Below, piece by piece: positions 1 through 64,000 of a DNA stretch of 64,000 nucleotides (position 1 is its first letter; every line of letters starts with the position of its first letter). Source of the stretch: TPA_inf: Saccharomyces (Eukaryota); assembly GCA_000146045.2 (NCBI GenBank), contig BK006938.2:800001-864000 (forward strand), read 5' to 3'. The notes under the pieces are model-generated. The model saw nothing but the letters and a program-made list of their open reading frames with translations, did no database searches and was not told the DNA's origin. The position numbers and the translations under genes were made by a program.

Positions 1-2222
1 ACAATGCAATTTAGTGACACCATTTTGAGAGCAAAATCAAGTGGAAAAAGTAAATTGACTTGACCAACATCAGGACTAGAAGACAAGTTGGAAGAAGTCA
101 AAAGGGGCAATTGTGAGAAATTGTAGGTGGACAGGGATTTTGATATTTGTTCATCGTAGTATGATCTTTGAGTCTGAGTAATTTCCACCCTAGTTAAAGC
201 CAATCTTGTCAAATAATCAACAGTTATTTCCATTACATTTGGCATTCCAGGGTTACAATCATAATTCAAGTAAAATTCAACTAAAGTTCTTGGGTCGTTA
301 CAAATTCGTTGAATAACACTTAAAAAATATCTCTTTTGTTGGGAGGTGGAAGTGGTTAATTCTGAAATGGGGAAGTAGATTTCTGTTAAAAAAACTGGAA
401 TTTCCTTCACGAAATCTGCTCTCAAATTAGCAATCAATAGCCACATAATTTCTAAAGTAACCTCGAAAACTGGAGCTAGAGGCGAGGCAGCATTCCTTGA
501 TAAAACAAGACGTAAATATTGTCTAATTGAATCGATAAAGCACACACGCTCCTTTCCTGGTAGAAAAATGTTGTGGGAAAGGAATACGTCAATATGATCT
601 TTGATAATAGAGTAAATGATGTGAAGAGATAAAAGCTTTGACCTGACGGCATGTGACCTCATGTCGAGTTCTGTTTCCAAAGGTTTAGCACATATTTTCG
701 CCATGACTCTAAACACTAAGAACGCATCTTTAACAGCTAGATCTTGGTTAGTTATGGCGATAGAATCAGGCTGTTGAGCGTCCATTAGTCTTTCCTCATC
801 GTCATTCAACTTATCCATATTTTCCAGAGTTAAAGGAGCCGGCGTTTCTGCATTTTCAGAAGCCTCGGAAAGTTCTATGGCGGATTGTTGTTGATGATTT
901 TTTGTCGATAAGGATACTGCTGAAGAGGTACTTTGTTTGAGATCGATTTTATCATACACCGAACTAATAATTTGTGTCAAGGTCGCCTGTGCAATACCTT
1001 GATTGGATGGGTTCAACGAAAAGACGAAAACGTTGTAGATTGTTCTGATAGCCTTTAGCAAGGAAGCACCGTGGCATAAAGAACTTGAATCCTCTTCTAA
1101 AATGCAACTAGATAAAGCTCTAACGATTTGTAGTTCCACACGGTCATCAGTGCCTTCACCTTGAAAACAGTCTGAAATAGTATCAATTGCAGCGTCTATA
1201 ATTTTTTGTTTTGGAGGCGGCGTTATTCCATCGGCAGCATCTTGTCGTTGATCATTAGAGGCTAAAGAATCGGGTGGATTCACTAACAGGGTCTCGTCTA
1301 GCGATCTAAAAGAAAACAATTTTGACAGGCAATCTAAAGCCAAACTTTGAACTTTGGAGGATTTGGTACGACAGCTTGCCCTTAGTGCTTCGAATACTAG
1401 TATTGAATCCACGTAATGTGGGTTATTCGTGGTTTGCGGATCAAATTCCTTAAATTTTTGTAATGTCCTTTCGATAGCCTTCTGAGCATTCGAATTCTTT
1501 TTAATGTCCTTATCATTTAAAATTGTCTCCAACGTAGTTTTCACTAAAATTATGGTTGAGTTTGTGTTCGAACCATTTGAAGATAGTGATATGTTCCTCG
1601 TATGGGTAGACCTTGGGGCAGTAGAATCGTTGGTGGGAACACTATCTTGATGAGCGATAGCTGGTTCGCCAGCATTTTCCTCTTCTTCTTCTTCTTCTTC
1701 TTCTTCTTCTTCTTCTTCTGACCCGCTTTCATCACCAGAGGAGCTGTTTGATGTATTTCCATCGCTTTCATCAGATTCTTCATCTTCTCCAGAGCTACTC
1801 TCAGTACTTTCCCCTGAGACTGATTCAGAATCTTCCCCGTCTTCGGAACTGGTTTCGGAACTACTGCTATCCACGTCCTCATCATCCTCGTCCCCATTGT
1901 CTTCATCTTCATCTTCATCTTCATCTTCATCTTCATCTCCATCTTCACCTTCATCGTCATGGCGTTTGTCATTTGTATCTTCCGTTTCTTCGGGCGTTTT
2001 CATTCCGTTGGTAGCGTCGTTACTTGTTTCTTTTGTTTCTGCCGTACTGCCAGCGTTTTCTGGCCCTTTGCATTTTTGATCTTCACCATTTGTCTCTTTA
2101 GCTTCTTCTTTAATAGCATTCTGTGGTTTCACAGACGGATTGACTGAAGAAGCAGTCTCTACATTTGAAGATATTTCGCCATCCCCTTTTTCAGCATTTA
2201 CTACTGAATTCTGTTCAGACAT
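1..2222 (-). CDS. SEC7: Arf guanine-nucleotide exchange factor Sec7. N-terminal part only; the gene continues beyond the window start. Start codon at 2220-2222.
   Basis: Reverse-strand translation from 2222 gives MSEQNSVVNAEKGDGEISSN..., followed by acidic poly-Glu and (Asp-Glu)n tracts encoded by the (CTT)n and (CATCTT)n repeats. The minus-strand frame stays open to position 1. Confidence 0.9.
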   Translation of the reverse strand, partial: MSEQNSVVNAEKGDGEISSNVETASSVNPSVKPQNAIKEEAKETNGEDQKCKGPENAGSTAETKETSNDATNGMKTPEETEDTNDKRHDDEGEDGDEDEDEDEDEDEDNGDEDDEDVDSSSSETSSEDGEDSESVSGESTESSSGEDEESDESDGNTSNSSSGDESGSEEEEEEEEEEEEEENAGEPAIAHQDSVPTNDSTAPRSTHTRNISLSSNGSNTNSTIILVKTTLETILNDKDIKKNSNAQKAIERTLQKFKEFDPQTTNNPHYVDSILVFEALRASCRTKSSKVQSLALDCLSKLFSFRSLDETLLVNPPDSLASNDQRQDAADGITPPPKQKIIDAAIDTISDCFQGEGTDDRVELQIVRALSSCILEEDSSSLCHGASLLKAIRTIYNVFVFSLNPSNQGIAQATLTQIISSVYDKIDLKQSTSSAVSLSTKNHQQQSAIELSEASENAETPAPLTLENMDKLNDDEERLMDAQQPDSIAITNQDLAVKDAFLVFRVMAKICAKPLETELDMRSHAVRSKLLSLHIIYSIIKDHIDVFLSHNIFLPGKERVCFIDSIRQYLRLVLSRNAASPLAPVFEVTLEIMWLLIANLRADFVKEIPVFLTEIYFPISELTTSTSQQKRYFLSVIQRICNDPRTLVEFYLNYDCNPGMPNVMEITVDYLTRLALTRVEITQTQRSYYDEQISKSLSTYNFSQLPLLTSSNLSSSPDVGQVNLLFPLDFALKMVSLNCI
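1679..1727. repeat. (CTT)n / (GAA)n trinucleotide microsatellite, about 16 units, coding for poly-Glu in SEC7
   Basis: A perfect cttcttctt… run read directly from the sequence, in frame with the SEC7 minus-strand ORF. Confidence 0.95.
1903..1950. repeat. (CATCTT)n hexanucleotide repeat, about 8 units, coding for (Asp-Glu)n in SEC7
   Basis: A tcttcatcttcatcttcatcttcatcttcatc… run. Confidence 0.9.
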
Positions 2223-2730
2223 CAGATATAGTAGCACTTAGACTTGTTTCTTATCTTCTTTAATGGAATTCGGGGAAAAAATGAGAAAGAAACAGTTTAA
2301 GATATTACTTTTTATTGGTTCTGGAGAAACTTAAAAGAAATCGAGTATAGCTTAGTTGCAGAAAATATTTTATATTTCTCCGGAAAATGACTTCAATTTC
2401 TATTAGTCTGCGTTTATTGAACAATTGGAGAGAAGCCAATGATGCTTTTTAAAGAAATGATGTAAATCCCAACTTTGAGCTTCCTTTCTCGTTGCTTTGT
2501 TTTTCCCTCGCCTCGATATTATAAAATTTACTCGGCGCCTTGATAAAAACTAAACGTTCACCTTCTTTCCTGTAGAGGGAAAATAACAATATGTATAAGC
2601 CTTCTCCGACATCAAAAAACTGTAAGAGCTTCAAAAGTACTAAAGTGTATATCTTAAGAGCATCGTTGGCTCCACTCTAACACATCAACAAAAAATATCA
2701 ATGTTGATTTGTTAGAGTAAAAATAAAAAG

Positions 2731-2802
2731 AGGTCCTACCCGGATTCGAACCGGGGTTGTCCGGATCAAAACCGAAAGTGATAACCACTACACTATAGGA
2801 CC
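2731..2802 (-). tRNA. tQ(UUG): tRNA-Gln, anticodon UUG
   Basis: The reverse complement reads GGTCCTATAGTGTAGTGGTTATCACTTTCGGTTTTGATCCGGACAACCCCGGTTCGAATCCGGGTAGGACCT. It shows a cloverleaf with a GTGGTT D-loop, a GGTTCGAATCC T-arm and the anticodon loop TTTTGAT (UUG). A T-rich Pol III terminator (TTTTTATTTT on the tRNA strand) lies immediately 3' at about 2720-2730. Confidence 0.9.
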
Positions 2803-2904
2803 GACAATTCATGTTAAATCCTCCTTTTTTAGGCTTTTATAAGTTACTTTGACTAGAGATGACTAGAAATGATTATATTACACGCACACACAATACACAC
2901 ATAG

Positions 2905-3235
2905 TGTTGGAATAAAAATCCACTATCGTCTATCAACTAATAGTTATATTATCAATATATTATCATATACGGTGTTAAGATGATGACATAAGTTATGAGA
3001 AGCTGTCATCGAAGTTAGAGGAAGCTGAAGTGCAAGGATTGATAATGTAATAGGATAATGAAACATATAAAACAGAATGAGGAATAATCGTAATATTGGT
3101 ATATAGAAATATAGATTCCATTATGGGGATTCCTGACCCTCGAGGAGAACTTCTAGTATATTCTGTATACCTAATATTATAGCCTTTATCAACAATGGAA
3201 TCCCAACAATTATCTCAACATTCACCCATTTCTCA
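2905..3235 (+). repeat. Ty1 delta LTR, the 5' LTR of the truncated element
   Basis: Begins TGTTGGAATAAAAATC..., ends ...CATTTCTCA, and is followed directly by the tRNA-iMet primer-binding site TGGTAGCGCC (3236-3245). It is about 331 bp long. The Gag ATG lies inside the LTR, as in Ty1. Confidence 0.9.
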
Positions 3236-4517
3236 TGGTAGCGCCTGTGCTTCGGTTACTTCTAAAGAAGTCCAAACAACTCAAGATCCGTTAGACATTT
3301 CAGCTTCCAAAACAGAAGAATGTGAGAAGGTTTTCACTCAGGCTAATTCTCAACAGCCAACAACACCTCCCTCAGCTGCTGTTCCAGAGAACCATCATCA
3401 TGCCTCTCCTCAAGCTGCTCAAGTACCATTGCCACAAAATGGGCCGTACCCACAGCAGCGAATGATGACTCCCCAACAAGCCAATATTTCTGGTTGGCCA
3501 GTATACGGGCACCCATCTTTGATGCCGTATCCACCTTATCAAATGTCACCTATGTACGCTCCACCTGGAGCACAATCACAGTTTACACAATATCCACAAT
3601 ATGTTGGAACACATTTGAACACCCCGTCACCTGAGTCAGGTAATTCATTTCCTGATTCATCCTCAGCAAAGTCTAATATGACATCCACTAATCAACATGT
3701 CAGACCACCGCCAATCTTAACCTCACCTAATGACTTTCTAAATTGGGTTAAAATATACATCAAATTTTTACAAAATTCGAATCTCGGTGATATTATTCCG
3801 ACAGCAACAAGAAAAGCCGTACGTCAGATGACTGATGACGAACTCACCTTCTTATGTCACACCTTTCAACTATTTGCTCTATCTCAATTCTTACCCACCT
3901 GGGTTAAAGACATCTTATCTGTTGATTATACAGATATCATGAAAATTCTTTCCAAAAGCATTAACAAAATGCAGTCTGATACTCAAGAGGTAAATGACAT
4001 TACGACCCTAGCAAATTTGCATTATAATGGAAGTACACCTGCAGATGCATTTGAAGCAGAAGTCACAAACATTCTTGACAGACTAAAAAACAATGGCATT
4101 CCTATCAATAACAAGGTAGCATGCCAATTCATTATGAGAGGTCTATCTGGCGAATACAAATTTTTACGCTACGCACGTCATCGATATATACATATGACAG
4201 TTGCTGATCTGTTTTCAGACATACATTCTATGTATGAAGAACAACAGGAATCAAAACGTAATAAATCTACTTATAGGAGAAGTCCGAGTGATGAGAAGAA
4301 AGACTCTCGCACCTATACGAATACAACCAAACCCAAATCCATAACTCGGAATTCCCAAAAACCAAATAATTCACAATCAAGAACAGCCAGGGCTCATAAC
4401 GTATCCACATCTAATAACTTTCCCGGCCCTGATAACGATCTCATAAGAGGATCAACTACTGAACCGATTCAATTGAAGAATAAACACGACCTTCACCTTA
4501 GGCCAGGAACTTACTGA
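3195..4517 (+). CDS. YDR170W-A: Ty1 Gag (TYA) capsid protein, 440 aa, intact ORF of a diverged Ty1 subfamily
   Basis: [26 protein letters not shown]…[12 protein letters not shown]. It is full-length against Ty1 Gag with about 80% identity judged by eye. It ends at the canonical position just past the frameshift site. Confidence 0.9.
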
Positions 4518-5688
4518 ATCTACGGTGAATCACACTAATCATTCTGATGATGAACTCCCTGGACACCTCCTTCTCGATTCAGGAGCATCACGAACCCTTA
4601 TAAGATCTGCTCATCACATACACTCAGCATCATCTAATCCTGACATAAACGTAGTTGATGCTCAAAAAAGAAATATACCAATTAACGCTATTGGTGACCT
4701 ACAATTTCACTTCCAGGACAACACCAAAACATCAATAAAGGTATTGCACACTCCTAACATAGCCTATGACTTACTCAGTTTGAATGAATTGGCTGCAGTA
4801 GATATCACAGCATGCTTTACCAAAAACGTCTTAGAACGATCTGACGGCACTGTACTTGCGCCTATCGTAAAATATGGAGACTTTTACTGGGTATCTAAAA
4901 AGTACTTGCTTCCTTCAAATATCTCCGTACCCACCATCAATAATGCCCATACAAATGAAAGTACACGCAAGTATCCTTATCCTTTCATTCATCGAATGCT
5001 TGCGCATGCCAATGCACAGACAATTCGATACTCACTTAAAAATAACACCATCACGTATTTTAACGAATCAGATGTCGACTGGTCTAGTGCTGTTGACTAT
5101 CAATGTCCTGATTGTTTAATCGGCAAAAGCACCAAACACAGACATATCAAAGGTTCACGACTAAAATACCAAAATTCATACGAACCCTTTCAATACCTAC
5201 ATACTGACATATTTGGTCCAGTTCACAACCTACCAAAGAGTGCACCATCCTATTTCATCTCATTTACTGATGAGACAACAAAATTCCGTTGGGTTTATCC
5301 ATTACACGACCGTCGCGAGGACTCTATCCTCGATGTTTTTACTACGATACTAGCTTTTATTAAAAACCAGTTTCAGGCCAGTGTCTTGGTTATACAAATG
5401 GACCGTGGTTCTGAGTATACTAACAGAACTCTCCATAAATTCCTTGAAAAAAATGGTATAACTCCATGCTATACAACCACAGCGAATTCCCGAGCACATG
5501 GAGTCGCTGAACGGCTGAACCGTACCTTATTAGATGACTGCCGTACTCAACTGCAATGTAGTGGTTTACCGAACCATTTATGGTTCTCTGCAATCGAATT
5601 TTCTACTATTGTGAGAAATTCACTAGCTTCACCTAAAAGCAAAAAATCTCAAAATTCCCAATATTCACATAGTCTAAAGTACCGATAG
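4499..5688 (+). pseudogene. Ty1 Pol (TYB) remnant, reached by a +1 frameshift. The protease and the start of integrase are present. It is truncated, so no RT is encoded.
   Basis: The +1 frame relative to Gag stays open from the CTTAGGC site. Translation shows the protease motif [12 protein letters not shown] and the integrase zinc-finger H…H…CPDCLIGK. Ty1 homology is lost at about 5650 and a stop follows at 5688. Confidence 0.8.
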
Positions 5689-5740
5689 CAACCAACATAT
5701 ATAAACAGTAGTATTTTACGAAGCTGAATTGCAAGATTAG

Positions 5741-5978
5741 TGAGAGGAGAATAACCGGATAATTTTTTTGGATTACGTTATTGTTAAAGGCTATAATATT
5801 AGGTGAAACAGAATGTCCTAGAAGTTTTTTTCTTTCATGTTAAATTTATTGATTCTTGCGCTTCAGCTTTTATAAAACATAAGAACTGTTTCTTCACGTT
5901 AACTTCTTGTGCCACATATAATGATGTACTAGTAATATGGGTACTATTTGGCAGATGATATTTGATTTTTATTCAAGA
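5741..5978 (-). repeat. Inverted, internally deleted Ty1-type delta LTR, solo and diverged
   Basis: The reverse complement of 5960-5978 reads …TTGAATAAAAATCAAATATCATCT…, matching the delta start TGTTGGAATAAAAATCCACTATCGTCT. The reverse complement of 5745-5815 reads …AACTTCTAGGACATTCTGTTTCACCTAATATTATAGCCTTTAACAATAACGTAATCC…AATTATC…, matching the delta 3' part GAGAACTTCTAGTATATTCTGTATACCTAATATTATAGCCTTTATCAACAATGGAATCCCAACAATTATC. About 100 bp of the central LTR is missing. No PBS follows, so it is not joined to an internal Ty domain. Confidence 0.7.
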
Positions 5979-6377
5979 CGGTTACTGTTTCTACGATTGA
6001 TATTTTCATTCCTGGATATCATCTTGCCAGATCACTTACAATTTAGGCCGCGCCTGAATTGAAGAGTACTTCAATACGTAGTGTACTGTCCAAACTCTCT
6101 TCCAAATTTTTAATATTTAGCTGGGGTTGGGTAACAAGTGAGCAAGGGAAAAAGTGAACATTTTAAGAAGAACAATAAAATAGCAAGAGATGGAATGGTA
6201 ATGCTTGGCTCTCGAGAAGAGTAGCATAAAACGAGACTTGTTTAAAACAGGATATGACATACTTCAATTCAGCTTTCCCTATCAGCCGCTCGAGCAGTTA
6301 TATAGGTGTGTTGCCGGAGTAATTTGGCGGAGGCCAACAGTGGCTAGGCGGCAACGCCTGGAACACGCGCTTAAAAG

Positions 6378-6402
6378 TTCTGGAAGGTTCGCGAATTGAG
6401 AA
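6378..6402 (+). promoter_or_regulatory. Heat-shock element (Hsf1 site) in the HSP42 promoter
   Basis: gTTCtgGAAggTTCgcGAAttgaGAAc has four perfectly phased alternating nTTCn/nGAAn units plus a fifth GAA after a 4-nt gap. It lies about 220 bp upstream of the HSP42 ATG. Confidence 0.7.
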
Positions 6403-6408
6403 CTGCTC

Positions 6409-6471
6409 AGGGGCGAATACAGGGGCGGCCTTGGCGGCAGGGGGGAGGCCTCTGTGAAGTTAGTTATATAA
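6409..6471 (+). promoter_or_regulatory. Cluster of three STRE (AGGGG) Msn2/4 elements plus a TATATAA box in the HSP42 promoter
   Basis: AGGGG at 6409-6413, 6421-6425 and 6439-6443. TATATAA at 6465-6471, about 150 bp upstream of the ATG. Confidence 0.6.
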
Positions 6472-6620
6472 GACTTGCTGTCATCGTTTTTTTGATCCCG
6501 GCAGGAACTATCTTTTATTCTCATACATACGGTCAAGAAGTATAATTATACATAACATAGGGACACGTTCAGGCAATTGTCCATATCCCACACAAATTAA
6601 GATCATACCAAGCCGAAGCA

Positions 6621-7748
6621 ATGAGTTTTTATCAACCATCCCTATCTCTTTATGACGTTTTGAACGCATTATCCAACCAAACTGGCCAGAGAGGGCAGCA
6701 AGGATATCCTCGCCAACCACAAAGGCCACAGAGATACCATCCCCATTATGGACAAGTGCACGTTGGCGGGCATCATCCTCGTCATCATCCATTGTATAGC
6801 AGATACAATGGTGTTCCTAATACCTATTACTACCAGTTCCCTGGACAAGCCTATTACTATAGTCCTGAATACGGTTATGATGACGAGGATGGTGAAGAAG
6901 AGGACCAAGACGAAGATATGGTGGGTGACAGCGGCACTACAAGACAGGAAGATGGTGGCGAGGACAGCAACTCGAGAAGATATCCATCATATTACCATTG
7001 TAATACTGCCAGGAATAATAGGACCAACCAACAGGCAAACAGTTTAAACGACTTATTAACCGCGTTAATAGGTGTTCCACCATATGAAGGCACTGAACCA
7101 GAAATTGAAGCAAATACCGAACAGGAGGGCGAAAAGGGAGAAGAAAAGGATAAGAAGGATAAGTCTGAAGCACCCAAAGAGGAAGCTGGCGAAACCAACA
7201 AAGAAAAACCTTTGAATCAGCTGGAGGAATCGTCGAGACCACCATTAGCCAAAAAATCTTCATCGTTCGCTCACCTACAAGCGCCTTCCCCAATACCTGA
7301 CCCGTTACAAGTATCCAAGCCTGAAACGAGAATGGACTTACCATTTTCACCAGAAGTGAATGTCTATGATACCGAGGACACTTACGTAGTTGTTCTTGCG
7401 TTACCAGGTGCTAACTCTAGGGCTTTCCACATTGATTACCATCCATCTTCTCATGAGATGCTCATCAAGGGTAAGATCGAAGACAGAGTGGGCATTGATG
7501 AAAAATTCTTGAAGATCACGGAACTAAAATATGGTGCGTTTGAGAGAACCGTTAAATTCCCCGTGCTGCCACGCATTAAGGACGAAGAAATTAAAGCTAC
7601 TTACAACAACGGTCTACTACAAATTAAGGTGCCTAAAATTGTCAATGACACTGAAAAGCCGAAGCCAAAAAAGAGGATCGCCATTGAGGAAATACCCGAC
7701 GAAGAATTGGAGTTTGAAGAAAATCCCAACCCTACGGTAGAAAATTGA
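6621..7748 (+). CDS. HSP42: Small heat-shock protein Hsp42, 375 aa, alpha-crystallin domain with a Tyr/Gln-rich N-terminal low-complexity region
   Basis: MSFYQPSLSLYDVLNALSNQ… with a C-terminal alpha-crystallin fold (…VYDTEDTYVVVLALPGANSRAFHIDYHPSSHEMLIKGKIEDRV…). Length equals that of Hsp42. Confidence 0.93.
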   Translation: MSFYQPSLSLYDVLNALSNQTGQRGQQGYPRQPQRPQRYHPHYGQVHVGGHHPRHHPLYSRYNGVPNTYYYQFPGQAYYYSPEYGYDDEDGEEEDQDEDMVGDSGTTRQEDGGEDSNSRRYPSYYHCNTARNNRTNQQANSLNDLLTALIGVPPYEGTEPEIEANTEQEGEKGEEKDKKDKSEAPKEEAGETNKEKPLNQLEESSRPPLAKKSSSFAHLQAPSPIPDPLQVSKPETRMDLPFSPEVNVYDTEDTYVVVLALPGANSRAFHIDYHPSSHEMLIKGKIEDRVGIDEKFLKITELKYGAFERTVKFPVLPRIKDEEIKATYNNGLLQIKVPKIVNDTEKPKPKKRIAIEEIPDEELEFEENPNPTVEN

Positions 7749-8242
7749 ATATCGTATCTGTTTATACACACATACATACATTTATATTTATAATAAGCGT
7801 TAAAATTTCGGCAGAATATCTGTCAACCACACAAAAATCATACAACGAATGGTATATGCTTCATTTCTTTGTTTCGCATTAGCTGCGCTATTTGACTCAA
7901 ATTATTATTTTTTACTAAGACGACGCGTCACAGTGTTCGAGTCTGTGTCATTTCTTTTGTAATTCTCTTAAACCACTTCATAAAGTTGTGAAGTTCATAG
8001 CAAAATTCTTCCGCAAAAAGATGAATCTTAGTTCTCAGCCCACCAAAAGAGGTACATGCTAAGATCATACAGAAGTTATTGTCACTTCTTACCTTGCTCT
8101 TAAATGTACATTACAACCGGGTATTATATCTTACATCATCGTATAATATGATCTTTCTTTATGGAGAAAATTTTTTTTTCACTCGACCAAAGCTCCCATT
8201 GCTTCTGAAGAGTGTAGTGTATATTGGTACATCTTCTCTTGA

Positions 8243-10381
<2,139 letters not shown>

Positions 10382-10564
10382 ATTTCTTGCAAACATAAGT
10401 AAATGCAAACACAATAATACCGATCATAAAGCATTTTCTTCTATATTAAAAAACAAGGTTTAATAAAGCTGTTATATATATATATATATATATAGACGTA
10501 TAATTAGTTTAGTTCTTTTTGTACCATATACCATAAACAAGGTAAACTTCACCTCTCAATATAT

Positions 10565-11632
10565 CTAGAATTTCATAAAAATATCTAGCAAGGTTTCAAC
10601 TCCTTCAATCACGTTTTCATCATAACCCTTCCCCGGCGTTATTTCAGAATGTGCAAAATCTATTAGTGACATGGAACTCAAAGAACCAGTTGTTTTTTTG
10701 TCCTTTGGTCCTTCGCTGCTTCCCTCGGCATCATCATCATCATCATCATCATTATCATCATCGTCGTCATCATCGTCTATAAAATCATCTCGCATAAGTT
10801 TGTCAACATCATTTAGTAATTCCCATCGCTCCGGGTCTCCTTCGTAAATAAACAAAAGACTACTTGATATCATTCTAACTTCTTCTTCTAGCATAGTATT
10901 ATAAAACAACTGCAATCTTTTCAAAAATGTTTTCTTCAGTTGATGCTTTCTCGCATCCGACAGATGAGGATTGTTAAAATAAAGTTCAATTGCATCTGAA
11001 ACATTTTGATCGGTTCTTGAACGACCATACAATTTGTTTATAAAGATATAATCACTGTCTGCTTCTTCTTCGTAATATTCGAGCGAAAGCTGATTCAGCA
11101 CAGAGGGATTTTTCTGTATTTTCATGCCACATATCCTGAAACCCAAAGATCCTGAAGTCGTCGTCTCACTGACTCTTTTCATTCTCTCTCTTTTTTCCAA
11201 TGATGCCTTCGAATCATACAAAGTTTTGCCTAATTTTATATCAAGTATATTAGGTTTACTAAATCCATATAGTAGATTTTCTAAAACGAGGTATTGCTTG
11301 GACTTCTCAGACTTTACAGGTATTGAATCAAGATTATCAGTGGAATCACTTAACCGCTCATCTATCTTCAGAAGCGCAGCATCGCCACTTTGCTCGATTT
11401 TTGCCCCTTCATTCAAGACTCCAAGATACGTGGGCATCCAAGAGCACAAGGGAGCATCTCCATCAGCCGAAGACTTTCTTCGACTCACATCTCTCACTTG
11501 TATGGCTTTGTAGAATTCCAGTTCCTGCGGAAAGGCCGGTTTAAAGATGAGCAATCCATCACCGTCTGTTAGAGTACCGTCGTGGCCAGCAGCTTTATGC
11601 TCTAAAACCCTATAATTGTTTACCGTATCCAT
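10565..11632 (-). CDS. ARG82: Inositol polyphosphate multikinase (Arg82/Ipk2), 355 aa. Start at the MDTVNNYRV methionine, not the longer ORF-track start.
   Basis: MDTVNNYRVLEHKAAGHDGTLTDGDGLLIFKP… with the IP-kinase PxxxDxKxG region (…ILDIKLGKTLYDS…) and a poly-Asp tract (DDDDDDDDNDDDDDDD). Confidence 0.9.
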   Translation of the reverse strand: MDTVNNYRVLEHKAAGHDGTLTDGDGLLIFKPAFPQELEFYKAIQVRDVSRRKSSADGDAPLCSWMPTYLGVLNEGAKIEQSGDAALLKIDERLSDSTDNLDSIPVKSEKSKQYLVLENLLYGFSKPNILDIKLGKTLYDSKASLEKRERMKRVSETTTSGSLGFRICGMKIQKNPSVLNQLSLEYYEEEADSDYIFINKLYGRSRTDQNVSDAIELYFNNPHLSDARKHQLKKTFLKRLQLFYNTMLEEEVRMISSSLLFIYEGDPERWELLNDVDKLMRDDFIDDDDDDDDNDDDDDDDAEGSSEGPKDKKTTGSLSSMSLIDFAHSEITPGKGYDENVIEGVETLLDIFMKF

Positions 11633-12109
11633 GTGAAAAAAATTTCTACTTAGGCACACGTATGCACATATCCATGTAAGCTACTAATGGAAATTGTTTA
11701 ACTGATTACTGGTAAAAAAGGGATCTCCAATGGCTTTATCTTATTCCATTTTGTCCCACCATTTGTATACAGTATAAAGACATTTTGGTGAGATACTTAG
11801 TTACCCAGCCTACTTCTGAGAAATATTACCCGACTCGATTATCTACCAATTGGCTTCGAGAACGTGGTTTTTCACCATTTTTTTTCCCGCTTTTTTTTTT
11901 CATCCGACCGTTGTGGCGGAGAGAAGCTTCCGGAAGGGAATTCACTCAGATTCTCTCCAGTACCACGGGGGGCAACTCTGCCTGGAACACTCTCTTCCTT
12001 CAAGAACTTAGCAAGAAGTACCAATTAGTCCCAGCGGGCCCTCAGGGCTGGTCTACTGCCTTATACTCTAGGATGTACATCCTACCACACACAACAAGCC
12101 TGTCACACC

Positions 12110-12850
12110 ATGACTACAGATCCTTCTGTCAAATTGAAGTCCGCCAAAGACTCCCTCGTCTCCTCCCTCTTCGAGTTATCAAAAGCTGCTAATCAGACAG
12201 CCTCCTCTATTGTTGATTTCTACAATGCCATCGGCGACGATGAAGAAGAGAAGATAGAGGCTTTCACCACTTTGACTGAGTCTTTGCAAACATTGACTTC
12301 TGGTGTAAACCACTTGCACGGCATCAGCTCGGAGCTGGTTAACCCTATTGATGATGATAAAGATGCTATTATCGCTGCTCCAGTCAAGGCTGTAAGAAGA
12401 AAGATCGAACGTGATCCAAATGCTCCAAAGAAGCCACTGACTGTTTTCTTTGCTTACTCTGCGTACGTTCGTCAAGAACTTCGTGAAGACAGACAAAAGG
12501 CTGGCTTGCCACCTTTATCCTCAACTGAGATTACTCAAGAAATCTCCAAGAAATGGAAGGAATTGAGTGATAACGAAAAAGAAAAATGGAAGCAGGCTTA
12601 CAACGTCGAGTTGGAGAATTACCAAAGAGAGAAATCCAAATACTTAGAAGCAAAGAAAAACGGTACCCTACCACCAGCTTCCTTGGAAAACGGTCCAACT
12701 CATGCGCCGGTTCCAATTCCTTTCAGTTTACAGCACGCCGCTGAACCTCCTGTGGAAAAGAGACCTCACGATGATGATGGATCTTCGGAAAAGAAGAAGA
12801 AGAAGAAGAAGAAGGATAAGAAGAAGGACAAATCCAACTCTTCTATTTGA
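12110..12850 (+). CDS. HMO1: HMG-box chromatin protein Hmo1, 246 aa, with a lysine-rich C-terminal tail
   Basis: MTTDPSVKLKSAKDSLVSSL…, an HMG box (…PKKPLTVFFAYSAYVRQELRED…EKEKWKQAYN…) and a tail SSEKKKKKKKKDKKKDKSNSSI. Confidence 0.92.
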   Translation: MTTDPSVKLKSAKDSLVSSLFELSKAANQTASSIVDFYNAIGDDEEEKIEAFTTLTESLQTLTSGVNHLHGISSELVNPIDDDKDAIIAAPVKAVRRKIERDPNAPKKPLTVFFAYSAYVRQELREDRQKAGLPPLSSTEITQEISKKWKELSDNEKEKWKQAYNVELENYQREKSKYLEAKKNGTLPPASLENGPTHAPVPIPFSLQHAAEPPVEKRPHDDDGSSEKKKKKKKKDKKKDKSNSSI

Positions 12851-13192
12851 TGGACGGACAAACTCGTTACTATTACTCTACTGTCTTTCTAAAATAAATA
12901 TAATAATAAAAAAAGGAATAAAATATAGCAGCATGGGCTTGCTTTGCCCATAGTGTATGCACATATATATATATATATATGTATCTATCCCTCTCCTCTT
13001 GTAACAGTATATCTTCCTTTTCATTTTCGTTGTGTATATGTATGTATATAGTTCTAAATTTGCGATTATACCTTTTCAAACCTCTCAATGTTGTATTGTG
13101 CTAAAACTATGTACATTTTAGAGAAAAAGAAGGAAGCAAAACAAATACATAATATATACAGGGGGGCCGTTCTTTTTGTTTTTGAACATGTA

Positions 13193-14170
<978 letters not shown>

Positions 14171-14451
14171 TTAGTAGTGTCAAATGTTTCGGTAACTCTA
14201 CTGCCTTGTTCACAGATCGAAATATACTCAGAATCAGTTACAGAAAAGGTCCCATTTAGCGTAATTTCTTAGCGGAACTCATTAAAGAGCTCCGACGTGC
14301 AACGCGATAAAGGTTCGCCGACGACAACAAAACAATGGCAGGCAGTCATTAAATGAACGCCATCAAATGAAATATTCGTGGTAGCGATTACAATAAGGAA
14401 GTTGGAAAAACATAACAAAGACGGAGCGACGAGAAGTATTGGACAGGACAT

Positions 14452-16560
14452 ATGCCTAGACATGGAAGAAGAGGAAAACTGCCAAAAGGCGAGAAACTTC
14501 CTAAAAAGGAGGGAGGCGACAATACTCCGTCAAAGCTTTTATCGTCAATGCTTAAAACTTTAGATTTGACCTTCGAGCGTGATATTGGAATGCTCAATGG
14601 CAAAAGTGTTAGGTCCATACCCAATAAAAAAACTTTACTTGAATTGCAAAGTCAATTGGATAGTCTCAATGAAATACTGGGTACAATTGCCCGAGGTGAT
14701 CAAGAGACCATTGAAGCGCTTCGGAAAATAAGAGACAGTAAAAATGAGAAGCAAGCAAACGATGAAAAGCAGGAAACTTCAAATGCAGACGGGCAGCACG
14801 AAAGTTCTACTGCTACTGAAGAAACGAATATAATTGATAAAGGGGTACAAAGCCCACCAAAACCTCCTCCTTCTAATGAAATCTCCGGCACAATTGAGAA
14901 CGATGTAGAAAGCATCAAACAAGCGGCTGATAATATGGCTAAAGAAGAAATTAATGAAGACAAAGATTTACAAGTTCATAGAGATCAACCCAGAGAAAAG
15001 AGGCCGTTCGATTCTGAAACTGAAAATAGGGCCACTGAAAATGAAAACACACAGAGGCCAGACAATAAGAAGCAAAAAATTGACGTTGACAAAATGGAAA
15101 ACGATCCAACTGTTAAAAATCCAAAATCAGAATTTGTAGTATCGCAAACGTTACCTCGAGCAGCAGCAGCACTCGGCTTATTCAATGAAGAGGGACTAGA
15201 AAGTACAGGAGAAGACTTCCTAAAAAAAAAATACAATGTAGCTAGTTATCCAACAAATGATTTGAAAGATCTGTTACCAGGTGAATTACCGGATATGGAC
15301 TTTTCGCATCCTAAACCAACCAACCAAATTCAATTCAATACCTTTCTAGCATTTGTGGAAAATTTTTTCAAAGATCTTAGTGATGACAACTTAAAGTTTT
15401 TGAAGATGAAATATATTATACCCGATAGCTTGCAATTTGACAAAACTTATGACCCTGAGGTAAACCCGTTTATTATACCGAAACTAGGCCCTTTATACAC
15501 AGATGTTTGGTTCAAAGATGAAAACGACAAAAATTCTGCCTATAAAAAACCTTCACCATATTCAAACGATGCATCTACTATACTACCAAAAAAAAGTGCC
15601 AACGAACTTGATGATAATGCTTTGGAATCGGGCAGTATATCGTGTGGGCCCTTATTATCTAGGCTGTTGAGTGCTGTATTAAAAGATGACAATGACAAAT
15701 CAGAATTGCAATCTTCTAAAATAATACGGGATGGCGGACTACCGAGAACCGGAGGGGAAGACGATATACAATCGTTTAGAAACAACAACAATGATACTGT
15801 AGACATGACATTATCTCAGGAGAACGGGCCCAGTGTTCAAACACCTGACAATGACATTGATGAGGAAGCATCTTTCCAAGCAAAACTGGCAGAAAATAAA
15901 GGCAGTAATGGCGGTACTACAAGTACGTTACCCCAACAAATTGGGTGGATAACAAATGGAATTAACCTGGACTATCCAACATTCGAAGAACGATTGAAAA
16001 GAGAACTAAAGTATGTAGGGATATACATGAATTTGCCTAAGGATGAGAACAACCCTAACTCAGATGACCCCGATTGGGTCACCGGTAGAGAAGACGACGA
16101 AATAAGCGCAGAGTTAAGAGAATTGCAAGGCACTTTAAAACAAGTGACCAAGAAAAACCAAAAGAGGAAAGCCCAATTGATTCCACTAGTGGAAAGACAA
16201 CTAGCATGGCAGGAATACTCATCTATTTTAGAAGATTTAGACAAACAAATCGACCAGGCTTATGTCAAACGTATTCGCGTACCCAAGAAAAGAAAGAAGC
16301 ATCATACAGCAGCTTCAAATAATGTGAACACAGGAACCACGTCTCAAATAGCACAACAAAAGGCTGCAAACTCAAGTTTAAAATCCCTTCTGGATAAAAG
16401 GCAAAGGTGGATTAATAAGATTGGTCCATTGTTTGATAAACCTGAAATTATGAAGAGAATCCCCAATGAAAGCGTATTCAAGGACATGGACCAAGAAGAA
16501 GATGAGGATGAAGCCGATGTATTTGCACAAAACACTAATAAGGACGTGGAACTAAATTAA
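14452..16560 (+). CDS. NGG1: SAGA/ADA complex subunit Ada3 (Ngg1), 702 aa
   Basis: MPRHGRRGKLPKGEKLPKKEGGDNTPSKLLSSMLKTLDLTFERDIGMLNGK… with a long acidic/low-complexity middle and a C-terminal ADA3 domain (…LKRELKYVGIYMNLPKDENNP…). Confidence 0.9.
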   Translation: MPRHGRRGKLPKGEKLPKKEGGDNTPSKLLSSMLKTLDLTFERDIGMLNGKSVRSIPNKKTLLELQSQLDSLNEILGTIARGDQETIEALRKIRDSKNEKQANDEKQETSNADGQHESSTATEETNIIDKGVQSPPKPPPSNEISGTIENDVESIKQAADNMAKEEINEDKDLQVHRDQPREKRPFDSETENRATENENTQRPDNKKQKIDVDKMENDPTVKNPKSEFVVSQTLPRAAAALGLFNEEGLESTGEDFLKKKYNVASYPTNDLKDLLPGELPDMDFSHPKPTNQIQFNTFLAFVENFFKDLSDDNLKFLKMKYIIPDSLQFDKTYDPEVNPFIIPKLGPLYTDVWFKDENDKNSAYKKPSPYSNDASTILPKKSANELDDNALESGSISCGPLLSRLLSAVLKDDNDKSELQSSKIIRDGGLPRTGGEDDIQSFRNNNNDTVDMTLSQENGPSVQTPDNDIDEEASFQAKLAENKGSNGGTTSTLPQQIGWITNGINLDYPTFEERLKRELKYVGIYMNLPKDENNPNSDDPDWVTGREDDEISAELRELQGTLKQVTKKNQKRKAQLIPLVERQLAWQEYSSILEDLDKQIDQAYVKRIRVPKKRKKHHTAASNNVNTGTTSQIAQQKAANSSLKSLLDKRQRWINKIGPLFDKPEIMKRIPNESVFKDMDQEEDEDEADVFAQNTNKDVELN

Positions 16561-16877
16561 AATATACGAACTCTAAGGAAAAATACGTAGCATAATAACG
16601 CATATAACTAACAATTTGGATAACTATCCATAAAAAAAAAAAAATAGTCACATAATACGAACATTAATATCCTTTTTTGTTACATTTTCTTCCATCTGAA
16701 ATATTTGGAGGGGCAAAAACAATGAGATGACAGTTGAATGCATGAACTTCCGATCGCGGGCGTATAGGTAAAGTCAATTGAAGCAAGTGTGACGACATAA
16801 GTATCGTAATTTAGTGGTTGGATACATTAAAAAAAACAAGTGGTATATATATAAGTAGTAGTAGTAAGAAGTAAGCG

Positions 16878-17525
16878 ATGTCTAGGGCTAAGAGAATTAT
16901 GAAAGAAATCCAAGCTGTGAAGGATGATCCTGCAGCTCACATTACTCTTGAATTTGTGAGTGAATCTGATATCCACCATTTAAAAGGCACATTTTTGGGC
17001 CCACCTGGAACACCTTACGAGGGTGGCAAATTTGTCGTGGATATCGAAGTACCTATGGAGTATCCATTCAAACCACCAAAGATGCAGTTCGACACAAAAG
17101 TATACCATCCAAATATATCATCAGTGACAGGTGCCATTTGTTTAGATATTCTTAAGAATGCATGGTCGCCAGTGATAACACTAAAGTCTGCATTGATTTC
17201 GCTACAGGCGCTACTACAATCTCCAGAGCCTAACGATCCTCAAGATGCAGAAGTAGCACAACACTATTTACGGGATAGAGAATCTTTTAATAAGACTGCT
17301 GCACTATGGACGAGGTTATACGCCAGTGAAACTTCCAATGGTCAAAAAGGCAATGTAGAGGAGTCTGATTTATATGGGATTGACCACGATCTGATTGACG
17401 AGTTTGAATCTCAAGGTTTTGAAAAGGACAAGATTGTGGAAGTGTTGAGACGATTAGGCGTCAAGTCCTTAGACCCCAATGACAACAACACAGCCAACCG
17501 TATCATCGAGGAATTGTTGAAGTGA
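16878..17525 (+). CDS. UBC1: Ubiquitin-conjugating enzyme E2 with a C-terminal UBA domain, 215 aa
   Basis: [27 protein letters not shown]… with the HPN motif and active-site Cys ([19 protein letters not shown]) and a C-terminal UBA (…[32 protein letters not shown]). Confidence 0.95.
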
Positions 17526-17841
17526 ATAGATAAAAAAAAAACGCACCAAGTAAGTAAGTAAATAAAGAATAAATAAACTATATGAGTAAAACACCAAGCG
17601 AGGATGTTTCATTGTGCATCCGTGTTCTTGATGATCACATAACTGTAAAAGAATAATACGGCACGTTAAATGTTATTTTAGAATATATAAACACCTTATG
17701 TGCCATAAGCATTGAGCCAATCGCTGCTGTTTTTTTTATTCCGGGGCACCTTCGGAAGAACACAGGCGCAATTTAGTTATATAAGGAGAAGCCCTCGAGC
17801 GATCAGGGGACCGACTGCGGATCGCTTTAAGGCAAAGATAG

Positions 17842-18495
<654 letters not shown>

Positions 18496-18707
18496 ATAAA
18501 TCACCACGAATCATTTGTTCGGTCATGTAACATGCACATCTATAGCAACGACGTGTCTCCTATCTTTTGCTTTTACCTTGTTTTCCGCCGGTATATTCCT
18601 TTGCCATATTTACTAGTATTTATTTATTATTATTTATTCTTCTATTTTTCTTTTATTTATTTGTTACTTCCTAATATCGTCATTATTATGCCTTTTTCAT
18701 ATTTGAT

Positions 18708-19196
18708 TTACTCCAATATATTCTGTTTGAGCTTTGTTTCCCAGCTCCGAAGATTTTGAACTAAATACTCTTTCGTCACTCGCGGATTTTTAATTATAGT
18801 CAGTTCCTTTTCATGACAGTACACATCTCTACAGTCAAATCTTCTTGAAAATTTCATAGATTTACTGACTGAATCCATCTCTGCTTTAAAAATATTCTGT
18901 AGCTGAATTAAATGGCTTTCGATGATACCATCGTCTTCAATTTGACATTCTTCTTTAATTAACTCGTAACTTAACTCATTATATATTTCGCTTAATGTTA
19001 CCAATGTTAATTTCTCCAGTTTTGATCGCATTAATGATGTTAGGATTATGTTTTCCGGTAGATCTTTAATGTTTCCAAAGGCAAATATTTCGAATAATTG
19101 TTGTTCATCGGGATCTTTAGTATTTAACCATTCTTCTTTGTAGTGATATTTGTAAGGATCTTCTAGCGATTTTATTGTTTCTTCCCTCATTACCAT
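18708..19196 (-). CDS. CSN9: COP9 signalosome subunit, 162 aa
   Basis: MVMREETIKSLEDPYKYHYKEEWLNTKDPDEQQLFEIFAFGNIKDLPEN…. Length and position match YDR179C. Confidence 0.8.
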   Translation of the reverse strand: MVMREETIKSLEDPYKYHYKEEWLNTKDPDEQQLFEIFAFGNIKDLPENIILTSLMRSKLEKLTLVTLSEIYNELSYELIKEECQIEDDGIIESHLIQLQNIFKAEMDSVSKSMKFSRRFDCRDVYCHEKELTIIKNPRVTKEYLVQNLRSWETKLKQNILE

Positions 19197-19432
19197 TCTC
19201 TCTTATCTGTACTACGTAGGTCATCACTGTTATTGTTTTTTATTTCTTTGTTTACTATTGTCCGTAATATAAATACATATTAAAAAAGTTGATGATGAGT
19301 TGCTCAATAATTTTCGCATTCCCTAAGATACAACGAACCAAAGGCAAGATAACAATAATATAAGAAAAAGCAAACGCGATAAGAGCCAGGGAAGTCAATA
19401 TATACTGCACGGCTTTATTTCTATATGTGTAG

Positions 19433-20824
19433 ATGCCTACCATTTTATACAACACCAATTCCAGTTTAATTACCAAGTACCGAAGGCCAAATGCCTCAAA
19501 TCAATATAAAGGCTTTCTGTCAAAAAAAGGACATACACGACTGAATTCTAAATCGAGTGGAGATATTTGGGAGAAAGATTGTAGTCATACGAAAAATTCT
19601 GGTAATGATGTTTCGTTTGAGAGTGAATTTGAAAAAGATTCGGTTGAGTATCTAAGGGATTTATGTTTCTCTATATACCCAAATTCATTACATCAGAAAA
19701 TCAGAAGCATAGAAGCTTTGCCAGACCTACAGGTAAATACCTTTATTGCCTTAATTTTCCAAAATTTCGTTAAGTCTTGGTATGGTATCAAAATACCCAC
19801 TGATGATTCCAAGTTTTTAACCGAACTATATAACTTAGTTCAAGATTTAATAACATATTTGAAGAGTTCCAAAATCAATTACCATGCCCTTTTACTCGAT
19901 TATATTCCCTGCTTGCTTTCGTCTCACTTGAAAGCATTAAATGACTCATCTCAAAATAACGATTTAGTTTATGAACAGTACTGTAAGCTAACTTTGTATG
20001 ATTCGAAACGATATCCAATGCTATTCACTGAAATCATACAAAGTAAAATGAGCACCAAATCTCTACTACAGAGAAGCTTTTTGGATAGCTTTTTAAATGA
20101 ACTTGTGTTCGGGCATATTTTTAATTCAATAGCGGAACCATATTATCTTCTGGAGGGCTTGAATAAAATTTGCATAAGAATAAAGCTAAATTCTGCAGGA
20201 AATACCAGAAACGAGGTGACTCATGGAAAGCCTAAATGCGATCCCTGGTTGTTTGTTTCCAATGTAAAGCACAAAATATTGCAAATGACCAGGCTTTTAG
20301 CTTATTCAACTTCAACAGAAGCAGCAAATATGAACACTGCCGAAATTCAAGAAACAGCATTTCTACAAAGATATATTTTTACTTTTTTCACCGATGATTT
20401 TTTCAAATTATCTATGAGGAAGCCATTCCTATTCTCAATATGCAGAACGCTTCAGCATTGGATCTCTAAATTAAATGCGTTAAACAGGGTCATGTATAGA
20501 ACATTTGACAATATTGTTCAAACTAAAATTACCAGCCCTGTGACAATTGGCAACTTATTCTCATTATTACGACATTCTTTGTTTCCTAATGACAATATGA
20601 TGGGGCCACCAAGAGTATTACCAGTGGGTGATGCTTTTCTAGAGTTCAGAGAAGAGTGTATTTCCAATTTATGGGATGTTTGTATGACTTATAAACTTGA
20701 TCATATCCTCGCTATCAAAAGGTCTGACATAGCGGATCTTATTATCTGCATATCGAAGAATAGGGATTGCAATAAACTGCTAATTTATAGAATTATTGAC
20801 TGTGTTATTGCGCAGTTGCCGTAG
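19433..20824 (+). CDS. NVJ3: PXA-domain protein, 463 aa (nucleus-vacuole junction protein)
   Basis: MPTILYNTNSSLITKYRRPNASNQYKGFLSKKGHTRLNSKSSGDIWEKDC…. A 463-aa ORF between CSN9 and SCC2, recognised as YDR179W-A. Confidence 0.75.
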   Translation: MPTILYNTNSSLITKYRRPNASNQYKGFLSKKGHTRLNSKSSGDIWEKDCSHTKNSGNDVSFESEFEKDSVEYLRDLCFSIYPNSLHQKIRSIEALPDLQVNTFIALIFQNFVKSWYGIKIPTDDSKFLTELYNLVQDLITYLKSSKINYHALLLDYIPCLLSSHLKALNDSSQNNDLVYEQYCKLTLYDSKRYPMLFTEIIQSKMSTKSLLQRSFLDSFLNELVFGHIFNSIAEPYYLLEGLNKICIRIKLNSAGNTRNEVTHGKPKCDPWLFVSNVKHKILQMTRLLAYSTSTEAANMNTAEIQETAFLQRYIFTFFTDDFFKLSMRKPFLFSICRTLQHWISKLNALNRVMYRTFDNIVQTKITSPVTIGNLFSLLRHSLFPNDNMMGPPRVLPVGDAFLEFREECISNLWDVCMTYKLDHILAIKRSDIADLIICISKNRDCNKLLIYRIIDCVIAQLP

Positions 20825-21294
20825 ACTTCGTGATGTATAGAGTATTGTTGACAAATATTTGATGTTACCGAAATAGCACTCTTTGTAGCATTATTACCAA
20901 TTTTTATACTATGAAGTAAGGTCTTAGGAAGCAAGAACATTGTTAACAAATAGCTTTTATGACCTAATCATTAGCACTATTCATTGCCAAATATGCAAAT
21001 ATCTATTCCTTTTGCCCGAACAGGTAAAAGTGGTATTGCTTTTATGTTAAACGCGAAACTGCCGCCACTTCGCTTAAAAAAAACACTGGCTGAAAAAGAA
21101 CGATGCAGTTTAGTAACTAAAGTTTTTTCTAGCTCAGGCTTAGAGTTCGATAACAACAAGTCACATTCGAGTGCTCCACTTATAGCAATTTTTCTTTTGT
21201 GTATTGGTTTGCTCCTGTGTGCTCAGGCTTTTCGTTTGTTGTGAGAGTATTGTTCTTATAACTATTCATTTTTTGAAAGAATTGGCGGCTAGCA

Positions 21295-24200
21295 ATGTCG
21301 TACCCAGGGAAAGACAAGAATATTCCTGGAAGAATAATAGAGGCCCTAGAAGACCTGCCTTTGAGTTATCTGGTTCCTAAGGATGGGTTAGCCGCGCTAG
21401 TAAATGCCCCAATGCGGGTTTCTTTACCTTTTGACAAGACTATCTTTACCAGCGCTGATGATGGCAGAGATGTTAATATAAATGTTCTAGGTACAGCTAA
21501 CAGCACTACTTCTTCCATAAAGAATGAGGCCGAAAAAGAAAGGCTTGTTTTCAAAAGACCCAGTAATTTTACGTCATCAGCCAATTCTGTTGATTATGTC
21601 CCAACTAACTTTTTGGAAGGATTATCACCGCTAGCGCAGAGTGTTCTATCAACCCATAAAGGGTTGAATGATTCCATTAACATCGAGAAAAAAAGTGAAA
21701 TAGTAAGCAGACCGGAGGCAAAGCATAAGCTCGAAAGTGTGACTTCGAATGCTGGTAACTTGAGTTTCAACGACAATTCTTCCAACAAGAAAACCAAAAC
21801 TTCAACAGGTGTAACCATGACACAAGCGAATTTAGCGGAACAATATTTGAATGATCTTAAAAATATTTTAGATATTGTTGGATTTGACCAAAACTCTGCT
21901 GAAATTGGAAATATCGAGTACTGGCTCCAGTTGCCAAATAAAAAATTCGTTTTAACTACAAACTGCTTAACCAAATTACAAATGACAATTAAAAATATTA
22001 CCGATAACCCACAGCTATCGAACTCAATCGAAATAACATGGCTTTTGAGATTGCTTGATGTGATGGTTTGTAATATAAAGTTCAGTAAAAGCTCTTTAAA
22101 GATGGGTTTAGATGATTCTATGTTACGATATATTGCTTTGCTTTCTACAATTGTACTATTCAATATTTTTTTACTGGGTAAGAATGACAGCAACTTACAT
22201 CGGGAATCATACATCATGGAACCGGTGAATTTTTTAAGCGACTTGATAGAATCTCTAAAAATATTAACAATTGAATATGGTTCTTTGAAGATAGAATTTG
22301 ACACTTTCCAGGAGGCCCTAGAATTGCTACCGAAATACATACGTAACGGCCCTTTTCTGGATGATAATGTCACGGCAAAGCTTGTGTACATCTTTAGCGA
22401 CTTGCTGATGAATAATGACATTGAAGCAACTACGAATATCCAATTTCAAAGTTTTTGGGATAATGTGAAGAGAATCAGCTCTGATATTTTAGTTTCATTA
22501 TTCGGTAGTTTTGATCAACAGAGAGGATTTATTATAGAAGAACTACTATCTCATATCGAAAAGCTTCCCACTAAGAGAATACAAAAAAAACTAAGAAAAG
22601 TTGGTAACCAAAACATTTATATCACTGATTTTACCTTTACTTTAATGTCAATGTTAGAGAATATTAATTGCTACTCCTTCTGTAATCAGATGAAGGATAT
22701 TGCACCAGAGAATATTGATCTATTAAAGAACGAATACAAAAAGCAAGAAGAATTTCTTTTTAACATTGTTGAGCATATAAATGACACAATACTGGAAAGG
22801 TTTTTCAAGAACCCGTCCGCTTTAAGGTATGTAATTGACAACTTTGTCCAAGATCTATTATTGCTAATTTCCTCCCCTCAGTGGCCTGTAACAGAAAAAA
22901 TACTAAGCTCTTTGTTAAAGAGACTTCTAAGTGTATACAGCCCATCCATGCAAGTTTCTGCAAACATTGAAACAATATGTTTACAACTTATAGGGAATAT
23001 TGGTTCTACAATTTTTGATATTAAATGCTCAACTAGAGACCATGAAGATAACAACTTGATTAAAATGATTAATTACCCCGAAACTTTGCCGCATTTTTTT
23101 AAATCATTTGAAGAATGCATTGCATATAATGAAACGATCAAATGCCGTCGTTCTGCAACAAGATTCCTTTGGAATTTAAGGCTCGGTACGATCTTGATAT
23201 TAGAAGAGTATACAAAGGATGCCAAAGAACAAATTATAACCGTTGACAATGAATTGAAAAAAATATTGGAGCAGATAAAAGATGGTGGACTTGGACCCGA
23301 ATTAGAGAACAGAGAAGCAGATTTTAGTACGATTAAATTGGATTATTTTTCTATTTTGCACGCCTTTGAACTACTGAATCTATACGATCCATACTTGAAG
23401 TTGATATTATCACTTCTAGCCAAGGATAAAATCAAACTGAGATCGACTGCTATTAAATGTCTCTCGATGTTGGCTTCAAAAGACAAAGTGATACTTTCAA
23501 ACCCAATGGTTAAAGAAACTATTCACCGGCGTTTAAACGACTCATCTGCATCTGTCAAGGATGCCATTCTAGATTTGGTCAGTATTAATTCTTCATACTT
23601 CGAATTTTATCAACAAATTAACAACAACTATAACGATGATAGCATAATGGTAAGAAAACATGTGTTAAGAATTAATGAAAAAATGTACGACGAGACGAAC
23701 GACATCGTCACGAAGGTATACGTAATAGCAAGAATCCTAATGAAAATAGAAGACGAGGAGGACAATATAATTGATATGGCTAGGCTGATTTTATTAAATA
23801 GATGGATATTAAAGGTACATGAAGTATTGGACCAGCCCGAAAAGTTGAAAGAAATTTCTTCTTCAGTCCTACTAGTAATGTCCCGTGTGGCTATAATGAA
23901 TGAGAAATGCTCCCAACTTTTCGACTTGTTTCTCAACTTTTATCTCCTAAACAAAGAAGCGCATTCAAAAGAAGCATACGATAAAATCACTCACGTTCTA
24001 ACCATTCTTACCGACTTTTTGGTACAAAAAATTGTCGAGCTCAACTCAGATGACACAAATGAAAAGAATTCGATTGTTGATAAACAAAATTTTTTAAACC
24101 TTTTGGCGAAGTTTGCTGATTCTACTGTGTCATTTTTGACTAAAGACCACATTACAGCATTGTATCCTTATATGGTATCGGACGAAAAATCTGACTTCCA

Positions 24201-25776
24201 CTATTATATCTTGCAAGTCTTTAGATGCACTTTTGAAAAATTGGCCAACTTTAAACAGAAATTTTTGTATGACTTAGAGACGACCCTTTTGAGTAGGCTA
24301 CCAAAGATGAATGTAAGAGAGATAGATGAAGCTATGCCTCTTATCTGGTCTGTTGCCACTCATCGTCATGATACTGCTAGAGTAGCTAAAGCATGTTCAT
24401 CCTGTCTTTCCCATTTACATCCATATATAAATAAGGCAAATAACGAGGAAGCTGCCATTGTAGTTGACGGAAAATTGCAAAGGCTGATATATTTATCCAC
24501 CGGTTTTGCCAGGTTCTGCTTTCCTAAACCCTCCAATGATAAAATTGCATTTTTACAAGAAGGTGAAACCCTGTATGAACATATTACCAAATGCCTACTT
24601 GTACTATCTAAAGACAAAATTACACACGTAATAAGAAGGGTTGCTGTGAAAAATCTCACTAAATTATGTGGAAATCATCCAAAACTATTCAATTCAAGAC
24701 ACGTTCTACATTTACTGGACAAAGAATTTCAGAGCGATCAGCTAGATATTAAACTAGTAATTCTAGAAAGTTTATATGATCTTTTTCTACTGGAAGAAAG
24801 GAAGTCAGTGAGAAACACTGGCGTTAATAGCACTTTGTCTTCGAACTCCATTTTGAAAAAGAAATTACTGAAAACGAATAGGGTAGAGTTTGCAAATGAT
24901 GGAGTATGTTCAGCGTTGGCTACTAGATTTTTAGACAATATTCTCCAACTATGTCTCCTACGTGATCTAAAGAATTCTCTCGTAGCTATTCGATTATTAA
25001 AGTTGATTTTGAAATTTGGTTACACAAATCCCTCTCATTCAATTCCAACTGTAATTGCTTTATTTGCCTCTACTAGCCAGTATATTCGTCATGTCGCCTA
25101 TGAGTTGTTAGAAGATCTTTTTGAGAAATACGAAACGCTAGTATTCAGTAGTTTATCTCGAGGGGTTACAAAAGCTATACATTATTCTATTCATACAGAT
25201 GAGAAGTATTATTACAAGCACGATCATTTTTTGTCTTTACTTGAAAAATTATGTGGAACTGGAAAAAAAAATGGCCCAAAGTTCTTTAAAGTTCTGAAGA
25301 GAATCATGCAATCCTATTTAGATGATATCACCGATTTAACATCAACAAATAGTAGTGTTCAAAAGTCCATTTTCGTTCTCTGCACTAACATTTCGAATAT
25401 CACATTTGTTTCTCAGTACGATTTGGTGTCCCTACTCAAAACCATTGATTTAACTACAGATAGATTAAAAGAGGTTATCATGGATGAAATAGGTGACAAT
25501 GTTTCATCGCTATCCGTATCAGAAGAAAAGCTCAGTGGAATAATTTTAATACAGTTAAGCTTACAGGATTTGGGTACTTATCTACTGCACTTATACGGGT
25601 TAAGGGATGATGTGCTTTTATTAGATATTGTAGAAGAATCAGAATTGAAGAACAAACAACTCCCTGCAAAGAAGCCGGATATCAGTAAGTTTTCCGCACA
25701 GTTGGAGAATATTGAACAGTATTCATCAAATGGCAAGCTTCTTACATATTTTAGAAAACACGTGAAGGATACGTAA
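21295..25776 (+). CDS. SCC2: Cohesin loader subunit Scc2 (NIPBL orthologue), 1493 aa, HEAT-repeat protein
   Basis: MSYPGKDKNIPGRIIEALEDLPLSYLVPKDGLAALVNAPMRVSLPFDKT… 1493 aa, matching Scc2's length. A long HEAT-repeat C-terminal half is present. Confidence 0.92.
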   Translation: MSYPGKDKNIPGRIIEALEDLPLSYLVPKDGLAALVNAPMRVSLPFDKTIFTSADDGRDVNINVLGTANSTTSSIKNEAEKERLVFKRPSNFTSSANSVDYVPTNFLEGLSPLAQSVLSTHKGLNDSINIEKKSEIVSRPEAKHKLESVTSNAGNLSFNDNSSNKKTKTSTGVTMTQANLAEQYLNDLKNILDIVGFDQNSAEIGNIEYWLQLPNKKFVLTTNCLTKLQMTIKNITDNPQLSNSIEITWLLRLLDVMVCNIKFSKSSLKMGLDDSMLRYIALLSTIVLFNIFLLGKNDSNLHRESYIMEPVNFLSDLIESLKILTIEYGSLKIEFDTFQEALELLPKYIRNGPFLDDNVTAKLVYIFSDLLMNNDIEATTNIQFQSFWDNVKRISSDILVSLFGSFDQQRGFIIEELLSHIEKLPTKRIQKKLRKVGNQNIYITDFTFTLMSMLENINCYSFCNQMKDIAPENIDLLKNEYKKQEEFLFNIVEHINDTILERFFKNPSALRYVIDNFVQDLLLLISSPQWPVTEKILSSLLKRLLSVYSPSMQVSANIETICLQLIGNIGSTIFDIKCSTRDHEDNNLIKMINYPETLPHFFKSFEECIAYNETIKCRRSATRFLWNLRLGTILILEEYTKDAKEQIITVDNELKKILEQIKDGGLGPELENREADFSTIKLDYFSILHAFELLNLYDPYLKLILSLLAKDKIKLRSTAIKCLSMLASKDKVILSNPMVKETIHRRLNDSSASVKDAILDLVSINSSYFEFYQQINNNYNDDSIMVRKHVLRINEKMYDETNDIVTKVYVIARILMKIEDEEDNIIDMARLILLNRWILKVHEVLDQPEKLKEISSSVLLVMSRVAIMNEKCSQLFDLFLNFYLLNKEAHSKEAYDKITHVLTILTDFLVQKIVELNSDDTNEKNSIVDKQNFLNLLAKFADSTVSFLTKDHITALYPYMVSDEKSDFHYYILQVFRCTFEKLANFKQKFLYDLETTLLSRLPKMNVREIDEAMPLIWSVATHRHDTARVAKACSSCLSHLHPYINKANNEEAAIVVDGKLQRLIYLSTGFARFCFPKPSNDKIAFLQEGETLYEHITKCLLVLSKDKITHVIRRVAVKNLTKLCGNHPKLFNSRHVLHLLDKEFQSDQLDIKLVILESLYDLFLLEERKSVRNTGVNSTLSSNSILKKKLLKTNRVEFANDGVCSALATRFLDNILQLCLLRDLKNSLVAIRLLKLILKFGYTNPSHSIPTVIALFASTSQYIRHVAYELLEDLFEKYETLVFSSLSRGVTKAIHYSIHTDEKYYYKHDHFLSLLEKLCGTGKKNGPKFFKVLKRIMQSYLDDITDLTSTNSSVQKSIFVLCTNISNITFVSQYDLVSLLKTIDLTTDRLKEVIMDEIGDNVSSLSVSEEKLSGIILIQLSLQDLGTYLLHLYGLRDDVLLLDIVEESELKNKQLPAKKPDISKFSAQLENIEQYSSNGKLLTYFRKHVKDT

Positions 25777-25909
25777 ATATATTGCACTTAAAATATACAT
25801 AGTATTAATAATCATTTTGCATTTTCCATGCTGATTTTTCACGCAGGTTTTGAGAAGCAACTATGAAATATTGAATTTCATTTACACCATCGCATTATAT
25901 TAGTTCAAA

Positions 25910-27355
25910 CTAAACCTTTTTTTTCTTGCGGACAGGCAAAATATTAATACCTGAGTTAGTTTTCATTCCATTGTGTGTTTTTACAAAGGTCTTTTCGTTA
26001 CAAGAGGGCACTATTGCTAAGTTTGGGTTGATATTGTTAATAATAGCACCCACATTCTCAGAAGACCTTTGTGAAATCTGAGATGCAGTGCAAGATGAAA
26101 TTGAACCTAAAGGTGCCTTCTCTGAAAGAGTTGGACTTATAGATGCAGCATTGTTCCTTAAGGCATTCATTTCTTTTGATTTGACAGTCTCTGTCACAGA
26201 TATTTCCTCCGCTTTAACATTCAGTTTCATAGACTTTTGTGTATCTTGCCTTATATCCCGAATGACTTCTGGTTCCACCTCCATCGTTAACGGGATGACT
26301 TCCCTTCTTCTTTTCACAGCAATTTGCGTTGATATTCGAGGAGCTTTCTTGAATTTTTTTGGATTTGTGGGAACTTTGTTTTTCCATGAATTTCTCTCTT
26401 TAGTGGAGGTTTTAATCAAATACGGTTTTCGGAGCGGCTCAGCTACGATAGCAAACCGTGTCATTCCCTTTTGTGATTGATGATCGCTCAGCAGTACTAT
26501 AATGGAACCACCGCATTGCTGCTCTCTCTTCTTTAGGCGTCTCTCCCTTATTTCCTCAACGGTTATTTTTTCTTCTTCTTCGTCAGAGGAGCTTGCGTAA
26601 TCTGGAATAAAAGTTCGATCGATTCGAGTATATATCTTGGGCCAATCTTTGCCACTAACCAATTTCAACAATGAATCACTTGAGGCTGGCCTTCTAGCTA
26701 AATTGCGGCTTTTTTTTTTCATAGATTCAAATTTATGTAACATTGAATCAATCAGCTCTTTAGTTTGGTAACGTTTAGTCTCCATTTCATTCTCGTCAGT
26801 GGGGTCATTTATTTTAGTAACCTTCTGTAATGTTACTTCCCAATTCAACATACCCAGTCTGTCTGAAATTAATGAAAGCCTGTCTGCTTCATTTTCACCA
26901 TTTACGATGTCCGATTGAATCATTCTATTTTCTTGCTTCAACATTTTCTTGTGGTAAGGCTGATACGTGCTATCAGGAAGCAAATCATCAGTTGGTTTTC
27001 TAATATTCTGGCTCAATTCATGATGTTCAATTTCTAGTGTCATCTTTGTAATTGTCTCTCTCTTTTTCTTGATCTCATCATCGACATTACTCATGAACGG
27101 CGACTTCATCACAGGTTTCTGACAACGCGTTTCGTCAACATGCTCATCTACAGTAAAGCAGGACTTAGATTTCCTTAGATGTCCAGCATTTGGGTTTATC
27201 CTGCTGACTAATCTTAACTTCCTTTTAGGGTTAATTTCGTATTCTTCTGTATCAAAATCGAATTTTTCAAATTCTCCATGACTATTTTTAATCTCAGACC
27301 TCAGCAATCTCTCAGAAGTATTATTTGCTTCTTCTATTGATTGAAAAATACCCAT
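25910..27355 (-). CDS. SAS4: SAS histone acetyltransferase complex subunit, 481 aa
   Basis: [56 protein letters not shown]… 481 aa, located between SCC2 and CDC1. Confidence 0.85.
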
Positions 27356-27581
27356 TGATGAACTCTCATATGCTTTTAATGCTGTAGAAATTTTCGGTTT
27401 TCCTTTTTAATCTTGCTACTTTTTGTTTTGAGATCGCTGAAATCAACTCGCGGGTTAGATTTTCTTATTTTTAAAAATGTAGAACGAACGATTATGGAAA
27501 CAACAATAACCAAAAAGAAAGGGAAAACAGTACCGCTTCTACTAATCTGTTGGATACATTAGACAATAAGCTCTAGGAAGT

Positions 27582-29057
27582 ATGGTATATCGTAACAGGT
27601 CAAAGAGCGTTTTATCTACACACAGCAAGAAGAGCGACGATAAGGCCCACTATAAATCACGTTCGAAAAAGAAATCAAAAAGCAGGAGCAAGAAGAGGTT
27701 AAGAATCTACTGGAGATACATATCTATTGTATGGATCTTATGGTTAGGATTAATATCTTATTATGAATCAGTGGTTGTGAAGAGAGCAATGAAGAAGTGC
27801 CAATGGTCGACTTGGGAGGATTGGCCTGAAGGCGCTGAAAGTCATAGGGTGGGTTTATTTGCAGACCCACAAATAATGGACGAATATTCATATCCTGGGA
27901 GGCCTCAAATAGTTAATTATTTTACAAGAGTGATTGTTGACCATTATCACAGGAGAAATTGGAAATATGTCCAGTATTACTTGGATCCTGATAGCAATTT
28001 TTTCCTAGGTGATCTATTTGATGGAGGGAGAAACTGGGATGATAAGCAATGGATTAAAGAGTACACACGATTCAACCAAATATTCCCCAAGAAGCCACTG
28101 AGAAGAACGGTCATGTCTTTACCAGGTAATCACGATATTGGTTTTGGAGACACAGTTGTTGAATCGAGTTTACAGAGATTTTCTAGTTACTTTGGAGAAA
28201 CTTCCTCCTCATTAGACGCTGGAAATCATACCTTTGTACTTTTAGATACAATTTCGCTTTCTGATAAAACAAATCCGAATGTCTCGAGGGTTCCTAGACA
28301 GTTTTTGGATAATTTTGCAATGGGTTCACATCCGCTTCCTAGAATTCTTTTAACTCACGTTCCATTATGGAGGGATCCAGAACAGCAAACGTGCGGTCAG
28401 CTACGTGAATCCAAAGAACCTTTTCCTATTCAGAAAGGGCACCAGTACCAGACAGTTATAGAAAACGATATATCACAAGAAATTTTAACGAAAATTCAAC
28501 CAGAAATATTATTTTCCGGGGATGATCATGACCATTGTCAGATATCACACTCATATCCGTTTCAGGGGAAAACTAAAAATGCTCAAGAAATTACAGTAAA
28601 GTCATGTGCAATGAACATGGGGATCAGTAGGCCTGCTATTCAATTGCTCTCCTTATATAATCCTTCAGATTTGACAATGGTAAATGCCGGCGGAGAGTAT
28701 GCATCAAAAACTTACCAAACAGAGCTATGCTATATGCCAGATCCCTATAAGGCAATCAGAATGTACCTATGGGGATTATTATTCTCTGCTGCCTTTATCG
28801 CATACATGCATTTTTTCCCAAAATCTTTTAATAATCGCGTAGCAACCATAATGAACAGAGTATTTACACGACCTGATGGTAACACCTCAGATTTGCCATT
28901 ACCTACAAGTATTTCCAAATCGAAATCCAAAAAATCATTGACACATAGTAAATACGCTGTGAATGATACGCGTTCGATCAAACAATTTCTAGTTAATGCA
29001 ATTGTCCTTTTTGTTTCTGTGATGCCCATTTTTATTTATTTTTATACTGTAGTCTAG
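27582..29057 (+). CDS. CDC1: Mn2+-dependent metallophosphoesterase of the ER (GPI-anchor lipid remodelling), 491 aa
   Basis: MVYRNRSKSVLSTHSKKSDDKAHYKSRSKKKSKSRSKKRLRIYWRYISIVWILWLG… with calcineurin-like phosphoesterase motifs (GDLFDGG, LPGNHD, THVPLWR) and C-terminal transmembrane segments. Confidence 0.9.
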   Translation: MVYRNRSKSVLSTHSKKSDDKAHYKSRSKKKSKSRSKKRLRIYWRYISIVWILWLGLISYYESVVVKRAMKKCQWSTWEDWPEGAESHRVGLFADPQIMDEYSYPGRPQIVNYFTRVIVDHYHRRNWKYVQYYLDPDSNFFLGDLFDGGRNWDDKQWIKEYTRFNQIFPKKPLRRTVMSLPGNHDIGFGDTVVESSLQRFSSYFGETSSSLDAGNHTFVLLDTISLSDKTNPNVSRVPRQFLDNFAMGSHPLPRILLTHVPLWRDPEQQTCGQLRESKEPFPIQKGHQYQTVIENDISQEILTKIQPEILFSGDDHDHCQISHSYPFQGKTKNAQEITVKSCAMNMGISRPAIQLLSLYNPSDLTMVNAGGEYASKTYQTELCYMPDPYKAIRMYLWGLLFSAAFIAYMHFFPKSFNNRVATIMNRVFTRPDGNTSDLPLPTSISKSKSKKSLTHSKYAVNDTRSIKQFLVNAIVLFVSVMPIFIYFYTVV

Positions 29058-29150
29058 ACAGAATTACTGCTATTCTCTTCCAGGATCAAAATGCTTTGAA
29101 GGGAAACGTCTGGCTATTTAATATATGCGAATACACCTTATATACAGACA

Positions 29151-29354
29151 ATGAACAAGAGATATAAATTATACCGGGTGTGGTATTACTATGCTCACCA
29201 AACAGTTTGCATAACCTCTACTGGATTTGCATTATGTTTTGTGGTCCAAGCTAAAACTGCAGGACTGGGCGTAACACCAATTACTTCACTATACGGGGAC
29301 AAAAAAGAACACCTAGGTAAGTTGTTGGTTCCTTTAGTTTTATATCAAATTTAG
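29151..29354 (+). CDS. YDR182W-A: Small ORF of 67 aa, possibly the short conserved ORF annotated between CDC1 and PLP1
   Basis: MNKRYKLYRVWYYYAHQTVCITSTGFALCFVVQAKTAGLGVTPITSLYGDKKEHLGKLLVPLVLYQI. Size and position match the small annotated ORF. I cannot judge coding potential from the sequence alone. Confidence 0.4.
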   Translation: MNKRYKLYRVWYYYAHQTVCITSTGFALCFVVQAKTAGLGVTPITSLYGDKKEHLGKLLVPLVLYQI

Positions 29355-29584
29355 CAAGTCATGACGGCAAATTTCTTTGTAAGCTTTGTTTAAAAGATGG
29401 ATACAAAAGGACGACTTTCCTTTCAATCTTTCGTTTTTGCTTTTTATTATTCCATAGCAATATAGTGATCATAGTAGTGTAATTTTTAGAGTTTAAAAAA
29501 CACGAAAGTAGGATGAAGTACAAAAGATTAACGAAAATACTCCATTCTCTTAACAACTCATACGTATATGAAGATTAAATTAAT

Positions 29585-30277
29585 ATGGAAGATAAATTAG
29601 ACAGATACTACACAAATGTGCTTTCAAATGCTGAAAAGGATAAACACACAACTGTCGATAGCGATGACAAAAGTAGTGGCGAGGAAAATTTAGATGAACT
29701 ACTTAATGAATTGGATAGAGAATTAGACGAGGATCATGAATTTTTGAGTGCTTATCGGTCGGAGAGGCTACAACAAATATCAGATCATTTAAAACAGGTC
29801 AAGAAGAATGTTGAGGATGACGGATACGGTAGATTGCAGTGCATTGATAACGAGGCAGATGCTATCCAAATATGTACAAAGACTACTATGGTGGTCATAC
29901 ATTTTGAATTAGAAACATTCGGTAAGTGCCAGTATATGAATGAAAAACTGGAAAACTTGGCAAAGAGGTATCTAACCACGAGATTTATTAAAGTAAACGT
30001 CCAAACATGTCCATTTTTGGTTAATAAACTGAATATTAAAGTACTTCCGTTTGTAGTTGGATACAAGAATGGCCTAGAAAAAGTTCGCTACGTAGGATTT
30101 AGTAAACTGGGAAATGACCCTAATGGGTTTGATATTAGGAGGCTAGAGCAATCTTTAGCCCATTCAGGTGTTATAGAAGACACATTCGAAATAAGAAAGC
30201 ATTCATCTGTGAATACGGAACGCTTCGCTTCTACAAATCATGATAGAAGTGAAAGTGATAGTGATTTAGATATATAA
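29585..30277 (+). CDS. PLP1: Phosducin-like protein (thioredoxin-fold), 230 aa
   Basis: MEDKLDRYYTNVLSNAEKDKHTTVDSDDKSSGEENLDELLNELDRELDED… with a thioredoxin-like C-terminal half (…VVIHFELETFGKCQYMNEKLENLAKRY…KVNVQTCPFLVNKLNIKVLPFVVGYKNG…). Confidence 0.88.
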   Translation: MEDKLDRYYTNVLSNAEKDKHTTVDSDDKSSGEENLDELLNELDRELDEDHEFLSAYRSERLQQISDHLKQVKKNVEDDGYGRLQCIDNEADAIQICTKTTMVVIHFELETFGKCQYMNEKLENLAKRYLTTRFIKVNVQTCPFLVNKLNIKVLPFVVGYKNGLEKVRYVGFSKLGNDPNGFDIRRLEQSLAHSGVIEDTFEIRKHSSVNTERFASTNHDRSESDSDLDI

Positions 30278-30628
30278 CTAAATAACCATTACCTCCCTAC
30301 TAAAAATGACTCGATGGTCTTTTAAGCCATACGCATGAGCGAAAATGGTTCCTCCTGTTCAAACTAAATCGGTTATTCGAGCGTACCGTTGAAAATTTAA
30401 TAAAACGTTTTGGGGGATTTATAGAAAGTTAAATACGAAATATGCGTATAGTAATGTTTATACATGAAACTCAAAAATGCGACTGTGTTCCTTAAAATAA
30501 TAAAAGTTGAGTACGAATAACGATGACTGAGAAAGGTAGTGTATATTGTATATAAAATTGGACCATCTTTGTAGTAAAGACAAAAAAACCAATAAATGCA
30601 GATAAACTTAGCAGAACTAACTCTAAAT

Positions 30629-31522
30629 TTAACTTTCCTTGGATGATTTTTCATTGAGTTTTTGAGTAAGTTCTAGGATTTGTTGCTTCAAGTCATCATT
30701 CTCAACCAATAAATGTGCTCTGTGAATTTCACTATCCTTTAAAGAGTCCATAGATTTTTTCAATTGAATACAAGATCTCGCGTAACCTTCTTTAATAAAA
30801 TTGAAATTGAGCAGCAATTTATGAGTATTAATTATTCTTGCCTTCATTTCCGAAATTTGACTTATTGTAAACTCATTTGTGAACTTAGCAGGCTTCGTTG
30901 CAGATACAATGTCTTGTCTTGCAGAATCTATTTTAGATGTTATATCAGTAATCATGGATTCTATTTTTAGGTGGGATTCATTAGCGTCGGATGAAGCTAA
31001 CGAAGATGAAGGTGATAGGGATGCAGGGGATAACATGGGTTCATTTGTGGTTTTCAAAAGGGATTTTTTCTTCTTGATGGTGGGTTTATCTATCTTATAG
31101 TTCTTTTGTTCTTTATCAGGTTTATGTACGTTATTTTGGTTTGTACTTTTATCTAATGATGCCTTGCCAGTATAACCCTTTTTATGCCTATCGAGATCAA
31201 TACCAACTAGGCTATCATTAGCACTTCTCTGCATTTCCAAAAGTGTGCTCGAATCGGTGTTGTGTTCATCGTTAAATAAAGATTCCAATGTTAGGTGTTT
31301 CTGAGAAGCGATGTCGGAATCAAAAATATCAGTGCAGTCTAAATTATCCATCATAACTTGTTCGAGATCCTTTCCCAAATCTAAACTCTGCCCATCAATC
31401 TTTACTGTATCATCAAAATGATTATTTGCCTGAGTGAGCAGCCGATGCAACGTATGTTCTATATTGGCATCATCTGTTAAATCTGTATTCGGATTGGACT
31501 GATTCGTGTTCATTATCTTCAC
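30629..31522 (-). CDS. ATC1: Nuclear protein Atc1/Lic4. The longest ORF is 297 aa. The annotated protein probably starts at the MNTNQ methionine at 31513, giving 294 aa.
   Basis: [60 protein letters not shown]… with a C-terminal coiled coil. Confidence 0.8.
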
Positions 31523-31933
31523 GTTTTCCCTATCACAACCTTAGTGTAACTTGAACCAACAAAATTTAAGATGTCAAAACTTCAATCAAGTATTGAGCTC
31601 TTCAATAGGGCACTAGCCCTCTGAAATTTTTCATTGAAAATACCGTACCGCATGTTTTTTGGAAATTTTTCATCTCATCGCTAAAGTGGAAAAAAAAAAT
31701 TCTAGAAACTGAAAAAAAAGAGAAAAAAAAATGACAGAAAATATTTGATTTATATCAAGATGACACGAGTTTGCAAAAAGAGAAAGACACGCTATAGAAA
31801 CTATTTTGGCAAATTAATCTATTCACTTATTTTTGAGTTTCTGAGTGTAGTTATATGCAAAGAGGCTATAAATCCTTATTTTTTTGAGAAAAAATGCTTG
31901 AGAAAAAATGCTTGAGAAAAGATGTATTTTTTT

Positions 31934-32473
31934 TTATTCGTTAGCATTTTTCCAGATATCGTTGAACATTGCTAGAATACTATCAAACCCGACTTTCCCC
32001 TTCACCGCGTTATCACTAAAACGTTTAACGCCCCAGTTTTCTACTTTCTCACTAAAGGTTTTGGTCGGAACACCAGACAGAAACTTTGCATCCTGCTTGA
32101 AAAGAGTCACATTCGATGGATTTTTCGGATGAGGAACATAACGTACGGTTTCGTAACACTTCAAAATATGCGGGAAGGTCATATTGCAACTCCTCATAGT
32201 TAAAGATCTGTCCCTTCGATCAACGGTGGAGACCTCTCGCACGTATGCTAAATTAGTGTTCCCCACTAAAATGGACATCCAGTGAGGGGTGTTCTGACGT
32301 ATGGTTATCAGCCGTTCTGTAAGAAGTACATCGCCATGTTCTTTGAGCTCTCGGCGGAGCACATCGACTGCAATAACGTGTGTGGAGATCTTGTTTGGAT
32401 ATTTCATCCAGTTCGCCGTGGTGACTTTCTCCCATGGGTAATCGAATTCATAAGATTTTTGAAATGATTTCAT
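31934..32473 (-). CDS. UPS3: PRELI/MSF1-family mitochondrial intermembrane-space lipid-transfer protein, 179 aa
   Basis: [61 protein letters not shown]…, the typical PRELI domain N-terminus. Confidence 0.88.
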
Positions 32474-32858
32474 TATTAATATATAAGCTCGAGAGATATA
32501 TGACTAATAGAAATATTTACTTGAACTTGTCGATTAGAGAAAAGAAAATGCGTTGCTTGGACCGCAGATCCCACTTATTGTTTTCTTGCCAAATGTAACA
32601 AGATCTATAGGTTTATGAACTTTCTTCGAAAATCTCATTACTTTTTTTGATAAATAAACGGGCCCCTTGCGGACAAAGCCCTGAAAATTGAAGATTTACG
32701 CAGTATCACGTAAACCCAAAAAAAAAAATACAATATCGGTTAAAGTGCTGTTTTAATTTAGAATATATGTTTTACTAATCTATTTATAATCAAGTATATG
32801 TGTAATTTGGCTTTTTCCCTTGCCTTGTGCTTAACCTAGTTTTTTTCAGGTGATTATT

Positions 32859-35492
32859 TTACCGGGCATTACCTCCTAATACCCATCCTCCCATGTTATC
32901 CATATCATCTTCGCCGTATAAATCCAGGGTGACGGCTTTTTTATAAACGGGTTTGGTGACTGTAGAATTCGAGTTTGAGTATTTCACTCCTTCAGTTGTT
33001 ACATCTGTAAAGCCTGCACTATCATTGTCATCATAGAGATTTAGATTGAAATTATTGGAATTTATACCAGTATTATTGTCGTTATCATTATCATTATAGT
33101 TATCATTGTCTGGGTGATTCGGTACTATTGTGCTATTAGTCGAATCGTTATCGTCCTCGCGTTCTTTGGGGAGAGATCCAGACATGATTTGGTCTTCTTC
33201 CTCGAGATTTAGTAACCTATGACTGGAATTGTTACTATTTTTAATGCTATTCGCCATCAACGCATCTGTAGGCGTTCTGGACTTGAAGTTTAGTGCCAAA
33301 CCATTCTTTTCCATGTTACCATTCATCAAGGTGCTAAAAAGGTTAACTGATGGTTGTCTTCTCAGTTCTTCAAATGACTTGTTGATCAAATTCTTCTCAA
33401 ATAGCAAGTTACTGTTTGAATTATTTCTCATTAGTAATGGAGATGCCTGTTGTGTATGTTGTGGAATTGGTGAATTCAAGAATTTTTGCTTCTTACTTGT
33501 GTCATTTAATAATTTGGAAAATGCGTTTGATACTGTAGACATGTCATTCAACGAGGAGTTTGAACTACTTGCGCTTGTAGAGGGCGTAGATATTCGGGAA
33601 ATAAATTCCGGAGGTATCAATCCATTACTAATAGAAGGAGCCAAGTTTCTGTTCATCAAAGATTTCCTTTTAATAAGCGTTGCAGACGATAGATTCTTTT
33701 TGTTGTTGATAGTGTCTGTCCCGTCAAAATCACCATCGTGCACGTAGACGTTAGTAAAATGGTTTGAAGAGGTCGATCTTTTAGGTGATGAAGCCCCTGC
33801 AGAATCGGGTTGTTGGCTGTTTGGAAATTTCTGGTTGAACGGCTTTTGCAGAGCAGGGTCCATTAAACTCAAGGACCTAAACCTACCCCTTGTTTCCTTC
33901 GAATTTTTTGCCATAGAATCTATTCCGGAGGATAACACGTCTGTGCTCGAACCAGAGCGGGACAAAATGCTTGGAGCGTAAAAGCTCAAACCTTCATCGT
34001 CACTCTCATCGTCATCGTCATCATCGTCATCATCGTCTTCATCATCATCATAGTTGTCTTCATTTCCACCTTCTTCATCATCGTAATTAAAGCCATATTC
34101 ATCTGCGTATGAGGTTCTATCCTGCTCTTGTTCCCCTCGTTCTTTTGTATAATCGTCATAATTATTATTGTTGTACAGGACAATTTCCTCATTCTTAGCA
34201 CGGTCTTGCACTTCGTTGATTTGGTTGTTTAACTCGTCATATACTAGTTCGTCGTTTGATGGTGTCTTTCCGTAGGGGAAGGGAGAAGGCGATCTGGACA
34301 TATTAGAACTAGAATAGGATTGTGAACGGGAATGTGGATGCAGATGCGATTGTAAATGCAGTGCAGTTCCCGAAGGCTGCTTGCGTAGGTTGGATTCCTG
34401 ACCAATAAGATTGTTGATTGACGTTGATGGGATAGTTGTGATGGATTCGTTCGTTTTGAACATATGTGCCCTGTTGGATTTTCTGTTGATAGACAACGAC
34501 CTAATTCTGACGGACTTGTCTTTATTGGAGGTTAAAACCGAGTTTTGAAAATTCAACAACGACGAAGAGTTTCTTTTCAAACTTGTGTTGCTCTGGTCGT
34601 CGCCCTTATCTTCGTTAACAGCATCTGAATATTCATGTAGCGCTTTTATTGATTCCTGGGAGATAAGGCTGGTGAGAGGGTGGTCTGACAACAAAGTCAG
34701 CAGTGCTTTTACCCCCGTGCTATTCGTGACAATAACTATGGAATCCAAGACAGTCTGGTCTTGCATGCTACCATTGCTCTGGTTTGAGCCGGTGAATTTC
34801 TCGTTCAACTTGGTGTAGTACTCTTTGAACGGGAGTGACTTGGAGTTCTGGATTGTCTTAGTGAAAGAACCAATATTCTGCCAATTAATGATTTTTAAAT
34901 TAAGCAGTTCTGCGTTCAGGAAAGTAGAAAACCACTTGAGAGAGGTGGGAGAAACGTTGATCTGGAAACATAGGTTTAGTTTCTTTTGAACATACAAGTC
35001 TTTGAAAGAATTAAACAATTTTTCAACCAAAAATCTTATGGTCTCCACGTAACGTAAAGACCCCGAAGACGACACCAGTACATTCAGATCAAACTTGTTT
35101 TCCGGTGTGCTGCGAGAGCTGATCAGACTTTTCAACTCCTCCCAAAACTTATCGTTATCTTCCGCAGTAGATGTGTTGGAAAAACTTTGCGCGATCGAAT
35201 TTCTAAGCCGATGCAGCTTAAACCGTTTATTCAGTCTGGAAAGCTTGTTATGAGTCATCTCATCGTTGTAGTAGTCGATCGTAGGGATATCTATGTAAAG
35301 TAGGATGTTAAGCTTCTTTAGCGAAGGGTACCGGTCCGCCAAAGACGCTTGTACCACTGTCTGCTGCATGTTGGAGTAAGTGATCAGAAACAGCGAGTCC
35401 TGTGACTTCACACTAACTTTTGGTGAAGTGGACTGGGCAAAGCGACGCTCATTAATGCTCGCGGCTGCTGCGTCCGTACCGACAGTGTCCAT
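32859..35492 (-). CDS. SND1: Large low-complexity protein, 877 aa (SRP-independent targeting component)
   Basis: MDTVGTDAAAASINERRFAQSTSPKVSVKSQDSLFLITYSNMQQTVVQASLADRYPSLKKL… 877 aa, with Asn/Ser-rich and poly-Asp (DDDEDDDDDDDDDDESDDEG) regions. Confidence 0.85.
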   Translation of the reverse strand: MDTVGTDAAAASINERRFAQSTSPKVSVKSQDSLFLITYSNMQQTVVQASLADRYPSLKKLNILLYIDIPTIDYYNDEMTHNKLSRLNKRFKLHRLRNSIAQSFSNTSTAEDNDKFWEELKSLISSRSTPENKFDLNVLVSSSGSLRYVETIRFLVEKLFNSFKDLYVQKKLNLCFQINVSPTSLKWFSTFLNAELLNLKIINWQNIGSFTKTIQNSKSLPFKEYYTKLNEKFTGSNQSNGSMQDQTVLDSIVIVTNSTGVKALLTLLSDHPLTSLISQESIKALHEYSDAVNEDKGDDQSNTSLKRNSSSLLNFQNSVLTSNKDKSVRIRSLSINRKSNRAHMFKTNESITTIPSTSINNLIGQESNLRKQPSGTALHLQSHLHPHSRSQSYSSSNMSRSPSPFPYGKTPSNDELVYDELNNQINEVQDRAKNEEIVLYNNNNYDDYTKERGEQEQDRTSYADEYGFNYDDEEGGNEDNYDDDEDDDDDDDDDDESDDEGLSFYAPSILSRSGSSTDVLSSGIDSMAKNSKETRGRFRSLSLMDPALQKPFNQKFPNSQQPDSAGASSPKRSTSSNHFTNVYVHDGDFDGTDTINNKKNLSSATLIKRKSLMNRNLAPSISNGLIPPEFISRISTPSTSASSSNSSLNDMSTVSNAFSKLLNDTSKKQKFLNSPIPQHTQQASPLLMRNNSNSNLLFEKNLINKSFEELRRQPSVNLFSTLMNGNMEKNGLALNFKSRTPTDALMANSIKNSNNSSHRLLNLEEEDQIMSGSLPKEREDDNDSTNSTIVPNHPDNDNYNDNDNDNNTGINSNNFNLNLYDDNDSAGFTDVTTEGVKYSNSNSTVTKPVYKKAVTLDLYGEDDMDNMGGWVLGGNAR

Positions 35493-36420
35493 CGTAGTGT
35501 AGGCTTCCCAAAATTTAGGATGTGATTAGTAATAGTGGTTGATTGCGAGCTCCGGGATGCGAGGGAGAGCGTGTATGTGTACTTCAAGTTCGCCAACTTC
35601 TCTCTTAAATAGAAAAAGAAAAGAAGAAAAAGGAAACGAAAAAAAAAAAAAGTAGGGAAAAGCTGAGTGATGAAGATCCGGGCTGCCAAGATTGGGTTTG
35701 AAACGTGTAGTCAGCTACAAACCAAAAATTAAAAGAACAATAGCAAAGAACCTTAGTAGGAAAACAATAAAATAATAGACACGACACCCGTAGAAAGATA
35801 GAACGGGACGAGGGGCCGGTTCAACAACTATCATACTTTCTTGTTCAACAACGCGATTAACCCAAATAATAAAAAAGCTACGAGACAAGAACAGACGAGG
35901 CAATACGAGCAACGAGCGCAACGAGAACGGTAAGCATGGCAACGGCGCGCACACCCACGCCCCGCAACCGCACACCTCAGCTCAAAGTAACCCACTTTAA
36001 CGTGACTGGACCTGAGCTGTCTGACTCGGTCGTTTGCAAATAGGTTAACGCCGTCGCTTCTCCCTTTCGTGTACCGTATATCTTTCTTTAATTGCATTCC
36101 CTTGTTGTGATTATCGTTTCCCATTGCAGTGAGCTTTCATTTTGGGGACCCTGGGAGTAGGCTGTTTTTCGATAGAGTGAGAGGTGTGGGTTCTGCGGCA
36201 GAATGGATACGGGCCGTGGATCACTGTTTACGGGAGTTTTGCTTTGGTGGCAAAATTTTCGCTCGGTGATGTGTTAGTAGTTGTTATTCTGGTAAGAAAC
36301 GAACGAAAGACGGAAAGGATTATGTATAACAGTGTATGTGTGCAGTGTGTGGAAAAGGTAAAGGTTAAGGGTGTGGAAGCAGTGAGAAGCAGAAGATTAT
36401 AATATAAGTAGAGTAGAAGC

Positions 36421-38061
36421 ATGTCATTGCAATTGTTGAATCCGAAGGCTGAATCGTTGAGAAGGGATGCGGCTTTGAAGGTTAACGTCACATCTGCTGA
36501 GGGCTTACAATCCGTCCTAGAGACCAACTTGGGCCCTAAGGGCACGCTAAAGATGCTTGTGGATGGTGCTGGTAACATCAAGCTGACCAAGGACGGTAAA
36601 GTGTTGCTGACCGAGATGCAGATCCAGTCGCCTACAGCGGTACTGATTGCTAGGGCAGCTGCCGCGCAGGATGAAATCACGGGCGATGGGACCACGACGG
36701 TTGTGTGTCTTGTGGGTGAATTGCTTAGACAAGCGCACCGTTTCATTCAAGAGGGCGTGCATCCGCGGATCATCACTGATGGGTTTGAGATTGCGCGGAA
36801 GGAGTCCATGAAATTTTTGGACGAATTCAAGATCAGTAAGACGAACCTTTCCAATGATAGAGAGTTCCTTCTGCAAGTGGCCCGGTCGTCGCTGCTAACC
36901 AAGGTGGACGCTGACTTGACGGAGGTCTTGACGCCCATTGTAACGGATGCGGTGCTAAGCGTGTACGACGCGCAGGCTGACAATTTGGATTTACACATGG
37001 TTGAGATCATGCAGATGCAGCACTTGTCTCCTAAAGATACCACTTTTATTAAGGGTTTGGTATTGGACCACGGTGGTAGGCATCCTGACATGCCCACCCG
37101 TGTGAAGAACGCGTATGTTTTGATTTTGAACGTATCTTTGGAATACGAGAAGACTGAAGTTAACTCTGGGTTCTTTTACAGTTCTGCGGACCAAAGGGAC
37201 AAGTTGGCCGCTAGTGAGAGGAAGTTTGTGGATGCCAAGTTGAAGAAGATCATCGACTTGAAAAACGAAGTTTGTGGCATGGATCCAGACAAGGGTTTTG
37301 TTATCATTAACCAAAAAGGCATTGACCCCATGTCTTTAGACGTGTTTGCCAAACACAACATCTTGGCTTTGAGAAGGGCCAAGAGACGTAACATGGAAAG
37401 ATTGCAATTGGTCACTGGCGGTGAAGCTCAGAACTCTGTGGAAGACTTGTCGCCTCAGATTCTTGGGTTTTCTGGCTTGGTCTACCAAGAAACCATAGGC
37501 GAGGAAAAATTCACATACGTTACAGAGAACACTGACCCCAAGTCTTGCACCATCTTAATCAAGGGCTCCACTCATTATGCCCTCGCTCAAACAAAGGATG
37601 CGGTGAGAGATGGTCTCAGAGCTGTGGCAAACGTTCTCAAGGACAAAAACATCATTCCAGGCGCTGGTGCGTTCTACATCGCCCTTTCGAGATACCTAAG
37701 ATCTGCCAACATGAACAAGTTGGGTGCCAAGGGTAAAACAAAGACAGGTATTGAGGCGTTCGCAGAAGCATTGCTGGTAATTCCAAAGACTTTGGTGAAG
37801 AACTCAGGATTCGACCCATTGGACGTGCTCGCAATGGTGGAGGACGAGTTGGATGACGCTCAGGATTCTGACGAAACGAGATATGTTGGTGTGGACTTGA
37901 ACATAGGTGATTCTTGCGACCCTACCATCGAGGGTATTTGGGATTCCTACCGCGTACTAAGAAATGCTATTACCGGTGCTACAGGTATTGCCAGCAACTT
38001 GTTATTATGCGATGAATTGTTAAGGGCAGGTAGATCCACTTTGAAAGAAACACCACAGTAA
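36421..38061 (+). CDS. CCT6: Chaperonin-containing TCP-1 (TRiC) zeta subunit, 546 aa
   Basis: [59 protein letters not shown]…[10 protein letters not shown]… (group II chaperonin motifs). Confidence 0.95.
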
Positions 38062-38391
38062 TAAAAAATAATAATAATAATAATAATAACAAGAACACGA
38101 ATACTAGTAGTAATAGTAGTCAGATACAAAAATTCTATGTAACATATTTTTTCCAGTCACTATCATCATCATCATATTTTGTATATATACATTTATTATA
38201 TAAAATATCATACCAATTTTTGCCAAAGAACACCGTTTCCCTCTTCGCGTTGACCACAGTAATTGCAGAAACGACAAAAAAAAAACAAAAAAAAGAAGCA
38301 CCATTCTAACTCAGCCTTTAATAACCTGACATGATAACTTATAATAGTCATTGCCAGTTGCTAAGTATCTTTGACCAAAAATCACAACATC

Positions 38392-40392
38392 ATGGCTGTG
38401 GAGGAAATTGCGTCCCGCAAGGACATTAGTTTAAGAGATATGCAAATCTCTGCCATATTAAAAATGCTGTTTTTAAATAAGGATTTGAACAACAACGACA
38501 ACATCACCACCATCACAGACGATATTTTTAACCAGCAGGAGATCATCTGGAAGGTGTTGATACTGGACATCAAGAGCACTGCTACCATATCTTCTGTTCT
38601 CAGAGTCAATGACCTGCTGAAAGCTGGTATCACCGTTCATTCCTTGATTAAACAAGACAGATCTCCCTTGCCAGATGTCCCTGCCATATATTTCGTCTCC
38701 CCCACAAAGGAAAACATTGACATTATAGTCAATGACTTGAAAAGCGACAAGTATTCTGAATTTTACATCAACTTTACCTCATCTCTGCCCAGAAACCTCC
38801 TGGAAGATTTGGCTCAACAAGTCTCCATCACGGGTAAATCTGATAAAATCAAACAAGTTTACGACCAATACCTGGACTTCATTGTAACTGAACCGGAACT
38901 GTTCTCACTAGAAATTTCAAACGCATACTTGACATTGAATGACCCGAAAACCACAGAAGAGGAAATCACGGGCTTATGCGCCAACATCGCGGACGGTTTA
39001 TTCAACACTGTCTTAACGATCAATTCTATCCCCATTATAAGAGCAGCTAAGGGTGGGCCTGCTGAGATCATCGCTGAGAAACTGGGTACAAAATTACGTG
39101 ATTTCGTCATCAATACCAATTCCTCCTCCACTTCCACTTTGCAGGGAAATGATTCTCTGGAAAGAGGAGTGTTGATTATTTTGGATAGAAACATAGATTT
39201 TGCCTCCATGTTTTCACATTCGTGGATTTATCAGTGCATGGTCTTTGATATTTTCAAATTATCAAGAAACACCGTTACTATTCCACTTGAAAGTAAGGAA
39301 AACGGAACTGACAATACCACCGCAAAACCATTAGCCACGAAAAAATATGATATAGAGCCAAACGATTTTTTTTGGATGGAAAACTCTCATTTGCCATTCC
39401 CAGAAGCTGCAGAGAACGTTGAAGCGGCATTGAATACGTACAAGGAGGAAGCCGCAGAAATTACTAGGAAAACTGGTGTTACCAACATATCAGATTTGGA
39501 CCCAAACTCGAATAATGATACGGTTCAAATTCAGGAAGTCGTAAAGAAACTGCCAGAGTTAACAGCTAAGAAAAATACTATTGATACACATATGAATATT
39601 TTTGCTGCATTGTTGTCACAATTGGAAAGTAAAAGTCTTGATACTTTCTTTGAAGTTGAACAAGACCCTGGAAGCACCAAAACAAGATCTAGGTTTTTGG
39701 ATATACTAAAAGATGGTAAGACAAACAATCTTGAGGACAAACTGAGATCGTTTATTGTTCTTTACTTGACATCAACGACAGGCTTACCAAAGGATTTTGT
39801 CCAAAATGTGGAAAACTATTTCAAGGAAAACGATTACGATATCAATGCTTTAAAATATGTTTATAAGCTAAGAGAGTTCATGCAATTATCAAATATGTCG
39901 TTACAAAATAAATCTTTGGAAGATGGATCCGATTCCGCTTTCAAACCAAGCAACTTAACATTATCCGGTATCTATGGCTTAACTGAAGGCAAATTACAAG
40001 GAGGTGTAGGAAGTTTAATATCAGGTATTAAGAAGTTACTGCCTGAAAAGAAAACCATCCCGATAACAAATGTTGTTGATGCGATAATGGACCCTTTAAA
40101 CAGCTCTCAAAAAAATTTGGAGACTACTGACAGTTACCTATACATCGACCCAAAAATTACAAGGGGTTCCCATACCAGAAAGCCAAAAAGACAATCTTAT
40201 AATAAGTCACTAGTGTTTGTAGTTGGTGGCGGTAACTACCTAGAATATCAAAACCTCCAAGAATGGGCACATTCCCAGTTGCATAATCCCAAAAAAGTCA
40301 TGTATGGTAGCACAGCCATTACCACACCAGCTGAATTCTTAAATGAGATTTCTCGCCTTGGCGCAAGTAATAGCAGCAACAACGATGCATAA
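38392..40392 (+). CDS. SLY1: Sec1/Munc18-family protein for ER-Golgi SNARE fusion, 666 aa. Start at the MAVEEIASRK methionine; the ORF-track start at 38371 is 7 codons upstream.
   Basis: MAVEEIASRKDISLRDMQISAILKMLFLNKDLNNNDNITT…WKVLILDIKSTATISSVLRVNDLLKAGITVHSLI… (SM-protein fold). Confidence 0.9.
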   Translation: MAVEEIASRKDISLRDMQISAILKMLFLNKDLNNNDNITTITDDIFNQQEIIWKVLILDIKSTATISSVLRVNDLLKAGITVHSLIKQDRSPLPDVPAIYFVSPTKENIDIIVNDLKSDKYSEFYINFTSSLPRNLLEDLAQQVSITGKSDKIKQVYDQYLDFIVTEPELFSLEISNAYLTLNDPKTTEEEITGLCANIADGLFNTVLTINSIPIIRAAKGGPAEIIAEKLGTKLRDFVINTNSSSTSTLQGNDSLERGVLIILDRNIDFASMFSHSWIYQCMVFDIFKLSRNTVTIPLESKENGTDNTTAKPLATKKYDIEPNDFFWMENSHLPFPEAAENVEAALNTYKEEAAEITRKTGVTNISDLDPNSNNDTVQIQEVVKKLPELTAKKNTIDTHMNIFAALLSQLESKSLDTFFEVEQDPGSTKTRSRFLDILKDGKTNNLEDKLRSFIVLYLTSTTGLPKDFVQNVENYFKENDYDINALKYVYKLREFMQLSNMSLQNKSLEDGSDSAFKPSNLTLSGIYGLTEGKLQGGVGSLISGIKKLLPEKKTIPITNVVDAIMDPLNSSQKNLETTDSYLYIDPKITRGSHTRKPKRQSYNKSLVFVVGGGNYLEYQNLQEWAHSQLHNPKKVMYGSTAITTPAEFLNEISRLGASNSSNNDA

Positions 40393-40603
40393 TTGGCATC
40401 TAGCCCCAATGACGATACACTAATATATATATATATATATATATCTATATATCTGCAAGAAATAAGCGTGTGTAGTAAGTAAAAGGAAAAATAGAAATTT
40501 TTGCTCAAAAATAACGGTCCCATTTTGATACAATGTTTTTGGTTTAGTGATTTGCGTAATATTTATTTTTATTTATGAAATGTGCTTTAGGCTTTCTTCA
40601 CTG

Positions 40604-42001
<1,398 letters not shown>

Positions 42002-42336
42002 TCAATTATTTTAACGTTCAAAATATTCAGGCCCAGAACTTAACAGCCTTCAATACGTACTCTTAAATGAATCCATCTCTTCTTCATCACCACGATGTAT
42101 CTTTTGTTTTGCCATATTCTTCCTTGAACAAAATTGAAAAATTTTAAAAAACCTCTCCATTACCCGCAGAGCACGTGAGCAAAAAATCAATTACGTTTCC
42201 TAAAAGGGGAAAACAGCAACTTTAGTGACATGTTAGAATATTTAGCAAGCAAGGTTGTGGAAAAGCTTAGGAATTACATACTTTAGAGCAACAACTGTAT
42301 TTTAAAACTGTAAATAATACTAAGCAGAACCACAAA

Positions 42337-43449
42337 ATGAAGCAAAAATTTGTACTACCGATCACCCCACCAAGTACGGCGGAAAAGAAGCCTCAAACAG
42401 AAAACCGTTGCAATGAGAATTTGAAGCCTAGAAGATTGCTACCGCAATTGAAAAAAAGTGTCCGTAACAGGAAACCTAGACTGTCATATAGGCCTGAGTT
42501 AAACTCTGTGTTTGATCTGGATGCGTACGTGGATTCGACACACTTGTCCAAATCCCAACGCCATCATATGGACCGCGACGCCGGTTTTATTAGCTATGCT
42601 CTGAATTATAGCAAAAGAATGGTTGTAGTCAGCGGGGCAGGTATATCTGTTGCCGCTGGTATACCGGATTTTAGATCCAGTGAAGGGATTTTCTCTACTG
42701 TGAACGGCGGCTCTGGGAAAGATTTGTTTGACTACAATCGTGTGTATGGCGACGAATCAATGAGTTTGAAATTTAATCAGTTAATGGTGTCATTGTTCAG
42801 ATTATCCAAGAATTGCCAACCTACAAAATTTCATGAAATGCTCAATGAGTTTGCTAGGGATGGCAGGCTATTGAGACTGTACACGCAGAATATTGACGGT
42901 TTAGATACACAATTACCTCATTTATCAACTAATGTGCCTCTGGCGAAGCCAATACCCAGTACAGTACAATTACACGGAAGCATAAAACACATGGAATGCA
43001 ATAAATGTCTGAATATCAAACCTTTTGACCCTGAACTGTTCAAATGCGACGACAAATTTGATTCTCGGACTGAAATCATACCGTCATGTCCACAATGTGA
43101 AGAATATGAAACAGTTAGAAAAATGGCAGGCTTAAGATCTACTGGTGTGGGCAAGTTGCGTCCAAGAGTAATTTTATACAATGAGGTCCACCCTGAAGGT
43201 GATTTTATCGGTGAAATTGCCAATAATGACTTAAAGAAAAGAATTGATTGTTTGATTATTGTTGGAACGAGTTTGAAGATTCCCGGAGTGAAAAATATTT
43301 GCAGGCAGTTTGCGGCCAAAGTCCATGCAAACAGGGGTATTGTGTTATATTTAAACACCAGTATGCCGCCTAAGAATGTGCTAGACTCTTTGAAATTTGT
43401 AGACCTAGTTGTACTGGGAGATTGTCAGCATGTTACCTCATTATTATAG
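42337..43449 (+). CDS. HST4: Sirtuin-family NAD-dependent deacetylase, 370 aa
   Basis: …RMVVVSGAGISVAAGIPDFRSSEGIF… with the Zn ribbon CNKCLN…CPQCEE and the core …LIIVGTSLKIPGV…. Confidence 0.88.
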   Translation: MKQKFVLPITPPSTAEKKPQTENRCNENLKPRRLLPQLKKSVRNRKPRLSYRPELNSVFDLDAYVDSTHLSKSQRHHMDRDAGFISYALNYSKRMVVVSGAGISVAAGIPDFRSSEGIFSTVNGGSGKDLFDYNRVYGDESMSLKFNQLMVSLFRLSKNCQPTKFHEMLNEFARDGRLLRLYTQNIDGLDTQLPHLSTNVPLAKPIPSTVQLHGSIKHMECNKCLNIKPFDPELFKCDDKFDSRTEIIPSCPQCEEYETVRKMAGLRSTGVGKLRPRVILYNEVHPEGDFIGEIANNDLKKRIDCLIIVGTSLKIPGVKNICRQFAAKVHANRGIVLYLNTSMPPKNVLDSLKFVDLVVLGDCQHVTSLL

Positions 43450-43568
43450 AAAGTATTTGTCCTACCAAAAAAGGTTGGAGATAAAATTAATGCATTTTTC
43501 ATTAGATATATATATATATTCATATATATTGTTTAAGTTACCATTTTGTATGTTTTTCTTTGACCTTA

Positions 43569-44861
43569 CTATGCAACCAATGCAGGTGGTGGAGGTATAT
43601 CAGGGACAAGGCCTAGTTCAAACTTGTTTGCTCTGAATATTTTCAGTGTTTCCTCTGCGAGATCGGCCAATTCTAGAATACCGTCCTTTTCAGAAGATAA
43701 CCCTTGAACAAATCTAATTTTTCCGGTGGCCGTATTAGCGTTGACATTAGTAGCATTCATCTGTTGTTGTCCAAATCCAAAAGAGGTTGCGTTACCATTG
43801 CTCTTCAAACTTATGTTCGGATCTGTGTTTGGCATTGTTTGCCCAAATGAAGGGTTCGATTGCGAGACTTTGTTGGCATCGTTTTGTGGTGTAATTCCGA
43901 ATGAAAACCCTTTATTACCAAAAGAAGATTGAAAGTTGCCATTGGTATTTTTATTGAGGTTAGAAGCAGAACCAAAGGTGCCCCCAGAACCTCCGCTAAA
44001 AGGAGATTGATTATTCGTCGTTCCGAATGCGCTACTGCCCACGTTATTGTTGTTGTTAGCTTTGGAGGTTGTAGTACCAAACGGCGAAGAACCAGCGCCT
44101 GCTCCGCTCTGTAGATTACTAAAAGGTGATTTGTTATTACTATTAGTTCCAAATGTGCCAAATGGGGATACTCCTGTCCCACTGCTTGTACTTGTATTTT
44201 GAATAGTACCAAATGGCGACTGGGTATTAGTAGCTGCGCCGAAAGTCGGTTTGCCAAACGCTGACGATGTAGATGATGCATTTTGTGATGCGTTTTGTTG
44301 CAGTGAACCAAAAGGAGAAGTTGTGGTCAAGGGCGTGTTTGACGCAGCACCAAATGCGGAGTTATTACTATTACTAACCGAACTAGAAGGGATAGCAGTT
44401 TTGTTCGCTCCAAAAGCTGGTTGACCAAATGCAGAGCCCATTGAGCCAGGACTTTTACCAAAAGGATTACTTGTCGCCGCCATAGCACCAAAACCTGTTG
44501 ATCCAAATGACGGTGCTCCAAATGCTGACGTAGTAGAAGGCGGATTAACATTGATGGGGGCGCTAGAACCAAATGCTGGTGCTCCAAATGCTGACGGTTT
44601 AGCCGCATTACTGGTGTTCCCAAAAGCGCTAATTGACGTATTGCCAGTATTGCCTGTATTGGTACCAAACTGGGGCATTCCAAATGCTGAAGTGGTGGTT
44701 CCTCCTGTCATTGTGTTTGCTGTTCCAAAACTAGGTCTTCCAAATGCACTTCCTCCCATGTTATTGGTACTAGCAGCATTATTTGTGAAAGGGTTGATAC
44801 CACTTGTATTAGAAAGATTAGGCTTAGCACCCGACGTGAATGGGTTACCGAAAGCTGACAT
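43569..44861 (-). CDS. NUP42: FG-nucleoporin, 430 aa (SAFG/PSFG/SPFG repeats)
   Basis: MSAFGNPFTSGAKPNLSNTSGINPFTNNAASTNNMGGSAFGRPSFGTANT… with dozens of xxFG repeats across the protein. Confidence 0.9.
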   Translation of the reverse strand: MSAFGNPFTSGAKPNLSNTSGINPFTNNAASTNNMGGSAFGRPSFGTANTMTGGTTTSAFGMPQFGTNTGNTGNTSISAFGNTSNAAKPSAFGAPAFGSSAPINVNPPSTTSAFGAPSFGSTGFGAMAATSNPFGKSPGSMGSAFGQPAFGANKTAIPSSSVSNSNNSAFGAASNTPLTTTSPFGSLQQNASQNASSTSSAFGKPTFGAATNTQSPFGTIQNTSTSSGTGVSPFGTFGTNSNNKSPFSNLQSGAGAGSSPFGTTTSKANNNNNVGSSAFGTTNNQSPFSGGSGGTFGSASNLNKNTNGNFQSSFGNKGFSFGITPQNDANKVSQSNPSFGQTMPNTDPNISLKSNGNATSFGFGQQQMNATNVNANTATGKIRFVQGLSSEKDGILELADLAEETLKIFRANKFELGLVPDIPPPPALVA

Positions 44862-45951
44862 TACAGTTGAGTCGTTGCTCGGGTCGAAATTTAATGATAG
44901 CTTGATGAGCTTTTGCGTTAAAGTACAACAGTTCAGTGTTATAGTACTTTAAACATTGTGCGCTCATCTATTGATTCACTATTTTTTTTCAAATACCTTG
45001 CACCCTCAGTCGGCGTGTTTCTTGATATGCAGAATTAATATATTTCTAGATGTCAGTATATTAAGGTTAGCCCTTTGAAACGTATTATGATGTCGTTACC
45101 TTCAGCGTCGTGGTTTAGGTTTCATGTCTTGTCCTCTCGCGAATACTTTTATTTCGAAGCTAATTTACTATATAAAGAAGGTTGAAATCGCATGATAAGC
45201 TAAACAGCGTAAATAGAATTGCCGGAGCAAAATTCGTATAAGACATAATTTCCCTCCAGGCCGTAGCCAGATTAATGCTCAGTACACTGTAAAGAATTTT
45301 TTGTTTATTTTTAAGATAAGACAAGATGTCATTGATATTATTGCTAGATCACTAACAAATGGTATTTATTGATTTTTCTTTCGCAGAGCGGCACTTTAAC
45401 TAGGATTTAATCATAAAAAAAAAAGTGATTGACACTGTTATTCAGTTCTGGACTATCGTATAGACTATTTTCATTGTTAATAGGCTCAGCTGTTCATAAA
45501 ATATGTGAAAATTTTTCAACGATTACCAAGCCCACGATTGTCTCGTTGGCAATATTCAGAATGAAGTTTTCGTAATATGGCTATGTCCGTGATCAATCGC
45601 CTAAGACACCCTGACTTTTCAAGTAAATTCTCAAAAGCTTTCTTCCATCCGTTTAAATAAGAATTACAATGTTAGAATTACTTTTCCTTTGAGAGGAGGA
45701 AGAGCGAAAGTAAGAATGGAGGTACCGGTCGTAAATAAGCATTGACGAATAAATATACCAGTAGGATCTTCGTATAGTTATCATTTTAAGAGAATAGGAG
45801 AAGAAAAAAAATTTTTGTTTAATATTTATATACTAGGTATTTACACGTGAAAGTATTGAATCAAGATGGGGTCTAAAATACAGGCGTCTTAATAGAGGAA
45901 TTGTTATTTAAAATACAACCCACATCTCTTGGTCCTCCTTTTTTATCTTTT

Positions 45952-47946
45952 CTAATATATGTTGCTGTTTCTACTGGAGTAATTATTTTTATCATTACTA
46001 CGGGAGAATGAGCGTCTATTGTTGTTGCTGCGTCTAAACGGTTCGTCATCGTAATCTCTATTTTGGCTCCTATTATTATAGTTTTTGTTGCCTCTGAAAG
46101 AAATTTCTGAATCATCATCATAATCGTAGGACTTGTTATTTCCATCTCTACTACTATAGTCTCTAATTTCAAACATTGCCTTACCAATTGGACTACGGCT
46201 CAAACCTAATTTATCTAAAAACCTTCTGGATACTGGAATCTTTAATTGAGGATCATTTAACAGTACACCATAAGTGGAAGCAATTTCAGGAAGTATGCGC
46301 CTTTCAGAAAACCTGTATTCCTTGATACAGGATCTGTAGGATGAGATTAAACTTATTACAATATCTGATATGTCTTCCGGTTCTTCGGTCACTGCCTCTA
46401 GGACCTCAGATTTTATTTCTTCACTGGGCTCATATTTTTCTTGTTTGGCAATGACTATATTTTTTGCATCTTCCAACTCTCTAACAAATGGCAATTCATC
46501 TTTACAAATGAATAGCACAGAAGATCCTTCTTTCCCACTTCTGGCTGTTCTACCAATTCTATGAATATAATTAGCCAACTCAGATGGAACACCAATTTGC
46601 AAAACTTCGTGGACGTTTGGGAAATCCATACCACGGGCTCCCACATCCGTACAAACCAAAATACCGGATTCATCTTTTTTGAATCTTTTAACTAAACTTG
46701 TTCTTTTATTTTGAGTAATTTTACCATGAAATTCCAAAATTGGTAAATCTTTCTTAAATTCATTCTTTAAAATACTGCACAAAAAGGATGTGAATTTAAC
46801 AGTTGGTGCAAAAATAATGGCTTTGTAATTAGAATCTCTTTCCTTTATTTGTTTCTTTATATGCTCCACAGCAGCAAATATACTATTGGCAAACTTTTCT
46901 GAAATGACGACAGACTGATCAATTCTTTCATGTGCTTCAGGTTCATTCTTATCTACTGTGTCTAAAAAGAGACATTCTTTTTTATTCATGATATTGTTTG
47001 CCAACTTTTGTACTTTGTCGTCCAGAGTAGCAGAGAACAACAAAGTCTTGATATTATCGGCTGATTTGGAGTTCTTTTCATTTAAAATACCAGAAATAGT
47101 TTCTAAATCATCCCTGAATCCAATTTCTAGCAATCTGTCAGCTTCATCTAGCACTTTGTAATCTACGAACCTAAAAAATTTGTTGGAGTATTTTTCCAAA
47201 ACATCAATCAATCTCCCTGGAGTGGCAATTACAATGTTTGGTCTCAACTTATTCATTTTATTCATAGCTGCCCTGAAGTCAGTACCACCAACTAAAGAGA
47301 CACAAGCGTACTTTTTCAAGCCATAATTCATATCGTGGATTTTTTTCACCTCTGCTTCGATTTGCAAGGCCAAATCTCTTGTTGGTGCGACAATAACAGC
47401 TTTTACCATATATTGAGAATCGAACTTCGTATTTATCAAATGCTGGAAAATTGGAATCAAGAAGGCAAATGTCTTACCTGTACCGGTTTTAGCTCTTGCG
47501 ATAACATCATGGTCTTCACTGGATAATATTGGTTTGATAGTCTTTTGCTGTACAGGAGTTAAACCGGGAAATTCCATCCTGGTAATGGCTTTATGTATTT
47601 CTTTATCAAGGACTCCTTCCTCCAGTAAAGAGTCCAGCGTTACTTCTTTACTATTATCTTCTTTTGGGACGTGAATTAGTTTGGAAAAAGTGGTCTTATC
47701 AAAGTGCACTTCATCATCGTCTTCTCTAGACCTTGTCCTTGGGCGAGAATTGAAACGGGAGTTTCTATACCTGTTACTGTTGTTGTTTCTCTGATTCCTA
47801 CCAAAATTTCTTTGATCTCTGTTTCCATCATTGTATAATCTTCTTGAAACAGCCCAAGTAATATGGTTGCAATTCGAGAGAGCTGCTAATAAATTTCTGC
47901 TTGCAAGAACAGGTGTGCGACCTTTTATCAATATAGAGGTCAACAT
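45952..47946 (-). CDS. MSS116: Mitochondrial DEAD-box RNA helicase, 664 aa
   Basis: Mitochondrial presequence MLTSILIKGRTPVLASRNLLAALSNC…, then helicase motifs: Q/GLTPVQ, AKTGTGKT (I), DEAD (II, as LDEADRLLE), SAT, and HRIGRTAR (VI). A basic Arg/Asn-rich C-terminal tail is present. Confidence 0.93.
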   Translation of the reverse strand: MLTSILIKGRTPVLASRNLLAALSNCNHITWAVSRRLYNDGNRDQRNFGRNQRNNNSNRYRNSRFNSRPRTRSREDDDEVHFDKTTFSKLIHVPKEDNSKEVTLDSLLEEGVLDKEIHKAITRMEFPGLTPVQQKTIKPILSSEDHDVIARAKTGTGKTFAFLIPIFQHLINTKFDSQYMVKAVIVAPTRDLALQIEAEVKKIHDMNYGLKKYACVSLVGGTDFRAAMNKMNKLRPNIVIATPGRLIDVLEKYSNKFFRFVDYKVLDEADRLLEIGFRDDLETISGILNEKNSKSADNIKTLLFSATLDDKVQKLANNIMNKKECLFLDTVDKNEPEAHERIDQSVVISEKFANSIFAAVEHIKKQIKERDSNYKAIIFAPTVKFTSFLCSILKNEFKKDLPILEFHGKITQNKRTSLVKRFKKDESGILVCTDVGARGMDFPNVHEVLQIGVPSELANYIHRIGRTARSGKEGSSVLFICKDELPFVRELEDAKNIVIAKQEKYEPSEEIKSEVLEAVTEEPEDISDIVISLISSYRSCIKEYRFSERRILPEIASTYGVLLNDPQLKIPVSRRFLDKLGLSRSPIGKAMFEIRDYSSRDGNNKSYDYDDDSEISFRGNKNYNNRSQNRDYDDEPFRRSNNNRRSFSRSNDKNNYSSRNSNIY

Positions 47947-48598
47947 TTATCAGCCTAACGTGCAACTCTGGTATTTTCTTGCCACTCTGAGACACCATAG
48001 TGGCCATCAATACTTCCCTTCTTTTTATAGGAAAATTTTATTCTTTCTATAATATCACTACAGACGGAGAATGAAACAGATGATGATTGAAGCATCCATA
48101 AGTAAAGACACTTTGAGGTTGCTAATTTGCTTTTTTGAAATAAAACAGTGCCATATATCACTCCAGCCTACTTGTTATTATCAGAATTGGGTACGGTATT
48201 CATCTATATATTACCAGTTGTAAATCACGATATATCACGATACACGACTCTCCGGCGCCAGCGTTTTTCGTCAGTTTTTCTCAAGGCGGTATAAAAAATC
48301 GATGATATTCGATTGAGGCACTTGTTAACAAGCATACACTGTTGGAGGCAGAACAAAACAAGCATAACTCTTTTGTACTGTATTGTACTCTACCGCTCTG
48401 TATCACGTCGGCACACCAACGGTTTCTTTTGGCGGGTCTATTATATATATTATATATACTTTTATCAAGACATCGTGTGAGTAAGTGAGGTTAAAGCTCA
48501 AAAACCTACAAGCAAAGGCACAAGGAAATCGAAAGGACCAAGAAAGGAAAAGAAAAGAAACGATACGATAAGTAAAGACACTGTGGAAGAATTGAACA

Positions 48599-50200
48599 AT
48601 GTCAGCACCTGTTCCTCAATTAGTAAATATTTCTCATGCCTTGCAAGCTTCCACTATCCAGCAAATTCGTTTGGATATGGTAGATTTTAATAAAGATTGC
48701 AAATTATCTTCCATTCAACTGGCAAGAATTGACAAGTATATCGATTCTTTGCAAGCGGCTTTGAATCAGTTTACCAAAGATAACTTGCACATAGAACGGA
48801 AGGAAAAGAACGTGACTGAAGCAGATATACAGCTGTATTCTGGCTTAAAATCAATGTATCTAGATTATTTGAACCAGCTAATTAAACTAAAGCATGAGAA
48901 ACAACACCACTCTACACCGCCCATCGCTAATGATGTCTCCCTGGACTTCTTCGTTAACCAATTGCCTAAGTTTTCTCCCGAGGAAAGGAAAAATTACATT
49001 GACAATTTAATCCTGAATAAAAATAGCCATAATCGATTATCTAAAATGGATGGTCTGGTAGATGCAGTCATCAATTTATGCGTCTTGGATACTTCCGTTG
49101 CTGAAAATGTACGATCCTATATGAAATTATTAGATACATTGGGTTTCCAAAAGGGTTCGAATAGTACTGGTACAAAGGCCAACCTCAAAAAGAAATTGGC
49201 TAGTTCGAAAGCAAAGATAAAGGATTCAGAAAAAGAAAAGGAGAAGGAGAAGGATAAATCAAAAGTCAAGATGAAAACTAAATTAAAACCTTCTCCTTTG
49301 CTCAATAACGATGACAAAAATTCTTCTCCATCGCCTACTGCATCTACCTCTTCAATGAAGAAATTGAAGTCGGGTTTATTCAATAAAAATGAAGCTAAGT
49401 CTACAGAATCTCTACCTACTTCTTCCAAGAAAAAACTATCATTTTCTAAATATCTGAACAAGGATGACGCAGATATGACCAAGCTTGGGACTAAACGGTC
49501 AATAGATGTGGATTTCAAAGTCAACCCCGAAGCATCCACGGTGGCTTCTAATATCATATCTTCGTCAACGTCAGGATCGTCAACCACAACGGTAGCGACT
49601 CCTGCTTCTTCAGAAGAGCCCTTAAAAAAAAAAACCAAAATATCCGTGCAAGACTCTAATGTACAATCGATTTTGAGAAATGGTAAACCGAAAAAAGCAC
49701 GCATAAGTAGCATCAAATTTTTGGATGATTCCCAACTAATAAAAGTTTACGGTGACGATCTACCGAACCAAGGGCTACAAGTTTCTCCTACTCAATTGAA
49801 AAAAATTCTGAAACCATTCAAGGAGGGGGAACCGAAGGAAATTATATTGTTCGAGGATATGTCAATCAAATTAAAACCTCTTGATTTGATGTTTCTGAAG
49901 AACACAAACAGTGATGACTATATGGATATATCCGAGACTAAAGGTGGCCCAATACATTGTGAAACAAGGACCCCGTTGATCTATAGAAAAAATTTCAATC
50001 ATTTCAACCCGGACTTGAATAAAAGGCCGCCAAGAGAACCCATAGAATTCGACTTAAATGGAAATACGAACTCAACCCCGACTATAGCAAAGGCTTTCGG
50101 TAAAAATAGTTTATTACTAAGGAAGGACAGAGGTGGTTTGCCATACAAGCATGTCCCCATAGTAAAAAGAAATAAATATCCTCCAAGACCAGTACACTAA
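48599..50200 (+). CDS. REF2: mRNA/snoRNA 3'-end processing (APT/CPF) subunit, 533 aa
   Basis: MSAPVPQLVNISHALQASTIQQIRLDMVDFNKDCKLSSIQLARIDKYIDSLQAALNQF… 533 aa, with a Ser/Lys-rich middle and a Glc7-binding-like KISV…RISSIKFLDD segment. Confidence 0.85.
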   Translation: MSAPVPQLVNISHALQASTIQQIRLDMVDFNKDCKLSSIQLARIDKYIDSLQAALNQFTKDNLHIERKEKNVTEADIQLYSGLKSMYLDYLNQLIKLKHEKQHHSTPPIANDVSLDFFVNQLPKFSPEERKNYIDNLILNKNSHNRLSKMDGLVDAVINLCVLDTSVAENVRSYMKLLDTLGFQKGSNSTGTKANLKKKLASSKAKIKDSEKEKEKEKDKSKVKMKTKLKPSPLLNNDDKNSSPSPTASTSSMKKLKSGLFNKNEAKSTESLPTSSKKKLSFSKYLNKDDADMTKLGTKRSIDVDFKVNPEASTVASNIISSSTSGSSTTTVATPASSEEPLKKKTKISVQDSNVQSILRNGKPKKARISSIKFLDDSQLIKVYGDDLPNQGLQVSPTQLKKILKPFKEGEPKEIILFEDMSIKLKPLDLMFLKNTNSDDYMDISETKGGPIHCETRTPLIYRKNFNHFNPDLNKRPPREPIEFDLNGNTNSTPTIAKAFGKNSLLLRKDRGGLPYKHVPIVKRNKYPPRPVH

Positions 50201-50273
50201 GCTATGACATGCTGATACATAAACATGTAGTATATATACTCATTTTATATAATGTAATTATAAGATATCAACC

Positions 50274-50999
50274 TTATACCGCTGAAGACTTTTTATTTTG
50301 AAGTTTTTTCATCAGTAATCTGGACATGACGATGCTACTGGCACTTACGGCCCCAAAAGGTGGGAAATACTCCAAAACAGTTCTTAATTTACTAGGTTGG
50401 ATTTTTTTTACAACACTTTCAATCTGTTCGTATAAGTCAACCAATGTGCTGTTATTTTGTAGGATATAGTCAGATCTTGCCATCCTTTCTTCAGTGCTCA
50501 TTTGACTATTTAGCCTGTTTTTTGCATCTTCTTCACTAAGTTCAGGATTTCTTGTCATTAATCTTTCTAGTTGCAATTCTTGCGTACAAATTACGCTTAC
50601 AGTCACTCCGCATATTGAATCCAGATTTCCTTCAAATAAGAGTGGCACATCCAATACACACATTCTATATCCCTTCAAGTAATAGTAGCCAATTTCTTTG
50701 AACATTGCATACCTGATTGCAGGATGTGTTATCCCATTCAAGGCTTGCAAATCTTCTTTATGACTAAAAACCCATTTCCCTAGGGCTTCACGATTTAAAT
50801 GCCCATCCTCCAATAATAAATTCGGTATTTTGTCCTTGAAGTATAACACAATTTGATCATAAGCATTCTGTCCTGGTTCGACCACTTGTCTAGCAATCTT
50901 GTCCGCATCAACAATGGGTAGTTTGTATTTGTCTCTGAGTCTTCTCGACACTGTGCTCTTACCACAAGCGATCCCACCTGTCAATCCCACTACCAGCAT
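50274..50999 (-). CDS. CAB5: Dephospho-CoA kinase (CoaE), 241 aa
   Basis: MLVVGLTGGIACGKSTVSRRL… (P-loop GxxGxGKST of CoaE), …VDADKIAR…. Confidence 0.92.
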   Translation of the reverse strand: MLVVGLTGGIACGKSTVSRRLRDKYKLPIVDADKIARQVVEPGQNAYDQIVLYFKDKIPNLLLEDGHLNREALGKWVFSHKEDLQALNGITHPAIRYAMFKEIGYYYLKGYRMCVLDVPLLFEGNLDSICGVTVSVICTQELQLERLMTRNPELSEEDAKNRLNSQMSTEERMARSDYILQNNSTLVDLYEQIESVVKKIQPSKLRTVLEYFPPFGAVSASSIVMSRLLMKKLQNKKSSAV

Positions 51000-51227
51000 A
51001 TTTTAATTGTGGCTATCTGACAACTTTCACTGAGCTTTTAATTTGGACCGTTATTATTGTGCCATGTATTCTCCCCATCCCCATTCTAGGTAAAACAAGG
51101 GTAAGAACAAAAATTTAAAAAAAAAAAAATAGAAAAAACCTTTGCATATATTTGGGTCTGCCTAATTCATCTAAAGCATATTTCAATTACAACCACGCAA
51201 AGGATTAAAAAAATCCAGAATACGATA

Positions 51228-52397
51228 ATGTCAAGCTCAATACCTAGAGTTTACTCTCTAGGGAACTCAGCCATGACGTACTTACTAGCATTGAGAATTG
51301 CACAACTCCCGAGTCAACCAAAGGTTCCATCAGTTGTTCTTCTTTTAAACGACCAGAAGAAACTGAATAGATTCCTCAATAATGACTCTAAAATTATTGT
51401 TAAATCGAGTAACAACAATAAAGAAACTTATCATAGACAGTTTATGGCATCTTGTGTCCCGCCCATTCTAAGCAATGGTGAAATTGCACCAATTGAAAAT
51501 TTAATTGTCTCAGATCCCTCTTCGAAATTTATCACTGCCCAACTTTCTAAATACAATAAATCTTTGAGACCCGAAACCAACATTCTGTTTTTGAATCCAA
51601 GCTTAAATCTATTGGAACATTTGCATAGATATCGATGGCGCTTTGATGAGGCAAGACCAAACTTGTTCATGGGCTTTACAACACCAGTTGACGTTGGGAC
51701 CATACATCAAGAATTTCAACTGTCTCTCAAAGTGAAAGGAAGGATACAATTTCATATTGCAAAGATTGATGGTTTTCCTCGAATGAGTAGTACTGGTAAA
51801 AGTGCGAGTCTTTCTCTAAGAGGTGACAGGCAGAAAAATGAAAAAGAAAATAATGCGTTTTATAAGTTGTTTAGAGAAATTTCCAGGCTACGATCTGGAA
51901 TAGGTTCCGATCTAGTTAGTTTTGATCTGCATGTTCATGGTTTCCAGGATTTGTTCTTCACTGAACTGGAGAAATTGATATTGGAGAGTTGTACCGAGCC
52001 ATTATTGGCAGTATATGATTGCGTATATAAAAAGGAACTTTTGAAAATCCCCGGAGCACAAGATATAATAAAAAAGTTGATTAGTGAGCAGCTGTCAATT
52101 ATCGATCGATCCTACCCGTCACTAAACACCAACCCAAACTATTCTGTAATCTTTGACAAGGAGAGAATATTTAGCTTGGTGATGAGAGATCTAGAAGTTA
52201 ATGGGCACAAGCGCGCTAAGTTGGCCCAATCTTTAAATCAATTGAATCAAACGAACATTAATGAACTTAACGGATTTTTTGTTTCTCTTGGTAAGTACAA
52301 AAAATGTAACTGCAAGTGGAATGATATACTTCTGACTTTAATAAAAGGGAAACAGTTTATTACTAAGCAAAAAGCACTAGATTATCATTACCTGTGA
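51228..52397 (+). CDS. CBS2: Mitochondrial COB mRNA translational activator, 389 aa
   Basis: MSSSIPRVYSLGNSAMTYLLALRIAQLPSQPKVPSVVLLLNDQKKLNRFL… 389 aa, located between CAB5 and RKM2. Confidence 0.8.
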   Translation: MSSSIPRVYSLGNSAMTYLLALRIAQLPSQPKVPSVVLLLNDQKKLNRFLNNDSKIIVKSSNNNKETYHRQFMASCVPPILSNGEIAPIENLIVSDPSSKFITAQLSKYNKSLRPETNILFLNPSLNLLEHLHRYRWRFDEARPNLFMGFTTPVDVGTIHQEFQLSLKVKGRIQFHIAKIDGFPRMSSTGKSASLSLRGDRQKNEKENNAFYKLFREISRLRSGIGSDLVSFDLHVHGFQDLFFTELEKLILESCTEPLLAVYDCVYKKELLKIPGAQDIIKKLISEQLSIIDRSYPSLNTNPNYSVIFDKERIFSLVMRDLEVNGHKRAKLAQSLNQLNQTNINELNGFFVSLGKYKKCNCKWNDILLTLIKGKQFITKQKALDYHYL

Positions 52398-52532
52398 AGA
52401 AATTTCATGTATATACAATAGATATTCCTAAATTTTCATATATGAATGGCTGCTGCGCACATGTACTTGCGAAGAGAAGCATGGGCACTGGCACTTCCGA
52501 ATTTAAAGTTATTTCTTGGACTTTACAAATAC

Positions 52533-53978
52533 CTATGATTGCAGGTCTTGTAAGTGTTGTGTAAGTATTTTTATATACCCTTTGTATATGGTAATTAAGT
52601 TTTGTAAGCAGAGGTTATTCTCAAGATTAGATACTTTTTCTGTCAACTCGCTAAGCGTCTTTGTATATTTTGCAGTTAAGGAGACCAATAATTCTTTTAA
52701 AACTGAAGAGATTTTTGGCTTGAAGTAATCTTCTGATATGTAACCTTCAATGAATTTTCGAACCCTCCTTTCATCCCTCGTCACATAATAGTTCAATGCT
52801 ACGAATATCCTATAACTGATATCAGTCTCATTGATAGTGTAATCTCCCCAATAATCATGTTCCAATAGAAACGTTTTTACCTCCTTTTTGTCGTCGTCTA
52901 TTAGTTCAATAATTTCGTCAGATATGTCTAAGTAGTTCCATTTGTTTCCGTCTACCACAAATCCATACTCGTTCAGTAAAAAATCATTTGAGTGTGCACC
53001 ATAATTCAAAAAGAGCTCCTCGTTAATGTTGTCATAGAGGTGATCGCCGCATCTAATGGTAAATTGTCCAATTCCAATGATGTTTTCTCCTTCTGACCTC
53101 AACTGAGGACTTAACTGAGGATAGCAGTGCAAATCCGACTCACAAATGTGGTTCATGAAATCGACATACGGCACTAAAGTGAAATTGCTTGGGGAGTCCT
53201 CTATTTTCAACGGAATCTTCGCATAAAGACATCTTGAGTTTATAATAAAATAAACATGTACAAAAAGGGAGAATAACTCATCACTAGTAAATTTATCAGA
53301 ATTTTTCGTACAGCTTAAGGAGCCGTAAATTTCATTCCATTTCAAAACCACCTCTGAAATGGTTTCCCAATCTTCTCTGACAAGGCCACTAATTCTTGCC
53401 ATATGCTTTCGTGAGGCAGCAGGGAGATATTCAATCAGTGAATGGTAACGTGAATTGGGATCACAGTTCCAAATGGCTGGGATTGATCGCAGCTCCTCCA
53501 TTGAGGGCCATACATCAAAGAATGGTTTCCAATCTGAGTAGATTTCATTGTGAGTCCATTTTGGCAATAGAAAATTTTCAACCAATATATAAAATGATAC
53601 CAATTGAAATGATGATAAACTTAACAAAAACTCTTTCGATAATTCGGAATATAATCCATATCTAGGATCGGCCCAGGCTTTATTTTCCGCTTCAATAATA
53701 TTGTCCTCATAATTGATTGGCTTTCTATCGATTGTGATACCAGGAATATTCAGCTCTTTATTAAACTTTGAAATATGATAGAGGATAGTGTGAAAATTTA
53801 GTTGCTTCGAGCTCGGTACTGATACAATGATATCGTTTTTTCTTATCGAACCGTGACTGAGGACGATCCCTCTGCCAGTTTCTGGCGATTCACAGATGCT
53901 GATGTTTGGTGCTATATAAAACTTATCTGATTTTTTCAGCCATGTTAGCAAGACATCAACCTTTCCTTCCATTCGCAA
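52533..53978 (-). CDS. RKM2: SET-domain ribosomal protein lysine methyltransferase. The ORF is 481 aa. The annotated start is probably the second methionine (MEGKVD…), giving 479 aa.
   Basis: MRMEGKVDVLLTWLKKSDKFYIAPNISICESPETGRGIVLSHGSIRKNDIIVSVP… (SET-domain features). Confidence 0.8.
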   Translation of the reverse strand: MRMEGKVDVLLTWLKKSDKFYIAPNISICESPETGRGIVLSHGSIRKNDIIVSVPSSKQLNFHTILYHISKFNKELNIPGITIDRKPINYEDNIIEAENKAWADPRYGLYSELSKEFLLSLSSFQLVSFYILVENFLLPKWTHNEIYSDWKPFFDVWPSMEELRSIPAIWNCDPNSRYHSLIEYLPAASRKHMARISGLVREDWETISEVVLKWNEIYGSLSCTKNSDKFTSDELFSLFVHVYFIINSRCLYAKIPLKIEDSPSNFTLVPYVDFMNHICESDLHCYPQLSPQLRSEGENIIGIGQFTIRCGDHLYDNINEELFLNYGAHSNDFLLNEYGFVVDGNKWNYLDISDEIIELIDDDKKEVKTFLLEHDYWGDYTINETDISYRIFVALNYYVTRDERRVRKFIEGYISEDYFKPKISSVLKELLVSLTAKYTKTLSELTEKVSNLENNLCLQNLITIYKGYIKILTQHLQDLQS

Positions 53979-54278
53979 TTTACTATGTAACTTTTTTGTA
54001 GATATTTATTCAAAATCTGTATCTTCGACAATCTTGAGACTATAGGTGATGAGTAGACGCATCCAGTTTTAGCTTGAGTTCCCGAATTTTTTTTTAATTT
54101 TACTTAATCAAGAAATCTTGAAAAAATGAAAAAAAAGAGTGTGGATCAGAATTGCAAAACAATATTCAAAGTATATGGAATATGTGCTTATTTATAATAT
54201 ATGGTTTTTCTCATTTCTACAGGACAAGCCCTGTTTTTGCTTTGTAGATTATGCTTGTAGTATTTTTCTTCTTTCGAG

Positions 54279-56093
54279 TTATTGTGGCAATTGCTTAACG
54301 GCCGTCGCAACTAAACCGAATGAAATGGCAACTACTCCAAAGAGCATTCCCTTACTAACTCTTGTTCTCTTGCCTTCGACGACTCCTAGTTCTTCAGTGC
54401 TTATTAATGTATCTTCGGTATCCTTTTTTTCTTCTCTTGAATCATTTTGTTTTACTTTAGCGTTATTGTCATTGTTAATACCACCATTAAAATTGCTTTG
54501 TGTTAAAACTAAATTTTTTCCCCTCTCTTCTTCTATTTGAAGGTTCAGCTCTCTTAATTCACTTTCGAGCTCCTGTAGCTTTTCATGGTTTTGTTTTTCC
54601 TTCAAGCTACATGCAGATTTTACTTTATTATTTTGTTGTTTGATTTCTTTTAATTGATCTTCCGATTCTTTGAGTAGCGCATCATTATTTTCTGATAGAG
54701 TTTTTTGTAAAGCCGTGCTCAGTTTCAGTAAATGCTTTTCATTCATATCAATCATGTGCTTATTGATGAAATCAAGGTTTATCGTATAGTTTTGCATAAA
54801 GTTTTGCATGGAATGTAATTTTTCCAGCTCTTGTTTTTCTAAGGACAGCTCAGTAGTCAAAGTTTTTATCATATTTATCAAATTTATGCTTGTACCTGCT
54901 GAATTGTTGATAAAAATTCCACTGAGAACCTCAGTTTCTGGACCTAAAATATCATCATCTAATTCTGAGTTATTAATATCTCCAAACATAGCTGCCTCAA
55001 AGGCTGCCCTTTGAGCCGTTGTTGCAGATGTTACACCAGCTTCGGTATAATTTTCCTTTAAATGAGATCGTATTGGAATGTGTTGATTATGATGACCTCT
55101 GTCTATCTTTATTCCGTTTATATTAGTGGAGTTCCCATTATTCTTATTAGTATGATCTTGTTTTTTCATCACCAAATTTGTGGGATCAGATACAGTGTTC
55201 ATTAAGGGAATTACTGAAATCTCTTCCACATACGCACTGATTTTTCTATGTTCAAACTTTGAGTCAATATCAGTTCCCAAATCCACAGTATCACCAACTT
55301 TTAATTCTACATCATTTTGGCGTATTTTAACCCCATTAACAAATGTCCCATTGCTGGACTTTAGATCGCGAATATATATCTTTCCTGATGTAGGATCACA
55401 ACTGAGACAAGCGTGATTTCTGGAAAGAACTCTTGAGTCAAAATTTCCGTTATCTGGTCTAACTTGTTGCGAAAATAAATCTCTTTTCGATCCTGAATTA
55501 TTCTTGTTTACGCTATTGGTAACTGGTCGACCTAATTTAAGTCCGTCAGGTTTAAATGGTACAACAAGAAACTTGGTCTCAAAAGTTGCATTTAAGGATT
55601 TGAGTATAATAATATGTGTATGCTTCTTACGGGGTGATCCAGTTCTAAATAATGTCTCAGTTGAACCATTTTGGAATTTCGATAATTCGTCCAGTGCCGG
55701 TGGAGATACGGCTTCTACAGGAATTGTTACTTGTCCAGCCGGTGTTGGGTCTATTGAATTGTCATTTTGATCCTGACTTTGATTTTCAAATGGAGAACGG
55801 ATTTTGTTGGCTAATATTGGGGATAATTGTTGCTGTTGTGAAACTTGATGGACGGAAGGTGGAGATGAAGCGGTAGGCAACAAATCTAAGCCTGGTGGTA
55901 TGGTATACTGATCTATATCGACATTTGAACGGGATCCACTGCTTCTCGAGTTTGATCTAGCTCTTCCCATGGGCCTCTTAGGCGGTGACGTTTCTGGCGT
56001 CTTTGTCATTCCCTGCGAATTCGATTGATCCCTAACATAGGGAGAATGTTGCAGTTGCGGAGGGGGCCGTCTTCTTTTTTCCAGTTCTACCAT
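54279..56093 (-). CDS. VPS64: FHA-domain protein (Far9/Vps64, Far complex), 604 aa, with a C-terminal coiled coil and transmembrane anchor
   Basis: MVELEKRRRPPPQLQHSPYVRDQSNSQGMTKTPETSPPKRP…, an FHA core (…FVNGVKIRQNDVELKVGDTVDLG…), C-terminal coiled coils and a hydrophobic tail (GMLFGVVAISFGLVATAV). Confidence 0.88.
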   Translation of the reverse strand: MVELEKRRRPPPQLQHSPYVRDQSNSQGMTKTPETSPPKRPMGRARSNSRSSGSRSNVDIDQYTIPPGLDLLPTASSPPSVHQVSQQQQLSPILANKIRSPFENQSQDQNDNSIDPTPAGQVTIPVEAVSPPALDELSKFQNGSTETLFRTGSPRKKHTHIIILKSLNATFETKFLVVPFKPDGLKLGRPVTNSVNKNNSGSKRDLFSQQVRPDNGNFDSRVLSRNHACLSCDPTSGKIYIRDLKSSNGTFVNGVKIRQNDVELKVGDTVDLGTDIDSKFEHRKISAYVEEISVIPLMNTVSDPTNLVMKKQDHTNKNNGNSTNINGIKIDRGHHNQHIPIRSHLKENYTEAGVTSATTAQRAAFEAAMFGDINNSELDDDILGPETEVLSGIFINNSAGTSINLINMIKTLTTELSLEKQELEKLHSMQNFMQNYTINLDFINKHMIDMNEKHLLKLSTALQKTLSENNDALLKESEDQLKEIKQQNNKVKSACSLKEKQNHEKLQELESELRELNLQIEEERGKNLVLTQSNFNGGINNDNNAKVKQNDSREEKKDTEDTLISTEELGVVEGKRTRVSKGMLFGVVAISFGLVATAVKQLPQ

Positions 56094-56316
56094 GCCAAGA
56101 ATTTACAGTTGTCTTCCTTCCTTCTAATTTCCAGTTGGTGAGACTGGTGACTATCCGTGGGGTCCGGATTGCGATTTACTTTCATTATGTATTTATTATT
56201 GGCGATTATAAAGTTTGTTTTCACAGGGCGTAGTAGTTAGCAACAATGAAAATGAATAATAAACAGATCACAGACGCATATATCTGTGTACGAATTGAAG
56301 GATAGGCAAAATAACC

Positions 56317-56814
56317 ATGACAGATGCTTTGGAACAGAGCGTCCTTGCGTTGGAGGGAACAGTTTCAGTATTGAAGGATTCTGTGGAGTCTTTAAAATGT
56401 GCAAATGAGCCAAGCACGAACCTTGCATCGACAATGTTGCAAACCAAAAGGGTTTTCCGTTTAGTTCCCGAATATGATGTTGAAAGATCAAAATTAGATT
56501 TGATTGAAGAGGTAGAACCGCTGGTTAGGACTCTGGGCGATAAGTTACGTAAATCTATGGGTAGAATGCAAAGGGAACTCGATACTTTGCAGCAAACTTA
56601 TGAATTAAACGATTTAAGGCTAAAGAAGAACATTAGTATGGATGACGATGATGCTCTGAATAGTCCAGACATGGGTCAAGAATACGAAGGCAGAGACGCG
56701 GACGACGTGGTTATGATGGCATCTTCTACTAATGAGGAATTGGAAGAATTGAAGAAACTAAAGGAAAAGAAGAAGCAACTGGAGAATAAGTTGGAAATAC
56801 TCAAACAGAAATAG
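56317..56814 (+). CDS. SPC19: DASH/Dam1 kinetochore complex subunit, 165 aa
   Basis: MTDALEQSVLALEGTVSVLKDSVESLKCANEPSTNLASTMLQTKRVFRLVPEYDVERSKLDLIEEVEPLVRTLGDKLRK…. Confidence 0.88.
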   Translation: MTDALEQSVLALEGTVSVLKDSVESLKCANEPSTNLASTMLQTKRVFRLVPEYDVERSKLDLIEEVEPLVRTLGDKLRKSMGRMQRELDTLQQTYELNDLRLKKNISMDDDDALNSPDMGQEYEGRDADDVVMMASSTNEELEELKKLKEKKKQLENKLEILKQK

Positions 56815-56897
56815 TTAGAAGTTTATTTTTTAAAGCATCCATTTATCTCTTTATCCAGTTTGTATTATAAATTATTGTTAATGTTATCGCTAGTAGA

Positions 56898-57953
56898 TTA
56901 CTTATATGTACTTAACTGTTTGCTAGCTACCAAATTTGCTTGATGGTTCGCCATCGAAGCTTTGAGACTGTTCAATTTGGCGCTTATACTGATCAAAGTT
57001 GGATCACTTGTAGATACTATTAACTTTTCACATTCCATGACTACCCTATTATCGAAAGTAACGCCCCTTCTTAATAATTCCTGAGCTTCTGGAAGTGTTA
57101 TAGCTTCACTTTGAAAAGAAGAAATTATGTGGTTAAGTAATGTGGAATCCTGGACTTGTACACCGTTTTCTGAGAGGATCTTAGATAAAGTTTTGTTTCT
57201 TTCATTTGTCACTTGATTTCTTATTTGGTCGCAAAATGACCTGCCAGTTTTACTATCAATCTCGCACCAAGGTTTTTTAGTCACCTTAATTAGATTTCGT
57301 AGTTCTATGCAAAGCTCATTCCTACAAAGCGTAAGTTCCAGTCCTAGGATGTGAGCTGTGGATTCGCAGACTGAGTAACAATCCTGGAACATTTCCTTCA
57401 TAGCAAAGTTGTTATCTTCTGGGAATACCAGGTCTCTAGGAGGATTTTGTAAAAGTATTAGAGAATGGTTCAAAAGTTCCATGGCCACGCCAAATTTGGA
57501 TACGAATTCGCTGACATCTGTAGCTACTTGAAGTTGATTCAGTATTTCCAAAATATTTTTCAAGTGCGTCATTATCTTACTGAATTGAATAAGTAAGAAA
57601 TTCAGTCCCGTATTCATTCGGAACATAACTTGTTTACCCCTTTGAAATTGTGGGAATCTGACAACAATGTGAAAGTCAACAATGTATTGGCCTTGTCTTG
57701 TGATAACACCCTTTACCGTCGGAGAGTCGTTTTGTTTGTTACTTTCGTTGGGAATACCATTAGATACAGGCATTTTGAATATTTGGTCACTCTCTAGCAT
57801 CTCTAGGCATTTAGAAAAGTTGTCAATAATGTTGGGTAATTGCGGTTTGACGATTTCTTCGATGAGCCAGGAGCATTCTTTTACGGCATCCTTAAAGTTG
57901 TCGTATTTATCTTCTGCACCAAATCTATCATTTGGAAACAAATCAACACTCAT
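56898..57953 (-). CDS. RAV2: RAVE complex subunit (V-ATPase assembly), 351 aa
   Basis: MSVDLFPNDRFGAEDKYDNFKDAVKECSWLIEEIVKPQLPNIIDNFSKCLEMLESDQIFKM… 351 aa. Confidence 0.85.
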   Translation of the reverse strand: MSVDLFPNDRFGAEDKYDNFKDAVKECSWLIEEIVKPQLPNIIDNFSKCLEMLESDQIFKMPVSNGIPNESNKQNDSPTVKGVITRQGQYIVDFHIVVRFPQFQRGKQVMFRMNTGLNFLLIQFSKIMTHLKNILEILNQLQVATDVSEFVSKFGVAMELLNHSLILLQNPPRDLVFPEDNNFAMKEMFQDCYSVCESTAHILGLELTLCRNELCIELRNLIKVTKKPWCEIDSKTGRSFCDQIRNQVTNERNKTLSKILSENGVQVQDSTLLNHIISSFQSEAITLPEAQELLRRGVTFDNRVVMECEKLIVSTSDPTLISISAKLNSLKASMANHQANLVASKQLSTYK

Positions 57954-58136
57954 ATTGCTTTTCGAGCACTTCCACTGTGTGCTTGATCAGATACTATAAT
58001 TTTGTAATTCACTCAACCCCGAATTGCTCCATTCAGTATATATACTTCATATAACTTTTGAGAGAAAAATAGTTGCGGTTTGTGGAAAAGAAGGGGAGGA
58101 AAGCAATTAGCTACAAAAAAGGACAAGTAAAAGAGT

Positions 58137-59144
58137 ATGTTGAGGTTATCTTTACTGAGATCAACAGCTACTTTGCCAGTGAAATGCCAACGTCGTGGGC
58201 TAATATTACCTGCGGCGGCAATGTACACCTTAGGCTCATTAATATTTGGTAAGGAAGCAAGGTTGGCGGATGCCATGGAACGTGGTGAGTTACATAACAA
58301 GAACGTTGATTATGCGAAAGAAGCTGAAGAGCGTACCGAGTTACGTATTAGGGCCCTGGCTAATACTCGGCCAATGGAACCTCGGTACAACGGCCATGTT
58401 CCCCTTCATCGGTACGAGAAATTGCTGCTGTTTGCAATTTCCGGTTGGAATTCATTTTTCCATCCTGAAGATGGTTATAATATTGTACAATTGGGTGAGG
58501 CAACTGCATTGCCGGTCTTCTTGGAGAATTTGAAGCAAACAATGTTAAGTGATTCCTCTGGGAGGCGCATTTTGAAGGAACAACCCAATATCACAACAGA
58601 GATTTTGCATATGGACAAACTAGCTAAATTGCCACATAACACGTTTGGGTATGTATATTACCAATGGTTGAAAAGAGAAAACGTTTCTCCGGACACTAGA
58701 GCACCTGTCAAATTTATCGACGATCCTATGCATGCATATATCTTTAAGAGGTATAGACAATGCCACGATTTCTATCACGCTATAACCAACATGCCTATTA
58801 TCATTGAGGGGGAGATCACCATAAAGGCTCTTGAAGGTGCCAACCTGGGCGTCCCAATGGCCATTCTCGGTGGTATCCTTGCACCTTTACGTTTGAAAAA
58901 GGTGCAAAGAAAAAGATTATATAATATATATCTCCCTTGGGCTGTCAGAACAGGTTTAAGCTGCAAGCCATTGATCAACGTGTATTGGGAGGAAATGCTG
59001 GAGAAGGATGTTACTGCTTTGAGGAAAGAGCTAAAGATAACACTCCCTCCGGATCTAAGGACAATGAGGAAGGAGCGTGCAGCCCTTAGGAAGGAGATTG
59101 ACGCAAAATACAACTCACAGAAACGAGCCACGACTCCAGCATGA
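58137..59144 (+). CDS. COQ4: Ubiquinone biosynthesis protein Coq4, 335 aa
   Basis: MLRLSLLRSTATLPVKCQRRGLILPAAAMYTLGSLIFGKE… with the conserved HDxxH…E Coq4 zinc motif (RQCHDFYHAITNMPIIIEGEITIKALE). Confidence 0.92.
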   Translation: MLRLSLLRSTATLPVKCQRRGLILPAAAMYTLGSLIFGKEARLADAMERGELHNKNVDYAKEAEERTELRIRALANTRPMEPRYNGHVPLHRYEKLLLFAISGWNSFFHPEDGYNIVQLGEATALPVFLENLKQTMLSDSSGRRILKEQPNITTEILHMDKLAKLPHNTFGYVYYQWLKRENVSPDTRAPVKFIDDPMHAYIFKRYRQCHDFYHAITNMPIIIEGEITIKALEGANLGVPMAILGGILAPLRLKKVQRKRLYNIYLPWAVRTGLSCKPLINVYWEEMLEKDVTALRKELKITLPPDLRTMRKERAALRKEIDAKYNSQKRATTPA

Positions 59145-59345
59145 ATCAGCAGAACAACTTTTATCTCTCGCCCATGAAGTTAGATATTATTATTTAGTCA
59201 GCTATAATATACTATATAGGATGGTCGTCCAAGGCGATCTTGCGATCTCTCATCTTTAAGAAAAGTAAGGTCGTTGATATTATTGACATTAAAGGTTATG
59301 GATAGAGGCAGGTGGTGTTTCCTCGTGTCCGTATCAAGCAGAATA

Positions 59346-61520
59346 ATGAATCTGCAAGAACTATTAGCGAAAGTACCGCTGTTGTTATCGTATCCGACCA
59401 TTATTCTATCCAGTAATCTGATCGTACCTTCCCATAATGATCTCATATCACGAGCAGCCTCTACATCAGCAGCAGAGTATGCTGACGAAAAGCTAATATT
59501 TTTCAGTACAGATCATGCCATCAGACTGATTTTTCTGCCAACCTTCGTAGCTTCTTCCTTTAACCTATTTGCGCACTATTTTAACTTCATCAATTACTCT
59601 AGCCGAAGGAAGTATTATGTTTTATTTACTGCAATTTATTTCCTATCCATATTGACTGCGATTTTCCATCCAATTCAGTCAACATGCATCACTCTATTGA
59701 TTATCAAGCTCCTGACTACCGCTGATGAGTCTTCGCCAAAAATTGCCCTCAATTTCAAGACCATTTTGAAAACATTTGTTCCCTTTATTACTTTAACATT
59801 AGTTATATTGCGTTGGGATCCTTCTTTTGATGCCAGCTCAGGAGATGTGAACAAAATTTCTACGTCTTTGGCCGCATATGCTCTCTTAATATTAACGCTA
59901 AGATATGCATCACCGCTGATATTATCGACGTTATCAAGTAGCATAGGTGTTGTTTCCAAAGACACCAGCGTCGCACAGCATTCGATAAGTAGAAATAAGA
60001 GATTTCCGCTAATTCTCGTGTTACCGATTTTTTCCTTTGTTCTTTTGTATCTAATGACTATAGTTAACAAGACTTACAATATCCAGTTATTAATGGTATT
60101 TGTGTTTTTTGGATGTCTGTCCATTTTCTTTTTATCGTTAAAAGATTTGTTCACAGAGGATGGAAATCAAAAGAAGGGAGGCCAGGAGGATGAATATTGT
60201 CGTATGTTTGACATAAAGTACATGATTTCCTATTTATGGCTGACAAGGTTCACCATTTTATTGACAGGCATAATGGCTATTGTAGTACATTTTTTATCGT
60301 TTAATGAAATTACTTCTTCCATCAAAACTGATTTGTTAAGTTTACTTTTCGTCGTAGTGGCAGAATATGTTTCCAGTTTCTCTAACAAACAACCTGATTC
60401 GCACTCCCATAATCATGCACATCACCATTCCCATCTAACCGATTCATTGCCTCTCGAAAATGAAAGTATGTTCAAACAAATGGCATTGAATAAGGACACC
60501 AGGTCCATTTTTTCGTTTTTATTGTTGAATACCGCTTTCATGTTTGTACAACTTTTATATTCCTTTCGTTCCAAATCATTGGGCTTATTATCTGATTCGT
60601 TGCATATGGCCTTAGATTGCACATCTTTGCTCTTAGGTCTAATTGCTGGTGTATTGACCAAGAAACCAGCAAGTGATAAATTCCCTTTCGGTCTAAATTA
60701 TCTTGGTACCTTGGCAGGTTTCACCAATGGTGTTCTGTTACTCGGCATAGTGTGCGGTATCTTTGTGGAGGCAATTGAGAGAATTTTCAACCCCATTCAT
60801 CTTCATGCAACAAATGAGTTGTTGGTTGTTGCTACGTTAGGCTTATTAGTGAACCTTGTAGGTTTGTTTGCCTTCGACCATGGTGCACATGATCATGGTG
60901 GTACTGATAATGAAAACATGAAGGGGATTTTTTTACATATATTGGCAGATACATTAGGTTCTGTTGGCGTTGTTATTTCGACGTTATTAATCAAGTTAAC
61001 ACACTGGCCAATTTTTGATCCGATCGCCTCTTTATTAATTGGTTCCTTGATTTTACTTAGCGCTCTGCCCCTGCTAAAATCTACTTCCGCAAATATTTTA
61101 CTAAGACTGGATGACAAGAAGCATAATCTAGTAAAGAGTGCGCTAAACCAGATTTCAACGACGCCAGGAATCACAGGTTATACAACTCCTAGATTTTGGC
61201 CGACAGAGTCAGGCAGTTCCGGGCATTCACATGCACACACGCATTCTCATGCAGAGAATCATAGCCATGAGCATCATCATGATCAGAAAAACGGTTCACA
61301 AGAACACCCGAGCTTGGTGGGCTATATTCATGTACAGTATGTAGACGGCGAGAATTCGACAATTATCAAGAAAAGAGTTGAAAAAATATTCGAAAATGTG
61401 TCGATTAAAGCGTGGGTACAAGTTGAGCCTCAAAATTCCACTTGTTGGTGCCGGGCTACTTCTATGAACACAATTTCAGCTAACCCGAATTCTTTACCGC
61501 TACAGCCTATAGCAAATTGA
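59346..61520 (+). CDS. MSC2: ER cation-diffusion-facilitator zinc transporter (ZnT5-like), 724 aa. Start at the MNLQELLAKV methionine; the ORF-track start at 59274 is 24 codons upstream.
   Basis: An N-terminal multi-transmembrane extension, then a CDF core: …SLGLLSDSLHMALDCTSLLLGLIAGVL…, a His-rich loop (HSHNHAHHHSH; HSHAHTHSHAENHSHEHHHD), and …HILADTLGSVGVVIS…. Confidence 0.88.
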   Translation: MNLQELLAKVPLLLSYPTIILSSNLIVPSHNDLISRAASTSAAEYADEKLIFFSTDHAIRLIFLPTFVASSFNLFAHYFNFINYSSRRKYYVLFTAIYFLSILTAIFHPIQSTCITLLIIKLLTTADESSPKIALNFKTILKTFVPFITLTLVILRWDPSFDASSGDVNKISTSLAAYALLILTLRYASPLILSTLSSSIGVVSKDTSVAQHSISRNKRFPLILVLPIFSFVLLYLMTIVNKTYNIQLLMVFVFFGCLSIFFLSLKDLFTEDGNQKKGGQEDEYCRMFDIKYMISYLWLTRFTILLTGIMAIVVHFLSFNEITSSIKTDLLSLLFVVVAEYVSSFSNKQPDSHSHNHAHHHSHLTDSLPLENESMFKQMALNKDTRSIFSFLLLNTAFMFVQLLYSFRSKSLGLLSDSLHMALDCTSLLLGLIAGVLTKKPASDKFPFGLNYLGTLAGFTNGVLLLGIVCGIFVEAIERIFNPIHLHATNELLVVATLGLLVNLVGLFAFDHGAHDHGGTDNENMKGIFLHILADTLGSVGVVISTLLIKLTHWPIFDPIASLLIGSLILLSALPLLKSTSANILLRLDDKKHNLVKSALNQISTTPGITGYTTPRFWPTESGSSGHSHAHTHSHAENHSHEHHHDQKNGSQEHPSLVGYIHVQYVDGENSTIIKKRVEKIFENVSIKAWVQVEPQNSTCWCRATSMNTISANPNSLPLQPIAN

Positions 61521-62053
61521 CAATTCTTTGTCCTGCATACCTTTTATATTAATTTTTTAAACAAGATTTCATATACATAACGGTACCTATCGTAATTATT
61601 GGCGGCTGCTTGTGTTGATCACGTCTTACGGGAAATATCACAATGGAAGAAAAAAAATACTTCTAACGAAGGAAAAGATGTCATCCAGCATTGACCTCAA
61701 ATTACCGAAGAGGTTGATAAAGCAATTAGCATCCAATCGGTATCATAATTCGGAAATTAAGGGGGAATCCTCTACATTTGGTGTTTCTTCTTTCCATATA
61801 TTTTGAATGTTTTTTTCCTATGAAAAGTGTCTTCAGGAATCATATATGTAAAGAGATCATTCAATTAAATACATCATCGAACTAAGATTATAAACAAGAA
61901 TTTAACAAAGTCACTTAATATATCAAAAAGAAGGCTTTTAGGAACTCAAAAATCCGCATCATTTGCAATTTAAAACGTACGTCATCAGGCGTATATATTC
62001 AAAGAAAATATCTCAGTTTCATTGCACTGGCTTACAGTTGATATTTCAATTAA

Positions 62054-64000
62054 ATGGAACCATCGAATACCCAAAAAGAAGATCTTCCTACCGCTTTTAA
62101 TGGTATAAAAAGTCAATTAAACAGCATATTAAAATCGAATCAATTATTTCAAGATTATGCGCTATTAAATGGGTTCTTGGCATTTGTTCATTCCAAATTG
62201 AATGCCGCAATCCTTACATCTATAGAATCACAATGTGGGAAATCCTTTGCGGCTGATCTTGATTCTTTTGATCAGAGCAGTATCTCTTCGATTTTAGATT
62301 TTTCTTGGGAAAGCGTTCACTATCCAATATTCAAATGGTTTCAGATGTGGAGGAATTATATTCTTTTTGAGAAGGAGAATAAAAAACAGCAGACCAAATT
62401 TATCGACTTTAGAAAGATGAATTCGAAGATGTTAAAATTCTTCAAAACGGTGCAAAACTTCTATGTCAACGTTATCAACACGGTTTATAAGAAATATGAT
62501 ATATCTGTACTTTTGCCGAAAAGGATTATCCAAGACTTAAAGTTAAGTGACATCGAAAATACCACTAATGTTGGAGACATTCTTGCGGTGAAGACATTTA
62601 ATAGTAGTAGCCCACTCGCACATCTCATCCCAACGCTTTTCCATCGCTGTCTCTTATTCTTAGGAACAGCGTATCGTTATAAAACTCTCCTCGAAGAAAT
62701 TTCCAATAAATACAGCATATCCAATTTTAAAAAATCTCTGGACTTCTTTCGTTTAGCTTCGTTGGTGTTACCAAGTGCTGGTGAGACGTATTCGCAAGCA
62801 GGAGCGATATTCCTTCAAACAGGAAATTTGGGGATTGCAGTATTCAATTTTGTTAAAGGTATGATGACGAAGATGCCAAGCCCTGTTTCAATCAAAAATT
62901 TTGGGGCATTAATGGTGGACAATAAAAGTTCATTAAATCGTAGCTTGCATACTACTATCATGAACACTTACTTACAAGAATCTAAAGGACCCAGGACACC
63001 TGCTAAAGAGATACTAGAATTTTATTTCCTGGGCCTTTTTGGGTCTGTTTGGTCACCTACCAGTTGGAGAGATGATACAAAACCTAACCAATTAAATAAC
63101 GGTATCAAGTTAAGGCATTTGGAAAATGCACTCTACGAGACGATGTCAGCAAGATACCTGAATAATATTAAGACCATCTTTCACAATTTGATCATTACAA
63201 TTGGTGGGTTCCATCTATTATTAAAAAGGCGTTCCGATGTAAGTGCAAAAACCTTGAAGGATTTACGTAGCAATGAATTGGATTACCTAAATTTTGCATT
63301 CAAGTATATTGCTCACATTTTAAATGATATCGTTAAGGAATCATGGAGCGAAAATCCTGAGGTTTCAGAAATTCTAGGTATGGTAAGAATTATCAATTGT
63401 TGGATAAAAGCAAATCCCATGGTTCTTCAATATTCACAAAGTAATCTAGAGTTTGTTAATGCCTTGGCATACTTGATAAATGATATTGTGAAAAAAAAAC
63501 CAAGTCCTTCTTTTAGTATAACAGAACATATTCCTAAAAGGACATACTGGTTCGAAGAAGACTTAATGGTGAAGGGTTTATCATTCGTTAACTTTCAACT
63601 ATCTGATTTTGACGATTATGAAAAAATTCTTGAAATGGATCATAGTCTCGATAGATTAATTGGTAATCCGCCATTATGCGACAAGTTATCGGCATCATCT
63701 GAAATGCTGTTAAGGTTGCAGGCTGTTGTGAATATAAGTTCGCAATTATTGCAGAACAACAACTGCGGAGTAGAATGGTCAGATAATAAATCACGTTATA
63801 TCTTTAATAAGAAAATTGGATTTAAGGAGACCGTTAAAAATAGTATGAAGACATCGAAGCAATCCAATGAAAAGGCCAAGTTACAAAGAAAAAACAAACC
63901 TTCGACCACTAATGGCTCAATATCCATGGCGGATTTGGAGAGACAAATGAGAAGTAGCTCTTTGGATTCTTTTTCTCCAACTATGGGTTATAGTGGTTCG
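62054..64000 (+). CDS. EBS1: Est1/Smg-like NMD and translation factor Ebs1, N-terminal ~649 codons. The gene runs off the window end.
   Basis: ATG at 62054 opens a frame with no stop to position 64000 (checked codon by codon): MEPSNTQKEDLPTAFNGIKSQLNSILKSNQLFQDYALLNGFLAFVHSKLNAAILTSIESQCGKSF…. It is absent from the ORF track only because it has no stop in the window. Confidence 0.85.
   Translation, partial: MEPSNTQKEDLPTAFNGIKSQLNSILKSNQLFQDYALLNGFLAFVHSKLNAAILTSIESQCGKSFAADLDSFDQSSISSILDFSWESVHYPIFKWFQMWRNYILFEKENKKQQTKFIDFRKMNSKMLKFFKTVQNFYVNVINTVYKKYDISVLLPKRIIQDLKLSDIENTTNVGDILAVKTFNSSSPLAHLIPTLFHRCLLFLGTAYRYKTLLEEISNKYSISNFKKSLDFFRLASLVLPSAGETYSQAGAIFLQTGNLGIAVFNFVKGMMTKMPSPVSIKNFGALMVDNKSSLNRSLHTTIMNTYLQESKGPRTPAKEILEFYFLGLFGSVWSPTSWRDDTKPNQLNNGIKLRHLENALYETMSARYLNNIKTIFHNLIITIGGFHLLLKRRSDVSAKTLKDLRSNELDYLNFAFKYIAHILNDIVKESWSENPEVSEILGMVRIINCWIKANPMVLQYSQSNLEFVNALAYLINDIVKKKPSPSFSITEHIPKRTYWFEEDLMVKGLSFVNFQLSDFDDYEKILEMDHSLDRLIGNPPLCDKLSASSEMLLRLQAVVNISSQLLQNNNCGVEWSDNKSRYIFNKKIGFKETVKNSMKTSKQSNEKAKLQRKNKPSTTNGSISMADLERQMRSSSLDSFSPTMGYSGS

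Follow-up and report, generated by a model that had tools for sequence, protein, structure and literature searches.

The DNA upstream of the tRNA-Gln(UUG) gene tQ(UUG) on Saccharomyces cerevisiae chromosome IV very likely records two separate Ty-derived insertions, an old inverted delta and a single, internally deleted Ty1' element that is now immobile. In the 64-kb stretch of DNA that we analyzed (here called the window), the locus runs in the order SEC7, tQ(UUG), relic, HSP42, and SUP35, and STB3, SEC7, HSP42, SUP35, ARG82, and HMO1 are its flanking genes on contigs of 1.4 to 1.5 Mb. The element, made up of YDRWdelta11 and YDR170W-A, is the already catalogued "Ty1' relic 1" at about 803 to 806 kb of chromosome IV, described by Bleykasten-Grosshans 2013, Czaja 2020, and Hannon-Hatfield 2024. 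Its locus is the same, its Gag is NP_010455.1, its neighbors and content match, and we see no biological difference from the published relic. As the initial annotation had stated, the remainder of the 64 kb contains nothing else that is Ty1-like.

Previous work placed relic 1 at about 800,000 or 803,856 of chromosome IV and found it in 14 to 15 of 41 strains (PMC4022208), listed the SGD names for the locus, including YDRWdelta11 (PMC3102749), and described a truncated chromosome IV Ty1' with a 5' LTR, all of gag, and some of pol, common to S288c and L-1374 (PMC7055915). The relic is an old, widely shared structural allele already present in the literature, not strain-specific accessory DNA, and no new annotation of YDR170W-A or Ty1' relic 1 is needed. 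Under the UniProt names Ty1-DR2, TY1A-DR2, and YD12A, we found no literature. What we add to relic 1 is an 18-nucleotide 3' LTR stub, a CATAG duplication, an ATCT microhomology junction, and alternative structural alleles. While Bleykasten-Grosshans 2013 described relic 1 as being without TYB and the 3' LTR, 1.15 kb of TYB is still present in it.

The insertions were drawn to a Pol III target, the tRNA-Gln(UUG) gene, which lies on the minus strand at 2730 to 2802. ARAGORN, which finds only this one tRNA gene in the 64 kb, bears out the strand and end first annotated but sets the start at 2730 instead of 2731. The annotated LTR start (TGTTGG) is indeed at 2905, on the upstream side of the tRNA gene and 102 bp from its 5' end, and the 5' LTR occupies 2905 to 3236 on the plus strand (TGTTGG...TCTCA; SGD YDRWdelta11). 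Its length of 332 bp and its TG...CA ends agree with an LTR of about 332 to 338 bp, and the right LTR consists of the last 18 nucleotides, likewise ending in CA. As a reference, we used L028 from YJM789, a 5,914-bp Ty1' with identical 332-bp LTRs and the target-site duplication AATAA; the 5' LTR of the relic is 97.0% identical to the LTRs of this element. L004 was set aside in favor of L028 as a full-length reference, being a short-read metagenome contig with a Gag identical to that of the relic and thus maybe assembled from both the relic and a second Ty1'. Directly behind the 5' LTR, as annotated, the sequence reads TGGTAGCGCC at 3237 to 3246 on the plus strand; this primer-binding site is the same as that of L028 and is complementary to the initiator tRNA-Met.

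The Gag (TYA) open reading frame (YDR170W-A; 3195 to 4517, plus strand) has the full 440 amino acids first attributed to it, matches NP_010455.1 ("Ty1-DR2 Gag") exactly, and in a domain search spans the whole Pfam TYA model. This Gag is 97% identical to the Ty1' Gags of Ty1-BL (Q12266) and YJM789, falls into one 90% cluster with Ty1-BL, and is 78% identical to the canonical Ty1-OR Gag; nucleotide identity is 98.4% to Ty1' versus 86.1% to canonical Ty1. Judged by these comparisons, the subfamily is Ty1' and not the canonical, S. paradoxus-derived Ty1 to which the element had been assigned. Mismatches to L028 are evenly spread, with 98.3% identity in Gag and 98.9% in Pol.

The +1 ribosomal frameshift heptamer CTT-AGG-C was correctly recognized within the Gag frame (codons 435 and 436; 4497 to 4503, plus strand), and the Ty1 Pol N terminus continues past it in the +1 frame. 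The Pol (TYB) remnant at 4501 to 5649 on the plus strand comprises protease, the integrase zinc-binding region, and the integrase catalytic core, in 383 codons of Ty origin, and its frame runs on to a stop codon at 5686 to 5688, where one had been predicted. The Pfam search of this frame returned only Pol_BBD (a call for the protease beta-barrel region) and rve (the integrase core) and no reverse transcriptase (RT) or RNase H, as the initial annotation had it. In place of the complete PR-IN-RT-RNase H order, polypurine tract, and full 3' LTR of an autonomous element, Pol ends at Ty1' coordinate 2746 of 5,914. With TYA followed by TYB via CTTAGGC, a target-site duplication, and a primer-binding site all present, the relic is a deleted, non-autonomous Ty1/copia member.

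Since the 5' LTR, the primer-binding site, the Gag frame, the frameshift site, and an open Pol frame have been kept, Gag and an 830-amino-acid Gag-PR-IN(core) fusion could in principle be made by way of the +1 frameshift, with no RT. The earlier suggestion of an LTR-driven product without RT is plausible, although the product need not be Gag only, given the frameshift site and the open Pol frame. In a published localization screen (PMC3613684), GFP fused to YDR170W-A on the chromosome yielded a signal that could be scored, an indirect hint of expression, as the homology used for tagging could also match other Ty1' copies.

The 3' side of the element shows how it was shortened. Alignment to two independent references, L028 and also L004, puts the end of Ty homology at 5649/5650, inside integrase and close to where it had been estimated, and Pol homology does not extend into 5650 to 5740. 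The last four nucleotides before this boundary, ATCT at 5646 to 5649 on the plus strand, are shared by Pol (Ty1' 2743 to 2746) and the 3' LTR (positions 309 to 312), and about 3.15 kb of the 5,914-bp element is missing. Beyond this point, the initial annotation recognized no 3' LTR belonging to the element and took some 90 bp to be unrelated DNA. Instead, 5650 to 5667 on the plus strand is the end of a 3' LTR, the last 18 nucleotides of U5 with a variant tip (CAAAATTCCCAATATTCA), followed by CATAG at 5668 to 5672, and only the 68 bp at 5673 to 5740 is not Ty, being original tRNA-upstream target DNA that adjoins CATAG in alleles A, B, and D (see below). When scored as the last 24 nucleotides of an LTR plus CATAG, this site reaches 17, whereas the best of 126,416 other positions reaches 12. 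The same end belongs to a complete LTR in the Chinese strain L033, which ends in ...ATCTCAAAATTCCCTATATTCA and is followed by CATAG and TCTAAAG at the same right boundary. A check for 5-bp duplications around the Gag-bearing element thus gave a perfect pair, CATAG at 2900 to 2904, read directly from the sequence, and its repeat at 5668 to 5672, both on the plus strand; the 8-mer CACATAGT occurs in the 64 kb only at 2898, 5666, and 28942. The 5' LTR of the window and the right-hand LTR of L033 differ by 3.0% over positions 1 to 310, close to the flank divergence of 2.2% to 2.8%, which is compatible with cognate LTRs.

The second delta, annotated in the opposite orientation at 5741 to 5978, is likewise real. 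It is an old, internally deleted solo delta on the minus strand that resembles the LTR from end to end (LTR positions 6 to 332 aligned; 81% identity over ungapped columns) and has no internal Ty sequence; with 238 bp versus 332 bp, it is about 94 to 100 bp shorter, close to the 100 bp said to be missing from its middle. No target-site duplication is detectable around it, the flanking pentamers being ATTAG and CGGTT, which is consistent with age or later rearrangement. The region to the right of this delta has a borderline LTR-like score (20 of 500 shuffles). A third, forward LTR fragment, a 16-mer at 5720 to 5735, was rejected as not significant, 43 of 500 shuffles scoring as well.

Considering these data, we propose a history in which the decayed inverted delta would be the older insertion. 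One Ty1' would have inserted at the distance of 102 bp on the upstream side of the tRNA gene, duplicating CATAG, and a later single internal deletion of about 3.15 kb would have joined an ATCT within the integrase coding region to another that lies 20 nucleotides from the 3' LTR end. This deletion would have taken the integrase C-terminal domain, RT, RNase H, and the polypurine tract and left only 18 nucleotides of the 3' LTR, and lacking these parts, the element cannot retrotranspose. The initial annotation had proposed repeated integrations followed by LTR-LTR or illegitimate recombination; two opposite insertions at a hotspot and a loss at microhomology agree with this, but a join between different elements does not, as the element kept its own LTR tip and target-site duplication. 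Internal Ty coding regions are normally short-lived in yeast. Since there is no second LTR in direct orientation, the relic would not undergo LTR-LTR excision, which would explain why its internal coding region persists as a common allele.

A comparison of strains, which the initial annotation had called for, showed that the relic is not strain specific but shared by many strains, with alternative alleles in others. At least four structural alleles (A, B, C, and D) exist at the tRNA-Gln hotspot, the window being A-type, and nesting, LTR-LTR deletion, and inversion between oppositely oriented LTRs connect these haplotypes. Allele B has the same deletion junction as allele A, which calls for recombination between alleles or some more complicated history. 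The non-A alleles have in common an inverted LTR in nested position and an orphan insert of 444 bp; haplotype D, which has diverged most, is one of them, and A is therefore not obviously the ancestral arrangement. A search for the parent gene of the 444-bp insert found matches only to proteins called at the same locus. None of the alleles examined is a truly empty site. The short alleles L008/L009 (L018/L019), considered as such, proved to be 100-N assembly gaps, and S. paradoxus (L034) retains the tRNA gene and the flanks but has a different solo LTR and tRNA-upstream DNA that cannot be aligned across the insertion point. Lacking an empty site and an alignable S. paradoxus interval, we infer the pre-insertion sequence, ...ACACACATAG joined to TCTAAAGTACC..., rather than observe it.

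The relic Gag might have been kept by selection, and the full-length protein or a p22-like product starting at Met249 or Met259, both of which it retains, might hinder the assembly of Ty1' virus-like particles (VLPs); it would then serve the host as a restriction factor, for which DRT2 (relic 2) and Ty1 p22/p18 offer a precedent. In canonical Ty1, p22-like products start at the equivalents of these two residues. Sharing of the relic over diverse strains, Gag and Pol frames that are open in all reliable A-type alleles, a detectable tagged protein (PMC3613684), and the idea, put forward in the literature, that relic 1 could act as an inhibitor of Ty1' VLP assembly (PMC10951436; PMC7055915) would all fit such a domesticated Gag. 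We nevertheless regard it as unlikely. The point estimate of dN/dS on the relic branch is below 1 (0.38), but it comes from four nonsynonymous and three synonymous changes (p = 0.19 versus neutrality), and the modern active lineage has the same ratio. Moreover, S47F, S61A, P229L, S409F, and probably N298K alter residues that are invariant in all other Gags compared, so that the relic-specific changes look like relaxed constraint, and a branch only about 0.5% to 0.7% long is expected to retain an intact frame by chance. Polymorphism among A alleles is too low for a test of selection, and conversion or assembly tracts, as well as long-read indel errors, contaminate it. Many lineages (B, C, and D) also lack the allele or have lost more of it, and strains do not carry relic 1 and relic 2 in a complementary pattern: their mutual exclusivity, drawn from seven strains (Czaja 2020), gives way to six strains positive at both in the 41-strain matrix. 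Our working view is that the relic is neutral or nearly so and that its Gag is probably expressed and may co-assemble with Ty1' Gag.

The diverged tip of the 3' LTR leaves room for a more complex origin of the relic itself. In such a mosaic, the tips at both CATAG copies would derive from an older LTR or element, and the block of 5' LTR, Gag, and Pol would have arrived later through recombination or conversion with Ty1' cDNA or an ectopic copy, so that the stub at 5650 to 5667 would not come from the 3' LTR that once belonged to the Gag-bearing element. The tip differs from that of the 5' LTR at 7 of 19 aligned positions, with only 3% difference in the rest of the LTR, and the non-A alleles carry a similarly diverged LTR-start stub of 20 to 21 nucleotides (5 of 20 positions differ) adjoining the left CATAG. 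In addition, L015, L013, and L014 contain conversion-like tracts from modern Ty1' inside the relic, and haplotype D, the most divergent, is without the Gag block. Several observations nonetheless make a mosaic quite improbable: a perfect LTR start abuts CATAG and the 5-bp duplication is itself perfect, the evenly spread mismatches to modern Ty1' give no mosaic boundary, and the right-hand LTR of L033 is an ordinary Ty1' LTR over positions 1 to 310. Furthermore, relic Gag has the outgroup-like states T235, N274, Y331, and S406, which modern Ty1' copies have lost, and it is therefore old and no recent import. A plain 3' truncation, by recombination with another element or an illegitimate join that left no 3' LTR of its own and about 90 bp of filler, would account for the end of Pol homology at 5649/5650, the loss of RT, RNase H, and most of the LTR, and the published description of a relic without a 3' LTR, but it is highly implausible given that the 18 nucleotides after the junction plus CATAG are the LTR end and its own target-site duplication (17 versus a maximum of 12), that in L033 they run on directly from a full LTR, and that the remaining 68 bp is target DNA conserved in alleles A, B, and D.

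DRT2 (Ty1' relic 2), between tRNA-Gly and tRNA-Ser near YDR262W and EXG2 on chromosome IV, is at another locus and absent from S288C; like relic 1, it is an old, truncated Ty1' that occurs at high frequency in a tRNA hotspot, has kept gag sequence, and varies much in structure among strains. However, DRT2 encodes only the C-terminal capsid part of Gag (about p22), whereas relic 1 has the full Gag, protease, and integrase core, and restriction of Ty1' by DRT2 is an experimental finding. Copy-number control of Ty1 by p22/p18 is also Gag derived and poisons VLP assembly, and relic 1 conserves both methionines, but unlike the relic's product, p22 comes from an internal transcript of active canonical Ty1, which thereby encodes its own control; Ty1' reportedly has no self-encoded copy-number control (PMC10951436). 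Fv1 in mouse and enJS56A1 in sheep, endogenized gag restriction genes, are alike in concept, each being an immobile, gag-only piece of a retroelement that its host genome has retained, but both are fixed and demonstrably functional, whereas the relic is polymorphic, with no detectable signature of selection.

In conclusion, a precise account of how the relic very likely arose, through one integration and a single deletion at microhomology that spared the LTR tip and the target-site duplication, corrects the shorthand that it lacks TYB and the 3' LTR, and the haplotype set provides the evolutionary history of relic 1 that the 2024 DRT2 paper calls still missing. There is a small chance that relic 1 is a second, independently immobilized Ty1' gag used by the host, its full-length Gag or Gag-PR-IN(core) fusion joining Ty1' particles during assembly and disabling them, an idea tempered by a relic-branch dN/dS that does not depart from neutrality. 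If it were true, S288C-type strains, which are without DRT2, would still be defended against Ty1', and relic 1 would be the second yeast case of capsid domestication, this time with a full-length Gag.

Our data placed the element upstream of the tRNA-Gln(UUG) gene exactly where the initial annotation had located it, and its parts were recovered as described there (ARAGORN, ORF and Pfam analyses). The tRNA gene (2730-2802, minus strand) is the sole one found by ARAGORN in the 64 kb. The 5' LTR (2905-3236, start TGTTGGAATA..., end ...TTTCTCA) begins 102 bp upstream of the tRNA 5' end and is directly followed by TGGTAGCGCC (3237-3246). The 440-aa Gag ORF (3195-4517) spans the entire Pfam TYA capsid model and includes CTTAGGC (4497-4503), whose CTT is codon 435. 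Translation of Pol in the +1 frame after this site is open until a stop at 5686-5688 and yields a retroviral-type protease beta-barrel and an integrase core, while the domain search found neither reverse transcriptase nor RNase H in this frame; the computed frameshift read-through product is an 830-aa fusion. A near-perfect 45-nt palindrome (2674-2718; 17-nt arms at 2674-2690 and 2702-2718, 94% complementary, 11-nt loop) is found immediately beyond the tRNA-Gln 3' end and T-run and is conserved in L033, the homologous locus of a divergent Chinese strain (GCA_903819195.2).

An exact lookup of the Gag protein led to chromosome-scale S. cerevisiae contigs of 1.4-1.5 Mb, on which the element is flanked by a 2009-aa Sec7-domain gene on one side and a 375-aa HSP20-domain gene on the other, with an EF-Tu-like 685-aa gene, an IPK gene and an HMG-box gene following past the latter. 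These neighbours identify the locus as SEC7-HSP42-SUP35-ARG82-HMO1 on chromosome IV. In the gene tables of five homologous loci (L002, L008, L011, L027 and L036), the product of SUP35 (EF-Tu-like; window 8252-10381) has 666, 676, 685 or 694 aa and that of ARG82 (IPK domain, downstream of SUP35) 353-360 aa, presumably owing to repeat-number polymorphisms in low-complexity tracts. The Gag sequence exactly matches NP_010455.1 ("gag protein [S. cerevisiae S288C]"; UniProt "Transposon Ty1-DR2 Gag polyprotein"), and both annotation and literature already cover the feature. A study of rearrangements mediated by Ty elements refers to what lies at this border as YDRWdelta11 and YDR170W-A (PMC3102749). 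The element itself is known from three papers: Bleykasten-Grosshans et al. reported in 2013 a high-frequency Ty1' relic at chrIV ~800,000 in 15 strains (PMC4022208), Czaja et al. described the element and equated it with that relic (PMC7055915), and Hannon-Hatfield et al. called it "relic 1" in 2024 (PMC10951436).

The first of three amendments to the earlier interpretation concerns the subfamily, which had been given as Ty1. Gag is 97% identical to Ty1' Gags (Ty1-BL, Q12266; YJM789 copy) vs 78% to canonical Ty1 Gag (Ty1-OR cluster), and gag nucleotide identity is 98.4% vs 86.1%, which assigns the relic, on sequence grounds, to Ty1'. The Ty1'/Ty1 Gag clusters P0024 and P0033 also hold entries with bacterial labels, namely the integrase-domain protein WP_461249341.1 of "Streptococcus uberis" and a hypothetical protein of Trichococcus shcherbakoviae; both almost certainly reflect contamination of bacterial assemblies with yeast Ty DNA.

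The second amendment concerns the 3' end. As a reference, we used L028, a bona fide full-length Ty1' from YJM789 (5,914 bp, two identical 332-bp LTRs, flanked by a perfect 5-bp target-site duplication, AATAA), to which the relic is 97.0% identical in the LTR, 98.3% in Gag and 98.9% in Pol. Homology ends at 5649 (Ty1' coordinate 2746), in agreement with the loss previously noted near 5650; here Ty1' reads ...AAAAAATCT/GCAAGACAAC and the window ...AAAAAATCT/CAAAATTCCC. The window at 5646-5672 is ATCTCAAAATTCCCAATATTCA/CATAG, the Ty1' LTR ends in ATCTCAACATTCCCCCATTTCTCA, and CATAG (2900-2904) immediately precedes the 5' LTR. A probe made of the LTR end plus CATAG scored 17 at this stub, against a maximum of 12 among 126,416 other window positions on both strands. 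Decisive on the nature of the stub is the complete, forward-oriented LTR of L033 at the same boundary, which ends ...AATTATCTCAAAATTCCCTATATTCA/CATAG/TCTAAAGTACCG, with one mismatch to the window stub and then the same flank. The probe score and this LTR together show that 5650-5667 represents the final 18 nt of a genuine 3' LTR, that CATAG at 5668-5672 is the right target-site duplication, and that ATCT (5646-5649), common to Pol and LTR positions 309-312, is a microhomology. Instead of ~90 bp of unrelated sequence before the next delta, only 5673-5740 is non-Ty, and this original tRNA-upstream DNA is conserved beside CATAG in structural alleles A (the window type), B and D. The relic thus appears to be a single integration with a later internal deletion of ~3.15 kb: the earlier reading as a truncation holds for the loss of Pol beyond 5649, but the LTR tip and the target-site duplication were kept.

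The window 5' LTR and the right-hand LTR of L033 differ by 3.0% over positions 1-310, about as much as the flanks, so both can be LTRs of one insertion. The LTR tips beside CATAG are hyper-divergent, the remaining LTR being ~3% different: the terminal ~20 nt of the 3' LTR (window 5650-5667; L033 6029-6046) show mismatches to the 5' LTR tip in 7 of 19 aligned positions and are 2 nt shorter, and the LTR-start stub of non-A alleles (e.g., 2596-2615 of L020, an allele B locus) has 5 differences in 20. This divergence would fit a more complex, mosaic origin of the relic; however, mismatches to L028 are evenly distributed without a mosaic boundary, and we regard such an origin as a minority alternative to single integration and deletion.

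The inverted, internally deleted solo delta proposed at 5741-5978 was borne out by its inverted alignment to LTR positions 6-332 (81% identity over ungapped columns; 238 bp vs 332 bp, with the loss concentrated mid-element). Its flanks, ATTAG and CGGTT, form no recognisable target-site duplication, and with the relic removed it would lie ~170 bp upstream of the tRNA. To its right, 5979-6100 has borderline minus-strand similarity to LTR positions 82-180 (score 17, equalled by 20 of 500 shuffles), which may represent displaced remains of the missing middle or chance. A full-length Ty1' query, whose scope leaves sigma, tau and omega LTRs aside, detected no further Ty1'-like DNA in the window.

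Third, the relic had been taken for strain-specific accessory DNA and is instead an old shared allele. The matrix of Bleykasten-Grosshans et al. lists chrIV:803,856 in 14 of 41 strains, including S288C, RM11, SK1, Y9 and Sigma1278b (PMC4022208), and every allele retrieved through an identical HSP42 or Gag sequence has this relic, at 99.0-100% identity. The seemingly short alleles of two assemblies turned out to be 100-N gaps. Retrieval through HSP42 variants and through HMO1, which is more conserved, brought up at least three other structural alleles (B, C and D) of the tQ(UUG)-HSP42 interval in other S. cerevisiae strains. Allele B (L020, 2589-3520; L023, L024 and L026) comprises, in this order, CATAG, a diverged stub of an LTR start (20 nt), a full LTR in inverted orientation, an orphan segment of 444 bp and a 125-bp remnant of Ty1' Pol (2621-2746), followed by the same 5649/5650 junction, stub and CATAG. 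In allele C (L025, 3497-3740; L036, 6091-6210), the inverted LTR runs directly into the old inverted delta, with the join at window ~5846 or ~5758; this points to LTR-LTR recombination between two same-orientation deltas. Allele D (L033, 3824-6056) has the parts of B with the segment between its two inverted LTRs flipped, Pol is continuous through 2746 (2622-3630 and 3813-4006), and a whole LTR stands at the right boundary. The flanks of A and B are 1.4-2.2% apart, and those of D diverge by up to 2.8-3.6%; A, B and D are therefore old haplotypes. A and B share the deletion junction, which D lacks; B and D share the nested inverted LTR and 444-bp insert, which A lacks. On the simplest reading, B and D would differ by an inversion between inverted LTRs, C would derive from a B-like allele by LTR-LTR deletion, and B would have arisen by allelic recombination within the Pol segment common to both sides, taking its left part from a D-type and its right part from an A-type allele. 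The 444-bp non-Ty segment, which is absent from the window, lies inside the Ty complex of these non-reference alleles (L020 2946-3389, minus strand; L033 5284-5727, plus strand) and comprises a 36-nt leader and an ORF starting MYTSIIFSSILLVTGVIGAS... (signal-peptide-like), joined directly to an LTR start. Its parent gene was not found among 5.8 billion proteins, where matches were limited to the same-locus proteins P0121 and P0122.

With respect to selection, we took the differences fixed between gag of the relic and gag of five modern Ty1' copies and polarised them with two outgroups, canonical Ty1 and an S. mikatae Ty1. This assigns 4 non-synonymous and 3 synonymous changes to the relic branch (dN/dS ~0.38, p = 0.19 vs neutral expectation) and 6 and 4, respectively, to the modern branch. 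Relic-specific S47F, S61A, P229L, S409F and probably N298K affect residues invariant in all other Gags compared. The relic kept the outgroup states T235, N274, Y331 and S406, lost from modern copies, and so must have branched off early. Since its branch is only ~0.5-0.7% long, the open ORF is not evidence of constraint. We consider a second domesticated Ty1' Gag in relic 1 rather improbable. The idea that this relic and relic 2 (DRT2) can stand in for one another found no support, six strains being positive at both loci. Polymorphism among A alleles is too low to inform on selection and partly consists of tracts with modern-Ty1' states (window-equivalent 3334-5517 in L015, 4527-5517 in L013 and L014) between flanks identical to the window, reflecting either gene conversion by active Ty1' or short-read assembly chimeras.

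A position upstream of a Pol III gene together with a 5-bp duplication is the signature of integrase-mediated, Pol III-targeted Ty1 integration (cited within PMC10951436). Such an integration, duplicating CATAG, would have founded the relic. In S. paradoxus, a forward-oriented solo LTR ~84% identical to Ty1' lies upstream of the orthologous tRNA-Gln (L034 6062-6470, GCA_002079055.1), accompanied by a partial LTR duplicate; as this LTR and its flanks differ from those of S. cerevisiae, the same Pol III gene was hit independently in the sister species. Following the deletion, the relic is unable to transpose because reverse transcriptase, RNase H, the PPT and a usable 3' LTR are gone. Gag and a Gag-PR-IN(core) fusion could in principle still be made, since the 5' LTR, Gag, frameshift site, protease and integrase core are intact. 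A genome-wide GFP-fusion screen counted YDR170W-A among the proteins with scorable signal, although the tagging homology could match other Ty1' copies (PMC3613684). Bleykasten-Grosshans et al. tied the missing terminal LTR of relics to coding-region excision (PMC4022208). Because a second direct-orientation LTR is absent, the only neighbouring delta being inverted, the relic should not be removable by the usual LTR-LTR excision, which would account for its persistence.
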